DNA from: an uncultured Candidatus Saccharibacteria bacterium | GTDB taxonomy: Bacteria > Patescibacteriota > Minisyncoccia > Phycocordibacterales > UBA9973 | Assembly: GCA_964646765.1 (NCBI GenBank) | Contig: CAZYIA010000001.1 | Location: 151,339 to 215,338, forward strand | Length of the DNA stretch: 64,000 bases | Direction of reading: 5' to 3' | Shown here: positions 1 to 64,000 of the stretch, in pieces | How positions within the stretch are numbered: the stretch's first letter is position 1 | Layout of the letters: each line of letters starts with the position of its first letter | Program-made: the position numbers and the translations under genes | Notes under the pieces: generated by a model | Database searches by the model: none | The model's input: the letters and a program-made list of their open reading frames with translations, nothing else | What the model was told of the DNA's origin: nothing

Positions 1-284
1 CCGGTACACTCGTTATTTTGAACGGCCTCTTTGAGGTTATGGCAGGGGCTCTTCTTGCTCTCAATGTGTATGCCCAATATGTGGCACTACTCCTCGGTAT
101 CCACCTTTTTGTTATTGCGACGAGTCTGGGTTTGAACGCAACTGGAGTTCGCGATATTGGTCTCTCGCTTGCAACTATTTCACTCTTTTTCCTTAGTGGT
201 GCACAAAAAGAATCTTTACCAAGTTCTCCAGCAACTTCAGAACCATTTACTCCTAGTGTCATACGCCCACGTCCTCGCGTGTAG
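1..284 (+). CDS. 3' end of a hydrophobic membrane protein (gene starts upstream of window)
   Basis: ORF 18..284 is open to the window edge; translation is strongly hydrophobic (LLALNVYAQYVALLLGIHLFVIATSLGL..). No family recognised. Confidence 0.3.
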   Translation, partial: GTLVILNGLFEVMAGALLALNVYAQYVALLLGIHLFVIATSLGLNATGVRDIGLSLATISLFFLSGAQKESLPSSPATSEPFTPSVIRPRPRV

Positions 285-299
285 AGGTTTGTATCGCAC

Positions 300-356
300 C
301 CGAATAAAAAAAAAGAGCCGCTTACCACTAGATACTAGGGGAACGGCTCAAGACAT
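300..356 (-). terminator. Hairpin plus T-run read on the minus strand, terminator for the 90-aa ORF
   Basis: Minus-strand reading GAGCCGTTCCCCTAGTATCTAGTGGTAAGCGGCTC followed by TTTTTTTTTATT. Overlaps the stop of ORF 335..607. Confidence 0.4.
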
Positions 357-607
357 ACGGTTAGTTCGATTTCGTCAGGTTTTTCTGAAATAATTTTTGC
401 TTCATAGGTTCGGCCTGGATATAGACCAACTAATTTTTCGCACTTGAAGTAGGGGTTTTGTACCTTGAAGGTTTTGCCGATTTGTTCGTTTAAACCACTA
501 GTACATTCTGCCGTCCATAAACCTGGCAGAATTTTTACGGTTATTGTTTGTTCTGCCATCGATAGAATTTTTTCGCAATAGTAGCACGAAACGGAAATGA
601 AAATCAA
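335..607 (-). CDS. Hypothetical small protein (90 aa; alternative start at 559 giving MAEQTITVK..)
   Basis: ORF with its own minus-strand terminator; 4-nt overlap with the upstream PaaX-like gene (604..1134). No family recognised. Confidence 0.4.
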   Translation of the reverse strand: MIFISVSCYYCEKILSMAEQTITVKILPGLWTAECTSGLNEQIGKTFKVQNPYFKCEKLVGLYPGRTYEAKIISEKPDEIELTVCLEPFP

Positions 608-1134
608 AACAATTCGTTCAATAAAACTTTTTGTGTTTCCCCATCAAGTTCACTTGTAGAAAAAATCATCATCTCAGTAGTAAGCCCGAGATCTTTTTTA
701 ATGTTCATAAACAGATGCTCAAAAGGGTAGGGAGAAATCCATGCCGAATTTTTAAGCATCACAAACCCCGCTTTTTTTAATAGATAGCGAAGCGATTCTC
801 GTTCGGTTTTTCTTTCTTCAGGTAAATCAAGAAGAATAATTCGCCATTTCCCGTCCCAGCTTGGGTTAACGAGCGCCGTATCGGCATCTAGTCGGGCACT
901 ATGTGCTTTCTTTCGGCCTTCTTTTGTAAGTCGCGCATATTCATTCTGACCAGAAGAGACATGTTCGATAAAGCCAGCCTCTTTTAAGCCTTTTAGGGAG
1001 CGGGTAATGGCATATACAGGCTTCTTTGAAGAAGGATTTGGTTCTACCTTTTTTGCTAATTCAGGTAGGGAAATAGCCGGTTTTTCAGAGAGGATTTTTA
1101 GGATTTTCTTTGAAAAATCTTGCTTTTTTGACAT
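604..1134 (-). CDS. PaaX-like transcriptional regulator
   Basis: C-terminal region WDGKWRIILLDLPEERKTERESLRYLLKKAGFVMLKNSAWISPYP resembles the PaaX C-domain; N-terminal wHTH-like region. Confidence 0.55.
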   Translation of the reverse strand: MSKKQDFSKKILKILSEKPAISLPELAKKVEPNPSSKKPVYAITRSLKGLKEAGFIEHVSSGQNEYARLTKEGRKKAHSARLDADTALVNPSWDGKWRIILLDLPEERKTERESLRYLLKKAGFVMLKNSAWISPYPFEHLFMNIKKDLGLTTEMMIFSTSELDGETQKVLLNELF

Positions 1135-1173
1135 ATTTCACATATTAACATGCTTTTTGCGGTCGCGGAATAC

Positions 1174-1201
1174 TTGTCAAAAAGTTATCCACAAGTATAA
1201 T
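1174..1201 (+). promoter_or_regulatory. Sigma70-like promoter TTGTCA-N16-TATAAT for ORF 1246, containing a DnaA-box 9-mer
   Basis: TTGTCA at 1174..1179 and TATAAT at 1196..1201. TTATCCACA (perfect DnaA-box consensus) at 1185..1193 lies in the spacer. Flanked by a 7-bp inverted repeat CATGCTT/AAGCATG. Confidence 0.4.
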
Positions 1202-1245
1202 AAGCATGTTCAAGAATAAAAATTAGTAGAAATAACAGAAATACT

Positions 1246-1515
1246 ATGGTAGATCCAAAAAAAGTAGATTTTACTCAGCTACCAAAAAAGTTTTGCGATG
1301 GAGCCCTTGGAGCATTTAACAAAGAAGCAATCATGTTTTGTATTGCTTCAGGAAATGCCCTTGATTCATACGCCACAACTCCACAGGTAGCAAAAAGTAT
1401 CGCCCTTTTCTTTAATCAACAGATTGCAAATTACGAGAAGCAATACGGCACGATTGATATGACTGTGCCTGAAATTCCAAGTCCGTTACAATCATCAGAT
1501 TTAGATTCAAAATAA
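1246..1515 (+). CDS. Hypothetical protein (89 aa)
   Basis: ORF downstream of a consensus promoter, immediately upstream of dnaK. Confidence 0.4.
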   Translation: MVDPKKVDFTQLPKKFCDGALGAFNKEAIMFCIASGNALDSYATTPQVAKSIALFFNQQIANYEKQYGTIDMTVPEIPSPLQSSDLDSK

Positions 1516-1540
1516 TTAGTAGCTAAATTATAAAAAGTAT

Positions 1541-3421
1541 ATGTCCAAAATCATTGGTATCGACCTCGGTACAACAAACTCGGCAGTAGCCATCATCGAA
1601 GGTGGTGCGCCAAAAATAATTGAAAATGCTGAAGGCATGCGTACAACGCCTTCGATCGTCGCTGAATCAAAAACCGGCGAGCGTCTTGTTGGTGTCGTAG
1701 CAAAACGCCAGAGCGTTACTAACCCGAAGAACACTATCTACCAAATTAAGCGCTTTATCGGCCACAACTTCGACGAAGAGCAGGTACAGAAAGACCTTAA
1801 GCTCATTCCATTCGAAAGCCGCAAATCTGAAAACGGCGGCATTGAAGTGAAGATGGGTGAAAAGTGGTACCGTCCAGAAGAAATGTCAGCCATGATTCTT
1901 CAAAAGATCAAAGCTGATGTTGAAGCTCGTCTCGGTGAAAAAGTAACTGAAGCGGTGATTACCGTTCCAGCGTACTTTAACGACGCTCAGCGCCAGGCAA
2001 CTAAAGATGCTGGTAAAATTGCCGGCCTCGATGTAAAGCGTATCATCAATGAACCAACCGCTGCTGCACTTGCGTACGGTTTCAATAAAAACAAAAACGA
2101 AAAAATCGCCGTCTTTGACTTTGGTGGTGGAACCTTCGATGTTTCAATTCTTGAAGTTGGTGACGATGTTATCGAAGTAAAATCTACTGACGGTGACTCA
2201 CACCTCGGTGGTAAAGATATTGACCAGAAAATTATTGACTGGTTAGCAAATGGTTTCCAGCAGGAAAATGGTATCGATCTCCGAAAAGATGCGCTTGCTC
2301 GTCAGCGTCTTGACGATGCTGCTGAAAAAGCAAAGATCGAACTTTCAACCGCTGTCCAGACCGAAATTAATATCCCGTTCATCACTTCTGGTGAAGCTGG
2401 CCCACTTCACCTTGTTCGCACCATGACTCGCGCTGAGCTCGAATCGCTCACGCAGGAATTTATTGATCGCGCCATGATGATTACCAAGCGCGCCATCGAA
2501 GCTTCACCATTTAAGGTTGGCGAAATTAACGAAGTTATTTTGGTTGGTGGTCAAACTCGCATGCCAGCACTTCAAAATGCAGTGAAAGCATTCTTTGGTA
2601 AAGAGCCACATATGGGTGTAAATCCAGATGAAGTAGTTGCTCTCGGTGCTGCTGTGCAAGGTGGCGTGCTTAAAGGTGAAGTTCGCGACGTGCTTCTCCT
2701 CGATGTTATTCCGCTTTCTCTCGGTATTGAAACTCTTGGTGGTGTAGCAACTAAATTGATCGAAAAGAACACCACGATTCCAAGCTCAAAGTCGCAGGTA
2801 TTCTCAACGGCCGCCGATAACCAAACTTCAGTAGAAATTCATATCACCCAAGGTGAACGTCCAATGGCTGCTGACAACAAATCACTTGGTCGCTTTATCC
2901 TCGATGGTATTCCACCAGCTCCACGCGGTATGCCACAGGTTGAAGTTACCTTTGATGTTGATGCAAACGGTATTCTTAATGTGAAGGCAAAGGACAAGGC
3001 TTCAGGTAAAGAGCAGTCTATCCGCATTGAAGCTTCGTCGGGTCTTTCTAAGGAAGACATTGAAAAGATGCAGAAGGATGCTGAAATGCACGCTGAAGAA
3101 GACCAGAAAAAGAAAGATGCTGCTGAAGTGAAGAATACCGCTGAGATGATGATCTTTACTGCTGAAAAAGAACTTCGCGAATACGACGCAAAACTTCCAC
3201 AAGAAGTAAAGGATGACGTAAACGCAAAAGTTACTGCGCTCAAAGGCGTAAAAGATGGTGGCGATGCGGAAGTCATTAAAAAGGCGACTCAGGATCTCTC
3301 AGCTTCAATCTCAAAGATTGGTGAAGCAATACAAAAGGCTGGTGGAGCAGGTGCTAACCCAACTCCAGAGCAGCAAAATCCTGAAGTGAATCCGGAAGGA
3401 GGCGAACAGCCAAAACAGTAA
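1541..3421 (+). CDS. dnaK: Molecular chaperone DnaK (Hsp70)
   Basis: N-terminus [23 protein letters not shown], and full-length Hsp70 signature motifs; 626 aa. Confidence 0.97.
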
Positions 3422-3428
3422 GAATGGT

Positions 3429-3452
3429 GCGCCGCGGGGTTACCCGCGGCGC
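3429..3452 (+). terminator. GC-rich perfect hairpin immediately after dnaK (terminator or attenuator)
   Basis: GCGCCGCGGGG-TTA-CCCGCGGCGC, a stem of about 10 bp, followed by a weakly T-rich tract. Confidence 0.4.
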
Positions 3453-3477
3453 TGTCGTTCTGTGCTATATTTTCTCC

Positions 3478-4113
3478 ATGATTAAAGCAGTTCTATTTGA
3501 CGTTGACGGTGTACTCCTTGATTCATTTGAGGCTAATCGCAAATTCTTAAACGACTATCGAGTCCTGAAAGGTCTTGCACCCCTCACTGCAGATGAATTT
3601 ACTGCCATGAAAGCTTTTCATCTTCCATTCAGAGAAACGATTCGCCAGACATTTGGAATAGAAACTCTTGAAGGAGCTCTTGAGCTCATTGAGTACGGCA
3701 GGCAGCAGGGAATTACTTACGCTACTGAATTGGTTGGTGTGCCAGAGGGTATTCACGAAGCTCTCGATCATCTGAAAGGAAAATATGTACTCGGTATCGT
3801 CAGTAGCCGTCGTGCTATTACGGTTGAGAATATTCCACTTCTAAAATCGCTCATGTCATACTTCCAAACAGCAGTGTTTGTAGAAGATGTAAAAAATACT
3901 AAACCTCACCCTGAGCCGCTTCTGATTGCCGCTGAACGGTTAGGGTTACAGCCAGAAGAATGTGTCTACATCGGTGATGCCGAAACCGATATGCATGCCG
4001 CTGAAGCTGCCGGCATGGGCATGATTACCTTCGCCGATGATGTGAAAGGAAATGCCACACTCGCAACCAAAGCCTTCCTTGAATTACCCGAACTAATTGA
4101 AAAACTTTCATGA
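3478..4113 (+). CDS. HAD-superfamily hydrolase (subfamily IA-like)
   Basis: MIKAVLFDVDGVLLDS motif I; start moved to the internal ATG at 3478 (the ORF track begins at 3424); GDAETD motif IV. Confidence 0.8.
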   Translation: MIKAVLFDVDGVLLDSFEANRKFLNDYRVLKGLAPLTADEFTAMKAFHLPFRETIRQTFGIETLEGALELIEYGRQQGITYATELVGVPEGIHEALDHLKGKYVLGIVSSRRAITVENIPLLKSLMSYFQTAVFVEDVKNTKPHPEPLLIAAERLGLQPEECVYIGDAETDMHAAEAAGMGMITFADDVKGNATLATKAFLELPELIEKLS

Positions 4114-4661
4114 CAAACAAAGCTATTTTTGCCGGCGGTTGCTTTTGGTGTACCGAACACGATCTCCGAGCAATCCCGGGAGTGACTGATGTTGTTTCTG
4201 GTTACACAGGTGACTCAGCCGAAACAGCGAGCTACGAGCAAGTAGCAACGCATACAACGCATCATCGCGAAAGTGTTGAAGTAACGTATGACTCTGATAA
4301 AACCAGTTTCAAAAAGCTCACTCAATTTTTCCTCGATCATATCGATCCAACCGATGCTGGCGGCCAATTTTATGATCGTGGTGAAAGCTACAAAACTGCT
4401 ATCTACTTCCAAAACCCTGAAGAAGAAAAAATCGCCAATGATCTTATTAAAGAATTAGGCGAAAGCGGTATCTACAACAAACCAATCGTTGTGGATGTTT
4501 TGCCAGCACAACCTTTCTATAAGGCCGAAGAATTTCACCAAAACTACGCCGAAAAAAATCCTGCGCATTACGCTTCATACCGTAAAGGCTCAGGCAAAGA
4601 AGATTTCGTCAATAACGTCTGCATTATTCGCGACGAAAAACAGATGCACTGGAAAGACTAG
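4110..4661 (+). CDS. msrA: Peptide methionine sulfoxide reductase MsrA
   Basis: AIFAGGCFWCTEHDL catalytic motif; ATGA overlap with the upstream gene. Confidence 0.9.
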   Translation: MTNKAIFAGGCFWCTEHDLRAIPGVTDVVSGYTGDSAETASYEQVATHTTHHRESVEVTYDSDKTSFKKLTQFFLDHIDPTDAGGQFYDRGESYKTAIYFQNPEEEKIANDLIKELGESGIYNKPIVVDVLPAQPFYKAEEFHQNYAEKNPAHYASYRKGSGKEDFVNNVCIIRDEKQMHWKD

Positions 4662-4679
4662 ATTTGTTATTATACGCAT

Positions 4680-5792
4680 ATGGGAATCGAAAGTGGTTTT
4701 GGCCGACCAAAAACAAAAGAAGAGCTAGAAAATCAACTTAAAAAAGTTGAGGACAAAATAGGTAAGCCTTTAGTTGCTGAAGATGCACGTGAAGAAGCAC
4801 TCACGCTTTCTACCGACGAGTTAGCTGCTCGTTTCCCTGAAGAATATCCTCTTTACTTTAAGAACCTAACTGGGCGATCACTACAAACAAAAGAATCATC
4901 TGCAGAGGTTTCTTATACATCCGAAGAATTAGGGCTAGCTCGTTCTGGTCTTGCTGGTGTTGCAAAAGTTTCAAAAGAACTCTTAGAAAAAATTGAATCA
5001 GACGCCAATATTAAAGCGTACAGTCCACTCGTACTTTTCCCAGAAATAAGTGAACGTGTGTATGATAAAAAAGAAAAACCAGAAATTACTCGTCTGCCAG
5101 CCCAAACACGAGGCCGAGCATTCAAGTGTGTGTTTAAAGATGAAACTTTTGTCATAAAACAAGTAGAAAATAATAATGAATCAAATATTGCTGCAATTGC
5201 TTCAGAGCTCGGTATTGGTCCTCATCAGTATGAATCTGTACAGGGGTATGTAACTGAAACGTGGATTGAAGGTTCACCAATTGCAAAGCTTAAAGAAGAA
5301 GAGGCTACTGCTGAACTAATGGAAGATCTAGGAAAGAAGATCGGTGCTGCATTGAAAAAACTCCACGAACGAAATATCATATTTAATGATCAGTTGATCC
5401 GAGACGACTTTAGTCGTTCGCATGTAATAGTTACCCCCGAAAAGGAAGTTCGGTTTATAGATTTTGGTGCCGCGGTTGATCTTAGCAACTTTCCAGAATT
5501 GTCTGACGAAGATTTGTACACACTTGCCCGTACCGAATCTTCATTCGAAGTTCAAATGGCTCTTAAAGATATTCAATTTGAACAAGATCCTACTATTCAA
5601 CAAAAAAGAACAGCTGAATTCTTGGCAAAATACCGCCAGCAACTGAGTCAATTTGCAAATGCTCAAGAATTAATCAAAGCAAAAGATACTCAACTTTTAA
5701 ACGAAGGCATTTATTTTCTTGGGCATGTACTTCCTAATACAACTTCTTTTGCGCGGGGTATCCAATCCACCTTGTATGAGCAAGGGGCTTAA
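4680..5792 (+). CDS. Hypothetical protein with a possible atypical-kinase-like C-terminal core
   Basis: HERNIIFNDQLIRDDFSRSHVIVTPEKEVRFIDFGAA resembles the catalytic-loop plus DFG arrangement of Bud32/RIO/Kdo-type kinases. Weak. Confidence 0.45.
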   Translation: MGIESGFGRPKTKEELENQLKKVEDKIGKPLVAEDAREEALTLSTDELAARFPEEYPLYFKNLTGRSLQTKESSAEVSYTSEELGLARSGLAGVAKVSKELLEKIESDANIKAYSPLVLFPEISERVYDKKEKPEITRLPAQTRGRAFKCVFKDETFVIKQVENNNESNIAAIASELGIGPHQYESVQGYVTETWIEGSPIAKLKEEEATAELMEDLGKKIGAALKKLHERNIIFNDQLIRDDFSRSHVIVTPEKEVRFIDFGAAVDLSNFPELSDEDLYTLARTESSFEVQMALKDIQFEQDPTIQQKRTAEFLAKYRQQLSQFANAQELIKAKDTQLLNEGIYFLGHVLPNTTSFARGIQSTLYEQGA

Positions 5793-5956
5793 TACTGGCT
5801 TAATTTAAATCCAAGCCAAATACCCAAAATTCCGCCAACTGCGGAAAGGAGAATTGAAGAAATCGAAAACATGCTAGCGCCCCAGAGGCCGGGTATTGCT
5901 CCACCGATAGTTGAGCCGATAAATAATCCGAGCCAAACAAAAGGTTTTGCATTCAT
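5789..5956 (-). CDS. Small hydrophobic membrane protein (55 aa), not in the ORF track
   Basis: Manual translation MNAKPFVWLGLFIGSTIGGAIPGLWGASMFSISSILLSAVGGILGIWLGFKLSQY; fills an otherwise empty gap; coordinates +/-1. Confidence 0.35.
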   Translation of the reverse strand: MNAKPFVWLGLFIGSTIGGAIPGLWGASMFSISSILLSAVGGILGIWLGFKLSQY

Positions 5957-5971
5957 AGTGCAAGTATAGCA

Positions 5972-6712
5972 CTAGGCTTTTTTATGACGCACGACAATGA
6001 TGTTTTTATGCACCACGGGCACTTCTTGGTAGGGGCCAGTAGGGTAGTCTCGTAATGCTGTATCAATTACCGAAACTGAGTAACGGTATCCGTCACCATG
6101 GTTTGTTCCTGAATCGTTGGTAATAAATTCGTTTGTTTTTGGGTCAAATCCTTTTACCACGAGGGTGTGATAGGCCGAACCGTGCGGGTAGTACGGGTTA
6201 TGGAGCAGTTTTCCATTCGTATAAATAATTATCACATTGCCGTTTTGAAGTTCTGTTTTGATATCGTCCACAGTGACGTCTTTTCGGAGTTCTATATCAT
6301 CATATGCGTAATATTCCTTCATCAGGTTGGTGAGATCTTCTGCTGAAATGTTCCAATAGAATGCTCCTTCTTTTTTCTCTTCGAGTTTCGTGAGGCCAGT
6401 AATATCCTTCGCAGCATTTTCGGGGGTAAGGGGAATATCCAGTGCCCAGTGCATAGCCATCACCGCATCAGCTTCTTCGCAACCGTGTTGAAATACAGGA
6501 TTTTTCCAGTTACCGTCTGGTGCTTGAGTAGTAAAAGTAACCGGAATTAAAACTGGCTCATTAGCCTTCTTGGCTTCTTCCGCCGCCTTTTCAATCGCCA
6601 GTTTCTTTTGCCCAACTGTTCGGGTGGCAAACAAAAGCCCTAATACCACAAGTACGATTACCAGGCCAGCTATAAGATTTTTTCGTGACTGCCAAAAGCT
6701 TCTCATGGTCAT
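5972..6712 (-). CDS. Membrane-anchored putative papain-like (C39-like) cysteine peptidase
   Basis: N-terminal TM helix. FQHGCEEADAVMAMHWAL (Cys motif) and a later YHTLVVKGFD (His) are consistent with a Peptidase_C39_2-like fold. Inference only. Confidence 0.4.
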   Translation of the reverse strand: MTMRSFWQSRKNLIAGLVIVLVVLGLLFATRTVGQKKLAIEKAAEEAKKANEPVLIPVTFTTQAPDGNWKNPVFQHGCEEADAVMAMHWALDIPLTPENAAKDITGLTKLEEKKEGAFYWNISAEDLTNLMKEYYAYDDIELRKDVTVDDIKTELQNGNVIIIYTNGKLLHNPYYPHGSAYHTLVVKGFDPKTNEFITNDSGTNHGDGYRYSVSVIDTALRDYPTGPYQEVPVVHKNIIVVRHKKA

Positions 6713-6769
6713 TAATTATATAGAGAGCAGTTAAAACATAAAAGGACACCACTAAATTTAAAAATATTT

Positions 6770-6805
6770 TATATACAATTCTCACCCGGGTGAGAATTGT
6801 ATATA
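6770..6805. repeat. 36-bp perfect palindrome centred on CCCGGG in a divergent promoter region
   Basis: TATATACAATTCTCACCCGGGTGAGAATTGTATATA; all 18 bp on each arm verified complementary. Confidence 0.6.
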
Positions 6806-6927
6806 TTTTTTATTTAAATTTAAGATTAAATTTTTTTAAAAAAGAAATAGGAGATTTTTGAAGAGTTTTTCCACATTAAACTTTAAAATTTAATTTTCTA
6901 TTACCTCAAACTTCCTACAGTTTTAAT

Positions 6928-9900
6928 ATGGAGGTTAAAAAATTTTTGCAGGCATATTTTGCGCTGTTTCTCGTTGTGTTTTTTATTAGTTTTCTCTCAT
7001 TACCAGTATCAGCTAAAGCATCGACTCTTGTTGATACAGATATAACAGCTGATACCATATGGACTACTTCAGGAGACCCATATATTATTTCTGGACCAAT
7101 TTCAATTTCAGAACAGGCCACTCTCACCATCTCAAAAGGTGTGATAGTTAAGTTTCTTGATCCGTTATCGAGCCTGACAGTTTCAGGAGCTCTCCTAGCT
7201 CAGGGAACTAAAAATAAGCCAATTTATTTTACCTCGTACCAAGATGACACCATTGGTGGGGATACAAACCATGACTACCAAGATTCACTACCGTATCCAG
7301 GAGATTGGGACGGTATTGTTTTTGATAATACTGGTACATCAAGTTCACTTTTAAACGTTAAAATTACCTACGCTGAGAATGGTGTCACTGTTTGGGGAGC
7401 CCATTTAGTAGGAGAAAACATTTCCTGCTTAAATACTAATGGATGTTTTAATGTTTCAAATGGGGAATTATCGATCAATGGATTTCTCTCAGAAGGAGTT
7501 TCAGGAACTATATTCAATTTATATCAAAGTTCACTTTCTTTGGGGCAAGCGCTGATCCATAATATAGAAATAAGTCTTAATCCTTTTGCTCAATATATTA
7601 TTGACGGCTATGCCAGTAATGTTTCGCTCAATAATGTAACTATTGGTACAGTACCTGATCCGGTAAATGGAATAACTTTATTTAGTGGAAGTTCATTTCA
7701 AGCATCTAATTTAACTTTTGACTCACAGAGCAGTCGTGACGCCATAACGATTTTTAATGACAGCACCATTTCTCTTACTGATACTGTAATTAAAAAAACA
7801 ACCCCAGGGTTCTATGAGAGTGGGCTCTTGTTTTTCAATCATGCCGAAGCGGTGCTTACTAATGTAAAGGTTAATGGATTTGGTAACACAGGTATTTATG
7901 ATCTCGGATCGCAGAGTGGTTTTGGATCAAATGTGCTTTCGATGAATCGTGTTGAAGTTGACCATAATAATATTGGTTTTGGAGTTGATGATGGATTAGT
8001 GACACATGTAACAGACGTTTCAGTGCACAATAACGGCTATGCGCTCTTTGCTTATACAGATGTTCCCGTGGAATTTAAAAATGTGTGGTGGGGAAGTGAA
8101 AGTGGTCCAAATTATACGACAACCCCAACAGGAAGTAACAATGAAGTTTTTGGGCTTATAGACTATACGCCATGGGCAACAATTGATCCGTTTAATCCAG
8201 TTCCGACACAGTACTTTGCCAAAATTACAAGTATTCCTGGTGGAGTCGCAAAACTTTATGAATCTCCAAGTATAAGTGGGATATTAGTAAAAACTCTACC
8301 AAATGATTGGGTCGTGAAAGTGATTCAAAGAACACTTGATAATGGTCAGCCAGCAATTTCTGATGGTTATCGATGGTATAAGGTTGAAGATCCAACAGAT
8401 GGTTCGCAAATGTGGATGTTTGCTGGGCCAGAAATCGGCGCCGGTTCGCCATTTTTGCCATATGACTCAAGTTTGCAACAAAATTTACAGCATATTTCTT
8501 CTGATATTTTAAACACGAAAGCGTTGCGACGAGAAGCAATCCTAGAAGCGGTAGATCATTACTATAATGATACGAGTACCAACCCGTCATTGTATAGTTC
8601 GGATGATTCTCAAACAATTTCACTTCTTAAACAAATAAACATGCCAAAAGAAGTTTTACTAGCAATTATTTCCCAAGAATCTGGAATAGTAAATTTTGAT
8701 AATGAGAATGTGAGTTATGACTACGGTCACGGAGCGATGCAGATAACATTTAAAGCGTGGTCAAATGAAAATACCGCTAAAGGATATTCATATAAGAATA
8801 ATGATTGGGATAATCGAGGAGCGATGAGTCTAGTTACGCTAAGTAAATGTAAAAATTGGGATAAAAATATTTCCGGAATACAAAAAGGTGTAAATGATTA
8901 TGAAAGATGTTACGAAAATGCTGGAGGATATAATAAACTTCTAAAACCATATAAAAATTATGAGGATATTTCTACAAATCCAAGATATAAGCAATATACA
9001 AATACAGTCCAGTCGTTTTACGCGAATATTAAGGATGGACTTGGAGACCTTAGTAAGAAGTTTAATCTAACTCGTTCATGCCCTCATTCTAGTTTTACTA
9101 TTGAAAGTCTTACTTTCTCTTGTGAAGATGTACAGAAAATTCTTATGGTGTGGGCATATAACGGTCTCGGATTTGATAAAAAAACGAATCAATATACCGG
9201 AACTTACCTTCATGATATTTCGCAGAAACTAGCTAGTTTAAATAAAAATTTCTCTGGTATCAACTATTCCAATACAGACCAACTTATAGAAAAACTTGAG
9301 GTTGCTAATAAAAACAGAAAAACTATCAAAGTGTATAGTCCTGTAAAATTAAAAGTAACTGACTCAGAAGGGGATATTACGGGAATAAATGATGGTTTAG
9401 CAGTAGTTGATATTCCTAATTCAGTTTACGATGCTGATGCCGAAGCTGTCACTATTTTATTTCCAGAAGATACCTACGCATACCAGGTAGTGGGAGATTC
9501 TCAAGGAGGTTCTTATGGTCTTTCAGTCGAAAGTCTTAATAATAATGTAAAGATAAATTTCCTAGCAACAGATATTCCAATTACAACAGGTGAAATTCAT
9601 ACATATCATATCGACGAAGCTGCGCTGGCTTCGGGTGAAGATGGGGTAATGGTAGATATAGATAAGAATGGTGATGGTATTCCAGAGCGCACAGTTATGG
9701 CTGGACCAAAGCTTACCAGTCTCTCATATCAGTTTGATGGTTTTAAACCCCTACTTGATGGTAAGACATTCAAAAAGAACAAATCGCTTAATATTAAGTT
9801 TAGAGTGAAATCAAAAAATGGTATCCTTGTTCCATTACTTCATCCAACACTTTCAATTGTAAGAATTTCAGACGGTTTTCATGCAGATGTAAACCCAAGT

Positions 9901-10071
9901 ACATTCGAAGAAGATCCTGATTGCGATCCAGATGATAACTGCTTTAAAGGAAATCATAATCGCTACCGGTATATTCTTCCAGGAAGTACTCTCACACCTG
10001 GTACTTGGAAAGTCACGGTAGGATTAGATGATGGGAGTAGTTATAGTGCGGTAATAAATATCATCAACTAA
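6928..10071 (+). CDS. Secreted 1047-aa multidomain cell-wall-targeting protein: signal peptide, beta-helix region, SH3b-like domain, SLT lytic transglycosylase domain, C-terminal Ca-binding-like region
   Basis: N-terminal signal (LSLPVSAKAS). Repeated NGxT/NNIGFGVDDG pectate-lyase-type repeats. SH3b-like YFAKITSIPGGVAKLYESPSISG..YRWYKV. SLT motif LLAIISQESG..GHGAMQIT. DKNGDGIPE loop. Confidence 0.75.
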   Translation: MEVKKFLQAYFALFLVVFFISFLSLPVSAKASTLVDTDITADTIWTTSGDPYIISGPISISEQATLTISKGVIVKFLDPLSSLTVSGALLAQGTKNKPIYFTSYQDDTIGGDTNHDYQDSLPYPGDWDGIVFDNTGTSSSLLNVKITYAENGVTVWGAHLVGENISCLNTNGCFNVSNGELSINGFLSEGVSGTIFNLYQSSLSLGQALIHNIEISLNPFAQYIIDGYASNVSLNNVTIGTVPDPVNGITLFSGSSFQASNLTFDSQSSRDAITIFNDSTISLTDTVIKKTTPGFYESGLLFFNHAEAVLTNVKVNGFGNTGIYDLGSQSGFGSNVLSMNRVEVDHNNIGFGVDDGLVTHVTDVSVHNNGYALFAYTDVPVEFKNVWWGSESGPNYTTTPTGSNNEVFGLIDYTPWATIDPFNPVPTQYFAKITSIPGGVAKLYESPSISGILVKTLPNDWVVKVIQRTLDNGQPAISDGYRWYKVEDPTDGSQMWMFAGPEIGAGSPFLPYDSSLQQNLQHISSDILNTKALRREAILEAVDHYYNDTSTNPSLYSSDDSQTISLLKQINMPKEVLLAIISQESGIVNFDNENVSYDYGHGAMQITFKAWSNENTAKGYSYKNNDWDNRGAMSLVTLSKCKNWDKNISGIQKGVNDYERCYENAGGYNKLLKPYKNYEDISTNPRYKQYTNTVQSFYANIKDGLGDLSKKFNLTRSCPHSSFTIESLTFSCEDVQKILMVWAYNGLGFDKKTNQYTGTYLHDISQKLASLNKNFSGINYSNTDQLIEKLEVANKNRKTIKVYSPVKLKVTDSEGDITGINDGLAVVDIPNSVYDADAEAVTILFPEDTYAYQVVGDSQGGSYGLSVESLNNNVKINFLATDIPITTGEIHTYHIDEAALASGEDGVMVDIDKNGDGIPERTVMAGPKLTSLSYQFDGFKPLLDGKTFKKNKSLNIKFRVKSKNGILVPLLHPTLSIVRISDGFHADVNPSTFEEDPDCDPDDNCFKGNHNRYRYILPGSTLTPGTWKVTVGLDDGSSYSAVINIIN

Positions 10072-10072
10072 T

Positions 10073-10711
10073 ATGCAAAAGTATAAAACAAATTGGCTGC
10101 TCCTAGCAATTCTTCTTGTGTTGGTACTGATAGATTGCAGATTTATTTTAACTTACAACTCTTCTCTTCCTAAGTCAGTTCCAATTATCTATCAGGAGAA
10201 AGAAGAAGTGGAAAAATTTGGTGATTTAGAAGTAAGTTATCCTAAAAAGGTTATTTCGTTTTCAAAAGATATAGATGATGAAGGAGGTTATTTTACACTT
10301 AAAAATTATAATTTTATTTCTGATTCCTTCCCCAAGAAATATGTGGCTGCAAATTTTTCTATAACCTTAAATCCAAACGCTAATCCTCAGAAGTTAGATA
10401 TCCAAGATTGGTGGCTAGATAACTCTTTTGAGAATGAGCGTGGAGCGCCAGCTTCTAATATTCATGAAAAAATAAGTTTGTCTAATCAAGAAGCTTTTAA
10501 AACAGTATTCGAACAACAAAATAGTTTTGGTCTTCCTTTCTACGAAACAGTTATTATCTATCTCCCGTATGGCACCGATATCTACGAAATCCGCGGCTAC
10601 CAACTCCCAGAAAACCCAGATCCAGCTCTAACTCCTGAAGATATTAAAGCCGCTCAAGAGTACGAAAAAATCTTTAATCAAATGCTTCAAAGTATTCATT
10701 TTAGCGACTAA
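10073..10711 (+). CDS. Hypothetical membrane-anchored protein (212 aa), likely co-transcribed with the 1047-aa protein
   Basis: 2-nt gap from the upstream gene; N-terminal TM helix. Confidence 0.55.
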   Translation: MQKYKTNWLLLAILLVLVLIDCRFILTYNSSLPKSVPIIYQEKEEVEKFGDLEVSYPKKVISFSKDIDDEGGYFTLKNYNFISDSFPKKYVAANFSITLNPNANPQKLDIQDWWLDNSFENERGAPASNIHEKISLSNQEAFKTVFEQQNSFGLPFYETVIIYLPYGTDIYEIRGYQLPENPDPALTPEDIKAAQEYEKIFNQMLQSIHFSD

Positions 10712-10716
10712 ATAAA

Positions 10717-10747
10717 ATCGGCTCCGAAGAAATTCGGAGCCGATTAG
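10717..10747. terminator. Bidirectional intrinsic terminator
   Basis: AATCGGCTCCGAA-GAAA-TTCGGAGCCGATT, a perfect 13-bp stem between convergent genes. Confidence 0.6.
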
Positions 10748-10770
10748 GAAATAAGTTGGTTAGTAAGTAT

Positions 10771-11910
10771 TTAGCGTTCAATTCTGTAGGAGCCGATGTC
10801 GTCTCCTTCTTTAATGAAAACAAATTGGAACAGTTGGTTATCACCACAGCGAAATGAGCCGGCACAGCATAGAAGGTAATAGTCCCACATGCGACAGAAC
10901 CGTTCACCGTACAGTTTTTTTGCAACGTGTCTATTTCTTTGGAAGTTTTTATACCAGGCCATCAACGTCTTATCGTAGTAGGGCCCAAAATTATGAAAAT
11001 CCAGTTGTTTGAACAAGTTGCGTGTTGCTGTATCTACCTGCTCCATAGAAGGAAGCATAGAGTTTGGGAAAATGTATTTGTTTATCCAGGCATCAGTATT
11101 GGTTACCGAGGTTAGCCCACCAATGGTGTGTAGTAGGAAAATGCCTTTCGTTTCTAACACATCATATACGCGTTCCATAATAGTTCTGTAATTCTTATAG
11201 CCAACATGTTCTATCATGCCGCAGATAAGAACTTTGTCGTAGGTTTCTCCATTTACACCTAAGTCGCGGTAGTCCATCTCAATAATTTCTACCGAAAGCC
11301 CTTTGGTGTATTCGCGAGCGTATTTTGCTTGCTCGCTAGATATTGTGATGCCGGTTACCTTGCAGCCGTAGTGTAGAGCAGCAAATTTTGCAAATCCACC
11401 CCAGCCACAGCCGATATCAAGCACCCGGTCGCCCTGCTTCAGTTGTAATTTACGGCAAATAAGGTCAAGTTTTTGTTCCTGTGCCTTATTTAAATCGTTA
11501 GTGTTTTTGAAGTATCCGCAGGTATATTGGTTGTACGGGTCTAAGAAACTCCCGTACATTTCAGTGCTCAAATTGTAGTGTTCAAGTGCTACCTGTAAAC
11601 TGCCAGTTCTATCTTGCTGATTGAACAATACTGATTGCAGGTAGGGAATAAAGAGTAGTAAGGGATTAAGCTTCTTCTGAAGCTTGGCTGAAAGCAGCTT
11701 AGTAAAAAACACATCAAGTTTTTTACAAGTCCACCATTCATCCATATAGGCCTCGCCTAAACCAAGCGAGCCATGTTGTAGGATTCGATGGTACAGATCA
11801 ACGCTGTACTCATTCTTAATTTGGATATCCCAGGCCCGTGGGCCGTTTACTAATATGTCAGAACCGTTTAATAAGTCCTGCAGTTTCTGTAGTGCGATGA
11901 TTGTATTCAT
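10771..11910 (-). CDS. cfa: Cyclopropane-fatty-acyl-phospholipid synthase family SAM-dependent methyltransferase
   Basis: VLDIGCGWGGFAKFAA SAM-binding motif; length and CFA-synthase-like N- and C-terminal regions. Confidence 0.85.
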   Translation of the reverse strand: MNTIIALQKLQDLLNGSDILVNGPRAWDIQIKNEYSVDLYHRILQHGSLGLGEAYMDEWWTCKKLDVFFTKLLSAKLQKKLNPLLLFIPYLQSVLFNQQDRTGSLQVALEHYNLSTEMYGSFLDPYNQYTCGYFKNTNDLNKAQEQKLDLICRKLQLKQGDRVLDIGCGWGGFAKFAALHYGCKVTGITISSEQAKYAREYTKGLSVEIIEMDYRDLGVNGETYDKVLICGMIEHVGYKNYRTIMERVYDVLETKGIFLLHTIGGLTSVTNTDAWINKYIFPNSMLPSMEQVDTATRNLFKQLDFHNFGPYYDKTLMAWYKNFQRNRHVAKKLYGERFCRMWDYYLLCCAGSFRCGDNQLFQFVFIKEGDDIGSYRIER

Positions 11911-12024
11911 TGTTGTCAGTTTTTCCGCATACTAGCCCATAAGTATGTAATTTGTCTAGGTAACTATTCCGCTAGGTACGTGGAGTGATATACTTTAGAA
12001 GTTACTCGCTAATTAAGAAATTTT

Positions 12025-12204
12025 ATGGAAACTAAAGAACATTACATTTGTTTAGGAGGCTGTCATGGCGTTTCTGAGAATCCGGGCGTTTGCCAGGCGG
12101 CAGATTGTGCTAATCATAACCACGAGCTCGTGCCATGTGACTGTACTGATGGTACTCATTACAACTTTGAACACGGTGCAAACGGAGTAACCCAGAATGG
12201 CTAA
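12025..12204 (+). CDS. Small Cys/His-rich protein (59 aa), putative metal-binding; not in the ORF track
   Basis: METKEHYICLGGCHGVSENPGVCQAADCANHNHELVPCDCTDGTHYNFEHGANGVTQNG has 6 Cys and 7 His. Its stop overlaps the start of the next small ORF (AATGGCTAA). Confidence 0.4.
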   Translation: METKEHYICLGGCHGVSENPGVCQAADCANHNHELVPCDCTDGTHYNFEHGANGVTQNG

Positions 12205-12340
12205 GAAAAAGGTAGTAAAAAAAGTGGCTCCGAAGCCTGAAAATAAAAAACCAGGTGCCTATCCTCTTAAGAACAAAACAGAGGAGTTTGTGCTTAAGCA
12301 TCCGCCAGCTTTGAAGCCAAAAAACAAGCGAGCAAAATAA
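12197..12340 (+). CDS. Small lysine-rich basic protein (47 aa), translationally coupled to the Cys/His-rich ORF
   Basis: MAKKKVVKKVAPKPENKKPGAYPLKNKTEEFVLKHPPALKPKNKRAK; the ATG overlaps the upstream stop; a strong terminator follows directly. Confidence 0.35.
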   Translation: MAKKKVVKKVAPKPENKKPGAYPLKNKTEEFVLKHPPALKPKNKRAK

Positions 12341-12344
12341 AGAA

Positions 12345-12375
12345 ACGGCCCACTGAGTGGGCTTTTTCTTTATTT
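12345..12375 (+). terminator. Intrinsic terminator after the micro-ORF pair
   Basis: GGCCCACT-GA-GTGGGC stem then TTTTTCTTTATTTTT. Confidence 0.6.
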
Positions 12376-12404
12376 TTGAACCAGCTTTTGGTTTATGGTA
12401 TAGT
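12376..12404 (+). promoter_or_regulatory. Sigma70-like promoter for dnaJ (TTGAAC-N17-TATAGT)
   Basis: TTGAAC at 12376..12381 and TATAGT at 12399..12404. No CIRCE element seen. Confidence 0.4.
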
Positions 12405-12466
12405 ATCGCTCCATCCGGGAGTTGTGCAGTTTTGGCTACGGATTTTGGTAACTAAGTAAGCAATAT

Positions 12467-13549
12467 ATGGCAAAAGACTACTACAAAGTATTAGGCGTTG
12501 AACGAGGTGCAACAAAGGAAGACATCAAGAAAGCCTTCCGTAAATTGGCGCATCAGTATCATCCAGACAAAAATAACGGGGACGATAAGAAGTTTAAGGA
12601 AGTGAACGAAGCGTACCAAGTGCTCTCTGATGACCAGAAACGCGCCCAGTACGATCAATTTGGTTCTGACTTCCAAGGATACGCAGGTGGCCAAGGAAAT
12701 CCATTCCAGGGCGGTTTTGGTGGCTTCAATCAAGGTGGCTTTAACGTGAACTTTGAAGATCTTGGTGACTTAGGTGAAATGTTCGGCTTCGGCGATATTT
12801 TTGGTGGTGGCGGACGTGCCCGCGAGGCTCGCGGCCGTGATATTGCAACTGAAATCAATGTCTCGTTTAAAGACGCTGCGTTTGGAACTGAACGCCGAGT
12901 GCTCTTAACTAAAACGTCACTTTGTCACGTATGTGCAGGAAGCGGCGCAAAGCCAGGGACGAAAAAGAAAACTTGTACGAAATGTAACGGTAAAGGCCAG
13001 GTGCGCGAAACTCGAAATTCATTCTTTGGTCAAATTGCTACAACCGCAGTTTGTTCGACGTGTCAGGGAAGTGGTGAAATTCCGGAAACTCCATGTACTA
13101 ACTGTCACGGTGCTGGTGTAGAAAATCGCCAAGAGGAAATTACTATCGTTATTCCAGGCGGCATTGAAAATGGCGAAATGATTCGTATGACCGGTATGGG
13201 CGAGGCCGTAAAAAATGGCACAGCTGGAGATTTGTATGTAAAAGTAAATGTCTCGTCTGATCCGGTATTTAAACGAAACGGTAAAGACATTCACATGACA
13301 CTTCCAATTAAGCTTACTGAAGCTCTACTTGGATCTGTGAGAAAAGTAGCGAGCCTCGATGGAGTAGTTGAAGTTACTATTCCTGAAGGAGCGCATCACG
13401 GTCAGCAAATCAGAATTAAAGGAGAGGGCATTATGGCCGAGCGCGGACGCCGCGGAGATATGGTAGTTTCGCTTGATATTGCACTGCCAAATAAACTCTC
13501 TAAAAAAATGCGCGAACTGGTTGAGAAAATGAAAGAAGAAGGAATGTAG
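12467..13549 (+). CDS. dnaJ: Chaperone DnaJ (Hsp40)
   Basis: J-domain YYKVLGV..HPDKN; G/F-rich region; four CxxCxGxG zinc-finger repeats. Confidence 0.95.
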
Positions 13550-13552
13550 AAT

Positions 13553-13592
13553 AAAAAGTGCCGCGAGGGAAATCCAAGCGGCACTTTTTATA
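13553..13592. terminator. Bidirectional intrinsic terminator
   Basis: AAGTGCCGC..GCGGCACTTTTTTAT between convergent genes. Confidence 0.6.
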
Positions 13593-13606
13593 TTTCGTGG
13601 TTCGTA

Positions 13607-14071
13607 TTACGCAGTTATTTTTTCTTCATACCACTTTAGGAAAGGGTAGTCAGAATCTTCGGGTAACAGCTCGGTGAGGAGCTTGCTGAGGTATAGATGT
13701 TCCGGTTTTCCAATTTTTATTGGAGTACATCTGCGTGCGTAGAATGGAAGCATTAGCGTGTTTTCTACTGAGTAATCAATTGTCTTTTTACTGCCAGTAC
13801 GTTTCTTAATGGGGGTAATTGATACCCATTCATCAGTGCCGAGTGTGCGTTCTTGGGTAATTTGCTGAATGAAAGAAAGGTAGAGTGTAATATTTTTCAG
13901 TCGTTTCAGAAAGTAGCTATTAAGCTTTTTGCCTGTTCGTAGGTCAGTGTGGATAGTATGTAAGGCGTACAGAAATTCATGCAGCAGGATATTTTTAGAA
14001 AAATTTTTCTTAATTATTTCCCACTGCTGATTCTCCTGTGTCATTTCGAGTAAAGTTGTTAGTTTATGCAT
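13607..14071 (-). CDS. Hypothetical protein (154 aa)
   Basis: ORF with its own terminator; no family recognised. Confidence 0.5.
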   Translation of the reverse strand: MHKLTTLLEMTQENQQWEIIKKNFSKNILLHEFLYALHTIHTDLRTGKKLNSYFLKRLKNITLYLSFIQQITQERTLGTDEWVSITPIKKRTGSKKTIDYSVENTLMLPFYARRCTPIKIGKPEHLYLSKLLTELLPEDSDYPFLKWYEEKITA

Positions 14072-14206
14072 CGTCTTTAGTTTTTATTCCATCAAAAAAT
14101 ACACCATTTTAACCTAATAGGTCAAGGAAATTCTTGCCCGACCCCTGTGGATAAAGGGCTTTTTTGTATTTACATCCTCGCGCTACGTGTTACTATGGCG
14201 CCATAA

Positions 14207-15580
14207 ATGAAAAGGAACTGGAAAAAATTTTGGAAGCTCGGGGTTGAGGAATTCAACACCCAGTACTTTGGCTTAACGAAAGACGGCGAGCTTACCGTGT
14301 CGGAAGGTAACTACGTGTACACGCTCTACGATTTGGTTAAGAAGTATGGTTCACCGGCAAAAATCTACTTTCCGTTTATTTTGGAAAACCGTCTTCGTGA
14401 CCTCATTGAATACTTTAACGCCTACATTAAAATCAACGGCTACAAAGGTAAGTTTTTCTACCACTACCCAATGAAGGTTAACCAGAACCGTGAAGTGGTG
14501 CTTCCACTTGTGGCTGATGGTGCTCACCTCGAAGTAACTTCGTCCAACGAACTTTGGATTGTGAAGAAGCTTTGGGAAGGTGACAAATTCCACGAACGTC
14601 TCCGAGTGCTCTGTAACGGTCCAAAAACTGAGGAATACATTAATCTTATTTTTGAACTCCGTAGTAAGGGTTTAAACATTATCCCAATTATTGAAACCGA
14701 AGGGGAAATGGTTGCTCTTGAAAAGTATAAAGGTGATATCGGTGTACGAGTTGATTTGGCTATTAAAGCTGATACTCATTGGGATAAAAAAATTGACCGT
14801 TTTGGCCTTTCTGAAAAGCGTGTGCTTGAGCTTCCAAAAATGAAGAACTTAAAACTTCTTCACTACCACATTGGTTCACAGGTTCGTACTCAAAAAAGTT
14901 TGCTCGACGCGGTAAAACGCGGCTTCATGATTTATAGCGAGCTTGCTAAAAAGCATCCAAGTCTGGATACGCTCGACGTTGGCGGTGGTTTTTCGGTGCC
15001 GTACGAAAAGAAAAAACTCTACACTGCAAAAACGATGGCAAACCAAATTGTGAAGCTTTTGAAGAATCTTTCTGAAAAAGCCGGCATTCGTCATCCGAAC
15101 ATTGCCGTTGAGTGGGGCCAGTACGTTGTGGCTCCTGCACAGGTAACGGTGTATAAAGTGATTGCCGAAAAAGATATTCCAAAAGGAAATGCTAAAGCTT
15201 GGTACATTGTTGATGGCAGCTTTATGAATGATCTCACCGACACCTGGGCGATTCACCAAAAGTGGCATGTAGTACCAGTAAATAATGCGACACGAGGTGA
15301 AATGCAGCGCGTGTGGCTTGCCGGAAGTACCTGCGACTCAGACGATAAATACACTGCTGGTGGTAACTATATTTTGTTGCCAAAATTGAAGGAAGGTGAA
15401 GATCAGTATGTGGCAGTATTTGATACCAACGCATACCAAGAATCACTCGCTTCACACCACTGCTTGTTGTCGCAACCTGCGAAATTACTTGCTCAAGATG
15501 GTAGTATTAAAGTGATTCGCAAAAAAGAAACTGCTGAATCAATTGGAAAACTCTTCGGCTGGTCTAACGGCGAAAAGTAA
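14207..15580 (+). CDS. speA: Biosynthetic arginine decarboxylase-like PLP enzyme (fold III, SpeA type), short 457-aa form
   Basis: HYHIGSQ and LDVGGGF motifs. N-terminal ILENRLRDLIEYF resembles SpeA ILQHRLRSINAAF. Lacks the long C-terminal domain of E. coli SpeA. Confidence 0.65.
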   Translation: MKRNWKKFWKLGVEEFNTQYFGLTKDGELTVSEGNYVYTLYDLVKKYGSPAKIYFPFILENRLRDLIEYFNAYIKINGYKGKFFYHYPMKVNQNREVVLPLVADGAHLEVTSSNELWIVKKLWEGDKFHERLRVLCNGPKTEEYINLIFELRSKGLNIIPIIETEGEMVALEKYKGDIGVRVDLAIKADTHWDKKIDRFGLSEKRVLELPKMKNLKLLHYHIGSQVRTQKSLLDAVKRGFMIYSELAKKHPSLDTLDVGGGFSVPYEKKKLYTAKTMANQIVKLLKNLSEKAGIRHPNIAVEWGQYVVAPAQVTVYKVIAEKDIPKGNAKAWYIVDGSFMNDLTDTWAIHQKWHVVPVNNATRGEMQRVWLAGSTCDSDDKYTAGGNYILLPKLKEGEDQYVAVFDTNAYQESLASHHCLLSQPAKLLAQDGSIKVIRKKETAESIGKLFGWSNGEK

Positions 15581-15606
15581 ACGTTATCGGTAATTTTTTA
15601 AAAACT

Positions 15607-16581
15607 ATGGCACACAAAATTGATCTTGCCTGGATTGAGGCAAACTACTATCACTTTAATGCTGGCGCACTCACTCGCGCGACCAAGGATTATATCGATC
15701 ACCTTAAAAGTGGCGGCAAAATGCTCGTAGCAATGGCTGGAGCAATGTCTTCAGCTCGCTTGGGTGTAACGCTTGCACCGATGATTCGCGAAGGTAAAGT
15801 GCATGCAGTTTCTTGTACCGGTGCAAACCTCGAAGAATCAGTATTTCGCTTGGTTGCTCACGATAGCTACCATCTCTTCCCAAACTATCGCTATTTCACT
15901 AAGGAAGATGACACCAAAATTTTAGACGACGGCCACCGCCGCGTTACCGATATGTCGATTCCTGAAGAAGAAGCATTTCGAAAAATTGAAGCACTTATTG
16001 TAAAGCGCTGGAAAGCGGCTGAAGAAAAAGGTGAGCGTTATTTCCCGCACGAATATTTTTACCAGCTCCTTCTTTCCGGTGAACTAAAAGATCTTTACGA
16101 AGGAAAACCTGAAGAATGTTGGCTTTTAGCTGCCGCAGAAAAGAATTTGCCGATTGTGGTTCCAGGTTGGGAAGACTCAACACTCGGAAACATTTTTGCT
16201 GGGTACTGTAAGCGCGGGGAAGTAAAGCCACAGGTTATGAAGAGTGGTATTGAATATATGATGTACCTCTACGATCAGTATAAGGAACTTGCAAAGGCTG
16301 GTTCTGGCCTCGGTTTCTACCAAATTGGTGGTGGTATTTCAGGAGATTTCCCAATCTGTGTTGTGCCTTCGATCAAGTACGATCTCCAAGAAGAAGTTCG
16401 CCCATGGGGTTACTTCTGCCAGATTTCTGACAGTACTACTTCATACGGTTCATATTCTGGTGCTACACCAAACGAAAAAATTACCTGGGACAAGCTCACG
16501 AAAGATACTCCAATGCACGTTATTGAGTCAGATGCCACAATTGTCTGCCCAATAATGTTTGAAGCGATTCTCAATAGTTAA
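15607..16581 (+). CDS. Deoxyhypusine synthase-like protein (DHS/homospermidine synthase family)
   Basis: VAMAGAMSSARLGVTLAPMIREGKVHAVSCTGANLEE has the DHS-family NAD/spermidine-binding core; 324 aa. Confidence 0.7.
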   Translation: MAHKIDLAWIEANYYHFNAGALTRATKDYIDHLKSGGKMLVAMAGAMSSARLGVTLAPMIREGKVHAVSCTGANLEESVFRLVAHDSYHLFPNYRYFTKEDDTKILDDGHRRVTDMSIPEEEAFRKIEALIVKRWKAAEEKGERYFPHEYFYQLLLSGELKDLYEGKPEECWLLAAAEKNLPIVVPGWEDSTLGNIFAGYCKRGEVKPQVMKSGIEYMMYLYDQYKELAKAGSGLGFYQIGGGISGDFPICVVPSIKYDLQEEVRPWGYFCQISDSTTSYGSYSGATPNEKITWDKLTKDTPMHVIESDATIVCPIMFEAILNS

Positions 16582-16593
16582 TTTATTTAAGTA

Positions 16594-16632
16594 AAAAAGC
16601 CTGACTGATAGATTTAGTCAGGCTTTTTTCTT
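16594..16632. terminator. Bidirectional intrinsic terminator
   Basis: AAAAAGCCTGACT..AGTCAGGCTTTTTT. Confidence 0.6.
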
Positions 16633-16641
16633 TTGTCTTTG

Positions 16642-17388
16642 TTACACAAGACTTCCGATTTCTAAGCCAAGAAATTTACTTGCCGATTGGCCTTGCATCA
16701 TTACTTCCAAAAATCGTTTTTCTTTATACCCAGAACTCCCTCTGACAAAAGCAGGAATATTGTTTTTAGGAACATCAGCTAATTTTTCGTAGTAGACGTT
16801 GTCGAGTGAAGTATAGCTATTCAAGTTAACTCGTTTTCCAGTTGAAGTAGTTTTACAATTACCAAAGCAGTCAATTCGCCAAATAAAGTTTTGTTTACCA
16901 AAATCTTCTATCTCGATTTCATGAGAAGGAATATTGTTGCCCCCAAGAATCCATTGAGTGAGGTGAGGTAAATATTCATAACTTCTAAATTGGGATTCCG
17001 AGGTTCTCTTAGCCTCTCTTTTCGTGAGGAACTTACTGCAAACTTCTAAAACATCTGTTTGGTATGTTTTTGAGAATAGCCCTAGCTTTTTTGCCAGCGA
17101 AAAACAATTTGGTGTACCAATGACTACTATTTTTCCAAAAGTATGAAAACAGAAGGGAATTCCGTTTGAGTACTTTTCTTTATTGCCTCGAGGGGCAACG
17201 TTTACCACAATAACGGCAGGTTGGCCTTTTCGAGCATCGATGGCGTCAATAAGCTCTCCCTGGGCTTCTAAGTCGGTACAAGCACCGATAAATGTTTGAG
17301 ACACGTTACCTAAGAGTGCTTGGTAGCGGCTTTGCTGTCTCCCACGAGCATTGTCGTCTTGGCAATCAGAAATGATGGTTAGTTGCAT
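16642..17388 (-). CDS. DUF62-like SAM hydroxide adenosyltransferase (SAM hydrolase) family protein
   Basis: N-terminal LTIISDCQDD. VIVVNVAPRG resembles the VDPGVG region. IDCFGNCKTT resembles the DUF62 C-domain IDxFGNLITN. Inference from motif similarity. Confidence 0.5.
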   Translation of the reverse strand: MQLTIISDCQDDNARGRQQSRYQALLGNVSQTFIGACTDLEAQGELIDAIDARKGQPAVIVVNVAPRGNKEKYSNGIPFCFHTFGKIVVIGTPNCFSLAKKLGLFSKTYQTDVLEVCSKFLTKREAKRTSESQFRSYEYLPHLTQWILGGNNIPSHEIEIEDFGKQNFIWRIDCFGNCKTTSTGKRVNLNSYTSLDNVYYEKLADVPKNNIPAFVRGSSGYKEKRFLEVMMQGQSASKFLGLEIGSLV

Positions 17389-17581
17389 AGTTTTAAGTTT
17401 TAAATGAACAAAAAACAGCCTTTTCGGGGCTGCTTTTTACATTTCATTGATGTACGAGAGTGTTCTAGTTCATGCAATGCAATAAGCAACCCCGAGTTCT
17501 GGGCTGTTCATCATTGCCATCATGTTCTGTGAATTGCGTTGCATAAAATTAGTTAAACATCTCCACCTTAAAAAGTCAAAA

Positions 17582-18493
17582 TTAACTAAAGTGTCTCGCT
17601 AAAATGTTGTAGCAAATTTGGGCGGCGCCAAATTCAGTGCGAACGTCATCTTTGGCTGGTGAAACCTCAACAATATCAAAGCCAATCAGTTTTTTAGTTG
17701 CGCCAATTTTGTTAAAAAGTTCCCAGGCAAAATACCAATCAAGGCCGCCTTGTACTGGTGTACCAGTTGCTGGCATAAATCCTGGATCGATACCGTCTAC
17801 ATCAATAGAGAGATAGATGTACTTGGTTTTAAGAGCAGCAATAATTTTTTCAAGAGTCGGTCGTTCCTTTTTTGACCATTCGAAGATAGTAATTTGGCCA
17901 GGTTTACTAGCCGCATACTCAAACTCTTCTGTGCTTCCTGTGCGGATGCCAACTGAAACAATGTTATAGCCCATTTCTCCTGCATGGCGCATAACGGTTG
18001 AGTGAGCGAAGTTTGAAGGGTGAGTGCTGTAATCGGCGTCAGAAGAGCGCATATCCAGGTGGGCATCAATGTGAAGAATAGTTACTTCTTTCGGACTATA
18101 CTTTTCTTTAAGCGACATAAGGGCGCCAATGGTCATTGAGTGTTCGCCGCCGAGCATTACTGGAAGAGAACCAGCCTGTACAATTTTTTTATGAGCAGCA
18201 TAAAGTTTGCCAACCGCCTTTTCTGGATTTGAAACCAAGTTTAGTGCTTTGAGAGAATTGTCGAGAGCAACGGTAAAATTTTCGATTGGTTCCGAATTCA
18301 TCTCGCGATCATAAAACTCAATTTGATGATCGAGACAATCTGCGATAACGCCAGGGCCCTTTGCTGTGCCTTTTCGAAATGATGCCGTGCGGTCGTAGGG
18401 AGCTAAAAGGAGAGTAGCGTCTGCTTTAGCGCCTTTTTTCCCGTTAATAATGGAAGCTATTTTTTGCATGGCGCTATCATAACATACAAGCAA
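17582..18493 (-). CDS. speB: Agmatinase / arginase-family ureohydrolase
   Basis: GGEHSMTIGA, DAHLD and SIDVDGIDP manganese-binding signatures. Confidence 0.8.
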   Translation of the reverse strand: MLVCYDSAMQKIASIINGKKGAKADATLLLAPYDRTASFRKGTAKGPGVIADCLDHQIEFYDREMNSEPIENFTVALDNSLKALNLVSNPEKAVGKLYAAHKKIVQAGSLPVMLGGEHSMTIGALMSLKEKYSPKEVTILHIDAHLDMRSSDADYSTHPSNFAHSTVMRHAGEMGYNIVSVGIRTGSTEEFEYAASKPGQITIFEWSKKERPTLEKIIAALKTKYIYLSIDVDGIDPGFMPATGTPVQGGLDWYFAWELFNKIGATKKLIGFDIVEVSPAKDDVRTEFGAAQICYNILARHFS

Positions 18494-18588
18494 GACTGGC
18501 TCTAGACACTGAACGACTTGTAGTGTCTTGTTATTGTGTATGGTATAATTATGGCTTACTAAAACAAAGGAAAGGGATAGTATATGAC

Positions 18589-19638
18589 ATGGATGAGTCT
18601 GTAATTAAACAAAGCCCAGAGTATAGTAATCACGAAGTCGTAGAATACTTTACTGACCCAAAAACAGGATTGCGGGGGATTATTGCTCTGCATTCACGAA
18701 AGCGTGGCCCAGCAGTTGGTGGTACGCGTTACTATGCATATACGACAGACGAAGATGCGCTTGAAGATGTGTTGAAACTTTCTCGAGCGATGTCATATAA
18801 ATGTGCACTCGCTAACGTACCTTATGGAGGGGGAAAGTGTGTTTTAATTGCACCTCCTCACTCAGGAAAGAAAACTAAAGAGTATCTCGAGTCGTACGGA
18901 AAAATGCTTAAAAAGTACGAAACTGATTTTTATACTGGCGAAGACGTTGGTATGGCTCAGGAAGATATTGAAGAGTTAAGTACAGTAACCTCAAATATTA
19001 TTGGCACTCTTGCAAAGGCCGGTGATCCTTCACCTTGGGCTGCTTTCTCAGTTTTTTATGCACTCCGCGCAGCGCTTACCTTTGTATATGGCGAACCTTC
19101 ATTTCAAGGAAAGAAAATTTCTATCAAAGGTCTAGGAAAAGTTGGCATGGAACTTGCTCGATTGGTGAGTGAACAAGGCGCGGTTCTTACGGTAACTGAT
19201 GTTAATCAATCTCTCATTGATGAAGCGCTTAAGAGATTTCCTGGAACCATAGCTTCTACGCCTAACGATATTGTAAATGTTCCTTGCGATGTTTTTGCTC
19301 CATGCGCATTAAGTAAAGATATTACCAATGAGCGAGCAAAAACGATTCAGGCAAAAGTAATTTGTGGAGCAGCTAATAATCAACTCGAATCAGATGCTGC
19401 AGGCGTTACACTTTTTGAGCGAGGAATTATGTATGTTCCGGATTACATTGCTAATGCTGGTGGCTTAATTAATGTAGTTGCTGAGCTTGAAAAGGATGGT
19501 TACAACCGAGAAAATGTCGTGAAGAAATGTCAGCATATTGAGGAGGTTGTTGCTTCTGTTTTGCAAGAAAGTAAAGAAAAGAGCATTGCACCCAATATTG
19601 TAGCGGATACTATCGCCAAAAGAGTGCTTGCAGCATAG
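18589..19638 (+). CDS. Leucine/phenylalanine dehydrogenase (Glu/Leu/Phe/Val dehydrogenase family)
   Basis: GPAVGGTRYYAYTTDEDALEDVLKLSRAMSYKCALANVPYGGGK; Rossmann GLGKVG. Start set at the internal ATG 18589 downstream of the extended -10 TGGTATAAT (18540..18548). Confidence 0.8.
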   Translation: MDESVIKQSPEYSNHEVVEYFTDPKTGLRGIIALHSRKRGPAVGGTRYYAYTTDEDALEDVLKLSRAMSYKCALANVPYGGGKCVLIAPPHSGKKTKEYLESYGKMLKKYETDFYTGEDVGMAQEDIEELSTVTSNIIGTLAKAGDPSPWAAFSVFYALRAALTFVYGEPSFQGKKISIKGLGKVGMELARLVSEQGAVLTVTDVNQSLIDEALKRFPGTIASTPNDIVNVPCDVFAPCALSKDITNERAKTIQAKVICGAANNQLESDAAGVTLFERGIMYVPDYIANAGGLINVVAELEKDGYNRENVVKKCQHIEEVVASVLQESKEKSIAPNIVADTIAKRVLAA

Positions 19639-19641
19639 TGT

Positions 19642-21150
19642 ATGGCAGCAAAGCGATACCAACTAAAGAACAACCGAGTCTTAGCTGATCTCAAATTAAA
19701 AAAGAGTGCCTACTGGCAAAAAAAGCGAGAGGCGCATGCACTTTCAGTATTTAAGGATACTATTGCACATGTTCCTGCCTACCGAGATTTTCTTAAAAAG
19801 AATGGTATTAATCCTTCCAAAATAAAAAATTGGAAAGATTTTCAAACGCTTCCGATAATGACTAAAGACTCATATCTCCGAAGCTATGAACTCCAGGAAC
19901 TTTGCAAAAAGGGAACACTCGCGCATCCTTTAGTATTTACTTCAACTTCAGGATCAACAGGAGAACCATATTATTTTCCGCGCTTTGAAAAACTAGATCG
20001 TGAATATTCAGTACTCGCTGAGTTTTACATGAGTCAGCACAAAGAGACGCTAAAGGGTCCAACGCTGGTGGTAATTTGTTTTGGTATGGGAGTCTGGATT
20101 GGTGGACTGATTACCTACCAAGCGTTTGAATCAGCAAGTCGTGAAAGTGGTTACCCAATTTCTATTATCACACCGGGAACGAATAAAGATGAGATTATCA
20201 AAGTTTTGGCGTCTCTTTCGCCACGATTTTCGCAAACACTGCTTATTGGATATCCGCCATTTGTAAAAGACATTATCGATGAAGCATCGCGCAAGAAAAT
20301 TCCGCTCAAGAAATATAATCTTCGATTGATGTTTGCCGCAGAATCTTTTTCGGAAACATTTCGTGATTATCTTGCTCGAAAAGCTGGTATCGAAAATGTG
20401 TATCGCGACACCTTAAATATTTATGGTAGTGCCGACATTGGTGCGATGGCCTGGGAAACTGGAGTTTCAATTTTAATTAAGCGCTTGTTGAAGAAAAATA
20501 AAAAGCTTTACAGTGCTTTCTTTCCGTCAGTTTCGCGAATGCCAACGCTTGCACAGTACAATCCTGAATTTATTACTTTTGAATCTATTGATAACAAGAT
20601 TGCATTAACTGCTAATAATGCGCTGCCGCTTGTTCGTTATGCTCTTGGAGATCATGGGGGCGTGATTGATTTTGCTAAGGCGCAGCGTATCTGTAAAGAA
20701 CACGGATATGATTTACTCGCAGAAGCAAAAAAAGTGGGAATTCCGACGGTGCCTGAACTACCATTTGTGTATGTATATGAGCGAAGCGATTTCTCGACAA
20801 AACTCTATGGGGCGATTGTTTATCCAGAATATATCAAAGGAGCGCTTGAACGAGATGAATTTGCTGATGTACTCACTGGTAAGTTCACGATGTTCACCCG
20901 CAATGGAAAAAATCAGGATCAATATCTTGAAGTGAATGTTGAACTCACGCCTGAAGTTAAAGAGTCAGCGGAACTTGCTGCTCAGGTTTCCGACCGCATT
21001 TTTGAGGAACTTATTGAACGAAGCACGGAATGCCGAAATAACGCTCAACTTCTTGGCGACAAAATGAAGCCAAAAATCATTTTTTGGCAGAACGGTGACC
21101 CAACTTACTTCAAAACAGGTATTAAGCAAAAATGGGTAAAAAAGGCCTAA
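19642..21150 (+). CDS. PaaK / coenzyme-F390-synthetase-like adenylate-forming enzyme
   Basis: P-loop FTSTSGSTGEPYYFP. N-terminal AHVPAYRDFLKKNGINPSKIKNWKDFQTLPIMTKDSY matches the PaaK-family N-domain. Confidence 0.7.
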   Translation: MAAKRYQLKNNRVLADLKLKKSAYWQKKREAHALSVFKDTIAHVPAYRDFLKKNGINPSKIKNWKDFQTLPIMTKDSYLRSYELQELCKKGTLAHPLVFTSTSGSTGEPYYFPRFEKLDREYSVLAEFYMSQHKETLKGPTLVVICFGMGVWIGGLITYQAFESASRESGYPISIITPGTNKDEIIKVLASLSPRFSQTLLIGYPPFVKDIIDEASRKKIPLKKYNLRLMFAAESFSETFRDYLARKAGIENVYRDTLNIYGSADIGAMAWETGVSILIKRLLKKNKKLYSAFFPSVSRMPTLAQYNPEFITFESIDNKIALTANNALPLVRYALGDHGGVIDFAKAQRICKEHGYDLLAEAKKVGIPTVPELPFVYVYERSDFSTKLYGAIVYPEYIKGALERDEFADVLTGKFTMFTRNGKNQDQYLEVNVELTPEVKESAELAAQVSDRIFEELIERSTECRNNAQLLGDKMKPKIIFWQNGDPTYFKTGIKQKWVKKA

Positions 21151-21200
21151 AATACTGTTTCTTTGGCTCAATATACGATATACTTTTGCTAGTTTAGGCC

Positions 21201-22385
21201 ATGAAGGAAGTAATGGATTACATCGAGGAAGGTCTTCAGAGAAAAGCTGCCGTACAACCGGTATTTTTCCGTCTCTCACAAAAAGAAGATGCCGACAAAC
21301 TCAAGGCTTTATTTGAAGCAGGGAAAATACAGCGAGTTTCAGACGATTACAAAGAACAGCAACTTGAGCTTTTTGGAATTAACAATCCAACAAAAGTATA
21401 TCAACCAGGTTTTAAAGAATTGTTTGCGGAATATTTCAGTGCATTAGAGCAACAGCAACCGCTAGCTACCCACGGCATCTGGGTTTATTTTCCATGGTCT
21501 TCGACGTTGACGCATATCTTGGAAGAAAAAGAATTTCAACTCGTTCGAACAGCGCGCAATCGCAACCTTATCAACAGCGACGAACAGGAAAAATTTCATA
21601 ATGCCACTATCGGTATTGGTGGACTTTCTGTTGGTTCGAGTGTTGCTTTTGCTTTAACGCTTCAGGGCGGCCCAAAGCACATTAAATTAGCTGACATGGA
21701 TCGCTTTGCGCTCACTAATACAAATCGCGTGCTCATGGGTGTGGATTATCTTGGCGAACTGAAAGTAGAAATGGCCGCTCGCCGAATCTATGAAATAAAT
21801 CCGTATACGACCATTGAACTTTTTCCTGAAGGATTGCATAAAGAAAATATTGAGCGATTTTTTGACGGTCTCGATCTGGTGATTGATGAGCTCGATAACC
21901 TCGCCGTAAAGTATTTGATTCGCGTTGAAGCACAAAAGCGAAAATTACCAGTAGTTATGGCGGCAGATAACGGAGATAATGCAGTCGTTGATATTGAACG
22001 CTACGACCTCGATCCTAACTTAAAGTTTTTCCAAGGACGACTTGGCGAAACTTCATATGAAGAGCTCGCTAGTTTAGATAAATTTGGCATTGGTAAAACT
22101 ATTACCAAACATATTGGTCCTGAAAATGTAACCGCGCGAACCCAGGATTCTCTTTTGGAGATGGGGAAGACGATTGTTTCGTGGCCACAGCTTGGCGGAG
22201 CAGCGCTTATTAACGGTGCAGCGGTAGCGTACTGTGTCCGAAAGATTTTAAATGGCCAACCACTTGAACATAACCGGGCTCTTGTTTCGCTCGACGAAAA
22301 ACTTGTTCCAAATTATAACGCTCCGGAAGAAGTGGAGAATCGCGCTAAAGTATCTGAATCATTTAAGAAAATTTTTGGTTTGTAA
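21201..22385 (+). CDS. ThiF/MoeB (E1-like) adenylyltransferase-fold protein with an N-terminal extension of about 130 aa
   Basis: Rossmann IGIGGLSVGSSVAFALTLQGG..KLADMDRFALTNTNRV. Confidence 0.7.
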   Translation: MKEVMDYIEEGLQRKAAVQPVFFRLSQKEDADKLKALFEAGKIQRVSDDYKEQQLELFGINNPTKVYQPGFKELFAEYFSALEQQQPLATHGIWVYFPWSSTLTHILEEKEFQLVRTARNRNLINSDEQEKFHNATIGIGGLSVGSSVAFALTLQGGPKHIKLADMDRFALTNTNRVLMGVDYLGELKVEMAARRIYEINPYTTIELFPEGLHKENIERFFDGLDLVIDELDNLAVKYLIRVEAQKRKLPVVMAADNGDNAVVDIERYDLDPNLKFFQGRLGETSYEELASLDKFGIGKTITKHIGPENVTARTQDSLLEMGKTIVSWPQLGGAALINGAAVAYCVRKILNGQPLEHNRALVSLDEKLVPNYNAPEEVENRAKVSESFKKIFGL

Positions 22386-22390
22386 TTATC

Positions 22391-23461
22391 ATGGAGGAAG
22401 ACCTTAAAAAAATTCTTGAAAGTGCGATTCAAGCTCCGTCGGGAGAAAATTCTCAACCTTGGCGAGTTAAAGTTTCTGGAATGACTGTTGAACTCTGGAA
22501 TAATCCAGAAAGTGATCAGTCACTCTATAACAGCGGACAATTAGGTTCCATGATTGCCCACGGTGCTTTTATTGAGAATGCCGTAATAGCTGCTAAACAC
22601 TATGGCTACGAGACCGGAGTGGCTTTGTTTCCTAATAAAGAAAATCTTAATCAAGTAGCAGTACTTTCATTTTCAAAGAAGGCTACTCAAACAGAAGATA
22701 TTCTGTTTTCTTTAATTGAAAAACGTTGTACAAATCGTAAATCCTACAAGACTGATGCGGTAGAAGCAGCCGTTGCGAATGATCTTATTTCTGGTTCTTC
22801 TGGAAACGTAAAAATATACGTCACCCAAGAAACAGAAGCCAAAGAAATACTCGGTGCAGTCGGAGGAGCTAATGAGCAAATCATGCTCTCCAACGAATAT
22901 ATCCACGGTTTTTTCTTTTCTCATGTTAGCTGGACCAAAGAAGAGGATCGAGAGCGATCAGTTGGTTTTTTTATTGACACTCTTGAGTTACCAGCACCGG
23001 CTCGTTTTGCTTTTAAATTTATTCAAAAATGGAATCGGCTGGCGTTTCTTAATAAATACTTAGGACTATATAAGGCTATTGGGAAACAAAATGCAAAAGT
23101 ATATGGAGAAGCTTCCGGATTTTTAGCGTTTACAGTTCCAGCTAATTCTCCTGAGTCATTTGTAGAAGCGGGAAGAATTATCGAACGCACTTGGCTTGTA
23201 GCAACTAAGCATGGTTTAAGTATGCAACCAGTGAGTGGTCTTCTTTTTTTAAGAAACGCAATGCTCAGAAATGATACAGCCACTTTCTTTAATGATGAAC
23301 AGCGCATAACAATAACGGAAGCGTACCAGAATATCCAAAAAGTATTTAGTCTACCTGAGAATGAAACGGTTGCATTCATGTTTCGCTTTGGACGATCAAA
23401 TCCACCCACCGCTCGAGCATCTCGCTTTCCTCTTGAAAAAATAATGTACAATGCTTCTTAA
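22391..23461 (+). CDS. Tandem two-domain nitroreductase-family (SagB/Acg-like) protein
   Basis: ILESAIQAPSGENSQPWRVKV nitroreductase N-terminal motif; 356 aa, consistent with a duplicated nitroreductase fold. Confidence 0.65.
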   Translation: MEEDLKKILESAIQAPSGENSQPWRVKVSGMTVELWNNPESDQSLYNSGQLGSMIAHGAFIENAVIAAKHYGYETGVALFPNKENLNQVAVLSFSKKATQTEDILFSLIEKRCTNRKSYKTDAVEAAVANDLISGSSGNVKIYVTQETEAKEILGAVGGANEQIMLSNEYIHGFFFSHVSWTKEEDRERSVGFFIDTLELPAPARFAFKFIQKWNRLAFLNKYLGLYKAIGKQNAKVYGEASGFLAFTVPANSPESFVEAGRIIERTWLVATKHGLSMQPVSGLLFLRNAMLRNDTATFFNDEQRITITEAYQNIQKVFSLPENETVAFMFRFGRSNPPTARASRFPLEKIMYNAS

Positions 23462-23463
23462 TC

Positions 23464-25152
23464 ATGTTTAACGCGTATTCATCCAACTCAAACTTTAATC
23501 TTCTTATTGTCGGTGTTGCAATTGCGGCTATTGCGTTACTCGGTTTTACCGTCTTCTTTAACGATCGTAAAAGCAGAACAAATCGTGCCTTTTTCTACTA
23601 CGCAATCGCAGTGGTATTCTGGGGTATTTCAAACTATCTTGAATATCAATTTCAGTCTCCCACGATTGTCCTTTTTGCTTTACGAGCGCATATCGCGATT
23701 TCTGTATTGTATTGTCTTACCTTTTTCCGTTTAGCATATGTATTCCCATGGAGTGAAGTTACTTTTCCGCGTTGGCATCGGTTTTTTGTTTTTCCTCTAG
23801 CGCTCGTTACTATGGTGGTAGCTTTTACACCGCTTACTTTTAAACGCATTCTATCTTTAGCTCCGGTTGGAGAAGTAACGCCTGCACAAACTGGGCCGGG
23901 AATGGGCTTTTTTGGAATCATGGCATTTGGTCTACTTGTTGGCGGCCTTGCCATACTTTGGAGAAAGCGAAATAAAAGTTCTGGAGTAGAGAAGAAACAA
24001 ATTACATATGTCTGGTGGGGGATGCTTATTACTGCACTTCTAACTTTAACCTTTAATTTTGTTTTACCAGTTCTCTTTAATAACGTACGCTATATTCCAT
24101 TTGCCGCTCTCTTTGTTCTGCCGTTTATTTCTCTCATTTCATACACTATTTATCGACATCAGCTCTTTAACGTTAAAGTTGCTGCCGTTGCCCTCGTTAC
24201 CTTTATTCTTACCGTCTTCAGTCTCTTCAACGTTATCTACGCAACAAGCACAAGCCAAGTTGTCTTCAATGTTATTTTCTTCACTTCAATCTTGGCCGGA
24301 AGCGTTCTTCTCATTCGCAGTATTCTTCGAGAAATTGAACAGCGAGAAAAATTAGAGATTTTAGATAAAGAACTCGAAACTGCAAACGAAAAATTAAAAG
24401 AGCTTGATAAGCTGAAGACCGAATTTCTTTCCCTTGCTTCTCATCAATTGCGAAGTCCACTCACCGCTGTAAAAGGCTACACATCGATGCTCTTGGAAGG
24501 AGACTTCGGCGCTGTGAATCCGCAACAAAAAGAGGCTATTGACCGCGTGTATCAGTCGGTAACCCACCTTACTCGTGTTGTGGAAGATCTTCTTAATGTT
24601 ACTAAGATTGAACTTGGTGGTATGCAGTACACCATGCGCCCGTTTGACCTCGATACAGCAACCGAAGAACTTGTTTCGGAACTTCGAGTGACAGCCGAAA
24701 AGAAAGGACTCAAACTTATTTTTGATTGCGACACCAAGAAGAGCTACCCAATATTGGGTGACGAAGAGAAGCTCCGCCAGGTATTTCTTAACTTTATTGA
24801 TAACTCAATTAAATATACCGAAAAAGGCGAAGTTCGTGTTTCAGTTACGAAAGACACTGCTAAAAATCAAATTACTTTTGCAGTTACAGATACTGGTATG
24901 GGTATGACTCCTGAGACTCAGGCTAGCCTCTTCCAGAAATTTGTCCGTACAGACAAATCAAAAGAAGTTAACCGTGGTGGCTCGGGTCTTGGTTTGTATC
25001 TCGCAAAGCAGATTGTTGAGGCCCATCATGGCAGTCTCATTGTTTCTTCTCCAGGTGTTGGAAAAGGTTCCACGTTTGGCGTCGTGCTCTCACTTGCCTC
25101 ACCATCAACTTCATCAACAGAGTGGAAGAGTGGTAGTGAAAAAAACGCTTAG
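23464..25152 (+). CDS. Sensor histidine kinase with a multi-TM N-terminal domain (no cognate response regulator adjacent)
   Basis: At least 7 hydrophobic helices; HisKA FLSLASHQLRSPLTAV; HATPase_c region. Confidence 0.85.
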   Translation: MFNAYSSNSNFNLLIVGVAIAAIALLGFTVFFNDRKSRTNRAFFYYAIAVVFWGISNYLEYQFQSPTIVLFALRAHIAISVLYCLTFFRLAYVFPWSEVTFPRWHRFFVFPLALVTMVVAFTPLTFKRILSLAPVGEVTPAQTGPGMGFFGIMAFGLLVGGLAILWRKRNKSSGVEKKQITYVWWGMLITALLTLTFNFVLPVLFNNVRYIPFAALFVLPFISLISYTIYRHQLFNVKVAAVALVTFILTVFSLFNVIYATSTSQVVFNVIFFTSILAGSVLLIRSILREIEQREKLEILDKELETANEKLKELDKLKTEFLSLASHQLRSPLTAVKGYTSMLLEGDFGAVNPQQKEAIDRVYQSVTHLTRVVEDLLNVTKIELGGMQYTMRPFDLDTATEELVSELRVTAEKKGLKLIFDCDTKKSYPILGDEEKLRQVFLNFIDNSIKYTEKGEVRVSVTKDTAKNQITFAVTDTGMGMTPETQASLFQKFVRTDKSKEVNRGGSGLGLYLAKQIVEAHHGSLIVSSPGVGKGSTFGVVLSLASPSTSSTEWKSGSEKNA

Positions 25153-26531
25153 CTTTTCTTAGTTAATTTCGTTCCTTCAGCTGTATCAAATACAGTAAAA
25201 CCTAAAGACTCAAGTTCGCCGCGGAGCTTATCACTTTCTACCCAGTTTTTCTCTTTACGCGCAATATCACGTTTTGAAAGTAACGCGCTAACTTCTGATG
25301 AAATCAGAGGAGTGAGTTTTTCTAAGGAAAGTCCAAGTACTGCATCAAACGAAAGAAGAGTGGCTCGTTTTACTTCTCCGGTAAGGGAACTATCACCAAG
25401 ACATTCATGTACAATAGCGAGTGCTTTTGGTACATCAAGGTCGTCTGCTAAAGCATCGTTAAAGCGTATGAGATAAGTCTCATCGGGAATACCTCCAGCT
25501 GGCGAAAGAGCAACAGCTGTTCGAATACGTTTGAGGGCTTCAGATGCGCCATCGAGAGCTTCCCAAGTGAAGTTTAAATGCGAACGATAGTGAGCACCGA
25601 GATAAAAGTAACGGAGCGCTAATGGGTCAATACCACGATCAATTACATCTTGAATGCGAACATAATTTCCAAGACTCTTGCTCATTTTTTCGCCATTTAC
25701 GTTAAGGAAAGCGTAGTGGACCCAATATTTCACAAATTCTTTTCCGGTTGCCGCCTCAGATTGAGCAATCTCGTTTTCATGATGCACTGGGATATGATCA
25801 ATACCGCCAGTATGAATATCAAAACTCTCGCCAAGGTATTTCATGCTCATAGCTGAACATTCAATATGCCAGCCAGGAAAACCATCACCAAACGGAGATG
25901 GCCAGTGCATTGCATGGTTAGAAAATCGGCCAACACGCTTAAACCAGAGTGCAAAATCGTACGGATTTTTCTTAAAACTACCAGTCTCAACTTCTTCACG
26001 TACAGCTACGAGCTTGTCAGCTAATTTTTGACCAGAAAGTTCTCCGTACTTAGGAAACTTAGCAACATCAAAATAGACTGCTTCGCTTGTATCGTAGGCA
26101 AAGCCGCGTTTGATTAATTTTTCTACTAAAGCAATTTGCTCGGGAATATGTTCAGTTGCCTTGGCGATAACATGTGGACGCAGAATATTAAGCGTATCCA
26201 TCGCAATGTAGAAGTCGTCAGTAAAAAATTGAGCTACCTCCCATACTGTTTTTCCTGTTTTGGCGGCTCCTTTTTCGAGCTTGTCTTCTCCTTCGTCACC
26301 ATCAGAAGATAGATGGCCAACATCGGTAACATTTTGGACATGACGAACGGTAAAACCAGCCTGCTCAAGGGTTCGGCGGAGAATATCGTCCATGGTGTAT
26401 TTGCGTCCGTGACCAATGTGGGCATAGTCGTAGACCGTCATGCCACAGGTATACATGCCAATATTTTTTCCTTCAAGCGGAATGATTTCCTCGACGCTAC
26501 GGGATTTCGTGTTGTAGATTTTTACAGCCAT
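25149..26531 (-). CDS. cysS: Cysteinyl-tRNA synthetase
   Basis: MYTCGMTVYDYAHIGHGR (HIGH) and KMSKSLGN. Confidence 0.95.
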   Translation of the reverse strand: MAVKIYNTKSRSVEEIIPLEGKNIGMYTCGMTVYDYAHIGHGRKYTMDDILRRTLEQAGFTVRHVQNVTDVGHLSSDGDEGEDKLEKGAAKTGKTVWEVAQFFTDDFYIAMDTLNILRPHVIAKATEHIPEQIALVEKLIKRGFAYDTSEAVYFDVAKFPKYGELSGQKLADKLVAVREEVETGSFKKNPYDFALWFKRVGRFSNHAMHWPSPFGDGFPGWHIECSAMSMKYLGESFDIHTGGIDHIPVHHENEIAQSEAATGKEFVKYWVHYAFLNVNGEKMSKSLGNYVRIQDVIDRGIDPLALRYFYLGAHYRSHLNFTWEALDGASEALKRIRTAVALSPAGGIPDETYLIRFNDALADDLDVPKALAIVHECLGDSSLTGEVKRATLLSFDAVLGLSLEKLTPLISSEVSALLSKRDIARKEKNWVESDKLRGELESLGFTVFDTAEGTKLTKKS

Positions 26532-27436
26532 TTCTTGTTCTTAAAGTAGATGTACATTACCACCGCAATGAGAATCATGCCAATAAGCACTAAGAGGAAG
26601 TCATTAGTGCCTCGGATAAAGACGATGTCGCTTCGCATAGCAAAAATCCAAGTAATAAGGCCGAGCGGCAGCATGATGAAGTTCATAATAGTGAGTTTCT
26701 TCATGACATCGTTCGTTTTTGAGGCAAGGAGTGAGTCATTGGTGTTTCGTAAATCTGAAAGTGTCTCGCGTTCGCCGTCGAGCATTTGCTCAACTTTATT
26801 ATATTCACCAGTAAGTGCACCAAGATAGTAGGAGAAATCACCACCAAAGAAATCAGTCGCTGCTCGATTAAATGACGCAAGTACTTCACGATGGAAGCGA
26901 AGGGTCTGACGGAAATCAACTAGAATACGGTTTTCGCGAGAAATTGCGCTCACCATACTATGTTCGTTGCCATCAAAGAGCTTGCGTTCAATATCTCGAA
27001 TAGCACTCGATACCGTTTCAAGTTCAAGAAAGGTATGACGGTACATTTCGCGAATCATAGCAAAAAAGAGATATCCAGCATGGTCGCCTGAGAGGCTTTC
27101 TTCAAGTACTGAGTTAATTTCAAATAGTTTAGAAAATTCATTCAAAGCATCAACTGGTTCTTCGTGTGCTGTGATAACAAAATTTTTACCAATAATGAAG
27201 TCAACTTCCTGCTCACTGCGTTCTTGCTTTTTACTGCGATGAAGGGTGGGGAAGTGAAGAACAAGGGAAATATTGTTATCGTACCGATCAACTTTTGACC
27301 GGAGGATTGGCATGGTGAGTTCTTCGCCTAAGATATCCGGTAAGCGGTATTCTTCAATAATGCTTCGGACTTCCTCACTCGTTGGGGTTTCAAGATCGAT
27401 CCAAGTGAGTTTCTTATAGGTGTATTTTGAAATCAT
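26522..27436 (-). CDS. corA: CorA-family Mg2+/Co2+ transporter
   Basis: Two C-terminal TM helices with an MNF variant of the GMN motif (TIMNFIMLP). Confidence 0.75.
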   Translation of the reverse strand: MISKYTYKKLTWIDLETPTSEEVRSIIEEYRLPDILGEELTMPILRSKVDRYDNNISLVLHFPTLHRSKKQERSEQEVDFIIGKNFVITAHEEPVDALNEFSKLFEINSVLEESLSGDHAGYLFFAMIREMYRHTFLELETVSSAIRDIERKLFDGNEHSMVSAISRENRILVDFRQTLRFHREVLASFNRAATDFFGGDFSYYLGALTGEYNKVEQMLDGERETLSDLRNTNDSLLASKTNDVMKKLTIMNFIMLPLGLITWIFAMRSDIVFIRGTNDFLLVLIGMILIAVVMYIYFKNKKWL

Positions 27437-27495
27437 GTCCCTAAGTATACCGTGAAAAAACGCTCATACACAAAGGTTATATTGGAAAACCGGGT

Positions 27496-27524
27496 TTGAC
27501 TCTAAGATGAGCCTATGCTATGAT
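27496..27524 (+). promoter_or_regulatory. Sigma70-like promoter for rplU (TTGACT-N17-TATGAT)
   Basis: TTGACT at 27496..27501 and TATGAT at 27519..27524. Confidence 0.4.
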
Positions 27525-27535
27525 GCACGTCATCT

Positions 27536-27856
27536 ATGGCAGAATTTGCAGTAATCCAAACAGGCGGCAAACAGTACAAGGTTTCAGTCGGAGACAAACT
27601 CCGCATTGAAAAGCTTGCAGGCGACTTTAAGCCGGGTGATAAAGTAACCTTCGATAAGGTCCTCCTTGTTGATAATGGTACCGATACTTCTATTGGAACG
27701 CCTTACATTTCAGGTGCTTCTGTTGAAGCTATCTACGAAAAAGCAGGAAAGGCTAAAACTGTTGTTGTTGTAAAGTACAAGCAAAAGAGCCGCTACTTCA
27801 AGAAAAATGGCCACCGTCAGCCATACGCAGAGGTAAAGATTTCTGCAATCAAATAA
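27536..27856 (+). CDS. rplU: 50S ribosomal protein L21
   Basis: MAEFAVIQTGGKQYKV.. bL21; not followed by rpmA. Confidence 0.95.
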   Translation: MAEFAVIQTGGKQYKVSVGDKLRIEKLAGDFKPGDKVTFDKVLLVDNGTDTSIGTPYISGASVEAIYEKAGKAKTVVVVKYKQKSRYFKKNGHRQPYAEVKISAIK

Positions 27857-27865
27857 CTCTAAATA

Positions 27866-27899
27866 AAAAGAACCGCTTGATAGCGGTTCTTTTTATTTT
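27866..27899. terminator. Bidirectional intrinsic terminator (rplU on +, recR on -)
   Basis: AAGAACCGCT-TGAT-AGCGGTTCTT then TTTTATTTT. Confidence 0.6.
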
Positions 27900-28510
27900 C
27901 GATTTCTCAGTGAGTTCTCTAGGGTTTGTTTGTCGGCATATTCTAGTTCACTGCCGGTTGAGAGTCCGCGACCTAATTCTGTAACACGAGCCTTAGTTCC
28001 CGAAAGTAAACTTTCTAGCTTAGAGCGAAGAAAACTTTCAGTATGTTCGCCATGTGGTGTTAGAGGAAAGGCTAAGATGATTTCTTCTAATGTTTCCTCA
28101 CGCAAGAGTTCGGTAGTACGGTTCACTAACTCATTGAGGCGAACTTTCTCGAGTGTCTCGTTGTCGGCAATCGGCACCAAGCCGCCAAGTACAAAGTAGC
28201 CACCCTTGTATGCGCCACTTTTACGAACACTTTCAAGGTCGGCATCTTTTTCGACTATCAACAGTTTTGAAAAATCAGTGTTAGTGTTGGCACAGATATC
28301 GCAGTATTCATTGCCATCATATGCGAAGTAACGGAAACACAATGGGCATTGCGCAACATTCTTTTTGAGTGTTTTTAAGAGCTCCGAAAGTCGTTCAACA
28401 TTTTTAGGTGATTCACGTAATAAGTAATACACAAACCGGCGGGCTTGGCGTTCGCCAATTCCCGGAAATCGGGCGAATATTTTAGCTAGTTCGTCAAAGC
28501 TCTGGTTCAT
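27893..28510 (-). CDS. recR: Recombination protein RecR
   Basis: FARFPGIGERQARRFVYYLL HhH; C4 zinc finger CPLCFRYFAYDGNEYCDIC; Toprim. Confidence 0.9.
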   Translation of the reverse strand: MNQSFDELAKIFARFPGIGERQARRFVYYLLRESPKNVERLSELLKTLKKNVAQCPLCFRYFAYDGNEYCDICANTNTDFSKLLIVEKDADLESVRKSGAYKGGYFVLGGLVPIADNETLEKVRLNELVNRTTELLREETLEEIILAFPLTPHGEHTESFLRSKLESLLSGTKARVTELGRGLSTGSELEYADKQTLENSLRNRK

Positions 28511-28526
28511 TGGGAACCATTATAGC

Positions 28527-29945
28527 TTAAAATGCGCCGCCGAAGGGATCGCTAGCGGCTGTAGCAGAAGGACTAAACCCTTCAGCTGAATTCTTATCAA
28601 GATCCATAAAGGTGGTACGTTTCTGATCAAAGTAGAGTTCAACATCGCCAACAGGGCCGTTACGATGCTTTGCCACGATGATTTTAGTGATATTGGTGCG
28701 CTCCTCTTTTTCCTTGAAGCGATCTTCACTGTGAATAAACATCACCACATCGGCATCTTGTTCAATAGAACCGGAGTCACGGAGGTCAGAAAGACGAGGT
28801 TCACCACCGCGGCTTTCAACTGCACGAGAGAGCTGAGAAAGTGCAAGTACTGGCACGTTTAAGTCACGAGCCAAGCCTTTAAGCGAGCGAGAAATTTCGG
28901 TTACTTGGTTCACCATTGAATCATAATTTTTACTGGTACCCATGAGCTGGAGATAGTCGACAATGATAAGGCCAAGACCATGTTCAGCTTTTAAGCGGCG
29001 AGCAAAGGCGCGCATTTTTGAAATGGTGTTTGATGATTCATCTTCGATAAAGATCGGTGCTTTTGAGAGACGATCGAGGGCGTCACGCAAACTGGTAAAC
29101 TCATTGTCTTTTGAAAGTCGTCCTGTGCGGAGGTTCCAAGCGTTCACTCCTGCTTCAGCAGCAAGCATACGATCAACAAGTTGCTGGGCTCCCATTTCGA
29201 GCGAGAAAATACCAACCGGCACATTATTACGGGTAGCAGCTAAGCGAGCGATATCGAGAGCGAGTGTTGTCTTACCAACTGAAGGTCGTGCGGCAAGAAT
29301 GATAAGATCAGAATTTTGGAGTCCTGCTAAAAGATTATCGAGACTCTGGAATCCGGTTGGTACTCCGCGCATTTCGCCTGGCTTCTCATGGAGGGTTTCA
29401 ATGCGAGTCCATGCTTCGGAAAGAGTATCGCGAAGGGGAACAAAGCGCTGCGTTTTTCGGCCACTAGAAATTTCGAATACACGCTTCTCGGCTTTATCAA
29501 GGGTGTCTTCAATTTCATCACCAGTTTCCGTGAAGCCAAGTTCTGAAACGTACTCGCCAGCGTCAATCAAAGAACGAAGGGTTGCCTTGCGTACCACGAT
29601 ATCAGCATAGTAACGAGCATTGGTGGAGGCTGGAACATTTTCAACAAGTTCTGCAATATACGCAGAGCCTCCAACACGCTCAAGGGAACCTTGTTCGCGG
29701 AGACGGTTGGTAAGCGAGAGAAGGTCAATTGGTTCATGGCGAGCGGCCAGTTCCTGCATAGCCATAAAAATAATCCGGTGTTTATCAGCGTAAAAAGCTT
29801 CAGGGGTTAGAATGTCTTCAGTTTCATAGAGTGCCTGTGGTCGCAAAAGAATAGCACCGAGAAGAGCCTTTTCAGACTCTAAACTTTGCGGAGGAATACG
29901 ACCAGGATTATGTGCTTTGGCTGCCATGGAGCTAGATTCTACCAT
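28527..29945 (-). CDS. dnaB: Replicative DNA helicase DnaB
   Basis: N-terminal PPQSLESEKALLGAIL; Walker A GARPSVGKT; RecA-like C-domain. Confidence 0.95.
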   Translation of the reverse strand: MVESSSMAAKAHNPGRIPPQSLESEKALLGAILLRPQALYETEDILTPEAFYADKHRIIFMAMQELAARHEPIDLLSLTNRLREQGSLERVGGSAYIAELVENVPASTNARYYADIVVRKATLRSLIDAGEYVSELGFTETGDEIEDTLDKAEKRVFEISSGRKTQRFVPLRDTLSEAWTRIETLHEKPGEMRGVPTGFQSLDNLLAGLQNSDLIILAARPSVGKTTLALDIARLAATRNNVPVGIFSLEMGAQQLVDRMLAAEAGVNAWNLRTGRLSKDNEFTSLRDALDRLSKAPIFIEDESSNTISKMRAFARRLKAEHGLGLIIVDYLQLMGTSKNYDSMVNQVTEISRSLKGLARDLNVPVLALSQLSRAVESRGGEPRLSDLRDSGSIEQDADVVMFIHSEDRFKEKEERTNITKIIVAKHRNGPVGDVELYFDQKRTTFMDLDKNSAEGFSPSATAASDPFGGAF

Positions 29946-30065
29946 GCCTGTTACTGGCTCAAAGTCATGATGTTTCTAAGCCTGTGGGGAACATGGGGAT
30001 ATAGTTATCTCTCTTCTATGTATCACTTTGTAAGTACACCTTTGCGTGGTATCCTTGCTGTATCT

Positions 30066-31070
30066 ATGGAAAAAAGGGAGATTCGTGCGCTTACAGGAGA
30101 TCGTCCAACGGGAAAATTACATCTTGGTCACTACGTTGGCTCAATTAAAAGCAGACTAGCGCTCCAGGACACTGCCACCGCTTCTTTTTATATGGTGGCC
30201 GATGTTCAAGGACTTACTGATAATGCTGACAATCCTGAAAAAGTTCGTTCGAATGTATTGGAAGTAGCTCTCGATAATCTTGCCTGCGGCGTTGACCCAG
30301 CGAAGACAACTTTTTTCATTCAGTCAGAAGTTCCAGAAATTGCTGAGCTCACTATTTTTTTCATGAATCTGGTAACGGTGGCTGAAGTTGGCAGAAATCC
30401 AACCGTAAAAACAGAAATTGCTCAAAAACAATTTGGTGAAAGCGTGCCACTTGGTTTTTTCTGTTATCCAGTTTCGCAGGCAGCCGATATTTTGTTTACT
30501 CGAGCAAACACCGTGCCAGTTGGTGACGACCAGTTGCCAATGATTGAGTTAACTCGCGAAATTGCTCGAGCATTTAATCGAACTTACCAAACTGATCTTT
30601 TCCCGGAACCACAGGCAATGACTGGCATGCGATTAGTCGGCACAGACGGTACAGCAAAAATGTCGAAGTCGCTTGGCAATACGATCTATTTCGCTGACTC
30701 TAACGAAATGATTGAACAGAAAGTGAAAGAGATGTACACCGATCCGAATCACATTCATGTAGCGGATCCAGGCAAGGTGGAGGGCAACGTGGTATTTACC
30801 TATCTCGATGTTTTTGATCCCAAAAAAGACGAAGTGGCCGAACTCAAAGCTCAATATGAAAAAGGTGGCTTAGGTGACATGGTCATTAAAAAGCGTCTCA
30901 CTGAAGTGCTTCAAGATTTCATTTCACCAATTCGCGAGCGTCGTGAACATTTAGCGAAAGATCCAAAACAGGTGATGGACATTCTGCGTGCCGGCACCCA
31001 GCGAGCCCGCGAAGAAGGAAAAGTAACTCTCGATCTTGTTCGTCAAGCGATGAAAATTAACTATTTCTAA
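30066..31070 (+). CDS. trpS: Tryptophanyl-tRNA synthetase
   Basis: TGDRPTGKLHLGHYVG (HIGH-type) and KMSKSLGN. Start set at the internal ATG 30066 (MEKREIR..), giving 334 aa. Confidence 0.85.
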   Translation: MEKREIRALTGDRPTGKLHLGHYVGSIKSRLALQDTATASFYMVADVQGLTDNADNPEKVRSNVLEVALDNLACGVDPAKTTFFIQSEVPEIAELTIFFMNLVTVAEVGRNPTVKTEIAQKQFGESVPLGFFCYPVSQAADILFTRANTVPVGDDQLPMIELTREIARAFNRTYQTDLFPEPQAMTGMRLVGTDGTAKMSKSLGNTIYFADSNEMIEQKVKEMYTDPNHIHVADPGKVEGNVVFTYLDVFDPKKDEVAELKAQYEKGGLGDMVIKKRLTEVLQDFISPIRERREHLAKDPKQVMDILRAGTQRAREEGKVTLDLVRQAMKINYF

Positions 31071-31072
31071 GT

Positions 31073-31348
31073 ATGAAAAAGCAGTTACTCTCACGCAAGG
31101 AAACGCTTCGTAGTATTCAGGCGGCAAGCAAAAAACCAGAAGTACTTGAAGCACTGCTCGAGCATATGCTTACTCCTGGTGAGTATGATGAGCTAGTAGT
31201 TCGTACTGAAATCTTAAAACGGTTGCTAAAGGGTGAACAGCAAAGGGTAATTGCTAAAGACCTAGGTATCGGAATAGCTACGGTTACTCGCGGCAGCCGC
31301 GAAGTTCAGCGGATGACGCCAGAGATAAAAAAGATTATACTAAAGTAG
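31073..31348 (+). CDS. TrpR-family (Trp repressor / YerC-YecD-like) DNA-binding protein
   Basis: GIGIATVTRGSREVQ matches the TrpR recognition-helix region GAGIATITRGSNSL. Separated from the trpS stop (31068..31070) by 2 nt. Confidence 0.6.
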   Translation: MKKQLLSRKETLRSIQAASKKPEVLEALLEHMLTPGEYDELVVRTEILKRLLKGEQQRVIAKDLGIGIATVTRGSREVQRMTPEIKKIILK

Positions 31349-31349
31349 T

Positions 31350-31580
31350 ATGTTTTTCGCCTTTATCTTTCATCTCTTCAAGTTCCTGATAACGGTGCTC
31401 CTGGGTATTATTTACTTACCACTTAACCATTTTTTGCTTTGGATTGGTGGTGAGTACCAGTCTATAAAGAAAACTAATATTGTGCTGTACTGGTTGGTTC
31501 GCATCGCTATTTTCCCAATTTGGGGTGTAGCGGCTATATTTTCAGCTCCTTACGAAATGCTGCTTGATAGCATGCACTAA
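31350..31580 (+). CDS. Small membrane protein (76 aa)
   Basis: Hydrophobic ORF immediately after the trpR-like gene. Confidence 0.4.
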   Translation: MFFAFIFHLFKFLITVLLGIIYLPLNHFLLWIGGEYQSIKKTNIVLYWLVRIAIFPIWGVAAIFSAPYEMLLDSMH

Positions 31581-31589
31581 AGGCGCTAT

Positions 31590-31760
31590 AGTACCAAAAC
31601 CGACGATCCTGCTGACACCAGGGGAGGTATGAGAGTAATCTCCGGGAGCGCCCGTAATAGTGCAGAGAGTAGAAACGTAGGGTGGCACCGCGGTTGAAAA
31701 ATCGCCCCTGCAAATTAACAGTGTTAATTTGGAGAGGCGATTTTTTGCTTCTCGCATACA
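31590..31760 (+). promoter_or_regulatory. T-box riboswitch leader upstream of aspS
   Basis: Conserved T-box sequence AACGTAGGGTGGCACCGCGG. Followed by a long terminator hairpin (ATCGCCCCTGCAAATTAACAGTGTTAATTTGGAGAGGCGAT) plus a TTTTTT run. GAGAG k-turn-like and AGTGCAGAGAG elements lie upstream. Confidence 0.7.
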
Positions 31761-31761
31761 T

Positions 31762-33144
31762 ATGCGAACATATATAAAAGATTTAAGCGCGAAGATTGGA
31801 GAAGAAGTTTCTGTTTCTGGTTGGGTGGATGTGCGCCGCGACCAAGGCAAAATGGTGTTTCTTGATTTGCGCGACATGAGCGGCAAAGTGCAGTGCATTG
31901 TGCTTCCGATGCATGCCGAAGCTATTGAAGCAGCGAAAGAACTCCGTACTGAATGGGTAGTAAAGGTAAAAGCGAAAGTAAATCAGCGCCCAGAAAAAAA
32001 CCGAAAGGCTGATGTTTTGAACGGCGACATTGAACTTGAGATTTTAGGTATTGAAGTCTTAAACAAAGCGGAAACTCTCCCGTTTGATGTTTCAGGCAAC
32101 ACGCGCGAGATCAATGAAGATCTTCGCATGAAGTATAAGTACCTTGATCTTCGCAGTGAACGCATGCAAAAAAATATCCGCATGCGCGATAAAATTGTTT
32201 CCTTCTTCCGCGACTACATGCATAAAAATGATTTCGTTGAAATCGAAACGCCGATCATGATGAAGGGAACTCCAGAAGGCAGTCGCGAGTATATTGTGCC
32301 TTCACGCTTGGAGCCAGGAAAGTTTTATGTGCTTCCGCAGTCACCACAGCAATTCAAGCAGCTCTCGATGGTCGCCGGTTTTGAAAAATATTTCCAAATC
32401 GCTCGCTGTATGCGCGACGAAGACACTCGCGGTGATCGTCAGCCAGAATTCACCCAGCTCGACTACGAACTTTCATTTGTTGAGCAGGAGGACGTTATTT
32501 CGTATACCGAAGCGATGTATATCGAAATGGTAAAAACGGTGTACCCAGAAAAGCGTATTCAGCAAATTCCATTTCCACGTTTAACCTATGCTGAATCAAT
32601 GGAAAAGTATGGCAACGATAAACCTGATCTTCGCGAAGATAAAAATGATCCAAACCTCTTGGCATTTTGCTGGGTGGTAGATTTCCCAATGTTTGAAAAA
32701 GATGATGAGGGTGGCGTACAGGCTGTGCATCATCCATTTACCTCACCAAAAGCAGAAGATGCACATCTTCTTGATACCGAGCCATTAAAAGCTCGTGCTA
32801 ATGCCTACGATATCGTGCTCAACGGTTACGAACTCGGTGGAGGATCAATCCGAATTCACAAGCGTGAACTTCAGAATAAAATTTTTGAGCTTCTCGGTCT
32901 TTCAGCTGAAACTATTCAGGCTCGCTTCGGTCATATGCTCACCGCTTTCGAATATGGTGCTCCACCACACGGTGGTTGTGCCCAGGGTATCGATCGTATC
33001 GTCATGCTTCTTCAAAATGAACCAAACATTCGTGAAGTTATTGCTTTCCCAAAGACTGGAGAAGGGAAGGATCTCATGATGGGCGCTCCATCCGAAGTTG
33101 CCGACAAACAGCTCCGAGAACTCAAAATCAAAATCGCGCTCTAG
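31762..33144 (+). CDS. aspS: Aspartyl-tRNA synthetase, short (461 aa) form lacking the bacterial GAD insertion
   Basis: Class II motifs [26 protein letters not shown] and GGGSIRIHK. Start set at ATG 31762, downstream of the T-box terminator. Confidence 0.88.
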
Positions 33145-33152
33145 AAAATAAA

Positions 33153-33197
33153 ATGCCCTGTCTAAATTGCTACATCTAGACAGGGCATTTTAATTTT
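33153..33197. terminator. Bidirectional intrinsic terminator
   Basis: ATGCCCTGTCTA..TAGACAGGGCAT, a 12-bp stem, plus TTTAATTTT. Confidence 0.55.
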
Positions 33198-33831
33198 AGT
33201 GGTGACGTAAGCTATCTAACGTGTTGTAGATTGGATATCCATGCTCTTGAAACCATGCTAAATGGTTGTAGCCAAGGATAACTGCTACTCTTCTTCCGTA
33301 TGTACGGGCTACCGCACATGCATTGCGTTCTATGGCAGCACTGCGAGCATCAAGCATGTCTTTTGACCAAGCAGTGGTTGGGTCTGCTTGAACTACTCGA
33401 TACACAGAATCATACAAAGCTTTATTTTCAGCGCCAAAAATTATTTTTTGCTGCTCCAAAATAAAAAGGGTTTGTACTTCATAATCTGCCGAGCTTCGTT
33501 TTATGTACTCCATATTTTCCGGAGTAATTTTTAAATTCTCTGCGGCAGCCATTTCTATGTAGTGGTTTAGAGTAATTTGCGAATCAAGCGCAAATCCTTC
33601 TACAAGAATAATGTCTTCTGTTACAGCCGAGTGCAGTATGTGTTGTACAGCTGTAACTGTATCCATAATTGTGGCCAGGATTGCAGGAGGAACAATATCA
33701 GCCGGTACCATATGTACATTGCCATATACGATAACCGAATCTTTGGTGAAGGCAGATGTCGTTTTTGTTGTATTCTGCGAACGAGTGCAGGAGTACGCAA
33801 GTAGAAAAAAGAGTGGAATAAATAATTTCAT
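33196..33831 (-). CDS. Putative lipoprotein (211 aa)
   Basis: N-terminal signal with a lipobox-like LAYSC; no family recognised. Confidence 0.55.
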   Translation of the reverse strand: MKLFIPLFFLLAYSCTRSQNTTKTTSAFTKDSVIVYGNVHMVPADIVPPAILATIMDTVTAVQHILHSAVTEDIILVEGFALDSQITLNHYIEMAAAENLKITPENMEYIKRSSADYEVQTLFILEQQKIIFGAENKALYDSVYRVVQADPTTAWSKDMLDARSAAIERNACAVARTYGRRVAVILGYNHLAWFQEHGYPIYNTLDSLRHH

Positions 33832-33992
33832 TGTTCGTTTTTTTGGTGTGAAAGTAAATGAGTTCAGATAAACTCATAATGGTTATGACCTTATCTGAAC
33901 TCACATTTTATTGCAAAATAACATACAATTTTATTTTGTCAAAGTAAAGCCGCAGAAGAAATTCCGCGGCTTAGTTTTTTGTATGTAACTAT

Positions 33993-34166
33993 TTATCTCC
34001 GAACATGGAAAAGAATAGTTCCGTAAATCATAAGTGCGGCTAGGCCAAGTAAATTAGCGGTACCGTCACTCATGAAATGGAATCCAATTTGGCAGCCGAT
34101 TCCACTGAGAATCAGAACAAATGCACTGAGTGCAATTTTCTGCCGTTGTGTTAAATGTTTCAGCAT
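33993..34166 (-). CDS. Small membrane protein (57 aa), not in the ORF track
   Basis: Manual translation MLKHLTQRQKIALSAFVLILSGIGCQIGFHFMSDGTANLLGLAALMIYGTILFHVRR. Confidence 0.3.
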   Translation of the reverse strand: MLKHLTQRQKIALSAFVLILSGIGCQIGFHFMSDGTANLLGLAALMIYGTILFHVRR

Positions 34167-34172
34167 CTATTG

Positions 34173-34856
34173 TTATTGAAATTCAGGATTGGGTACTAAT
34201 TTCACCGCAGAAGCAAAAGGCGCTAGAGCACCGTGGATTGCCTCATTCATACCATACAGCACTTCTTCAAACAGCACAGAGTTTTCGGAAACAATTTGTT
34301 CCACCGATTCACGCATCCATTGAGAATGTTCATCACCATCAACCTTAATATGCTCGTCAATATAGCGCATATCAGCCATAGGGAAGTGGCAAATAATTGC
34401 CGGCCGCACTACCTGAAGTATTGTGGGAAATAGTGTTTCGGTGGCAAGCATAAAACCTGACCGGGTTGGTTCGGTGGCTTTTTTTAGCATTTTATTTTCC
34501 TTTTGTGCACGAGTCAGCGCATTTTTGTACACTGAGTCGCTCATATCAATTGGAAGCATAATACTAGCGGCAAATTTTTCCATTAATTCTAAGTGAGGAA
34601 TGTTACCGGATATGCCGGTCTCACAATTATAGTTGTCTTCCAGCGCCTGTTTAAAGCGTGCGTTACGCGCTTCGTTTTTCATATAACCTAAAGCGGAAAC
34701 CCACCATAATCCATCAGCGTAAAAGCATTTTAGGATTGCGATAAGAGCCTCTTTAGGAAGCGTACCGCTATCAATTAAAAGAGCGATTAAGTGGTTACGA
34801 AGATTTTCGTCTGCGGACTTTAAGGTGTCCAAAACCTTTTTCATTTCTGGTTTCAT
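34173..34856 (-). CDS. Haem-oxygenase-like fold protein (TenA/PqqC/CADD-like), putative
   Basis: All-helical 227-aa protein with His/Glu-rich segments (HIKVDGDEHSQWMRE). Weak family-level resemblance only. Confidence 0.4.
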   Translation of the reverse strand: MKPEMKKVLDTLKSADENLRNHLIALLIDSGTLPKEALIAILKCFYADGLWWVSALGYMKNEARNARFKQALEDNYNCETGISGNIPHLELMEKFAASIMLPIDMSDSVYKNALTRAQKENKMLKKATEPTRSGFMLATETLFPTILQVVRPAIICHFPMADMRYIDEHIKVDGDEHSQWMRESVEQIVSENSVLFEEVLYGMNEAIHGALAPFASAVKLVPNPEFQ

Positions 34857-35050
34857 AAAATTGTTTTTTTGGTAAAGAATTAATTAAAAATACCGGCTTG
34901 TGGGCCGGTATCTGCGCTCTAGGTAGAGAAAGTAGAAGTAACTACAGCGAAGCAACTGGCCCATAAGTCTTTAGAGCTCGCCACCAGGTGTCGCTATTTC
35001 GCTGTAATTCCATAATAGTCATGTACTAGTACACTAGTTTATTGGTGAAT
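34857..35050 (-). promoter_or_regulatory. Structured 5' leader of about 190 nt with a terminator-like hairpin just upstream of the start codon (candidate riboswitch/attenuator)
   Basis: Minus-strand RNA: nested helices (ACAGCGAA/UUCGCUGU; GCUCUA/UAGAGC), then AUACCGGCCCACAAGCCGGUAU followed by UUUUUAAUUAAUU, ending about 35 nt before the AUG. Confidence 0.3.
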
Positions 35051-35067
35051 AAAAGTCAAGCAAAAAT

Positions 35068-35094
35068 AAAAGGCTTATGTGTATAAGCCTTTTA
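35068..35094 (-). terminator. Intrinsic terminator for the 195-aa gene
   Basis: Minus-strand reading AAAAGGCTTAT-ACAC-ATAAGCCTTTT then ATTTTTG. Confidence 0.5.
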
Positions 35095-35110
35095 CTGATA
35101 ACTATTGTCA

Positions 35111-35698
35111 CTATACATCCCACGTACCACGAACTATTCTTAAATAGTTCTGAGCTTTAGTGTAAGGGTAAAAGAACGCGCCAGTACCAATGCGGCATAC
35201 CGATGGCGAACCAACAAGAGCCCATTTAACTAAGCCACGGTAGTTTCCTGACTCAAAAAATCGCTTATAGACAACTTGCAGAAGTCGGTTATCTAAGCGT
35301 ACGTAACGCAGATGCATGTCGCTTGTGGTTTGTTTGGCATCTTCATCGGTTACAAATTCCCATTGCTTAGTATTTTTGTCAGACAGTATGTCGTGCACCA
35401 GCGCACCCACAAACAGTGATGGATTTTCATACACCGCGAGTGAGGCGACTTGTCCAAGAACATGCCCATCATTCATACCGTACACTAACTTTTCTGTGCG
35501 TACGTCAGTAAATGGTTCATTAATAACAATAGATTCGGGCAGAAATGGTAAAACCTTTTTTTCGAAAAAGGAGCGGGAGTTTGCCGAATTTCCCGTATAT
35601 GCACCTCCTCGTAAGAGGTTATATACTTCCATAACTTTGTCATTTTTCCAGTCTACTGGAGGGATGACGATCCCATTTTTTGCTTCTAGCTCTTTCAT
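35111..35698 (-). CDS. Hypothetical protein (195 aa)
   Basis: ORF with its own terminator; no family recognised. Confidence 0.55.
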   Translation of the reverse strand: MKELEAKNGIVIPPVDWKNDKVMEVYNLLRGGAYTGNSANSRSFFEKKVLPFLPESIVINEPFTDVRTEKLVYGMNDGHVLGQVASLAVYENPSLFVGALVHDILSDKNTKQWEFVTDEDAKQTTSDMHLRYVRLDNRLLQVVYKRFFESGNYRGLVKWALVGSPSVCRIGTGAFFYPYTKAQNYLRIVRGTWDV

Positions 35699-35946
35699 AG
35701 AAATTTGTTTTAAATTGTTAAAGAATAAAAATAGCGACCTTTGAGGTCGCTTTGGAAAGTTTGTTTGTAGAAGTGGGGGAAGAAAATTACAAACACTCTA
35801 AGGCAACCTCAACTGCTTGGGTTGCGCGACGACGATTCTGTGTGTTTGTAATAATTTTTGCGGACATATCTTTTATATACGGCACATTACCTATCACTGC
35901 AAGTCAAGTTATCCACAGAAGCCCAAAAAGGTTAAAATAGCCCCCA

Positions 35947-36708
35947 GTGGAGACTAGCGTGACAGGGGAAAAGTATGTCGTTAAAGCAGGTTCTTTTGAA
36001 GGACCGCTTGAAGTGTTGCTCGGACTGATTGAGTCCCGCAAACTTTTTATTAACGAAATTTCGCTGGCAAGCGTAACCAATGACTATTTAGCCTATGTTC
36101 GCTCACTTGGTGGTCAGAATTTGCCAGATGCCACTGATTTCGTAGTTGTTGCGGCAACTCTCGTACTTATTAAATCACGATCGCTACTGCCAAATCTTGA
36201 ACTCACTACTGAAGAAGAGGAAAAAATTATCGACCTTGAAGCGCGACTTAAAATGTATGCGCTCATTCGAGAAGTGGGTGAAGATATTAAAGCTCGGTTT
36301 GGAAAAACACCAATCTTTTTTGCACCGGAGCGTACAGATTCAATCGTCATTTTTTCACCCGGCGACAACATTTCTGTAAGTAATCTCATACAAGCGCTCA
36401 ACGAAACACTCACTCGCATTCCAACCCAAACTGCGCCGTTGCCCGAAATTACGGTTCGTGCCGTCGTTTCAATTGATGAAATGATGGAAAGCCTTACTGA
36501 ACGAATTGAAACAGCACTCTCACTTTCATTCCATGATATTGCCCGACATCCAAATCCAGCTGATGCAAAAGACGAAAAGGTGTATGCTATTGTTTCGTTT
36601 CTTGCGATGCTTGAACTTGTCCGTGAAGGCATTATTGATGTATTACAAGCAGATTCGTTTGGTGATATGACTATTGCTCGCCAGGCGAAACAAGTAGATT
36701 CACTTTAA
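35947..36708 (+). CDS. scpA: Segregation and condensation protein A (kleisin)
   Basis: FEGPLEVLLGLIESRKLFINEISLASVTNDYLAYV. Confidence 0.85.
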   Translation: METSVTGEKYVVKAGSFEGPLEVLLGLIESRKLFINEISLASVTNDYLAYVRSLGGQNLPDATDFVVVAATLVLIKSRSLLPNLELTTEEEEKIIDLEARLKMYALIREVGEDIKARFGKTPIFFAPERTDSIVIFSPGDNISVSNLIQALNETLTRIPTQTAPLPEITVRAVVSIDEMMESLTERIETALSLSFHDIARHPNPADAKDEKVYAIVSFLAMLELVREGIIDVLQADSFGDMTIARQAKQVDSL

Positions 36709-36712
36709 ACGT

Positions 36713-37300
36713 ATGACACTCGTCAGCCAACTCGAAGCCTTACTCTTTATTTCAGGAGAACCGATGCCGTTTTCACGACTCGGCGCACTTCTAAAAGTTT
36801 CTCCAGGAGAATTGGAGGAAGCTATAACGTTACTCACAAAAAGTCTCGAGGGTCGTGGTATTACTGTTCTGCGAACTCATGACACTATTACGCTCGGCAC
36901 AAGCCCAGAAGCGGCAGAACTCATTTCTAAATTAAAAAAGGAAGAACTCGAACGTGAACTTTCAAAAGCATCACTCGAAACACTCTCGATTATTTTATAT
37001 AAAAATGGGGCAACCCGAAGTGACATTGATTACATCCGTGGCGTGAACTCAAGCTTTATTCTCCGTAACTTAGCTATCCGTGGTTTGGTTGAACGTATGG
37101 AAAATCCTACTGACAAGCGCACCTTTCTCTATAAACCAACTGCTGATTTGCTTGCCCACTTAGGTCTTTCAAGTATTGAAGCATTGCCAAACTTTGCTGA
37201 AAATCATGCCCGTCTAGGTAAAGAAGTGGCAAAGAGTATTGAAGAGAATGTTGTAGCTGAAGAGGCTCCTGTCCTAGAAGAAGAAACTCATGAAGAATAA
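36713..37300 (+). CDS. scpB: Segregation and condensation protein B
   Basis: ALLFISGEPMPFSRLGALL.. ScpB wHTH. Confidence 0.85.
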   Translation: MTLVSQLEALLFISGEPMPFSRLGALLKVSPGELEEAITLLTKSLEGRGITVLRTHDTITLGTSPEAAELISKLKKEELERELSKASLETLSIILYKNGATRSDIDYIRGVNSSFILRNLAIRGLVERMENPTDKRTFLYKPTADLLAHLGLSSIEALPNFAENHARLGKEVAKSIEENVVAEEAPVLEEETHEE

Positions 37301-38576
37301 AATTCGTAATCTAATTCCAGAGTCACTCTTGCTCATCTACCACACGGTAGTTAGTTTTTTGTCCGCGTTATTCTATGGTTTTCCTGGGCAAAAACTTACG
37401 GTTATAGGTATTACGGGAACAAAAGGGAAAACAACCACTGCAAATTTTATTTGGTCGGTGCTAAAAACGTCTGGCTATAAAGTTGGGATTGTGAGTACTG
37501 CGAATATCCGTATTGGAGATAAAGAATGGCTTAACTTATACCGCATGACATTTCCACCAGCATGGGAAATGCAGAGAATTTTAAATCAAATGTTGAAGGC
37601 TGGTTGCACGCATGTTGTTATGGAAGCAACATCTGCGGCGCTTGCACTCAACCGTCATATCGGTATTCGTTTTACCGCTGGTATTTTTACTAATCTTTCT
37701 CCAGAACATCTAGAACTGCATCACGGTAGTTTTGAAGAATATCGAAGCCAAAAAGAAAAATTATTTGCTGCACTCCAACATAATTCACGTTCGGTTTCTA
37801 TCGTAAATGCTGACAGCGAACAGGCGTCGTACTTTACTAAGTATAAGGCTGGTAAAAATTATACATACGGTATTGCCCATGGTGATGTGCGCGCGGAAAA
37901 TATTGTTGAAAAAGAAAATGGTGTGTCATTTACTGTTGGTGGTGAATCGTATGAGCTTCAAACTATTGGAGCGTTTAACGTATATAACGCGTTGCCTGCG
38001 CTCGTGCTCGCTCGCTCGTGGGGAATTCCAACTGAAAAGATTAAAGCAGGACTCGCATCACTATCGTTAATTCCTGGCCGAATGGAAAAAATTGAGGCAG
38101 GCCAATCATTTTCAGTTATCGTAGATTATGCTCACGAAGGACTTTCCGTTGGTACCGTGCTCGACGTTGCTCGTCGAATGAAAAAAGAGGGAAGTCGTAT
38201 TTTGGTTGTCACAGGTGCAACTGGTGGCGGGCGGGATAAAGCAAAGCGTACCGCAATTGGTAAAGCTGTTGGTGGCGGTGCTGATATTGCATATGTAACC
38301 GATGAAGATCCGTATGAAGATGACCCGCTTATCATTATTAAAGATGTTGCGGAAGCAGCACGAAGTACTGGAAAAAAAGATAATGTTGATCTTTTCGTAC
38401 TTGCAAACCGAAAAGATGCAATCGAGAAAGCGTTATCTGAGGCAAAAAATAGTGATATAGTGCTCATCATTGGTAAAGGTGCTGAACAGACAATGCAGGT
38501 CAATGGTGGCGCAATTCCATGGGATGATCGTAAAATTGCCCGAGATTTTTTGCAGTCACGTTTTAGTAAAAAATAA
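37290..38576 (+). CDS. MurE-like Mur ligase lacking the canonical N-terminal domain (428 aa)
   Basis: P-loop GITGTKGKTTT at about residue 40. C-domain matches MurE (VVTGATGGGRDKAKR, TDEDPYEDDP in place of the DNPR motif, GKGAEQ). Directly upstream of mraY. Confidence 0.75.
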   Translation: MKNKIRNLIPESLLLIYHTVVSFLSALFYGFPGQKLTVIGITGTKGKTTTANFIWSVLKTSGYKVGIVSTANIRIGDKEWLNLYRMTFPPAWEMQRILNQMLKAGCTHVVMEATSAALALNRHIGIRFTAGIFTNLSPEHLELHHGSFEEYRSQKEKLFAALQHNSRSVSIVNADSEQASYFTKYKAGKNYTYGIAHGDVRAENIVEKENGVSFTVGGESYELQTIGAFNVYNALPALVLARSWGIPTEKIKAGLASLSLIPGRMEKIEAGQSFSVIVDYAHEGLSVGTVLDVARRMKKEGSRILVVTGATGGGRDKAKRTAIGKAVGGGADIAYVTDEDPYEDDPLIIIKDVAEAARSTGKKDNVDLFVLANRKDAIEKALSEAKNSDIVLIIGKGAEQTMQVNGGAIPWDDRKIARDFLQSRFSKK

Positions 38577-39634
38577 TGTCTATGATTCCTGACGTCATTA
38601 AAGTAATGCTCTCATCGATGCTCGCGTTTTTCGTGGGTATAGTTTCCACTCCGTTTCTCTCTGATTTTCTGTACAAGCATGAACTTTGGAAAAAGGCGTC
38701 AGTACCGAAAACACTCGATGGTAAAGTAGCTACGCTTACACAAGCAATCCACCAAGATCACATTCGTCGCGTACCACGGTTCGGTGGACTTCTGGTGTGG
38801 GGAAGTGTTGTTTTTGTAGCACTCGTACTAGCAATTATTTCTTCGGTGTCTAACAGTGATCTATTCTCTAAAATTTCTTTCCTCTCACGAAATCAAACCT
38901 GGGTGCCGCTGGCTACACTCATTATTGGAGGACTTGTTGGCGCGATAGATGACTACATGGTATGCCGGGATGCTGGTAGTCATGTGGGTGGAGGGCTCTC
39001 GCTTTCGGCTCGCATAGGTCACGTTACGATTGTGGCGCTCCTCGCAGGACTTTGGTTTTATGTAAAACTTGGCGTTACCGCAATCTCAATCCCGTTTGTC
39101 CCACCACTATTTTTAGGTTTTCTTATTGTGCCATTTTTTATTATTGTCATGCTCGGTCTCTATTCTGGTGGAATTATTGACGGTATTGATGGTCTCGCTG
39201 GCGGGCTCTACGCTATCATGTTTGGCGCATACGGTGCCATCGCGTTCTATCATAACCAAATCGATTTGGCGGCTTTCTCGATGGCTGTTGCTGGGGCGCT
39301 TCTTGCATTTCTTTGGTTCAATATTCCGCCAGCACGTTTTTACTTATCAGAAACAGGAACAATGGGGCTTTCAATGACTCTTGGTGTCGTTGCATTTTTA
39401 ACGGACTCCGTTATTGTACTTCCGATAATTGCTCTTCCACTTGTTGTTACTTCTGCCTCAGCCATCATTCAACTTTTGTCGAAAAAATTCCGTGGTAAAA
39501 AAGTATTTCTTGTTGCGCCGCTCCACAACCATTTTCAAGCTCTCGGTTGGCCTGCAACAAAAATAACGATGCGCTATTGGGTTATTGGTGCTATGTGTGC
39601 AATTCTTGGTGTCATTATTGCACTTGTCGGCTAA
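38576..39634 (+). CDS. mraY: Phospho-N-acetylmuramoyl-pentapeptide transferase
   Basis: Polytopic GT4-family protein; GAIDDY motif; cell-wall cluster context. Confidence 0.85.
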   Translation: MSMIPDVIKVMLSSMLAFFVGIVSTPFLSDFLYKHELWKKASVPKTLDGKVATLTQAIHQDHIRRVPRFGGLLVWGSVVFVALVLAIISSVSNSDLFSKISFLSRNQTWVPLATLIIGGLVGAIDDYMVCRDAGSHVGGGLSLSARIGHVTIVALLAGLWFYVKLGVTAISIPFVPPLFLGFLIVPFFIIVMLGLYSGGIIDGIDGLAGGLYAIMFGAYGAIAFYHNQIDLAAFSMAVAGALLAFLWFNIPPARFYLSETGTMGLSMTLGVVAFLTDSVIVLPIIALPLVVTSASAIIQLLSKKFRGKKVFLVAPLHNHFQALGWPATKITMRYWVIGAMCAILGVIIALVG

Positions 39635-39645
39635 AATAAGAACGT

Positions 39646-40773
39646 ATGGCGGTAAAGGTTTCGGTAAAAACAAGCGAACGGAGGCCTGTTGACCGTTTCT
39701 TTTTGGGTATTATTGGTGCTTTGGTTTTTTTTGGCGCCCTAGCATTCGTCTCGGCTTCACTTGGTGTTTTGGCGCACAACGAAAGTACCTTTTGGAGTAT
39801 TACTTTTAACCAGCTCGTTCTCGGACTTTTGCTTGGAATTATCGCCATGTTGGTTACCGCTCGCATCCCATACACATTTTGGAAGAGTTATGCGTTTCCT
39901 ATTTTTGTTTTTACATTACTTTTGATGCCACTCGTGTTTGTTCCGCATATTGGCTTTTCTCATGGTGGAGCAAGACGCTGGGTTGATATCGGGCCTATTA
40001 ATTTTCAGCCAGCAGAGTTTTTAAAAATTGGATTTCTGATTTATTTTTCTGCTTGGCTCGCGTGGGCAAAAAAAAGATTAGGTAGTATTAAGTACGGTGT
40101 ATTACCGTTCATCTGCATTATTGCCATCATGGCGGGCCTCTTATTGCTACAACCTGACACGAAGAGTCTTTTGTTGATGATTGCTACCGGAAGTATTTTG
40201 CTTTTTGTCGCAGGTGTGCCGGTGCGATACCTTGTAGGGACGGCTATTCTTGGTGCGGTGCTTCTCACGGCACTCGTGTTTGTAACTCCGTATCTTCGGG
40301 CTCGCGTACAAACCTTTATTAATCCTTCCCACGATCCTCGTGGTGCTTCCTACCAGCTTCAACAAGCGCTTATTGCTATCGGTTCAGGTGGAATTACAGG
40401 AAGAGGATTTGGGCAAAGTGTCCAAAAATTTAGTTATTTACCAGAGCCGCAAGGTGATTCTATTTTTGCCGTCATTGGTGAAGAGTTTGGTTTTGTGGGC
40501 AGTGTTTTCATTATTTTACTCTATGTTGCATTTGCCCTCCGAGGCATGCGTATTGCTGGTAGAGCTCCAGATATGTTTGGCCGGTTATTGGCATTAGGAA
40601 TTGTCAGTATCATCACTCTCCAGTCATTTTTGAATATTGCTTCCATTACCGGCGTTTTTCCGCTTACCGGTGTGCCGCTGGTATTTATGAGCCAAGGAGG
40701 TACTTCGCTTCTTATTTCACTTGCCGCCATCGGTATCGTGCTTAACATTTCTCGTTTTCAGCAGGAAGGGTAG
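39646..40773 (+). CDS. ftsW: SEDS-family peptidoglycan polymerase FtsW
   Basis: GSGGITGRGFGQSVQKFSYLPEPQGDSIFAVIGEEFGFVG; located between mraY and murG. Confidence 0.85.
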   Translation: MAVKVSVKTSERRPVDRFFLGIIGALVFFGALAFVSASLGVLAHNESTFWSITFNQLVLGLLLGIIAMLVTARIPYTFWKSYAFPIFVFTLLLMPLVFVPHIGFSHGGARRWVDIGPINFQPAEFLKIGFLIYFSAWLAWAKKRLGSIKYGVLPFICIIAIMAGLLLLQPDTKSLLLMIATGSILLFVAGVPVRYLVGTAILGAVLLTALVFVTPYLRARVQTFINPSHDPRGASYQLQQALIAIGSGGITGRGFGQSVQKFSYLPEPQGDSIFAVIGEEFGFVGSVFIILLYVAFALRGMRIAGRAPDMFGRLLALGIVSIITLQSFLNIASITGVFPLTGVPLVFMSQGGTSLLISLAAIGIVLNISRFQQEG

Positions 40774-40810
40774 AAATAGGGCGTAGAAATAAGGTATACT
40801 TGAGAATCAT

Positions 40811-41938
40811 ATGAAGATCGTTTTTACTGGAGGGGGAACAGGCGGCCATTTCTATCCGCTCATTGCTGTAGCCGAAAAAATTAATCAAATTGCCGACAAG
40901 GAAAAAATTGTCGGTCTCAAGCTCTACTTTATGTCGCATGATCCGTACGACAAGGAGCTTTTATTTGAAAATAGTATTACATTTTTGCCAGTCTCTACCG
41001 GTAAACAGCGTGTATATCGTTCATGGCGCAATATTACTGACCTCATTAGTATTGCTATGGGGTGTATTTCGGCAACGATAAAATTATTTTTCTTGTATCC
41101 GGACGTTATTTTTTCGAAAGGTGGTTATGGTGCTTTCCCAGCACTTTTTGCTGCAAAACTACTGCGCATCCCAGTAATTATTCATGATAGCGATACTGTT
41201 CCAGGCCGCGTCAGTATTTGGAGTGGAAAATTTGCTAAGCATATTGGTGTTGCGTATCCAGAAGCAGTAGAATATTTTCCTAAAGAAAAAACGGCATGGG
41301 TTGGTGTGCCAATTCGTGATGCTATAAAAGAAAAACCAACCGAGGGCATGTATGACATTCTTGGTCTAGAACCGGGAACGCCAACTATTTTGGTTACTGG
41401 AGGATCCCAGGGTGCAGAACGAGTAAATAATGTACTCATTGATGCGCTTCCAGAGCTTTTAAATCGATACCAGATTATTCATCAAGCCGGTGTAAACAAT
41501 ATGAAGGATGTTTTAGGACGTACCTCAGTTGTTCTCGATAAACATCCATATTTCAAGCGCTATAAACCATTTTCTTATCTAAATGAGCTTAATTTAAAAA
41601 TGGCTGCTGCTGCCTCGAAAATCGCTATTTCTCGTGCAGGTTCTACCATATTTGAACTTGCCATTTGGGGATTACCGTCGATCATTATTCCGCTTCCTGA
41701 AAGTATTTCTCGTGATCAGGCAAAAAATGCATTTTCCTATGCTCGCAATGGTGCTTGTACCGTAATTGAAGAGGAAAACTTAACACCATCGGTACTTATT
41801 TCCCAAATTGATAATCTCATCAATAATCCTACTCGGCTTGAAGCCATGTCTCTTAAAGCGAAAGAATTTGCCAAAGTAGATGCAGCTGAAAAAATTGCTC
41901 GTGATATTGTAGACGTTGCCCTAAAACACGAAAGTTAA
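40811..41938 (+). CDS. murG: UDP-GlcNAc:lipid I N-acetylglucosaminyltransferase MurG
   Basis: MKIVFTGGGTGGHFYPLIAV. Confidence 0.9.
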   Translation: MKIVFTGGGTGGHFYPLIAVAEKINQIADKEKIVGLKLYFMSHDPYDKELLFENSITFLPVSTGKQRVYRSWRNITDLISIAMGCISATIKLFFLYPDVIFSKGGYGAFPALFAAKLLRIPVIIHDSDTVPGRVSIWSGKFAKHIGVAYPEAVEYFPKEKTAWVGVPIRDAIKEKPTEGMYDILGLEPGTPTILVTGGSQGAERVNNVLIDALPELLNRYQIIHQAGVNNMKDVLGRTSVVLDKHPYFKRYKPFSYLNELNLKMAAAASKIAISRAGSTIFELAIWGLPSIIIPLPESISRDQAKNAFSYARNGACTVIEEENLTPSVLISQIDNLINNPTRLEAMSLKAKEFAKVDAAEKIARDIVDVALKHES

Positions 41939-41939
41939 T

Positions 41940-43652
41940 ATGGAAAGCGAGCGACGAACGTGTAGAAAGTGCAACCAAGAGTTCGTCATTGATTCTGACG
42001 ACTTTGAGTTCTATAAAAAAATAAATGTGCCACCGCCGACACATTGCCCGCACTGTCGTATGATTCGACGAATGCTTTTTCGTAATGAACGAGCTTGGTA
42101 TCGTCGCACTTGCGCGGCAACTGGTAAGCCAATACTTTCAATGTATGCACCTGACCTTCCGCTTACTGTTTACGAAGAGAACTATTGGAAAAGCGATGCT
42201 TGGGATCCACTCGACTACGGTCGCGAATATGATTTTTCTCGAGGTTTTTTTGAGCAATTTTTTGAACTTTTTCAGGCTGTACCACATCCAAACCTGATTC
42301 AAAAAAATAATGTTGGAAGCGACTACTCAAATCACACCCTGAACCTGAAGAATTGTTATTTCTGTATTAGTACTGATACTGCTGAAGATTCCAGCTATCT
42401 TTTTACGGCAATGATCCGTATGCGCAATTCGTTTGATGGCCACCAGTCGTCTGACTCTGAATACTGCTATGAAATTGTAGACTCCAAGAAATGTAATCGC
42501 TCGCTCTTTATTCAAAATTGCGAAGCCTGTGTCGAGTCAGCCCTTTTGTATGATTGTCGTAACTGCACAAACTGTTTTGGTTGCACTGGTCTTCGTGGAG
42601 CACAGTACGTGATTTTTAATGAGCAATATTCAAAAGAGGACTATCATAAAAAAGTTGCTGAATATCTCAACGGTAGCTATAGAGCTCTCCAAACAGCACT
42701 TAAAAAATTTAATGAACTCAAGCTAGCATATCCGCATAAGTACGCGATGATCACTAATGCGCAAAATGTCTCTGGGGATGATATTTATAATGCTCGTAAC
42801 TGTGCACAATGTTTCTTTGCTCGCGACAATGTCGAAAACTGCAAATATGGCTATCGTATTTGGGAAAATACTAAAGACGGCTGGGATGGCATTGTGGTGT
42901 GGAAGGGAAGCGAAGTATTTTATGAAGTGCTTTCTGTAACTGGCCAGCGAATTTCCTTCTCAGCGTATGTGTGGGGTGGAAATGATATCGAGTATTCTTA
43001 TAATTGTTTCGACTGTAATAATGTATTTGGCTGTATTGGACTTCGTAGTAAATCCTATTGCATTTTCAACCGACAGTATACAAAAGAAGAGTATCAAGAA
43101 CTTTTACCAAAAATAAAAGAGAGTATGAAATCTCGTGGCGAATACGGCGAGTTTTTTCCAATTGAGCGTTCTCCTTTTGCATATAACGAAACCATTGCTC
43201 AAGATTATTTCCCACTTACTAAAGATGAAGCAATTACTAAGCAGATGCCATGGCATGATCCTGAGGTAAAGTACTACAACGTCACTATGACAGCTGACAC
43301 TATTCCGGATTCCATACAAGAAGTTACTGATAACATTACCAAAGAAGTTATTGCCTGCGCTCATAACGGTGAATGTACCGAACAGTGCTCAACTGCCTTT
43401 CGGGTAACACCTGAGGAAGTTCAATTTTACAAAATGATGAAGTTGCCATTGCCGCGACTTTGCCCAAACTGTCGTCACTTTGGCCGAGTAAAAATGAAGA
43501 CGCCGCTTAAGCTTTGGCACCGCTCATGTATGTGTAATCAAGCTACTCATGACCACTCTGGTACCTGTCCAAACGACTTTGAGACGGCGTATGCTCCAGA
43601 ACGCCCAGAAAAAATCTATTGCGAGAGCTGTTACCAGAAGGAAATCCTCTAA
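41940..43652 (+). CDS. Large cysteine-rich protein (570 aa), copy A of a paralogous pair, with an internal tandem module duplication
   Basis: N-terminal CRKC..FYKKINVPPPTHCPHCRMIRRM. Two internal modules ending ..NCFGCTGLRGAQYVIFNEQYSKEDY and ..VFGCIGLRSKSYCIFNRQYTKEEY. C-terminal FYKMMKLPLPRLCPNCRH ..ERPEKIYCESCYQKEIL. 1-nt gap after murG. Confidence 0.8.
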   Translation: MESERRTCRKCNQEFVIDSDDFEFYKKINVPPPTHCPHCRMIRRMLFRNERAWYRRTCAATGKPILSMYAPDLPLTVYEENYWKSDAWDPLDYGREYDFSRGFFEQFFELFQAVPHPNLIQKNNVGSDYSNHTLNLKNCYFCISTDTAEDSSYLFTAMIRMRNSFDGHQSSDSEYCYEIVDSKKCNRSLFIQNCEACVESALLYDCRNCTNCFGCTGLRGAQYVIFNEQYSKEDYHKKVAEYLNGSYRALQTALKKFNELKLAYPHKYAMITNAQNVSGDDIYNARNCAQCFFARDNVENCKYGYRIWENTKDGWDGIVVWKGSEVFYEVLSVTGQRISFSAYVWGGNDIEYSYNCFDCNNVFGCIGLRSKSYCIFNRQYTKEEYQELLPKIKESMKSRGEYGEFFPIERSPFAYNETIAQDYFPLTKDEAITKQMPWHDPEVKYYNVTMTADTIPDSIQEVTDNITKEVIACAHNGECTEQCSTAFRVTPEEVQFYKMMKLPLPRLCPNCRHFGRVKMKTPLKLWHRSCMCNQATHDHSGTCPNDFETAYAPERPEKIYCESCYQKEIL

Positions 43653-43784
43653 AAAAGCTCTAAATTCGATTTACACAGGGGTCGCTTTAGGGGTTAGCAC
43701 AGTGGATTAAAATACGCTATAGTAGGGTAGTCAATAATTACTAAGTAGATGTAACGTAGTTGCCGCCTGTCGGCAGAAAGAATT

Positions 43785-44039
43785 ATGGCAGAAAAGACAT
43801 CAGCATTTATGAAGCCAATGAAGCTCACTCCAGAGCTCGAGGCAGTCGTTGGTAAGGGCCCAATGCCACGCTCTGAAGTAGTTAAGGCTCTCTGGGTCTA
43901 CATTAAGAAAAATGGTCTCCAGGACCAGAAAAACAAGCGAAACATCAACGCTGACGAAAACCTTAAGAAGGTCTTCGGCGGAAAGGGAACTGTTTCAATG
44001 TTTGAAATGACCAAGCTCGTTTCAAAACACCTTTCTTAG
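43785..44039 (+). CDS. SWIB/MDM2-domain protein
   Basis: PRSEVVKALWVYIKKNGLQDQKNKRNINADENLKKVFG..VSMFEMTKLVSKHL matches the SWIB consensus. Confidence 0.8.
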   Translation: MAEKTSAFMKPMKLTPELEAVVGKGPMPRSEVVKALWVYIKKNGLQDQKNKRNINADENLKKVFGGKGTVSMFEMTKLVSKHLS

Positions 44040-44061
44040 TTCTCAGAAAACTTAGAATAAA

Positions 44062-44090
44062 AAGAACGCCTCATCGGCGTTCTTTTTATT
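44062..44090 (+). terminator. Intrinsic terminator
   Basis: AAGAACGCC-TCATC-GGCGTTCTT then TTTATTT. Confidence 0.6.
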
Positions 44091-44138
44091 TGACAAAGTA
44101 ATATTTTGTTTTAAAGTGAAGAAAACGCTTTGAAAATG

Positions 44139-44191
44139 GTTAGAAAAAGCCCGGTTTTTCAGGCTCTCTGGAATGTCGAGCTTTTTCTAAC
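44139..44191 (+). promoter_or_regulatory. 12-bp perfect inverted repeat (GTTAGAAAAAGC ..29 nt.. GCTTTTTCTAAC) 14 nt upstream of the start codon at 44206
   Basis: Arms verified complementary; forms a long hairpin or operator in the 5' region of the hypothetical gene pair. Confidence 0.35.
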
Positions 44192-44205
44192 GCTAAAAAC
44201 AATTT

Positions 44206-44811
44206 ATGGAACTTAAACGCTTAATAGATCTGGTTACAGGCCAGGCATCTGCGGACTATCAGGAAGAACGCAAACAAAAAATCCAAAATCCTGAACATGA
44301 CATAATTTGCGATGATGGGCAGGGATTTATCCGGCCAGCTACGCATATTACTGAAGAAACCTTTAACATTCCTGGCATAGTGCTACAGGATATAAAGGAT
44401 ATTGAAAGCGATTTAAAAAAATTGCTTCATGAAGGCAAAGATTGCCTGATTAGTTCAAAACACTACTTCCATGTTCGCACACCGGAAGTAACTACTGATG
44501 ACCTTACCATCATACCTATGTTAGAGAACCCTAAACTTATTTCCTTAGGGGAAGCGCTTGCTACCGCCAAATTTCTAATTGAACAGGACTTACAAGGAAA
44601 AGGCCCACTTTTCGAGCCTAATCCTGAAAAAGACCGCAATGTTAATTTGGGTTACTGCGAACTGGATGACAATGGCGCCCAGGTAGTAAAAATTGTTTTT
44701 ATAGAACGCGTGCAAAGTAGCCGCTGGGTTGACGGAAAACAAACCTACCATATCCATGCACACAAAACACCGCGTTTCTACAAACCAAACCGCCACCTGC
44801 TTGATTTTTAA
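44206..44811 (+). CDS. Hypothetical protein (201 aa)
   Basis: No family recognised. Confidence 0.55.
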   Translation: MELKRLIDLVTGQASADYQEERKQKIQNPEHDIICDDGQGFIRPATHITEETFNIPGIVLQDIKDIESDLKKLLHEGKDCLISSKHYFHVRTPEVTTDDLTIIPMLENPKLISLGEALATAKFLIEQDLQGKGPLFEPNPEKDRNVNLGYCELDDNGAQVVKIVFIERVQSSRWVDGKQTYHIHAHKTPRFYKPNRHLLDF

Positions 44812-44820
44812 AACCGATTT

Positions 44821-45189
44821 ATGCCACATATACAAGTAGTTTACGACCAAAAGAAATCTGGAGTTGATTTTGACAAGATTTCACAACTTGCCCGACAGCT
44901 TCCAGGTATCGTTGCCCCAGCACTTTTCCCAGCAGACACCAAAGATATGGATTTAAAAATTAAAGTGGATGTGTTTACGCCCATTTTAGCTATAAACCAG
45001 ATTCCGGTGGCTATTAGGATTAGTGTTGGCTACAACAAATATCGTAATGAGAAGGGAATAGAGAAAATCATTACAGAGATTGAGAGTTCACTAAAGGAAA
45101 CGCGCAAGAAATTGTTTGCGTCACTTGGTGAAAAGGACTTCTTTGTAAAAGTATCTTTTTCCGAATCAGAATTTCGGTATATTAATTAA
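44821..45189 (+). CDS. Hypothetical protein (122 aa)
   Basis: 9-nt gap from the upstream ORF; no family recognised. Confidence 0.5.
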   Translation: MPHIQVVYDQKKSGVDFDKISQLARQLPGIVAPALFPADTKDMDLKIKVDVFTPILAINQIPVAIRISVGYNKYRNEKGIEKIITEIESSLKETRKKLFASLGEKDFFVKVSFSESEFRYIN

Positions 45190-45292
45190 TTGCTTCCACA
45201 CTCAACTTTTGAAATCGCCCCGCTGCTTTGCATGGGCTTTTTCTTTTACAAAATATTGAATTTAAAGGCTTTTCTGGTACACTCAAACTACG

Positions 45293-46744
45293 ATGTCAGA
45301 TAAGATTGTTACTCGTTTTGCCCCAAGTCCAACTGGCTTTATGCACGTTGGAGGTATTCGTACCGCCCTGTTTGCTTGGGCCTGGGCGCGTAAAAATAAA
45401 GGTACGTTTATTCTTCGTATTGAAGACACCGACAAAGAACGTGAAGTTCCTGGTTCAGTTGCCCATATTATTGAATCGCTGAAGTGGCTTGGCATTACCT
45501 GGGATGAAGGTCCCGAAATAGATGGTCCGCACGCACCATATTTACAGTCACAACGCCTTGATCTCTATAAAAAGTACGCAGCTATTTTAATTGAAAAAGG
45601 TTTTGCCTACGCAGATCCATATTCAGTAGAAGAATTAGAAGCATTTCGCAAAGAGGCTGAAAGAAATTCGCAACCGTTTCTTTTTCGGAATCATCGACCA
45701 GAGAATCCTCCAGTGTGGGATGGTACTACGCCGCTTCGTTTTAAAACTCCTGAAATAAAAAGCTATGCATGGTTCGATTTAGTGCGTGGTGATCTTTCTG
45801 CTGGCCCTGAAGCTCTCGATGACTTTATCCTGATAAAAAGTGATGGTTATCCAACCTATAATTTTGCGCACATTGTAGATGATATTGAGATGGGTGTAAC
45901 TCATGTAATGCGTGGCGAAGAATTTATTTCTTCAACACCAAAGTTTCTTGCGCTCTACGATGCGCTTGGTATAACAGCACCACATTTTGTAACCATGCCA
46001 CCAATTTTAGGTGAAGGTGGTAAGAAGAAACTTTCAAAACGTGATGGTGCAAAAGATGTGCTCGAGTATCGCACCGAAGGTTATCTGCCTGAAGCATTAA
46101 TAAATTTTCTCGCTTTTCTCGGCTGGAATCCTGGAGATGAACGTGAAGTAATGACTTCACAAGAATTTATTGAAGCGTTTGATATTGCTCGTATTGGCCG
46201 CTCTGGTTCACAGTGGAACGAAGAAAAATTAAACTGGCTCAATCGTGAACACATGAAGAAGCTTTCCTATGAAGAGCAGGTAAAGCGTTTCATCTCATTC
46301 TTGCCTGATTCGGTAAAAAATTTGCCGGGCTACACTGGCGCTAAAGCTGCCCGTATTGCACCAATTGCTCTCGATCGTATTCAAAAATTTAGTGATGTAG
46401 TTACCATGACCACTGAAGGAGAATTTGATTACTATTTCTCAAAGCCAAAGTACGACGGAGTTAAACTTACCTGGAAAGAAGATGCTCCAGACGTAACTAA
46501 AAAGCATCTTGGTGAAGTAGTAAAACTTTTGGTGAAAGTAGACGAAGATACGTTTACTCGCGATGAAGTGAAAAAAGCTATCTGGGATTATGCCGAATCT
46601 GTTGGTCGTGGCAATGTTCTCTGGCCAACTCGTGTCGCGCTTTCTGGTCGCGAAAAATCCCCAGACCCGTTTGTCTTAGCTGAACTTCTTGGTAAAGAAG
46701 AAACTATTACGCGGCTTAATGAAGCGGTAGAAACGCTTAACTAA
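45293..46744 (+). CDS. gltX: Glutamyl-tRNA synthetase
   Basis: RFAPSPTGFMHVGGIRTALFAWAWAR (HIGH-type), KLSKR, tRNA-binding C-domain. Confidence 0.95.
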   Translation: MSDKIVTRFAPSPTGFMHVGGIRTALFAWAWARKNKGTFILRIEDTDKEREVPGSVAHIIESLKWLGITWDEGPEIDGPHAPYLQSQRLDLYKKYAAILIEKGFAYADPYSVEELEAFRKEAERNSQPFLFRNHRPENPPVWDGTTPLRFKTPEIKSYAWFDLVRGDLSAGPEALDDFILIKSDGYPTYNFAHIVDDIEMGVTHVMRGEEFISSTPKFLALYDALGITAPHFVTMPPILGEGGKKKLSKRDGAKDVLEYRTEGYLPEALINFLAFLGWNPGDEREVMTSQEFIEAFDIARIGRSGSQWNEEKLNWLNREHMKKLSYEEQVKRFISFLPDSVKNLPGYTGAKAARIAPIALDRIQKFSDVVTMTTEGEFDYYFSKPKYDGVKLTWKEDAPDVTKKHLGEVVKLLVKVDEDTFTRDEVKKAIWDYAESVGRGNVLWPTRVALSGREKSPDPFVLAELLGKEETITRLNEAVETLN

Positions 46745-46745
46745 C

Positions 46746-47114
46746 ATGAGGCACAATCGAGGCTTTCTTGTTACCGTTATTGTCATTATTTTTGCTATCG
46801 CAGCTTTCGGTATTATTCGTTTACAAGGTGCGACATTGCCGACGCTGCCAGAAAACGCAACCGAGAAAACTGATTTACAAAATGCCGATACGACACTTTC
46901 TGCCTACTGGAATAAATACTTTTCAATCGCAGCCCCAATTGGTAATTTTCTTTGGAATGCTTTTAAAGCAAATATGACACACATCCAAAATGGTGAGCCA
47001 ACAGATATTCAGAATAATTGGTCATCAACTATTTCTGGAGAAAAACCAAATTATGAAAAACAGGGAATTAGCATTCATAACCAAGTAACTTCGCAAAACT
47101 CTCTTGGAAACTAG
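46746..47114 (+). CDS. Hypothetical membrane-anchored protein (122 aa)
   Basis: N-terminal TM helix. Confidence 0.45.
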   Translation: MRHNRGFLVTVIVIIFAIAAFGIIRLQGATLPTLPENATEKTDLQNADTTLSAYWNKYFSIAAPIGNFLWNAFKANMTHIQNGEPTDIQNNWSSTISGEKPNYEKQGISIHNQVTSQNSLGN

Positions 47115-48351
47115 TTCTCACAATCAGTTTGACGTTATCATTGTTGGTGGTGGTGCTTCAGGTATGATGGCCGCTGGCACTGCTGCTTCGCGTGGTTTAA
47201 AGGTGCTTTTGCTTGAGAAAAACCAAAAACTTGGCGAGAAGTTAAAAATTTCAGGTGGTGGACGTTGCAATATTACCAATGCCGAACCCGAAAAACGCAC
47301 GTTTCTAAAAAATTATGGTAAAGCGGAGCAGTTTCTGTATTCGCCGTTTTCAAAGTTTGATAACAAAACCACATTCTCTTTTTTTGAATCTCTTGGTTTG
47401 CCATTGGTGGTGCAGGCACGCAACCGAGCATTTCCTCATACTGAAAAAGCTCACGATGTTGTAAAGACGCTTGAGCACTATATGAAAAAAGGAAATGTAA
47501 CTATAAAGATAAATGCAAAAGTTTCTCGAATTGAAAAAGAAGGCGATCGCATCATTGGTGTTCGTTCCGGTACTACTTTCTACGAGGCTAAGGCCGTTGT
47601 TCTCTCAACTGGCGGCGTATCGCATCCAGAAACTGGTTCAACTGGGGACGGTTTTAATTGGTTAAAAAGTCTGGGACACACGGTAGTTGAGCCAACACCA
47701 ACCATTGTGCCGTTAGCCGTAAAAGAACGCTGGGTTCATGCTTTGGCTGGAGTATCACTTTCTTTTATGAAAATCACATTCTACCAAGATGGAGTAAAAA
47801 AGTTCTTTCGAAAAGGAAAAGTGCTGTTCACCCATTTTGGTCTTTCTGGCCCGCTTATTTTAAATGCGGCGAAAGAAGTGCATGATCTTTTGTATGATGG
47901 CGTTGTTACGGCAACTATTGATGCCTATCCAGATACAGACATTGGTGCGTTAGATAAGCAAATTACGAAAGTGTTTGATACCAACAAAAATAAAATGCTC
48001 AAAAATATTTTTGACCAAATAACACCAGAGGGAACAGCTAAGGCGTTATTACCACTTCTTCCTATTCCACCAGAAACCAAAGTGCATAGTATTACTAAAG
48101 AAGATCGTCGAAAAATCGTTGATCTTTTGAAGGCACTACCGATTACGGTCACAGGACTCATGGGTTTTGATCGTGCTGTCGTAGCTGATGGGGGAGTGCC
48201 GTTAACAGAAGTAGATACTCGGACGATGCGTTCAATTATCTACCAAAATCTTTACTTAACCGGTGACCTACTTCATATCAATCGACCCTCGGGCGGCTAT
48301 TCACTTCAGCTTTGTTGGACTACCGGCTACGTAGTTGGTTCTAGTGTATAG
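47104..48351 (+). CDS. HI0933/BaiN-family FAD-dependent flavoprotein
   Basis: FDVIIVGGGASGMMAAG..GGGRCNITN. The ORF track uses a TTG start at 47104; an internal start is possible. Confidence 0.8.
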   Translation: METSSHNQFDVIIVGGGASGMMAAGTAASRGLKVLLLEKNQKLGEKLKISGGGRCNITNAEPEKRTFLKNYGKAEQFLYSPFSKFDNKTTFSFFESLGLPLVVQARNRAFPHTEKAHDVVKTLEHYMKKGNVTIKINAKVSRIEKEGDRIIGVRSGTTFYEAKAVVLSTGGVSHPETGSTGDGFNWLKSLGHTVVEPTPTIVPLAVKERWVHALAGVSLSFMKITFYQDGVKKFFRKGKVLFTHFGLSGPLILNAAKEVHDLLYDGVVTATIDAYPDTDIGALDKQITKVFDTNKNKMLKNIFDQITPEGTAKALLPLLPIPPETKVHSITKEDRRKIVDLLKALPITVTGLMGFDRAVVADGGVPLTEVDTRTMRSIIYQNLYLTGDLLHINRPSGGYSLQLCWTTGYVVGSSV

Positions 48352-48401
48352 TTATACCCGGTTTATAAGACAATTTCCTCCATGATTGGTATACTTTTCG
48401 T

Positions 48402-48764
48402 ATGATTGACTTACAACAGCCGATGACCAAGCAAAGTGCTACGATGGTTGTCCTTAGTATTCTTGGTGTGCTTGCTGCACTGAGTATTGGATTCTACGTT
48501 GTTCGAGGATTCTTTCACTCCAACTCTGTTTCGCCAACTGGTGAACCACCAATAATTGGAGAAATAAAAACTATTGTTGGTTCGCAAATGCTTATTACTG
48601 GTCCAAAAGGTGATCAGGCTGTTCGTCTCGCCTCAGGTACTCATTACGAGAATGGTGGTTATAGCAGTTTACATGAAGGCGTACTTGTTATGGTTGTTGG
48701 TTCTTCTAAAAATGGTATTCAAAATGCTGATAAGGTCATTATTAATCCGGGGCACAGTGAATAG
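48402..48764 (+). CDS. Hypothetical membrane-anchored protein (120 aa) upstream of the pilin
   Basis: N-terminal TM helix; 1-nt gap to the pilin gene. Confidence 0.45.
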   Translation: MIDLQQPMTKQSATMVVLSILGVLAALSIGFYVVRGFFHSNSVSPTGEPPIIGEIKTIVGSQMLITGPKGDQAVRLASGTHYENGGYSSLHEGVLVMVVGSSKNGIQNADKVIINPGHSE

Positions 48765-48765
48765 T

Positions 48766-49293
48766 ATGACGAAAGAATATAATCGCGGTTTTACGCTTAT
48801 TGAACTCTTGGTAGTGATGGCCATTATCGGCATTCTTTCGAGTGTTGTATTAGTGAGCCTAAGCTCTGCTCGTGATAAAGCAAAGAATGCTCGCATTATG
48901 CACGACCTCGATCAATTGCGAACCCAAATGGAAATTTACCAGATAGATCACGATGGATACGGTGGTTATGTTTGGGATTGTACTAACGGTGTATACGATG
49001 GTAATCCAAATGCAATAAATGTTTTCGCTACGCCCGAAGCCCAAGGAGGAGTAAAGGAAACAGTTGATATTGCTCGAAATGATGCTGCACCAGATAGTAA
49101 CTACTATGGCGGATTTACCTGTGCGACTGGTCCTTACTGGGGTTCATACTATGGAGGCGCAGTGCAACCAACAACGTGGGCTGTTGCCGTTCCTCGTTTT
49201 GGTGGTGGTTTTATTTGCTACGACAATATAAACGGCATGACTGAAATTCAAGGTCAGCTTTTTATGTGGTACGGACAGTGTGGTCATTACTAA
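48766..49293 (+). CDS. Type IV pilin / pseudopilin (prepilin-type N-terminal methylation domain)
   Basis: MTKEYNRGFTLIELLVVMAIIGILSS; start at the internal ATG 48766, the ORF track frame begins earlier. Confidence 0.75.
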   Translation: MTKEYNRGFTLIELLVVMAIIGILSSVVLVSLSSARDKAKNARIMHDLDQLRTQMEIYQIDHDGYGGYVWDCTNGVYDGNPNAINVFATPEAQGGVKETVDIARNDAAPDSNYYGGFTCATGPYWGSYYGGAVQPTTWAVAVPRFGGGFICYDNINGMTEIQGQLFMWYGQCGHY

Positions 49294-49349
49294 TTTTCCC
49301 CTACTTTAGAAAAATTTAATATTTTGTTTAGTTTTCCACAGTTAAAGTA

Positions 49350-49378
49350 TTGCTAGTGAACGCTCGTTCACCTATACT
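49350..49378 (+). promoter_or_regulatory. LexA (Cheo-type) box GTGAAC-N4-GTTCAC filling the spacer of a TTGCTA-N17-TATACT promoter
   Basis: GTGAACGCTCGTTCAC at 49356..49371. TTGCTA at 49350..49355 and TATACT at 49373..49378. Upstream of the small ORF and lexA. Confidence 0.6.
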
Positions 49379-49415
49379 TATTGTAGGTCGCTAGAGTAAT
49401 TTTTGAAACAAAACT

Positions 49416-49607
49416 ATGTCACGAGAACAATACATTGACGTCCTTAGACGAGAAGTTGAAAAGCTTAATAAGGTTATTGATATTAAAATTTTACAAGGCC
49501 AAAATTACTCAAGTGAAGCTCGAAAGCACAAGGCGCTTCTTTCTGAAATTCGTAAGCATGCAGCACGAAACTTTTGGAACCGTCTCTTTATGCTCTTTCA
49601 ATTCTAA
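49416..49607 (+). CDS. Small hypothetical protein (63 aa), likely SOS-regulated and co-transcribed with lexA
   Basis: Lies between the LexA box and lexA; 6-nt gap to lexA. Confidence 0.45.
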   Translation: MSREQYIDVLRREVEKLNKVIDIKILQGQNYSSEARKHKALLSEIRKHAARNFWNRLFMLFQF

Positions 49608-49613
49608 GTAAGT

Positions 49614-50180
49614 ATGAATAACGAATATAAAGACAAGCTCTCTTCCTTCTATCGTCGCGAAAAGCGCATGCCATCGTATTCAGAAATGATGAAGCTCTTT
49701 GGTTTTAAATCAAAAAATGCTGTCTATCGTTTAGTACAAAAAATGCTCGATGCTGGTGTCGTAACCAAGGATGCACTTGGCCGACTATTACCAGGAAATT
49801 CTTTTACTGAAGTGCCAATGCTTGGTTTGGTAAAAGCTGGTTTTCCAGCACCGAGCGAAGAAGTCCTCGAGACTAGCATTAACCTGGATGATTTTCTTAT
49901 TTCTGAAAAAGGTTCAACGTATCTTTTAGAAGTAGATGGTGATTCAATGATCGAAGCGCATATTGCGCCAGGCGACATGGTAATTGCTGAACGGGCAAGC
50001 ATGGCTCGCGATGGCCAAATTGTCATTGCTCGCGTAGATGGCGAGTACACCATGAAATACTTTAAGCGTGATGGCACAAAAGTATGGCTTTTGCCAGCCA
50101 ACAAAAACTTTAAGCCAATTTATCCTACAGATGACTTTCGGATTGAAGCTATCGTGAAGGGTGTTATTCGAAAGTACTAG
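49614..50180 (+). CDS. lexA: LexA repressor (S24 peptidase)
   Basis: N-terminal wHTH; C-terminal VDGDSMIEAHIAPGDMVIAE..GQIVIARVDGEYTMKYF with the Ser/Lys dyad context. Confidence 0.9.
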   Translation: MNNEYKDKLSSFYRREKRMPSYSEMMKLFGFKSKNAVYRLVQKMLDAGVVTKDALGRLLPGNSFTEVPMLGLVKAGFPAPSEEVLETSINLDDFLISEKGSTYLLEVDGDSMIEAHIAPGDMVIAERASMARDGQIVIARVDGEYTMKYFKRDGTKVWLLPANKNFKPIYPTDDFRIEAIVKGVIRKY

Positions 50181-50830
50181 AGGCTCTCTAACTGTTCTAG
50201 CGTGAAGTCGCTGAGCGTTTTAATAGTCAGGTCTGCAATTCCAAACCGAGGATCATTTTCTCCATGATAGTCGGGAACAGCTATGCACTTCATCCGCGCT
50301 GCTTTTGCTGCTAATACACCATTAGGTGAATCTTCGAAAGCGAGACAAAAAACTGGTGGAATACCAAGCTTTTCTGCGGCCGTAATGTATACACCTGGGT
50401 GTGGTTTACCGTATGGTTCATGTTCAGCCGAATGAACAATTGTTATTTTCTTTGTAAGGTTTAGCTTTTCCATAACTGCAGCAATAATGTCTGTTGCTGA
50501 AGATGAAGCAATAGCCATAGGAATATCATTTGTCTTAAAAAGACTAATGATTTCTTCAACTCCTTGCTTTGCTATGCCATTTTTCTTTATTTCTGAGATT
50601 ACTCCAAGGACAATGTCTGCTGCCACTTTTTCTTTTACGATCCCTGGCTGAGGAAATCGAATAAACCAATGTTCAACAACTTCATCCACCCGAAGACCTG
50701 TAGTCTCTTGAACTTGTTTCTGAGATAAGGAAATTCCAATATCTTGAAATACTTTCATTGTTACCTTTTGCCAAATAGGTTCCGAGTCAATCAAAAGTCC
50801 ATCCATGTCAAAAATAACGGCTTTTATCAT
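50177..50830 (-). CDS. HAD-superfamily hydrolase (beta-phosphoglucomutase-like)
   Basis: MIKAVIFDMDGLLIDSE motif I. Confidence 0.8.
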   Translation of the reverse strand: MIKAVIFDMDGLLIDSEPIWQKVTMKVFQDIGISLSQKQVQETTGLRVDEVVEHWFIRFPQPGIVKEKVAADIVLGVISEIKKNGIAKQGVEEIISLFKTNDIPMAIASSSATDIIAAVMEKLNLTKKITIVHSAEHEPYGKPHPGVYITAAEKLGIPPVFCLAFEDSPNGVLAAKAARMKCIAVPDYHGENDPRFGIADLTIKTLSDFTLEQLESL

Positions 50831-50898
50831 AAAACGATTATAAGCGAGAATTGTACTGAGAGCTACTTATTTTAAATGTTCTGTGTATACTAGGAGTC

Positions 50899-52275
50899 AT
50901 GAATCGCATTGAACACGACAGCCTGGGCCCTGTTTCTATAGGTGAAAAAAATATATGGGGAGCGCAAACCGAGCGTACCCGAGAGAATTTTAAGGCAGGT
51001 ACCCCGGTACCGCTTTTGGTTGTGTACGCTCTTACTCAAATCAAGAAAGCTGCTGCCAAAACACATCAATCACTCAAACTGCTGACACCACTAAAAGCAA
51101 AGGCGATTATTATTGCGTGCGATGAAATTTTAAAAGGGAAGTGGGACGATCAATTTCCTGTTTCGGTTTTTCAAAGTGGCTCAGGAACGCAAACTAATAT
51201 GAATGTCAACGAAGTCATCGCTAACCGCGCTCACCAGCTTTTAGACGGTAAGCTTAGTGATACCACTCGTTTGGTACATCCAAACGATGACGTAAATAAG
51301 TCGCAATCAACCAACGATACGTTTCCGGCGGCAATGCATATGGCGCTTCATCGGGCACTCACCCTCGAGCTCTTGCCGGTTCTTATCGGTTTTGAAAAAA
51401 CGCTGATAAAAAAATCTAAAGCATTTAAAAATAATATTAAAGTTGGACGCACGCATTTAATGGATGCCGTCCCAATTTCTTTTGGTCAAGAATTTTCTGG
51501 ATATGCTGCTCAAATTGCTACTACTCGTCGCGCGATAGAAGATTCACTTAAGAATCTCAGAGAACTTCCACTTGGTGGCACTGCGGTAGGAACTGGACTT
51601 AATGCGCCAAAACAATTTGCCGAGCTTACCGTTAAGAACATTCGTACAGACACAAAAGAACCATTTATGGTAGCTAAGAACACATTTGCTCATATGGCCG
51701 CACATGAGGCCGAAGTTCTTACTTCCAGTGCGCTTAAAGTACTTGCCGTTGCTCTTACTAAAATTGCTAACGATATTCGTCTTGGAGCTTCTGGTCCACA
51801 CACAGGTTTTGCTGACATTATAATTTCGGACAACGAACCTGGTTCTTCTATCATGCCTGGTAAGGTAAACCCAACACAGGCAGAGAGTATGCTGATGGTA
51901 TGTCAGAGAGTTATTGGGAACGATCTCACAGTAACACTGGGCGGAATGAATGGTCAATTTGAACTTAATGTATCAAAACCGCTCATCATTGCGACAGTTC
52001 TTGAGTCAGTTGATCTTCTTACACAAGCAATTGTTTCGTTTGATGCTAAGTGTGTTTCTGGTATTAAGATCAATTCCAAAAAATCCCTAGAAAATCTTGA
52101 TCGGTCTCTTATGAACGTCACTGCATTGAACACTCGTATTGGTTATGAGCGAGCAGCCAAAGCAGTGCAGCAAGCAAAAAAAGAAGGTAAAACATTACGT
52201 CAGGTAATTCTTGAACAGAAACTTCTTACTGAAAAAGAATTTGATCAGGTAATGAACTATACAAAACTCGTTTAA
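50899..52275 (+). CDS. fumC: Class II fumarate hydratase (fumarase/aspartase family)
   Basis: GSGTQTNMNVNEV and GSSIMPGKVNPTQAE signatures. N-terminus resembles FumC more than AspA. Confidence 0.75.
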   Translation: MNRIEHDSLGPVSIGEKNIWGAQTERTRENFKAGTPVPLLVVYALTQIKKAAAKTHQSLKLLTPLKAKAIIIACDEILKGKWDDQFPVSVFQSGSGTQTNMNVNEVIANRAHQLLDGKLSDTTRLVHPNDDVNKSQSTNDTFPAAMHMALHRALTLELLPVLIGFEKTLIKKSKAFKNNIKVGRTHLMDAVPISFGQEFSGYAAQIATTRRAIEDSLKNLRELPLGGTAVGTGLNAPKQFAELTVKNIRTDTKEPFMVAKNTFAHMAAHEAEVLTSSALKVLAVALTKIANDIRLGASGPHTGFADIIISDNEPGSSIMPGKVNPTQAESMLMVCQRVIGNDLTVTLGGMNGQFELNVSKPLIIATVLESVDLLTQAIVSFDAKCVSGIKINSKKSLENLDRSLMNVTALNTRIGYERAAKAVQQAKKEGKTLRQVILEQKLLTEKEFDQVMNYTKLV

Positions 52276-52280
52276 ACCCT

Positions 52281-52796
52281 ATGGCGTTTCGAACAACAGT
52301 TGTTACTGTTAACGACAAAATGCAGCGAGGCTATCGCTACGAACGAGTAGAGCCAGAAGGCAAGCATTTTCATCCTGACTTTAAGCCTGATCTCACACCG
52401 AAGCAGATGCTTGCCCTTGGAATTTTTGGCGGTGTCTATATGCGCGACTGTACTAAGGAATTTCCGAAGACTTGGTTTACAAAAGCCAAATTTGCAAAAG
52501 GGAAATCAGACCCAAAACTCAATTACTTTAAAGTTTCTGCGAGCCAGCCACTTTCAGAATGGCAAAAGAAAGGTTGGATATACAAAGATGATCCACGTGG
52601 ATGGTTTCAGTGGTACTGTCGCTACTATTCAGGTCGCCGGTTGCCAAAGGAAGACGATCGGCAGATTAAACGCTGGATCAATATGCGTCGCCATCTAGGC
52701 CAAATCGCGGCTCATTGTCGTCCTCTCGACATGCTTTGTCGACCTCGTCAGCGTCAAGCATTACTCCATTGGGCTTATGATGCAAGGCGCTTTTAG
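52281..52796 (+). CDS. Hypothetical protein (171 aa) with a Trp/Arg-rich motif
   Basis: GWFQWYCRYYSGRR..DDRQIKRW; no confident family. Confidence 0.5.
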   Translation: MAFRTTVVTVNDKMQRGYRYERVEPEGKHFHPDFKPDLTPKQMLALGIFGGVYMRDCTKEFPKTWFTKAKFAKGKSDPKLNYFKVSASQPLSEWQKKGWIYKDDPRGWFQWYCRYYSGRRLPKEDDRQIKRWINMRRHLGQIAAHCRPLDMLCRPRQRQALLHWAYDARRF

Positions 52797-52839
52797 GCGT
52801 AGAAAACCCAAAGTGGCTGTGCTACACTAGACCTTACGT

Positions 52840-54030
52840 ATGGAAATAGCAGAACGAATGTCACGCCTCGGAACCGAAACAGCTTTCGAGGTTTTAGTTA
52901 AAGCGCGTGCCCTCGAAGCACAAGGTAAAAATATTGTTCACCTTGAAATTGGTGAACCAGATTTTGATACCCCTAAAAATATTGTTGAAGCCGCGAAGAC
53001 AGCGCTCGACACAGGCTACACTCACTATGGTCCATCAGCGGGCTTAGTTCCTGCACGTGAGGCGATTGCAAAGTACGTAATGAAAACTCGCCCAGGTTTT
53101 ACCTGTACCGTTGATGAGGTAGTAATTACTCCAGGAGCAAAGCCAATCATGTTCTACTCTATTTTGGCTACCGTTAATGAAGGCGATGAAGTTATTTATC
53201 CGAATCCAGGATTCCCAATCTATGAATCAATGATCAACTTTGTTGGAGCAAAGCCAGTACCACTTCCATTAAAAGAAGAAAAGGAATTCCGTTTTGATAT
53301 TGAAGACCTCAAGGCTCGCATCACTCCAAAAACTAAGATGGTGATCGTAAATACACCGCAAAATCCAACAGGTGGTATTTTGACGAAAGAAGATATCGAA
53401 GCAATTTCTGCACTCGCTATCGAGCACAACTTTATTGTTTTCTCGGATGAAATTTATTCTCGCATTGTCTACGGAGATTTTCAGCATTTCTCATTTCTTC
53501 AAGTACCAGGCATGAAGGAACGCACTATCATGCTCGATGGTTTTTCAAAAACCTACGCCATGACCGGTTGGCGTTTAGGCTACGGTGTTATGCCAAAAGA
53601 AATTGCTACACTCGTTGCAAAGCTCCAAACAAACTGTGCAAGTTGCACCTCAAGCTTTACCCAAATGGCCGGCGTTGAAGCACTTGAGGGTCCACAAGAG
53701 TCAGTAGATGAAATGGTTGCCGAGTTTAAACGCCGTCGCGATGCAATCGTAGATGGTCTAAACTCTATCCCAGGATTCCGCTGCCACCGTCCGCACGGTG
53801 CCTTTTATGTATTTCCTAATATCACCGGAACTGGCATGAAGAGCCAGGAAATTGCCGACTATCTTCTCTATGAAGGTGGCGTAGCTTGTCTTTCTGGAAC
53901 TGCTTTCGGCGAATATGGTGAAGGATTTATTCGTTTCAGTTACGCAACCTCAATCGAAAATATCAACGAAGCAATTGCTCGAGTAAAGAAAGCTATCGAG
54001 AAGAAATTAGGAACCAAGGCGGCTGTATAA
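52840..54030 (+). CDS. Class I/II pyridoxal-phosphate aminotransferase (aspartate aminotransferase-like)
   Basis: SKTYAMTGWRLGY PLP-lysine motif; 396 aa. Confidence 0.85.
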   Translation: MEIAERMSRLGTETAFEVLVKARALEAQGKNIVHLEIGEPDFDTPKNIVEAAKTALDTGYTHYGPSAGLVPAREAIAKYVMKTRPGFTCTVDEVVITPGAKPIMFYSILATVNEGDEVIYPNPGFPIYESMINFVGAKPVPLPLKEEKEFRFDIEDLKARITPKTKMVIVNTPQNPTGGILTKEDIEAISALAIEHNFIVFSDEIYSRIVYGDFQHFSFLQVPGMKERTIMLDGFSKTYAMTGWRLGYGVMPKEIATLVAKLQTNCASCTSSFTQMAGVEALEGPQESVDEMVAEFKRRRDAIVDGLNSIPGFRCHRPHGAFYVFPNITGTGMKSQEIADYLLYEGGVACLSGTAFGEYGEGFIRFSYATSIENINEAIARVKKAIEKKLGTKAAV

Positions 54031-54127
54031 TCAGTCGAATATCTCTTCACTAAATCTTCATATTTGAAACTTGCCGGAGGGATTGTCGGGTGTACAATAT
54101 CGGCATTACGAGTAACAAGAAAAGTAT

Positions 54128-54373
54128 ATGTTCTATCCTCACGGTTCTATGATGTTCTATCCGTATTTTGGTCCACTAAACATGATTGGTCATATTCTCG
54201 GTTGGATCGTTTTTGTTGCAGTCATCCTTTTTGTGGTAAAAGCTTTCTCTCGCAACCGACATCACTATCGCATGTTCGGCCACGACAGTTCTATGGATAT
54301 TCTCCGCGAACGTTATGCAAAAGGAGAAATTACCAAAGAGCAGTTCGAGTCAATGAAGAAAGATTTACAGTAA
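54128..54373 (+). CDS. SHOCT-domain small membrane protein
   Basis: TM helix plus C-terminal ILRERYAKGEITKEQFESMKKDL. Confidence 0.6.
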   Translation: MFYPHGSMMFYPYFGPLNMIGHILGWIVFVAVILFVVKAFSRNRHHYRMFGHDSSMDILRERYAKGEITKEQFESMKKDLQ

Positions 54374-54374
54374 T

Positions 54375-54404
54375 AACGTTTACAAAGAACCCAAACGCGG
54401 GTTC
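54375..54404 (+). terminator. Intrinsic terminator
   Basis: AAGAACCC-AAAC-GCGGGTTCTT then TGTTTTTT. Confidence 0.5.
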
Positions 54405-54732
54405 TTTGTTTTTTATGACAACATTTAGCGATCGCGTCGTAGAACTTGCACTTTCAATTCCTAAAGGCCGTGTTACCACATACGGTCGCATTGCGCGTGC
54501 CGCTGGAGGCGGTGGAATGTCAGCCCAAAGTGTCACCGCTATTTTAGGAAAAGCAGCCAACTCTGGAATAAAAAATATTCCATTTCACCGCATTGTCTAC
54601 GCTGACGGTCACATTTGGTTGTCATCTACAAACCGTAAAGAACGTATAACGCTCTACAAAAAAGAGGGGATAGAAATAGATAATCGAGGGCGAATAGAAA
54701 ATTTTCGCAGGCTGTTATTTGAATTTAAATAG
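54405..54732 (+). CDS. Alkyltransferase-like (MGMT DNA-binding domain) protein lacking the catalytic Cys (PFHRIV instead of PCHRV)
   Basis: VTTYGRIARAAGGGGMSAQSVTAILGKAANSGIKNIPFHRIVYADG; start at the internal ATG 54405 (108 aa). Confidence 0.6.
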
Positions 54733-54789
54733 CCATTGACAATAGTGCTTAGTATCGTATTGTAAGCAAAGAATTCTCTGACAATACTC

Positions 54790-55599
54790 GTGATCGAAAG
54801 TAAGAAGATCGCAGTCTTTTTGCTTTTGATCACCAGTAATATTTTTACTATGGCAACAAAAACAAGAGTTTTTTACGGTACTCATGCATCCGAATATATG
54901 GATGTCTATTGGCCTTACTCCACAACGAATCTACAGACACTCATTGTTCTTATCCACGGCGGCTTTTTTAAGCCAGTCTGGCATTTGAACTTAATGGAAG
55001 CATTAGCGAAAGCCTTCCAAAAACTTGGCTACACGGTAGTAAATATCGAATATCCTCGTGTTGGCGAAGGAAAAACAGCTCTAGAAATGCTCGAAAGCGT
55101 TTTTATAGCGTACGACACGGCTTGCATGCTCGATCCAGAGATTAGTAAGCATGTGGTAATTGGTCATTCGGCAGGAGGATTTTATGCCGAATGGTTTGCC
55201 CTCCGCTCAAATTTTTGTGGCACTAAACTGTGGAATAAAAAAGTTGTGACGCCAACAAAAGTTATCCCACTCGCTCCACTTTCTGACTTAGTTCGTGCAC
55301 AGCGTGAAGGGCTTTCTGATAAACACGATGCCGTATTACGCTTTATACAGTCTGAACAACCTTCAGTACGTTTTGAAGAGGAAGCTCTTAAACTTTCTCC
55401 AATACAGTATGTTACACAAGATTGTCCCATCGAAATTATTCATGGGACACATGATACCGATGTGCCGCTTAGTCATTCTATTTCGTTTGCAGATAATCGC
55501 AGTAATGTGGTCCTGCACCGTACCGAAATGAATCACTACGAGGTAATCGAACCGTCATACCAAATGATGGAACTACTACAAAAAATTATACTTGCTTGA
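54790..55599 (+). CDS. Alpha/beta-hydrolase fold esterase/lipase-like protein
   Basis: Nucleophile elbow VVIGHSAGGFYA; HGTHDTD near the C-terminus. Confidence 0.7.
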   Translation: MIESKKIAVFLLLITSNIFTMATKTRVFYGTHASEYMDVYWPYSTTNLQTLIVLIHGGFFKPVWHLNLMEALAKAFQKLGYTVVNIEYPRVGEGKTALEMLESVFIAYDTACMLDPEISKHVVIGHSAGGFYAEWFALRSNFCGTKLWNKKVVTPTKVIPLAPLSDLVRAQREGLSDKHDAVLRFIQSEQPSVRFEEEALKLSPIQYVTQDCPIEIIHGTHDTDVPLSHSISFADNRSNVVLHRTEMNHYEVIEPSYQMMELLQKIILA

Positions 55600-55605
55600 A
55601 AACTA

Positions 55606-55641
55606 AAAATCCCGCTTCGGTTTTGCCGCGGCGGGATTTTT
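55606..55641. terminator. Bidirectional intrinsic terminator
   Basis: AAAATCCCGC..GCGGGATTTT with T-runs on both strands, between convergent genes. Confidence 0.5.
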
Positions 55642-55657
55642 ACTTTAAAGACTGAAG

Positions 55658-56143
55658 TTAAAATAAATACAGTTGGATTCCTCCAGTGATAAAGGCTCCG
55701 GTATAAAAGAAGCCAAAGAGGTATCCGTACACATAATGTAATTGTTGGTATCTTGGTAAACCCGGAACAAATTTTCTTAATAGAAATCTACCCCACAGTA
55801 GCAGCAAGAGGAAAGCCGTTGGGCCTACAAAACCATACATGTGTATACGGAACAGTGTTGGGTGGTGATGTCCATGGAAATAGGGAATATGAACCAGACA
55901 TTCTATGAAAAACAACGTTGTGGTCGCTACCAGTACAAACTTATTGCGGAACGAACGATGTTTCTTTGCCGCGTTCGGAATGCGTTCTTTACTCTGCATT
56001 CCAAACCAAACGGTACCAATAGCAAGATACAGTGAGTAAGTTGCCGGAATGCTAGAAATCCATTTCAGAATGATAAGAAGTGTTTCCATAGTTTGGGTTA
56101 GTTTAGAAGTGACCACAAAAGAAAAATGGCCTTCTGTGGCCAC
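55658..56143 (-). CDS. Hypothetical polytopic membrane protein (161 aa)
   Basis: Multiple hydrophobic helices. Confidence 0.5.
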   Translation of the reverse strand: MATEGHFSFVVTSKLTQTMETLLIILKWISSIPATYSLYLAIGTVWFGMQSKERIPNAAKKHRSFRNKFVLVATTTLFFIECLVHIPYFHGHHHPTLFRIHMYGFVGPTAFLLLLLWGRFLLRKFVPGLPRYQQLHYVYGYLFGFFYTGAFITGGIQLYLF

Positions 56144-56210
56144 CTCTAGACCGAGCTGTCAAAGAAATTGCTTTAATTAAAATATAACAAAATATAATTT
56201 TGTCAATTAA

Positions 56211-56900
56211 ATGGAAAAAGGTCGAACTGGTATACTTCTAACCATATCAGTAGCTAATATTTCTGTCGTTATGAAAACTCATATGTATAATCGAGGTATC
56301 GCACCACTTATTATTGTGCTTGTCCTAGCGCTTGCAGTTGCTGTTGGCGGTGGCGCATATTATGTGCAAAAGCATAAAATTAGTACTCAAAGTGAAATTA
56401 ACGCTTCAACCCAAACTGAGTCAAATACGCAAGCTAACTCAAATAATGAAATTTCAGCAGGTTTGAATGCTGGCGTAACACTCAATAGTGGTACCATTCG
56501 CAGTTTGCTTTCAATCGGTAAAGATGTTGCGTGTACTTTTTCTGGAACAAATTCTCAAGGCACGGTAACTGGTACGAGCTACATTTCTGGCACCATGATG
56601 CGTGGTGACTTTACCTTAGAGTCTAAAGCTACCGGTACCGTTAACTCACACATGATTCGAAATGGTAATGATGTGTATGTTTGGACCGGTTCACAAGGTG
56701 CCAAGATGAGTTTTAGTGCTGTTACTGGTAGCGATACAAAAGCTAAGAGCGGTGTAGATCTCGATAGTACTGTGCAATATACCTGTAAGGATTGGACGAA
56801 AGATACTTCAAAGTTTACGCTTCCGACTGGAGTTTCGTTTCTCGACATTAACGCAATGCTTCAAGGTCAGGCAAACTTCAAACTCCCAGCCCACTATTAG
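56211..56900 (+). CDS. Secreted/membrane-anchored Ser/Thr/Gly-rich protein (alternative start 56271)
   Basis: Signal-anchor GIAPLIIVLVLALAVAVGGGAYYV; low-complexity T/S/G-rich body. Confidence 0.5.
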   Translation: MEKGRTGILLTISVANISVVMKTHMYNRGIAPLIIVLVLALAVAVGGGAYYVQKHKISTQSEINASTQTESNTQANSNNEISAGLNAGVTLNSGTIRSLLSIGKDVACTFSGTNSQGTVTGTSYISGTMMRGDFTLESKATGTVNSHMIRNGNDVYVWTGSQGAKMSFSAVTGSDTKAKSGVDLDSTVQYTCKDWTKDTSKFTLPTGVSFLDINAMLQGQANFKLPAHY

Positions 56901-56916
56901 TTGAGCAGATACTTCT

Positions 56917-56947
56917 AAAAACAACCAGGATGTCCTGGTTGTTTTTT
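56917..56947 (+). terminator. Intrinsic terminator
   Basis: AACAACCAGGA-TG-TCCTGGTTGTT then TTTT. Confidence 0.6.
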
Positions 56948-56995
56948 ATATACAAAAGAGGGAAGAAGGAGATGTTTCTAAGCTGGTTCTAATAA

Positions 56996-57024
56996 TTGAC
57001 ACACATTATTTTGATATGTATAGT
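56996..57024 (+). promoter_or_regulatory. Sigma70-like promoter TTGACA-N17-TATAGT
   Basis: Consensus hexamers. The ORF-track start at 56996 is probably this -35 element read as a TTG start. Confidence 0.4.
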
Positions 57025-57040
57025 AAACAAAAAACAGAAT

Positions 57041-57448
57041 ATGAAAGACAAACAACTACAATCCTTATTGAATGAAATTTTTGGTGCACAGCCAGGTCTT
57101 CATGTAGAAGAAGTTCCAACTGAAACTGTTGAGAAGTACGATTTACCAATTAAATCTGGAATCGTGTATCAACTTAACGTAAAAAGTAACGTTCATAAAG
57201 ACCTTACTCGCTTTGTGTGTTATATTGCGCCACACGATAACGAAAGCACTGCAGCTGTGTTTGCAACCACTTTTTTACGGAAGAAAAATGCCGAATCAAT
57301 CTTAAAGGCACTTCCAAAGTCAGGCGAAATCTGTGGCGACAGTGTTTATTACAGTGAATTTTCACTTAATGAGCCAGCCGCCAAGTTCGAAGGTTTGTTG
57401 AAGGCGATAAAGACGCTGCAAAAAGAACCCAGAGGAAGTTTTACGTAA
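57041..57448 (+). CDS. Hypothetical protein (135 aa from ATG 57041)
   Basis: ORF downstream of a consensus promoter. Confidence 0.5.
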   Translation: MKDKQLQSLLNEIFGAQPGLHVEEVPTETVEKYDLPIKSGIVYQLNVKSNVHKDLTRFVCYIAPHDNESTAAVFATTFLRKKNAESILKALPKSGEICGDSVYYSEFSLNEPAAKFEGLLKAIKTLQKEPRGSFT

Positions 57449-57574
57449 CATATTTATTTACTAAGTATATAAACAGTTTATAGGCAGGCTCATATATTTG
57501 AGTTCTGCCTATATTCTTAGAAGAAAGGGTCGTAAAAGATATATTGTGCGACGTTAAGCTAAAAAAGAAATAGG

Positions 57575-57610
57575 CCTAAGATAGGCCCAATTTCTTATTT
57601 CCCCACCAAC
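57575..57610 (-). terminator. Intrinsic terminator for the CAP-domain gene
   Basis: Minus-strand reading GGCCTA-TCT-TAGGCC then TATTTCTTTTTT. Confidence 0.4.
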
Positions 57611-57619
57611 TCAAATCAG

Positions 57620-58633
57620 CTATTCGTGGCTTGCGCCAGTATGTGCCACAACGCATGAGTTATAGGAATTTACTTCAGCATTGTATTCGGTAATTTTAGC
57701 TTTCAGGTCGGCAATCAGATTATTGTAGTCATTTACCATCTGATTATATTCCTGCACGTACTGTTCATGTTCGTAAGTGTACGTACTGGTGCTATCTATT
57801 TGCTGCTTCTTAGCAGTAATTTGATCCTTGAGAGCGTCAGCTTGAGCTGTTTTTGCATCAACCTCAAGTTTCAGTTTTGGATCAATAGTAGGACATGCAT
57901 TAGATGGGAGTCCAAAGTGTTGAGTAATCATCCAAACTTCCCTGCCTTTAAACATACCAACCCGGGCGCCAATACCAATTTCGGTATAGTTCTTATTCAA
58001 AATGTTGGCACGATGACCAGGACTATTCATCCACGCAGTTACCACATCGTTGGCAGATGAAAAATTACCATAGGCAAGATTTTCACCAATCGTGATGTAG
58101 GTATAGCCAACTTTCGCTACAACTTGATCAAGAGTCACACCAGTTGGCGAAACGTGGTCAAAATATTGTCTCGAAAGCATGTCGTTTACTTTCATCAGTG
58201 CGCTTTGGTCAAGTAGTACGCTTTCGGTAAGTGGCGAAAGTCCAGCGTTAACTCGTTCCTTATTAGTTGCTACGATAACGCTTTCGATAGTAATTGGGCC
58301 ATTAATGTTTACTTCTGTTTGCTGCTCTGGTGGTAGCGGCCCAGGGGTTTGCACGTTTGTCGTCGCAGGTACTGGTTTTACCGTTTTAACTGGTGCTGTA
58401 GTAATTGGAGTTAAAGCTGTGCTCGTATTTTGCGAGTCGGTATTCGTAGTAGTATTAGAATTTTGCTCTAATTTGCTAAATAATTTTCCAGTTGGTAATT
58501 CAGGAGCAACCTGGTTAAGAACTGTCTCGGTTTTGTGTGCGACTTTTATCGCAGTTGGTCGAATATCATCCCAAAGTAGATACATCGTACCTACCACAAA
58601 AATAAATATGACAATGTTACCAATCAAACGCAT
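57620..58633 (-). CDS. Membrane-anchored CAP/SCP (PR-1-like, YkwD-type) domain protein with a Thr/Pro-rich linker and a C-terminal coiled-coil-like region
   Basis: NKERVNAGLSPL..AWMNSPGHRANILNKNYTEIGIG CAP motifs; N-terminal TM. Confidence 0.75.
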   Translation of the reverse strand: MRLIGNIVIFIFVVGTMYLLWDDIRPTAIKVAHKTETVLNQVAPELPTGKLFSKLEQNSNTTTNTDSQNTSTALTPITTAPVKTVKPVPATTNVQTPGPLPPEQQTEVNINGPITIESVIVATNKERVNAGLSPLTESVLLDQSALMKVNDMLSRQYFDHVSPTGVTLDQVVAKVGYTYITIGENLAYGNFSSANDVVTAWMNSPGHRANILNKNYTEIGIGARVGMFKGREVWMITQHFGLPSNACPTIDPKLKLEVDAKTAQADALKDQITAKKQQIDSTSTYTYEHEQYVQEYNQMVNDYNNLIADLKAKITEYNAEVNSYNSCVVAHTGASHE

Positions 58634-58675
58634 ACCGCATAATTATATCACGCAGTAGAAATATTTTTGTTACGT

Positions 58676-59077
58676 TTACTGGCATACTTTGGCTAAACGA
58701 TAGCCTGCGGATTGCGCGACGCTCTCAGTATCAAACCAGACTTTGTTTTCCTCTTTTATCCGACTTCCAGAGCCGCATGATTCAAAGTAATATGTTGTTC
58801 CATTTTTTGAAGCAAAGACATTTTCAGAAGTATGTGTACTTTTGGTGATTTCTGAACTCAGAATTGGCTCACTATTAGGCAATAGTTTTTGGTTTGAGAC
58901 AAGAGAACGGTCTGCCGTAATAATCGTTACTCCCCCATCCCCTTCGGTAAACCCAATCGCTGATAATCGCCCAAGGCCAAAACAACCAAGTGAAATAAGG
59001 ATAAAAATGAAAAAAGAGGCTACTGGCTCATAAAAACTTGGCTGCTTGATTTTTTCTCGAATTTCATGTATATTCAT
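58676..59077 (-). CDS. Membrane-anchored protein with a C-terminal Ada-type metal-binding-like domain
   Basis: TTYYFESCGSGSRIKEENKVWFDTESVAQSAGYRLAKVC resembles the Ada_Zn_binding pattern (C..ENxVFF..AGxRxCKxC). Weak. Confidence 0.4.
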   Translation of the reverse strand: MNIHEIREKIKQPSFYEPVASFFIFILISLGCFGLGRLSAIGFTEGDGGVTIITADRSLVSNQKLLPNSEPILSSEITKSTHTSENVFASKNGTTYYFESCGSGSRIKEENKVWFDTESVAQSAGYRLAKVCQ

Positions 59078-59166
59078 CAGGGATTATTGTATTTAATTTC
59101 GCTGTATTTTCTAGGTTCGGCTTTAGATTTTGTTTAAAGCTAGTATCTAACAGCTAGTATTATTGT

Positions 59167-59439
59167 ATGGCACATCGTAAAGCCGCGGGAACAGCCAAAA
59201 ACCTACGGGACTCAAATCCTAAATATCTCGGTACCAAGCTCTATGATGGTGAGCACGCTCAGGCAGGTTCAATCATCATCCGTCAGCGCGGAAGCCGCAT
59301 TCTCGCCGGAAAGAACGTTAAGGCTGGAAAAGACTACACTCTCTTTGCTCTCAAAGAAGGCACCGTAAAGTTCACTTCAACTCGCAAGACGAACTTTGAC
59401 GGAAAAGTTGCAGTCAAGAAAGTAGTAAACGTTATCTAA
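59167..59439 (+). CDS. rpmA: 50S ribosomal protein L27
   Basis: [29 protein letters not shown].. bL27. Confidence 0.95.
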
Positions 59440-59444
59440 CAAAA

Positions 59445-59468
59445 ATCTCCCCTTTGGGGAGTTTTTTG
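59445..59468. terminator. Bidirectional intrinsic terminator (rpmA on +, gpmI on -)
   Basis: CTCCCC-TTT-GGGGAG then TTTTTTG. Confidence 0.55.
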
Positions 59469-59469
59469 T

Positions 59470-60978
59470 TTATGCAATCAAGTTTTTTCCAGTCATTGTT
59501 TTTGGTACTGGAAGATTAAAGAGCGAGAGCATTGTTGGCGCGACATCAGCAAGCGTGCCGTTAGAAAGTTTTATATTTTCTTTGGTAAGAATTACTGGTA
59601 CACGGTTCAAGGTATGCGCAGTATGTTTTTCATGCGTTTCTTGATCAATATTGAGTTCGGCATTTCCATGATCGGCGGTAATAAGCGCTACGCCGCCGTG
59701 AGCTGTAAGAGCTTCAATAAACCGTTTTAGTTCGCGATCAATTGTTTCAACGGCAATAACAATTGCTTCTTTATTTGCTGTATGGCCAACCATGTCTGCG
59801 TTGGCGTAGTTAATGAAAATAAAGTTGGTGCCTTTTTCAATTTGCTCGATAGCTTTGTCGGTAATTTCTTTCGCGCGCATCTCTGGAGCTAAGTCGTGTG
59901 TCGGTACATCTTTTCGGCTCGGAACTAAAATATGCTCTTCACCAGCATGTGGAGCTTCGCGACCACCGTTTAAAAAGTACGTTGCGTGCGGATATTTTTC
60001 GGTTTCGGCAATGTGCGCTTGTGTAAAGCTAGCGTTTGAAAGTTCGTTAGCTAAAGTCGTTTCAATAGTTCCTGGCAGAAATGCTGCATGTTCGCTTAAA
60101 TCTTTCTCGTATTGTGTAAGAGTTACAAGTTTTATATTTTTTTCTTTTGCGTGCTCAAGAATTTTCTTCGTGAGCATGCGAGCACGATCAGGACGATAGT
60201 TAAAGAAGAATACGCCATCGTTATTTTCTATGGTGTAGGCTTTACCACTCTCGTCTAAAAATACATGTGGCTCAAGATGTTCATCAAGCACACCATCTTT
60301 ATAGAGCGCTTTCAAAATAGCTGAAGGTGTACGAGTAATGTGTGTTTTACCCTTACCGTGGAAAATAGCTTGTTCAGCTTTAGCTAAGCGATCCCAGTTG
60401 TGGTCGCGATCCATCGCATAAAAGCGGCCAGAAGCGGTAGCGATAAAACCAATACCAAGTTCTTCTAAGAGATTTTCGAGCTCTTTAAGTGATTGATGTG
60501 CACTTTGTGGTGGAGTATCACGGCCGTCGGTAAACACGTGAATGGCAATTTTTTCTATTCCAAATTCTTTCGCCGCTTTTAAAATACCGTGCAAATGGGC
60601 ATGATGGCTATGAATGCCGCCTGGTGAAAGAAGCCCCATTAAATGAAGCGTACTTCCCTCTTTTTGCACATGCTCAAATAGCTCGCTAATTTTTGGATTT
60701 GTTGGAAATTCACCGCGGTTCATAGCTTTGGTGATGCGAACTAAATCGGTATCAATTATTTTTCCAGCACCAATCGTCATATGGCCAATTTCACTGTTAC
60801 CAATTTGCCCGGATGGTAGCCCAACATCCTCGCCTGATGCATCAAGTACCGCATGCGGATATCTCACCAAAAGCGAATCAAAAAACGGTGTCTTTGCTTC
60901 CGCAATGGCGTTATCTTGTGTATCTTCCCGATGCCCCCAGCCATCGAGAATAATTAGAGCAATCTGATTATTTTCCAT
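59470..60978 (-). CDS. gpmI: 2,3-bisphosphoglycerate-independent phosphoglycerate mutase
   Basis: LIILDGWGHRED..; full-length iPGM (502 aa). Confidence 0.9.
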   Translation of the reverse strand: MENNQIALIILDGWGHREDTQDNAIAEAKTPFFDSLLVRYPHAVLDASGEDVGLPSGQIGNSEIGHMTIGAGKIIDTDLVRITKAMNRGEFPTNPKISELFEHVQKEGSTLHLMGLLSPGGIHSHHAHLHGILKAAKEFGIEKIAIHVFTDGRDTPPQSAHQSLKELENLLEELGIGFIATASGRFYAMDRDHNWDRLAKAEQAIFHGKGKTHITRTPSAILKALYKDGVLDEHLEPHVFLDESGKAYTIENNDGVFFFNYRPDRARMLTKKILEHAKEKNIKLVTLTQYEKDLSEHAAFLPGTIETTLANELSNASFTQAHIAETEKYPHATYFLNGGREAPHAGEEHILVPSRKDVPTHDLAPEMRAKEITDKAIEQIEKGTNFIFINYANADMVGHTANKEAIVIAVETIDRELKRFIEALTAHGGVALITADHGNAELNIDQETHEKHTAHTLNRVPVILTKENIKLSNGTLADVAPTMLSLFNLPVPKTMTGKNLIA

Positions 60979-60981
60979 AAA

Positions 60982-61653
60982 TTAAAAGCGTTTATATATT
61001 TCAGTGATAATTTTTTCTGTGGCAGTTTTGTTGTAAATGCAAAGTTCAGTAACTTCTTCTCCGGTTTCTTTAAGTTCGTAGGCTTTGGTTTTATTAATTT
61101 TTATATTACCTACTAAATTTGGTTCACCAATTTTAAACCCTTCTTGTTGAATCGGTAAAGTTACTTTCATCCCGTTCGTTTCAATGACGTATTCTCCTTG
61201 ACCTTCTTTAGTAACATCAATGACATCAATATGCTTTTTATTATTGACTAAATCTCGAATTTTTCTTGGAAATGAAGCAGGGACACATGTATTTTCAATA
61301 CTAACTCCTGTATCAGAATCATTTGTCAGTTTAAGTAAGTAAGTGTGCAGTTGGGGTGAAGTAAATTTAAGATAAGAAAATGGCTCTTTTCCTTCTGTTA
61401 ACTGTCGAGAATAAAATGGGAAATAAATTTTCTTTTTCGAAAAGGAAGAATTATATGGTGAGATAAATTTCTCAAAAATATCTTGGGCACAGTAATCGAA
61501 GAGTTCTGTTGAGTTAGCTAAAATATCCCCAACTGAATGAGCGACATCATTAATGTCAGTTCCTTCCATTTTTGCCTTAAAAAGGACGTCACCAAGGTCA
61601 TTAATTTTACTAGAAATATACTTCAGTTTTTCTTTAATATTATCTTGTCGCAT
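60982..61653 (-). CDS. Hypothetical protein (223 aa) between Cys-rich paralog B and gpmI
   Basis: 3-nt and 22-nt gaps to its neighbours; no family recognised. Confidence 0.55.
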   Translation of the reverse strand: MRQDNIKEKLKYISSKINDLGDVLFKAKMEGTDINDVAHSVGDILANSTELFDYCAQDIFEKFISPYNSSFSKKKIYFPFYSRQLTEGKEPFSYLKFTSPQLHTYLLKLTNDSDTGVSIENTCVPASFPRKIRDLVNNKKHIDVIDVTKEGQGEYVIETNGMKVTLPIQQEGFKIGEPNLVGNIKINKTKAYELKETGEEVTELCIYNKTATEKIITEIYKRF

Positions 61654-61675
61654 TTTTGGAATCTATAATCTTCCC

Positions 61676-63376
61676 CTATATTACTTCCTTCTGATAACAA
61701 CTTTCACAATACACCTTTTCCGGCCGCTCTGGCGAGTAACTGGTCTCGACTTCAGTTCCGCACTTATCACAAGTACGCTTCCAAAGCTTCATTGGATTTT
61801 GCTTAGCCAAGCGGCGCTTGTGGCGCTCGTCAGGATGTAGTCGCGGCAGAGGAATATTCATTGTTTTATAAAATTGGAACTCGGCAGGAGTTAAGCGAAA
61901 TGCTCGTCCTGATATTTCACATTCAATGACTTCCTTCATAATTATGTCGCTAACAAAACGAATATCATCAGGCAAATCTTTTGCCTTTATAGTTATTGTG
62001 TGAGCGTTTTTCTCAATTTCTTTATATCGAAAACCATTTTTCTCGGCTTCATCTTTTGAAAGTGGAAAGTAGCTATTGGCTAAACTTTCGTTATAGGCAA
62101 AAAGTGAAATCTCGCTTGGGAAAAATTCGCCATACTTATATACGCGCCCAAGTTTGTCGATATACGGCATATCCATCATATGCTGTTTTATTTTTGGTAT
62201 GAGCGCTTCGTATTCTTCCTTCGTATATTGCTTGTTTAAAATGCAGTACTCTTTATTTTTGAGTCCAACGCAGCCGAAAATATTTTTATTAGGGGAAACT
62301 ATGTGGTACGAGTATTCGATATTCGTGCCTGGCGCCCAAGCATCAAAACAAAACTTCACCATATCCTCACTGTCACCTGCTCCCATACATTCGTAAATGC
62401 GGGTGGCGTTTTGACCCCAGAAAGTCATATCATAACAGTCTCGAGCCGGCTTATAGAAAACAAATTGGCAATATTTAGAATCTTCTACTGCAATGTTATA
62501 GAAACTATCAAAAACGTTTTTACAATCGAATAAAATATCGCCAGAGACATTTTTATTGTGCACCCCGTGCATATAGCGTACCGGAGCGGTTTTATGAAAT
62601 GCTGCCGCCTGCTTTTTTAGATTTTCAACCACAGTGTATGAACCGAGATTATATTTTTTTATTTCCTCGGCATACGATTCTTTTGTATATGGCTGATTAA
62701 AAATGTAATACGACTTATTTCGTAAGTTAACGCAGCCGAAACAATTTTGACAGCCGTATAAATCTTTTGAAAAGTACACATCAACACAGTCTTCGCAGTT
62801 CTCTGAATAAAATGTTCGGTAACAGTTACCAACGTATGCACATTCGTACGACAGTTCACATGAAGCACTGCCATACATATCGAAACATTTTTTGGCGTAT
62901 CGAGTGAATGTTGTGTAGCTAGATTCCTCACTAAAAGCAGTATTGGTAACCAAGTAGCAATCCTTGTTATACGTGCCCATATTGGTGTATTCAGAGCGAA
63001 TGAGTGTGGTGTACTGACTCTGGAGCGAAAACTGCGGTACCTTTCGTAACAGTTCGCCAAATTGGGTAAAGAATGGTCGAGAAAAGTCATAGTCTTGGCC
63101 GTAGTCTAGCGCGTCCCAGTTGTCACTCCACCAAGCTTTTGGTGAATATACTGGAACTTCTGCATCTTGAGGAAAAAGTGAAACTACCGACTCCCCTGTC
63201 ATGTCGCAGGTGCGTTTATAGAAAGTGCGTTCATTTAAAAAACTCATGCGGCGCTGAGCCCGGCATTGAGGGCAAAATGTTGGCGGCGGCACCTCAACCT
63301 TTTTATAGAAATCGAAATCGTCTGTTGTTATTTCAAACGACTGCTTGCAAGCTTGGCATGATTTCGTTTCGTTCAT
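61676..63376 (-). CDS. Large cysteine-rich protein (566 aa), copy B of the paralogous pair
   Basis: Same architecture as 41940..43652, with identity throughout (N-terminal CQACKQSFEITTDDFDFYKKVEVPPPTFCPQCR; NCFGCVNLRNKSYYIFNQPYTKESY; IFGCVGLKNKEYCILNKQYTKEEYEA; ERPEKVYCESCYQKEVI). The C-terminal ribbon has degenerated (PLPRLHPDERH). Confidence 0.8.
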   Translation of the reverse strand: MNETKSCQACKQSFEITTDDFDFYKKVEVPPPTFCPQCRAQRRMSFLNERTFYKRTCDMTGESVVSLFPQDAEVPVYSPKAWWSDNWDALDYGQDYDFSRPFFTQFGELLRKVPQFSLQSQYTTLIRSEYTNMGTYNKDCYLVTNTAFSEESSYTTFTRYAKKCFDMYGSASCELSYECAYVGNCYRTFYSENCEDCVDVYFSKDLYGCQNCFGCVNLRNKSYYIFNQPYTKESYAEEIKKYNLGSYTVVENLKKQAAAFHKTAPVRYMHGVHNKNVSGDILFDCKNVFDSFYNIAVEDSKYCQFVFYKPARDCYDMTFWGQNATRIYECMGAGDSEDMVKFCFDAWAPGTNIEYSYHIVSPNKNIFGCVGLKNKEYCILNKQYTKEEYEALIPKIKQHMMDMPYIDKLGRVYKYGEFFPSEISLFAYNESLANSYFPLSKDEAEKNGFRYKEIEKNAHTITIKAKDLPDDIRFVSDIIMKEVIECEISGRAFRLTPAEFQFYKTMNIPLPRLHPDERHKRRLAKQNPMKLWKRTCDKCGTEVETSYSPERPEKVYCESCYQKEVI

Positions 63377-63381
63377 AAAAA

Positions 63382-64000
<619 letters not shown>

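Follow-up and report, generated by a model that had tools for sequence, protein, structure and literature searches.

A Cys-rich protein gene between murG and a SWIB-domain ORF

The window analysed here, a 64-kb stretch (64,000 nt) of an uncultured Candidatus Saccharibacteria bacterium, contains a gene for a 570-aa protein at 41940..43652 (+ strand), which is supported by the ORF call, by its homologs, and by an AF2 model. The upstream gene, murG (40811..41938, +), has its stop codon 1 nt before the start codon of the 570-aa gene, and the junction reads TAA-T-ATG. Downstream lies an ORF encoding an 84-aa SWIB-domain protein (43785..44039, +), which also follows the family gene in the orthologs of 84% and 74% identity. 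A hairpin 3′ of the SWIB ORF (44056-44090) probably marks the end of the transcription unit. A diverged paralog of 566 aa, belonging to a different subfamily, is encoded at 61676..63376 (−), between eno and a 223-aa ORF that is followed by gpmI; its kinship with the 570-aa protein is evident from BLASTP (41% identity, E 2e-152).

These gene boundaries and the paralog agree with the original prediction, which was made from the DNA letters alone. The motifs quoted there are likewise present in the translation: FYKKINVPPPTHCPHCRMIRRM at aa 24-45, FYKMMKLPLPRLCPNCRH at aa 496-513, CESCYQKE near the C-terminal end at aa 561-568, and the two internal modules at aa 205-235 and aa 354-385. The Cys content had been overestimated at about 45 residues; the protein contains 32 Cys (5.6%), and the paralog contains 27. 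One public gene call (P0001) is 530 aa long and lacks the first zinc ribbon. Conservation of ligands C8, C11, C36, and C39 of this ribbon in 223-226 of 227 relatives speaks for the 570-aa start, and the public annotation should be changed from 530 to 570 aa.

Horizontal transfer was considered and dropped (GC content of 0.413 for the gene versus 0.415 for the window). Long tblastn spans, suggestive of introns or inteins, were in fact neighbouring paralogs merged by the search. The 570-aa protein has no signal peptide or transmembrane segment, and its N-terminus is a zinc ribbon; judged from its sequence, it is a cytoplasmic protein predicted to bind zinc.

Zinc ribbons at both ends of the protein

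The N-terminal segment comprises zinc ribbon 1 (aa 6-43; 41955..42068, +; ligands C8, C11, C36, and C39), a zf_Tbcl-like module recognized by a sub-threshold match to PF13451 and by Cys conservation, and a degenerate ribbon of the CxxC-x17-CxxC type (aa 54-85; 42099..42194, +), of which only C58 remains here and which is recognized by its Cys pattern and by hhalign to ribbon 3. The C-terminal segment comprises zinc ribbon 2 (aa 473-517; 43356..43490, +; ligands C473, C483, C508, and C511), which is zf_Tbcl-like by its ligand pattern and its alignment to ribbon 1, and zinc ribbon 3 (aa 526-569; 43515..43646, +; ligands C530, C543, C561, and C564), which is assigned to the CxxC-x17-CxxC type by Cys conservation. 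Specifically, ribbon 2 contains an inserted H475/C479 loop, while the first knuckle of ribbon 3 is split by a 10-residue His-rich insertion. The likeness of the two ends, noticed in the original prediction, is borne out by hhalign, which aligns aa 1-83 with aa 466-565 at a probability of 99.7% (E 1e-25) and pairs ribbon 1 with ribbon 2, and the degenerate ribbon with the C-terminal ribbon 3.

All four Cys residues of ribbon 3 are conserved in 225-226 of the 227 relatives. At the positions of the degenerate ribbon (58/61/79/82), 98 of the 227 relatives have CCCC; in the others, the Cys residues at 61, 79, and 82 are lost together and C58 is often retained. These patterns support the assignment of both ends as predicted zinc-ribbon (treble-clef) modules, as originally proposed, with three predicted intact Cys4 ribbon sites in the 570-aa protein and a fourth that is degenerate.

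In ribbon 1, two Cys pairs flank the F-Y...P-x-x-C-x-x-C-R element of zf_Tbcl, and all four Cys are conserved; its PF13451 score (aa 6-43) is 21.7 bits (E 2e-4), below the gathering threshold of 24. Among 45 family members, 22 match PF13451 at E <= 0.1. The corresponding C-terminal ribbon of the paralog, C536-x2-C539-x17-C557-x2-C560, scores 26.0 bits with PF23477 (cut-off 27) and 21.8 with TIGR04272 (cut-off 36), while the window protein, which has C543-x17-C561-x2-C564 and a split first knuckle (C530-x12-C543), matches neither. Small CxxC-x17-CxxC proteins of Methanosarcina mazei have been found by ICP-MS to bind Zn (PMC12704099).

Two narrow beta-solenoids with a shared cap

The middle of the protein is occupied by two beta-solenoid modules. 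Module 1 (aa 134-242; 42339..42665, +), defined by AF2 strands, periodicity, and hhalign against module 2, includes the cap GCxGLRxxxYxIFNxQYSKE[DE]Y and the following helix; module 2 (aa 283-392; 42786..43115, +), defined by hhalign against module 1 and AF2 secondary structure, carries the same cap motif. Plain BLASTP self-comparison did not detect an internal repeat, and profile-profile alignment was needed. That alignment (probability 99.9%, E 5e-32, 108 columns) upholds the module duplication of the original prediction and corrects its length from about 45 to about 108 aa. The solenoid is very narrow, with about 12 residues per coil, and each copy ends in a GCxGLR...IFNxQYxKEEY cap with a helix. 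In particular, the AF2 strands of module 1 lie at aa 165, 177, 189, and 201, a 12-residue period, and autocorrelation reveals Cys/Ser every 3 residues and hydrophobic residues every 12. An HMM search for the module in all ORFs of 162 loci found it only in the solenoid family itself. For structural biology, a coil of about 12 residues with Cys/Ser at each third position is an unusual fold variant.

The CxxCxxCxxC runs of the solenoid had been read as a possible metal or Fe-S site. A redox or Fe-S metalloprotein using these runs would be consistent with the high Cys content (5.6%) and with the complete Cys set at positions 206/209/212/215 in 139 of 227 relatives, but single replacements at these positions are tolerated in the other 88, including CCCS in 32, LCCC in 13, and CVCC in 6, with Ser, Leu, or Val taking the place of Cys. 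Furthermore, Cys/Ser recur every 3 residues on all coils along the whole solenoid, as expected for the packing of a 12-residue coil, and the spacing is unlike the CxxCxxCxxxCP motif of ferredoxins. We thus regard an Fe-S or redox function as very improbable. The invariant Cys residues of the family are those of the ribbons only; the solenoid Cys exchange singly with Ser, Val, and Leu. Because of these single swaps and the period of 3, unlike the co-lost ribbon Cys, the solenoid Cys behave as inward-facing core packing residues and not as an Fe-S site.

Palindromic architecture and conservation of the fold

The protein is laid out as a palindrome, with a pair of ribbons (zf_Tbcl and CxxC-x17-CxxC) followed by a solenoid, a second solenoid, and the same ribbon pair. 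Structure prediction, which had been recommended as a check, yielded a confident, metal-free AF2 model of the full-length protein (pLDDT 84.9, pTM 0.85). In addition to the ribbons and solenoids, the protein contains an acidic segment, EYGEFFPxExSPFAYNETxAQDYFP... (aa 400-470; 43137..43349, +), which is strongly conserved in the 227 relatives; aa 381-470 have a median net charge of −7. The pLDDT of the segment is about 87-95 in the full-length model and falls below 50 over its first 27 residues when the segment is modelled without the solenoids. A conservation map of the 227 relatives sets the invariant ribbons, caps, and acidic segment against the first coils of each solenoid, which are poorly conserved.

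The core had no match in Pfam, NCBIfam, PADLOC, or PDB sequences. Consistent with the original description of the protein as uncharacterised, the profile-HMM search returned no confident match to a characterised family, the Pfam and NCBIfam matches being sub-threshold and limited to the terminal ribbons. No PDB sequence was matched at E <= 1 in an HMM search, Foldseek against the PDB found nothing at E <= 1e-3, and searches of PHROGs and PADLOC with the 570-aa protein gave noise-level matches only. The family core has neither a Pfam or NCBIfam model nor a solved relative. Among positions at least 97% conserved, no catalytic-type residue set was found, and the 570-aa protein is probably non-enzymatic.

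A large family of ancient paralogs in Paceibacteria

The family comprises at least 6,583 homologs in 90% clusters and at least 5,045 clusters at 50% identity (E <= 1e-3); among the matches listed, most are 550-610 aa long and cover 99-100% of the query. A pseudogene, which the original prediction had named as a way in which it could fail, is ruled out by these thousands of mostly full-length homologs. As far as source names show, the family is confined to Paceibacteria (candidate-phyla-radiation bacteria). It has not previously been described, and a literature search by domain names and by Paceibacteria paralog families returned no account of it. A scan of viral_contigs found no relative of the solenoid family, which is therefore not a phage family.

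The 80 loci collected contain 256 family ORFs, which usually lie in same-strand tandem arrays with up to 9 paralogs per 17-kb locus. Adjacent copies of an array share a median identity of 40%, and 97% of copies have their closest relative in another genome, not in their own array. The copies fall into about 35 subfamilies, a pattern that points to many ancient paralog lines. A fixed multi-subunit operon was rejected because array composition and order are not conserved. Paceibacteria genomes are well under 1 Mb, yet at least 12-13 copies of the 1.7-kb gene were counted on single contigs in two assemblies; in such multi-copy assemblies we estimate that the family takes up a few percent of the coding capacity. 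The age and conservation of the paralog lines make it probable that the family has a central task in these Paceibacteria episymbionts.

One alternative is a heteromeric structural assembly, in which the solenoids would stack end to end in a bactofilin- or curli-like manner and so build a filament or scaffold in the cytoplasm, with the ribbon pairs acting as end connectors and the ATPases found beside the arrays (see below) as assembly factors. Operon-like arrays of distinct, ancient paralogs would be well suited to stoichiometric co-expression, and the palindromic architecture places similar modules at both ends. However, each of the two solenoids ends in a conserved non-solenoid cap, the high pTM points to a compact single-chain fold with little room for open-ended stacking, and the shifting composition and order of the arrays also argue against an assembly of this kind, which we consider quite improbable.

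The position beside murG and other operon contexts

The position of the gene directly after murG had been taken as a hint of an envelope- or division-linked role. A factor tied to murG and the dcw operon would be consistent with the 1-nt junction, with the lack of a terminator ahead of the SWIB gene, with the identical junction in the 84%-identical ortholog, and with a locus (L071) that has two copies of the family between ftsW and murG. The adjacency is shallow, however: the junction is gone in the 74%-identical ortholog, dcw genes occur within ±8 kb in 2 of 80 other family loci, which is about the chance rate, and most copies reside in arrays or unrelated operons, so that mur/fts adjacency is not conserved across genomes. 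The N-terminal zinc ribbon and the lack of a signal peptide or transmembrane segment also speak against such a role. An envelope or division function is thus largely refuted by synteny, and we hold it to be highly unlikely. The position beside murG appears incidental; the 1-nt junction argues for co-expression in this genus only and says nothing about function. For annotation, no cell-wall label should pass from murG to the 570-aa gene.

Other family copies are flanked by purL and purQ, adjoin pgk, sit in the eno-gpmI interval, or belong to arrays, and both copies of the 64-kb window are singletons inside housekeeping operons. Singletons inside different housekeeping operons are also what would be seen if the proteins were nucleic-acid-binding regulators, in which the basic double ribbons would bind DNA or RNA, the variable solenoids would sense a ligand or partner, and each operon singleton (dcw, eno-gpmI, purL-purQ, pgk) would regulate its host pathway. 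Reduced genomes have few recognised regulators, and the ribbon regions are net positive (medians +2 and +4) in a protein whose remainder is acidic. Nevertheless, the charge is modest, there is no likeness to a known DNA- or RNA-binding fold beyond the generic treble clef, it would be odd for as many as 9 regulators to stand in tandem, and dcw adjacency is no commoner than chance. A regulatory role is therefore unlikely in our estimate.

VirD4-like ATPases beside the arrays

The arrays often have soluble VirD4/TraD-like P-loop ATPases at their borders. An ATPase of the TrwB_AAD_bind / TraG-D_C / zf_Tbcl_2 type occurs in 28 of the 80 family loci, which were picked by similarity to the query and are phylogenetically non-independent, and conserved synteny could yield part of this signal. 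The ATPase gene is nearly always on the same strand as the family, usually at the array edges, and one such ATPase carries a CxxC-x17-CxxC ribbon like that of the family. The ATPases exceed the Pfam thresholds of TrwB_AAD_bind, T4SS-DNA_transf, and TraG-D_C (PF10412, 40-48 bits, threshold 20.5; PF12696, 28-31 bits, threshold 22) and score far below the NCBIfam equivalog cut-offs. Their Walker A motif is located at residues 39-81 and is preceded by hydrophilic sequence; inspection by eye revealed no N-terminal membrane segment. No VirB4 or relaxase cluster was found among the recurrent neighbours, and the loci showed neither relaxase nor mating-pair genes. A PF26449 membrane protein is encoded upstream of the arrays.

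In the reciprocal scan, the family lies within 1.5 kb of the ATPase in every one of the 12 ATPase loci that hold it, and it is present beside about 11 of the 17 closest ATPase orthologs with enough flank (our own count from the rows). Over the whole scan, the family occurs in only 12 of 80 ATPase loci; when the flank is required to reach 6 kb or more, the figure is 8 of 50.

We tentatively favour, with somewhat less than even confidence, the reading that the family consists of non-enzymatic zinc-binding scaffolds, either adaptors or cargo. On this reading, because the arrays are often bracketed by VirD4/TraD-like ATPases, one of which has the same ribbon, the proteins would most likely work with these orphan, coupling-protein-like ATPases. 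The invariant ribbons, caps, and acidic segment would serve as a common handle, while the first, poorly conserved coils of each solenoid would confer the binding specificity of each paralog. Against this reading, the ATPase link generally does not hold in the other direction (12 of 80 ATPase loci have the family), both window copies are singletons with no VirD4-like ATPase within the 64 kb, stable orthologous subfamilies are unusual for secreted effectors, and rigid zinc-bound folds would be poor translocation substrates.

An extension of the scaffold reading, which we rate as improbable, is that three components belong to one undescribed Paceibacteria-specific machine: the paralog arrays, the orphan VirD4-like ATPases (short and long) that flank them, and the PF26449 membrane protein encoded upstream. 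The solenoid proteins would then be a set of adaptors or cargo, differing in specificity, that are passed to the coupling-protein-like motor. Such a machine could serve host-cell exchange or DNA/protein trafficking. Patescibacteria are reported to have 5,713 VirD4-like genes, only 148 of which are near virB4 (PMC12102498); if the extension were true, the thousands that lie far from virB4 would gain a role. The array/ATPase cassette provides a testable handle on the orphan VirD4-like ATPases of Patescibacteria.

Comparison with known systems

The terminal modules resemble zf_Tbcl (PF13451) and zf_Tbcl_2 (PF23477, TIGR04272) in their Cys spacing and in the signature F-Y-x-x-hydrophobic-x-P-x-P-x-x-C-P-x-C-R. 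Members of the zf_Tbcl and zf_Tbcl_2 families are single small domains of unknown role, whereas in the 570-aa protein a module of each kind is joined to the other and this pair occurs at both ends, with one of the four modules degenerate; the window protein scores below the gathering thresholds of both families.

The array ATPases, which are neighbours of the family and not the window protein itself, share the P-loop domain of the T4SS coupling proteins VirD4/TraD/TrwB, and the arrangement of an ATPase gene with a row of partner genes behind it is reminiscent of effector arrays. Unlike T4SS coupling proteins, the array ATPases show no membrane anchor on inspection by eye and no linkage to VirB4 or relaxase genes among their recurrent neighbours.

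Among solenoids, the hexapeptide-repeat left-handed beta-helix (gamma-carbonic anhydrase, GlmU, LpxA/D) was tried and rejected (Foldseek E >= 0.03, TM <= 0.24); the window protein has a period of 3/12, not 6/18, and has neither the hexapeptide signature nor a match to Pfam Hexapep. The Tenebrio antifreeze protein is a 12-residue beta-helix, and the antifreeze or ice-binding proteins of spruce budworm (1m8n) and ryegrass (3ult) and the curli protein CsgA (8c50) are short-coil solenoids too. The sequence identity of these to the window protein is 5-7%. Unlike them, the window protein is cytoplasmic, has no signal peptide, and has zinc ribbons on both sides; in contrast to the obligate disulfide pairs of antifreeze proteins, its Cys residues exchange with Ser, Val, and Leu. 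It is thus neither secreted nor disulfide-braced as an antifreeze-type 12-residue beta-helix is, and no Thr ladder of the ice-binding type was seen in it. What the window protein has in common with the antifreeze and CsgA solenoids is an interior lined with small residues (Cys/Ser), and the likeness is one of analogy, not homology.

X is an intact member of a large family

The open reading frame (ORF) at 41940..43652 (+) encodes a protein of 570 aa (X), and murG (40811..41938) ends 1 base ahead of its ATG. The motifs quoted in the original prediction are all present where they had been placed, while the number of cysteines in X is 32 (5.6%) rather than the approximately 45 claimed. The diverged paralog is likewise confirmed at 61676..63376 (−), encoding 566 aa with 27 cysteines and 41% identity to X over the full length (E = 2e-152). 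The GC content of the X gene is 0.413, versus 0.415 for the window. The gene is not a pseudogene, because its homologs are numerous (at least 6,583 in 90% clusters) and those listed are mostly full-length (550–610 aa). A profile search, exhaustive over 1.84 billion representatives, identified 5,045 clusters at E ≤ 1e-3, of which 2,240 reach E ≤ 1e-30.

A public NCBI/Logan gene call of the X gene (P0001) has 530 aa, starts at M41 and lacks the first zinc ribbon (aa 1–40, window 41940–42059); a 570-aa Logan call (P0271) is also present. Residues C8, C11, C36 and C39 are kept in 223–226 of 227 relatives, and this conservation supports the 570-aa form.

X is a palindrome of ribbon pairs and beta-solenoids

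A profile-HMM search placed X in no characterised family, and the original prediction had placed it in none either. Pfam and NCBIfam match X and the paralog at their ends alone, all below threshold: zf_Tbcl (PF13451) at aa 6–43 of X (21.7 bits, cut-off 24), zf_Tbcl_2 (PF23477) in the paralog (26.0 bits, cut-off 27) and TIGR04272 (CxxC-x17-CxxC) at the paralog C-terminus. Among 45 family members searched with Pfam, 22 match zf_Tbcl and 12 match zf_Tbcl_2, and the core is covered by no model.

The AlphaFold2 model of X, computed from a 45-sequence alignment, is a confident single chain (pLDDT 84.9, pTM 0.85). It begins with a ribbon (aa 1–45) and a second ribbon-like hairpin (aa 54–67) followed by helices. 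Beta-solenoid 1 (approximately aa 130–230) has strands at 165, 177, 189 and 201, a 12-residue period, and is connected by helices (aa 232–263) to beta-solenoid 2 (approximately aa 270–380). A helix (aa 382–398) and a coil-rich yet confident segment (aa 400–470) then lead to two further ribbons (aa 473–517 and 526–569).

The predicted internal duplication is real, with its extent revised from approximately 45 residues to 108 columns: in profile–profile comparison, aa 134–242 match aa 283–392 (probability 99.9%, E = 5e-32). The resemblance between the two ends also holds, aa 1–83 matching aa 466–565 (probability 99.7%, E = 1e-25). The two duplications therefore give a palindromic layout, [ribbon pair]–solenoid–solenoid–[ribbon pair]. 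X is a real, conserved, cytoplasmic zinc-ribbon/beta-solenoid protein carrying both duplications.

Ribbon and solenoid cysteines behave differently

In an alignment of 227 full-length relatives, the ribbons supply the invariant cysteines, as ligands C8/C11/C36/C39, C473/C483/C508/C511 and C530/C543/C561/C564, and these define three intact predicted Cys4 sites in X. The second N-terminal ribbon (58/61/79/82) is CCCC in 98 of the 227; in the remaining relatives the cysteines at 61, 79 and 82 are lost jointly while C58 often stays, and C58 is the only one left in X. Such joint loss is what a real metal site would be expected to exhibit. The ribbon metal is expected to be zinc by analogy, since small CxxC-x17-CxxC proteins of Methanosarcina mazei bind Zn by ICP-MS (PMC12704099).

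In the solenoids, Cys or Ser recurs at every third position (autocorrelation 0.5–0.7 at lags 3, 6, 9, 12 and 15), hydrophobic residues have a period of 12, and Cys, Ser, Val and Leu interchange freely at single positions. The CxxCxxCxxC coil (206/209/212/215), read originally as a metal or Fe-S site, is CCCC in 139 of 227 relatives, with single changes elsewhere (CCCS in 32, LCCC in 13, CVCC in 6). Because of this period, the free interchange and the single replacements, we conclude that the solenoid cysteines point inwards and pack the interior of a very narrow coil rather than forming an Fe-S site. These patterns make an Fe-S or redox protein highly improbable.

The family forms ancient tandem arrays

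In 80 loci chosen by similarity to X, there are 256 family ORFs, with up to nine copies in same-strand, head-to-tail succession and several junctions overlapping by a few bases. Adjacent copies share 28–56% identity (median 40%), while for 97% of copies the nearest relative lies in another genome rather than in the same array. Each array is therefore a long-standing collection of separate paralog lines, and the family has about 35 such lines at approximately 45% identity. Counted from partial assemblies, there are at least 12–13 copies in each of two assemblies (L019 + L028; L051 + L025 + L079). The order within arrays is not fixed, and a heteromeric structural assembly, which could draw on such sets of paralogs, is an improbable reading.

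By source names, the family occurs in Paceibacteria/Minisyncoccia lineages (Liptonbacteria, Staskawiczbacteria, Jorgensenbacteria, Nomurabacteria, Brennerbacteria and Giovannonibacteria); no relative was found on viral contigs. Beside one array, a 106-aa ORF (L020:13502-13822, equivalent to the L066:779-1099 region) encodes a double ribbon alone, with sub-threshold zf_Tbcl and zf_Tbcl_2 matches.

The murG association is shallow

The ortholog with 84% identity to X retains murE-mraY-ftsW-murG-X with the same 1-nt junction, while the 74% ortholog is preceded by an FtsX/ABC pair instead. Among the 80 loci of other genomes, division/cell-wall (dcw) genes lie within 8 kb in L060 and L071 only, roughly estimated as the chance rate. 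Adjacency to murG or dcw genes is thus not recurrent, and the envelope or division role it had hinted at, a dcw-linked function, is very unlikely. Tight dcw association occurs in just one further locus, L071 (6855-13442), where ftsW and murG flank two family copies and gltX lies downstream; the insertion point is unlike that in the window.

Other housekeeping genes adjoin the family as well. A copy lies between purL and purQ in L004 (two copies), L037, L056 and L081 (around 8001-9737), pgk adjoins arrays in five loci, and cutA (cutA1) lies within arrays in eight. The paralog is embedded in a glycolysis gene run, since enolase (eno), the paralog, a 223-aa unannotated ORF (no NCBIfam match) and phosphoglycerate mutase (gpmI) share one strand at 59470-63972 (−).

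An 84-aa SWIB-domain ORF (43785-44039) resembles the SWIB tail found in topoisomerase fusions, and a bidirectional, terminator-like hairpin with a 15-bp stem (44056-44090) comes after it. Both the 84% and the 74% ortholog likewise have a SWIB gene downstream; in the 84% ortholog, an additional 838-aa ORF with no Pfam match separates the two genes. ARAGORN found no tRNA or tmRNA genes in the 64-kb window.

A VirD4-like ATPase is a recurrent neighbour

The most striking recurrent neighbour is a P-loop ATPase (34 genes in 28 of 80 loci), nearly always on the same strand as the family and mostly at array edges. It matches TrwB_AAD_bind, T4SS-DNA_transf, TraG-D_C and DUF87 (HerA) above Pfam thresholds and the NCBIfam models TraD, VirD4 and CedD well below equivalog cut-offs; inspection showed no N-terminal membrane segment. 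The short form has about 495 aa, while the long form (630–800 aa) carries an extra, strong zf_Tbcl_2 ribbon (54–56 bits) and a Pro-rich tail. A cassette of short ATPase–X(n)–[CutA]–long ATPase, with cutA usually immediately ahead of the long ATPase, recurs in L032, L036, L059, L088, L093, L095, L149 and others, often downstream of secD, secF, a sigma-r4/HARE-HTH gene, a PF26449 membrane protein and a small membrane protein.

In a reciprocal scan of metagenome contigs with the ATPase alignment, 12 of 80 ATPase loci contain the family, all within 1.5 kb. Among the closest ATPase orthologs, the family accompanies, by our count from the scan rows, approximately 11 of the 17 that have usable flanks; it accompanies none of the more distant ATPases (55–58% identity). 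The link is therefore tight for one lineage and not general; shared ancestry inflates the co-occurrence counts, and chance rates for adjacency are rough estimates.

The PF26449 protein (precomputed Pfam label; L050:2135-3511) has approximately 460 aa and an N-terminal hydrophobic segment and lies upstream of the short ATPase. Homologs occur in L016, L020, L032, L035, L043, L055, L059, L072 and L074; there are 609 in total, nearly all named Paceibacteria or Patescibacteria. By our own clustering and sequence reading for comEC and for trmD in L059, trmD follows the long ATPase in L059 (14363-16525), L066 and L071, and in the latter two so does a split comEC (channel and metallo-beta-lactamase parts), placing the cassette near a DNA-uptake channel gene in some genomes.

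A candidate role and comparison with known systems

X is probably non-enzymatic, since no catalytic-type residue set is evident among positions at least 97% conserved. The parts that do not vary, namely the ribbons, the caps and an acidic segment (aa 381–470, median charge −7), may act as a common handle; the first coils of the two solenoids vary and may give each paralog its own binding specificity. The proteins could instead be nucleic-acid-binding regulators, which we consider unlikely. The partner machine would be the coupling-protein-like ATPase, with X as adaptor or cargo; this step is possible, if doubtful, while we hold the descriptive part of the reading with high confidence. Together they form the best explanation overall, a tentative one that falls a little short of an even call.

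A 2025 survey counted 5,713 VirD4-like genes in 2,918 Patescibacteria genomes, 148 of them near virB4 and the rest unexplained (PMC12102498). The family core has a model in neither Pfam nor NCBIfam, and the precomputed Pfam column, which draws on a newer release with PF26449 among its models, is empty for the family. Foldseek with X gave no match at E ≤ 1e-3, profile search of PDB sequences found nothing, there is no relative with a solved structure, and no paper describing the family was found in the literature searched. The family, its architecture and its genomic arrangement are undescribed, whereas its building blocks, treble-clef zinc fingers and the beta-solenoid, are known.
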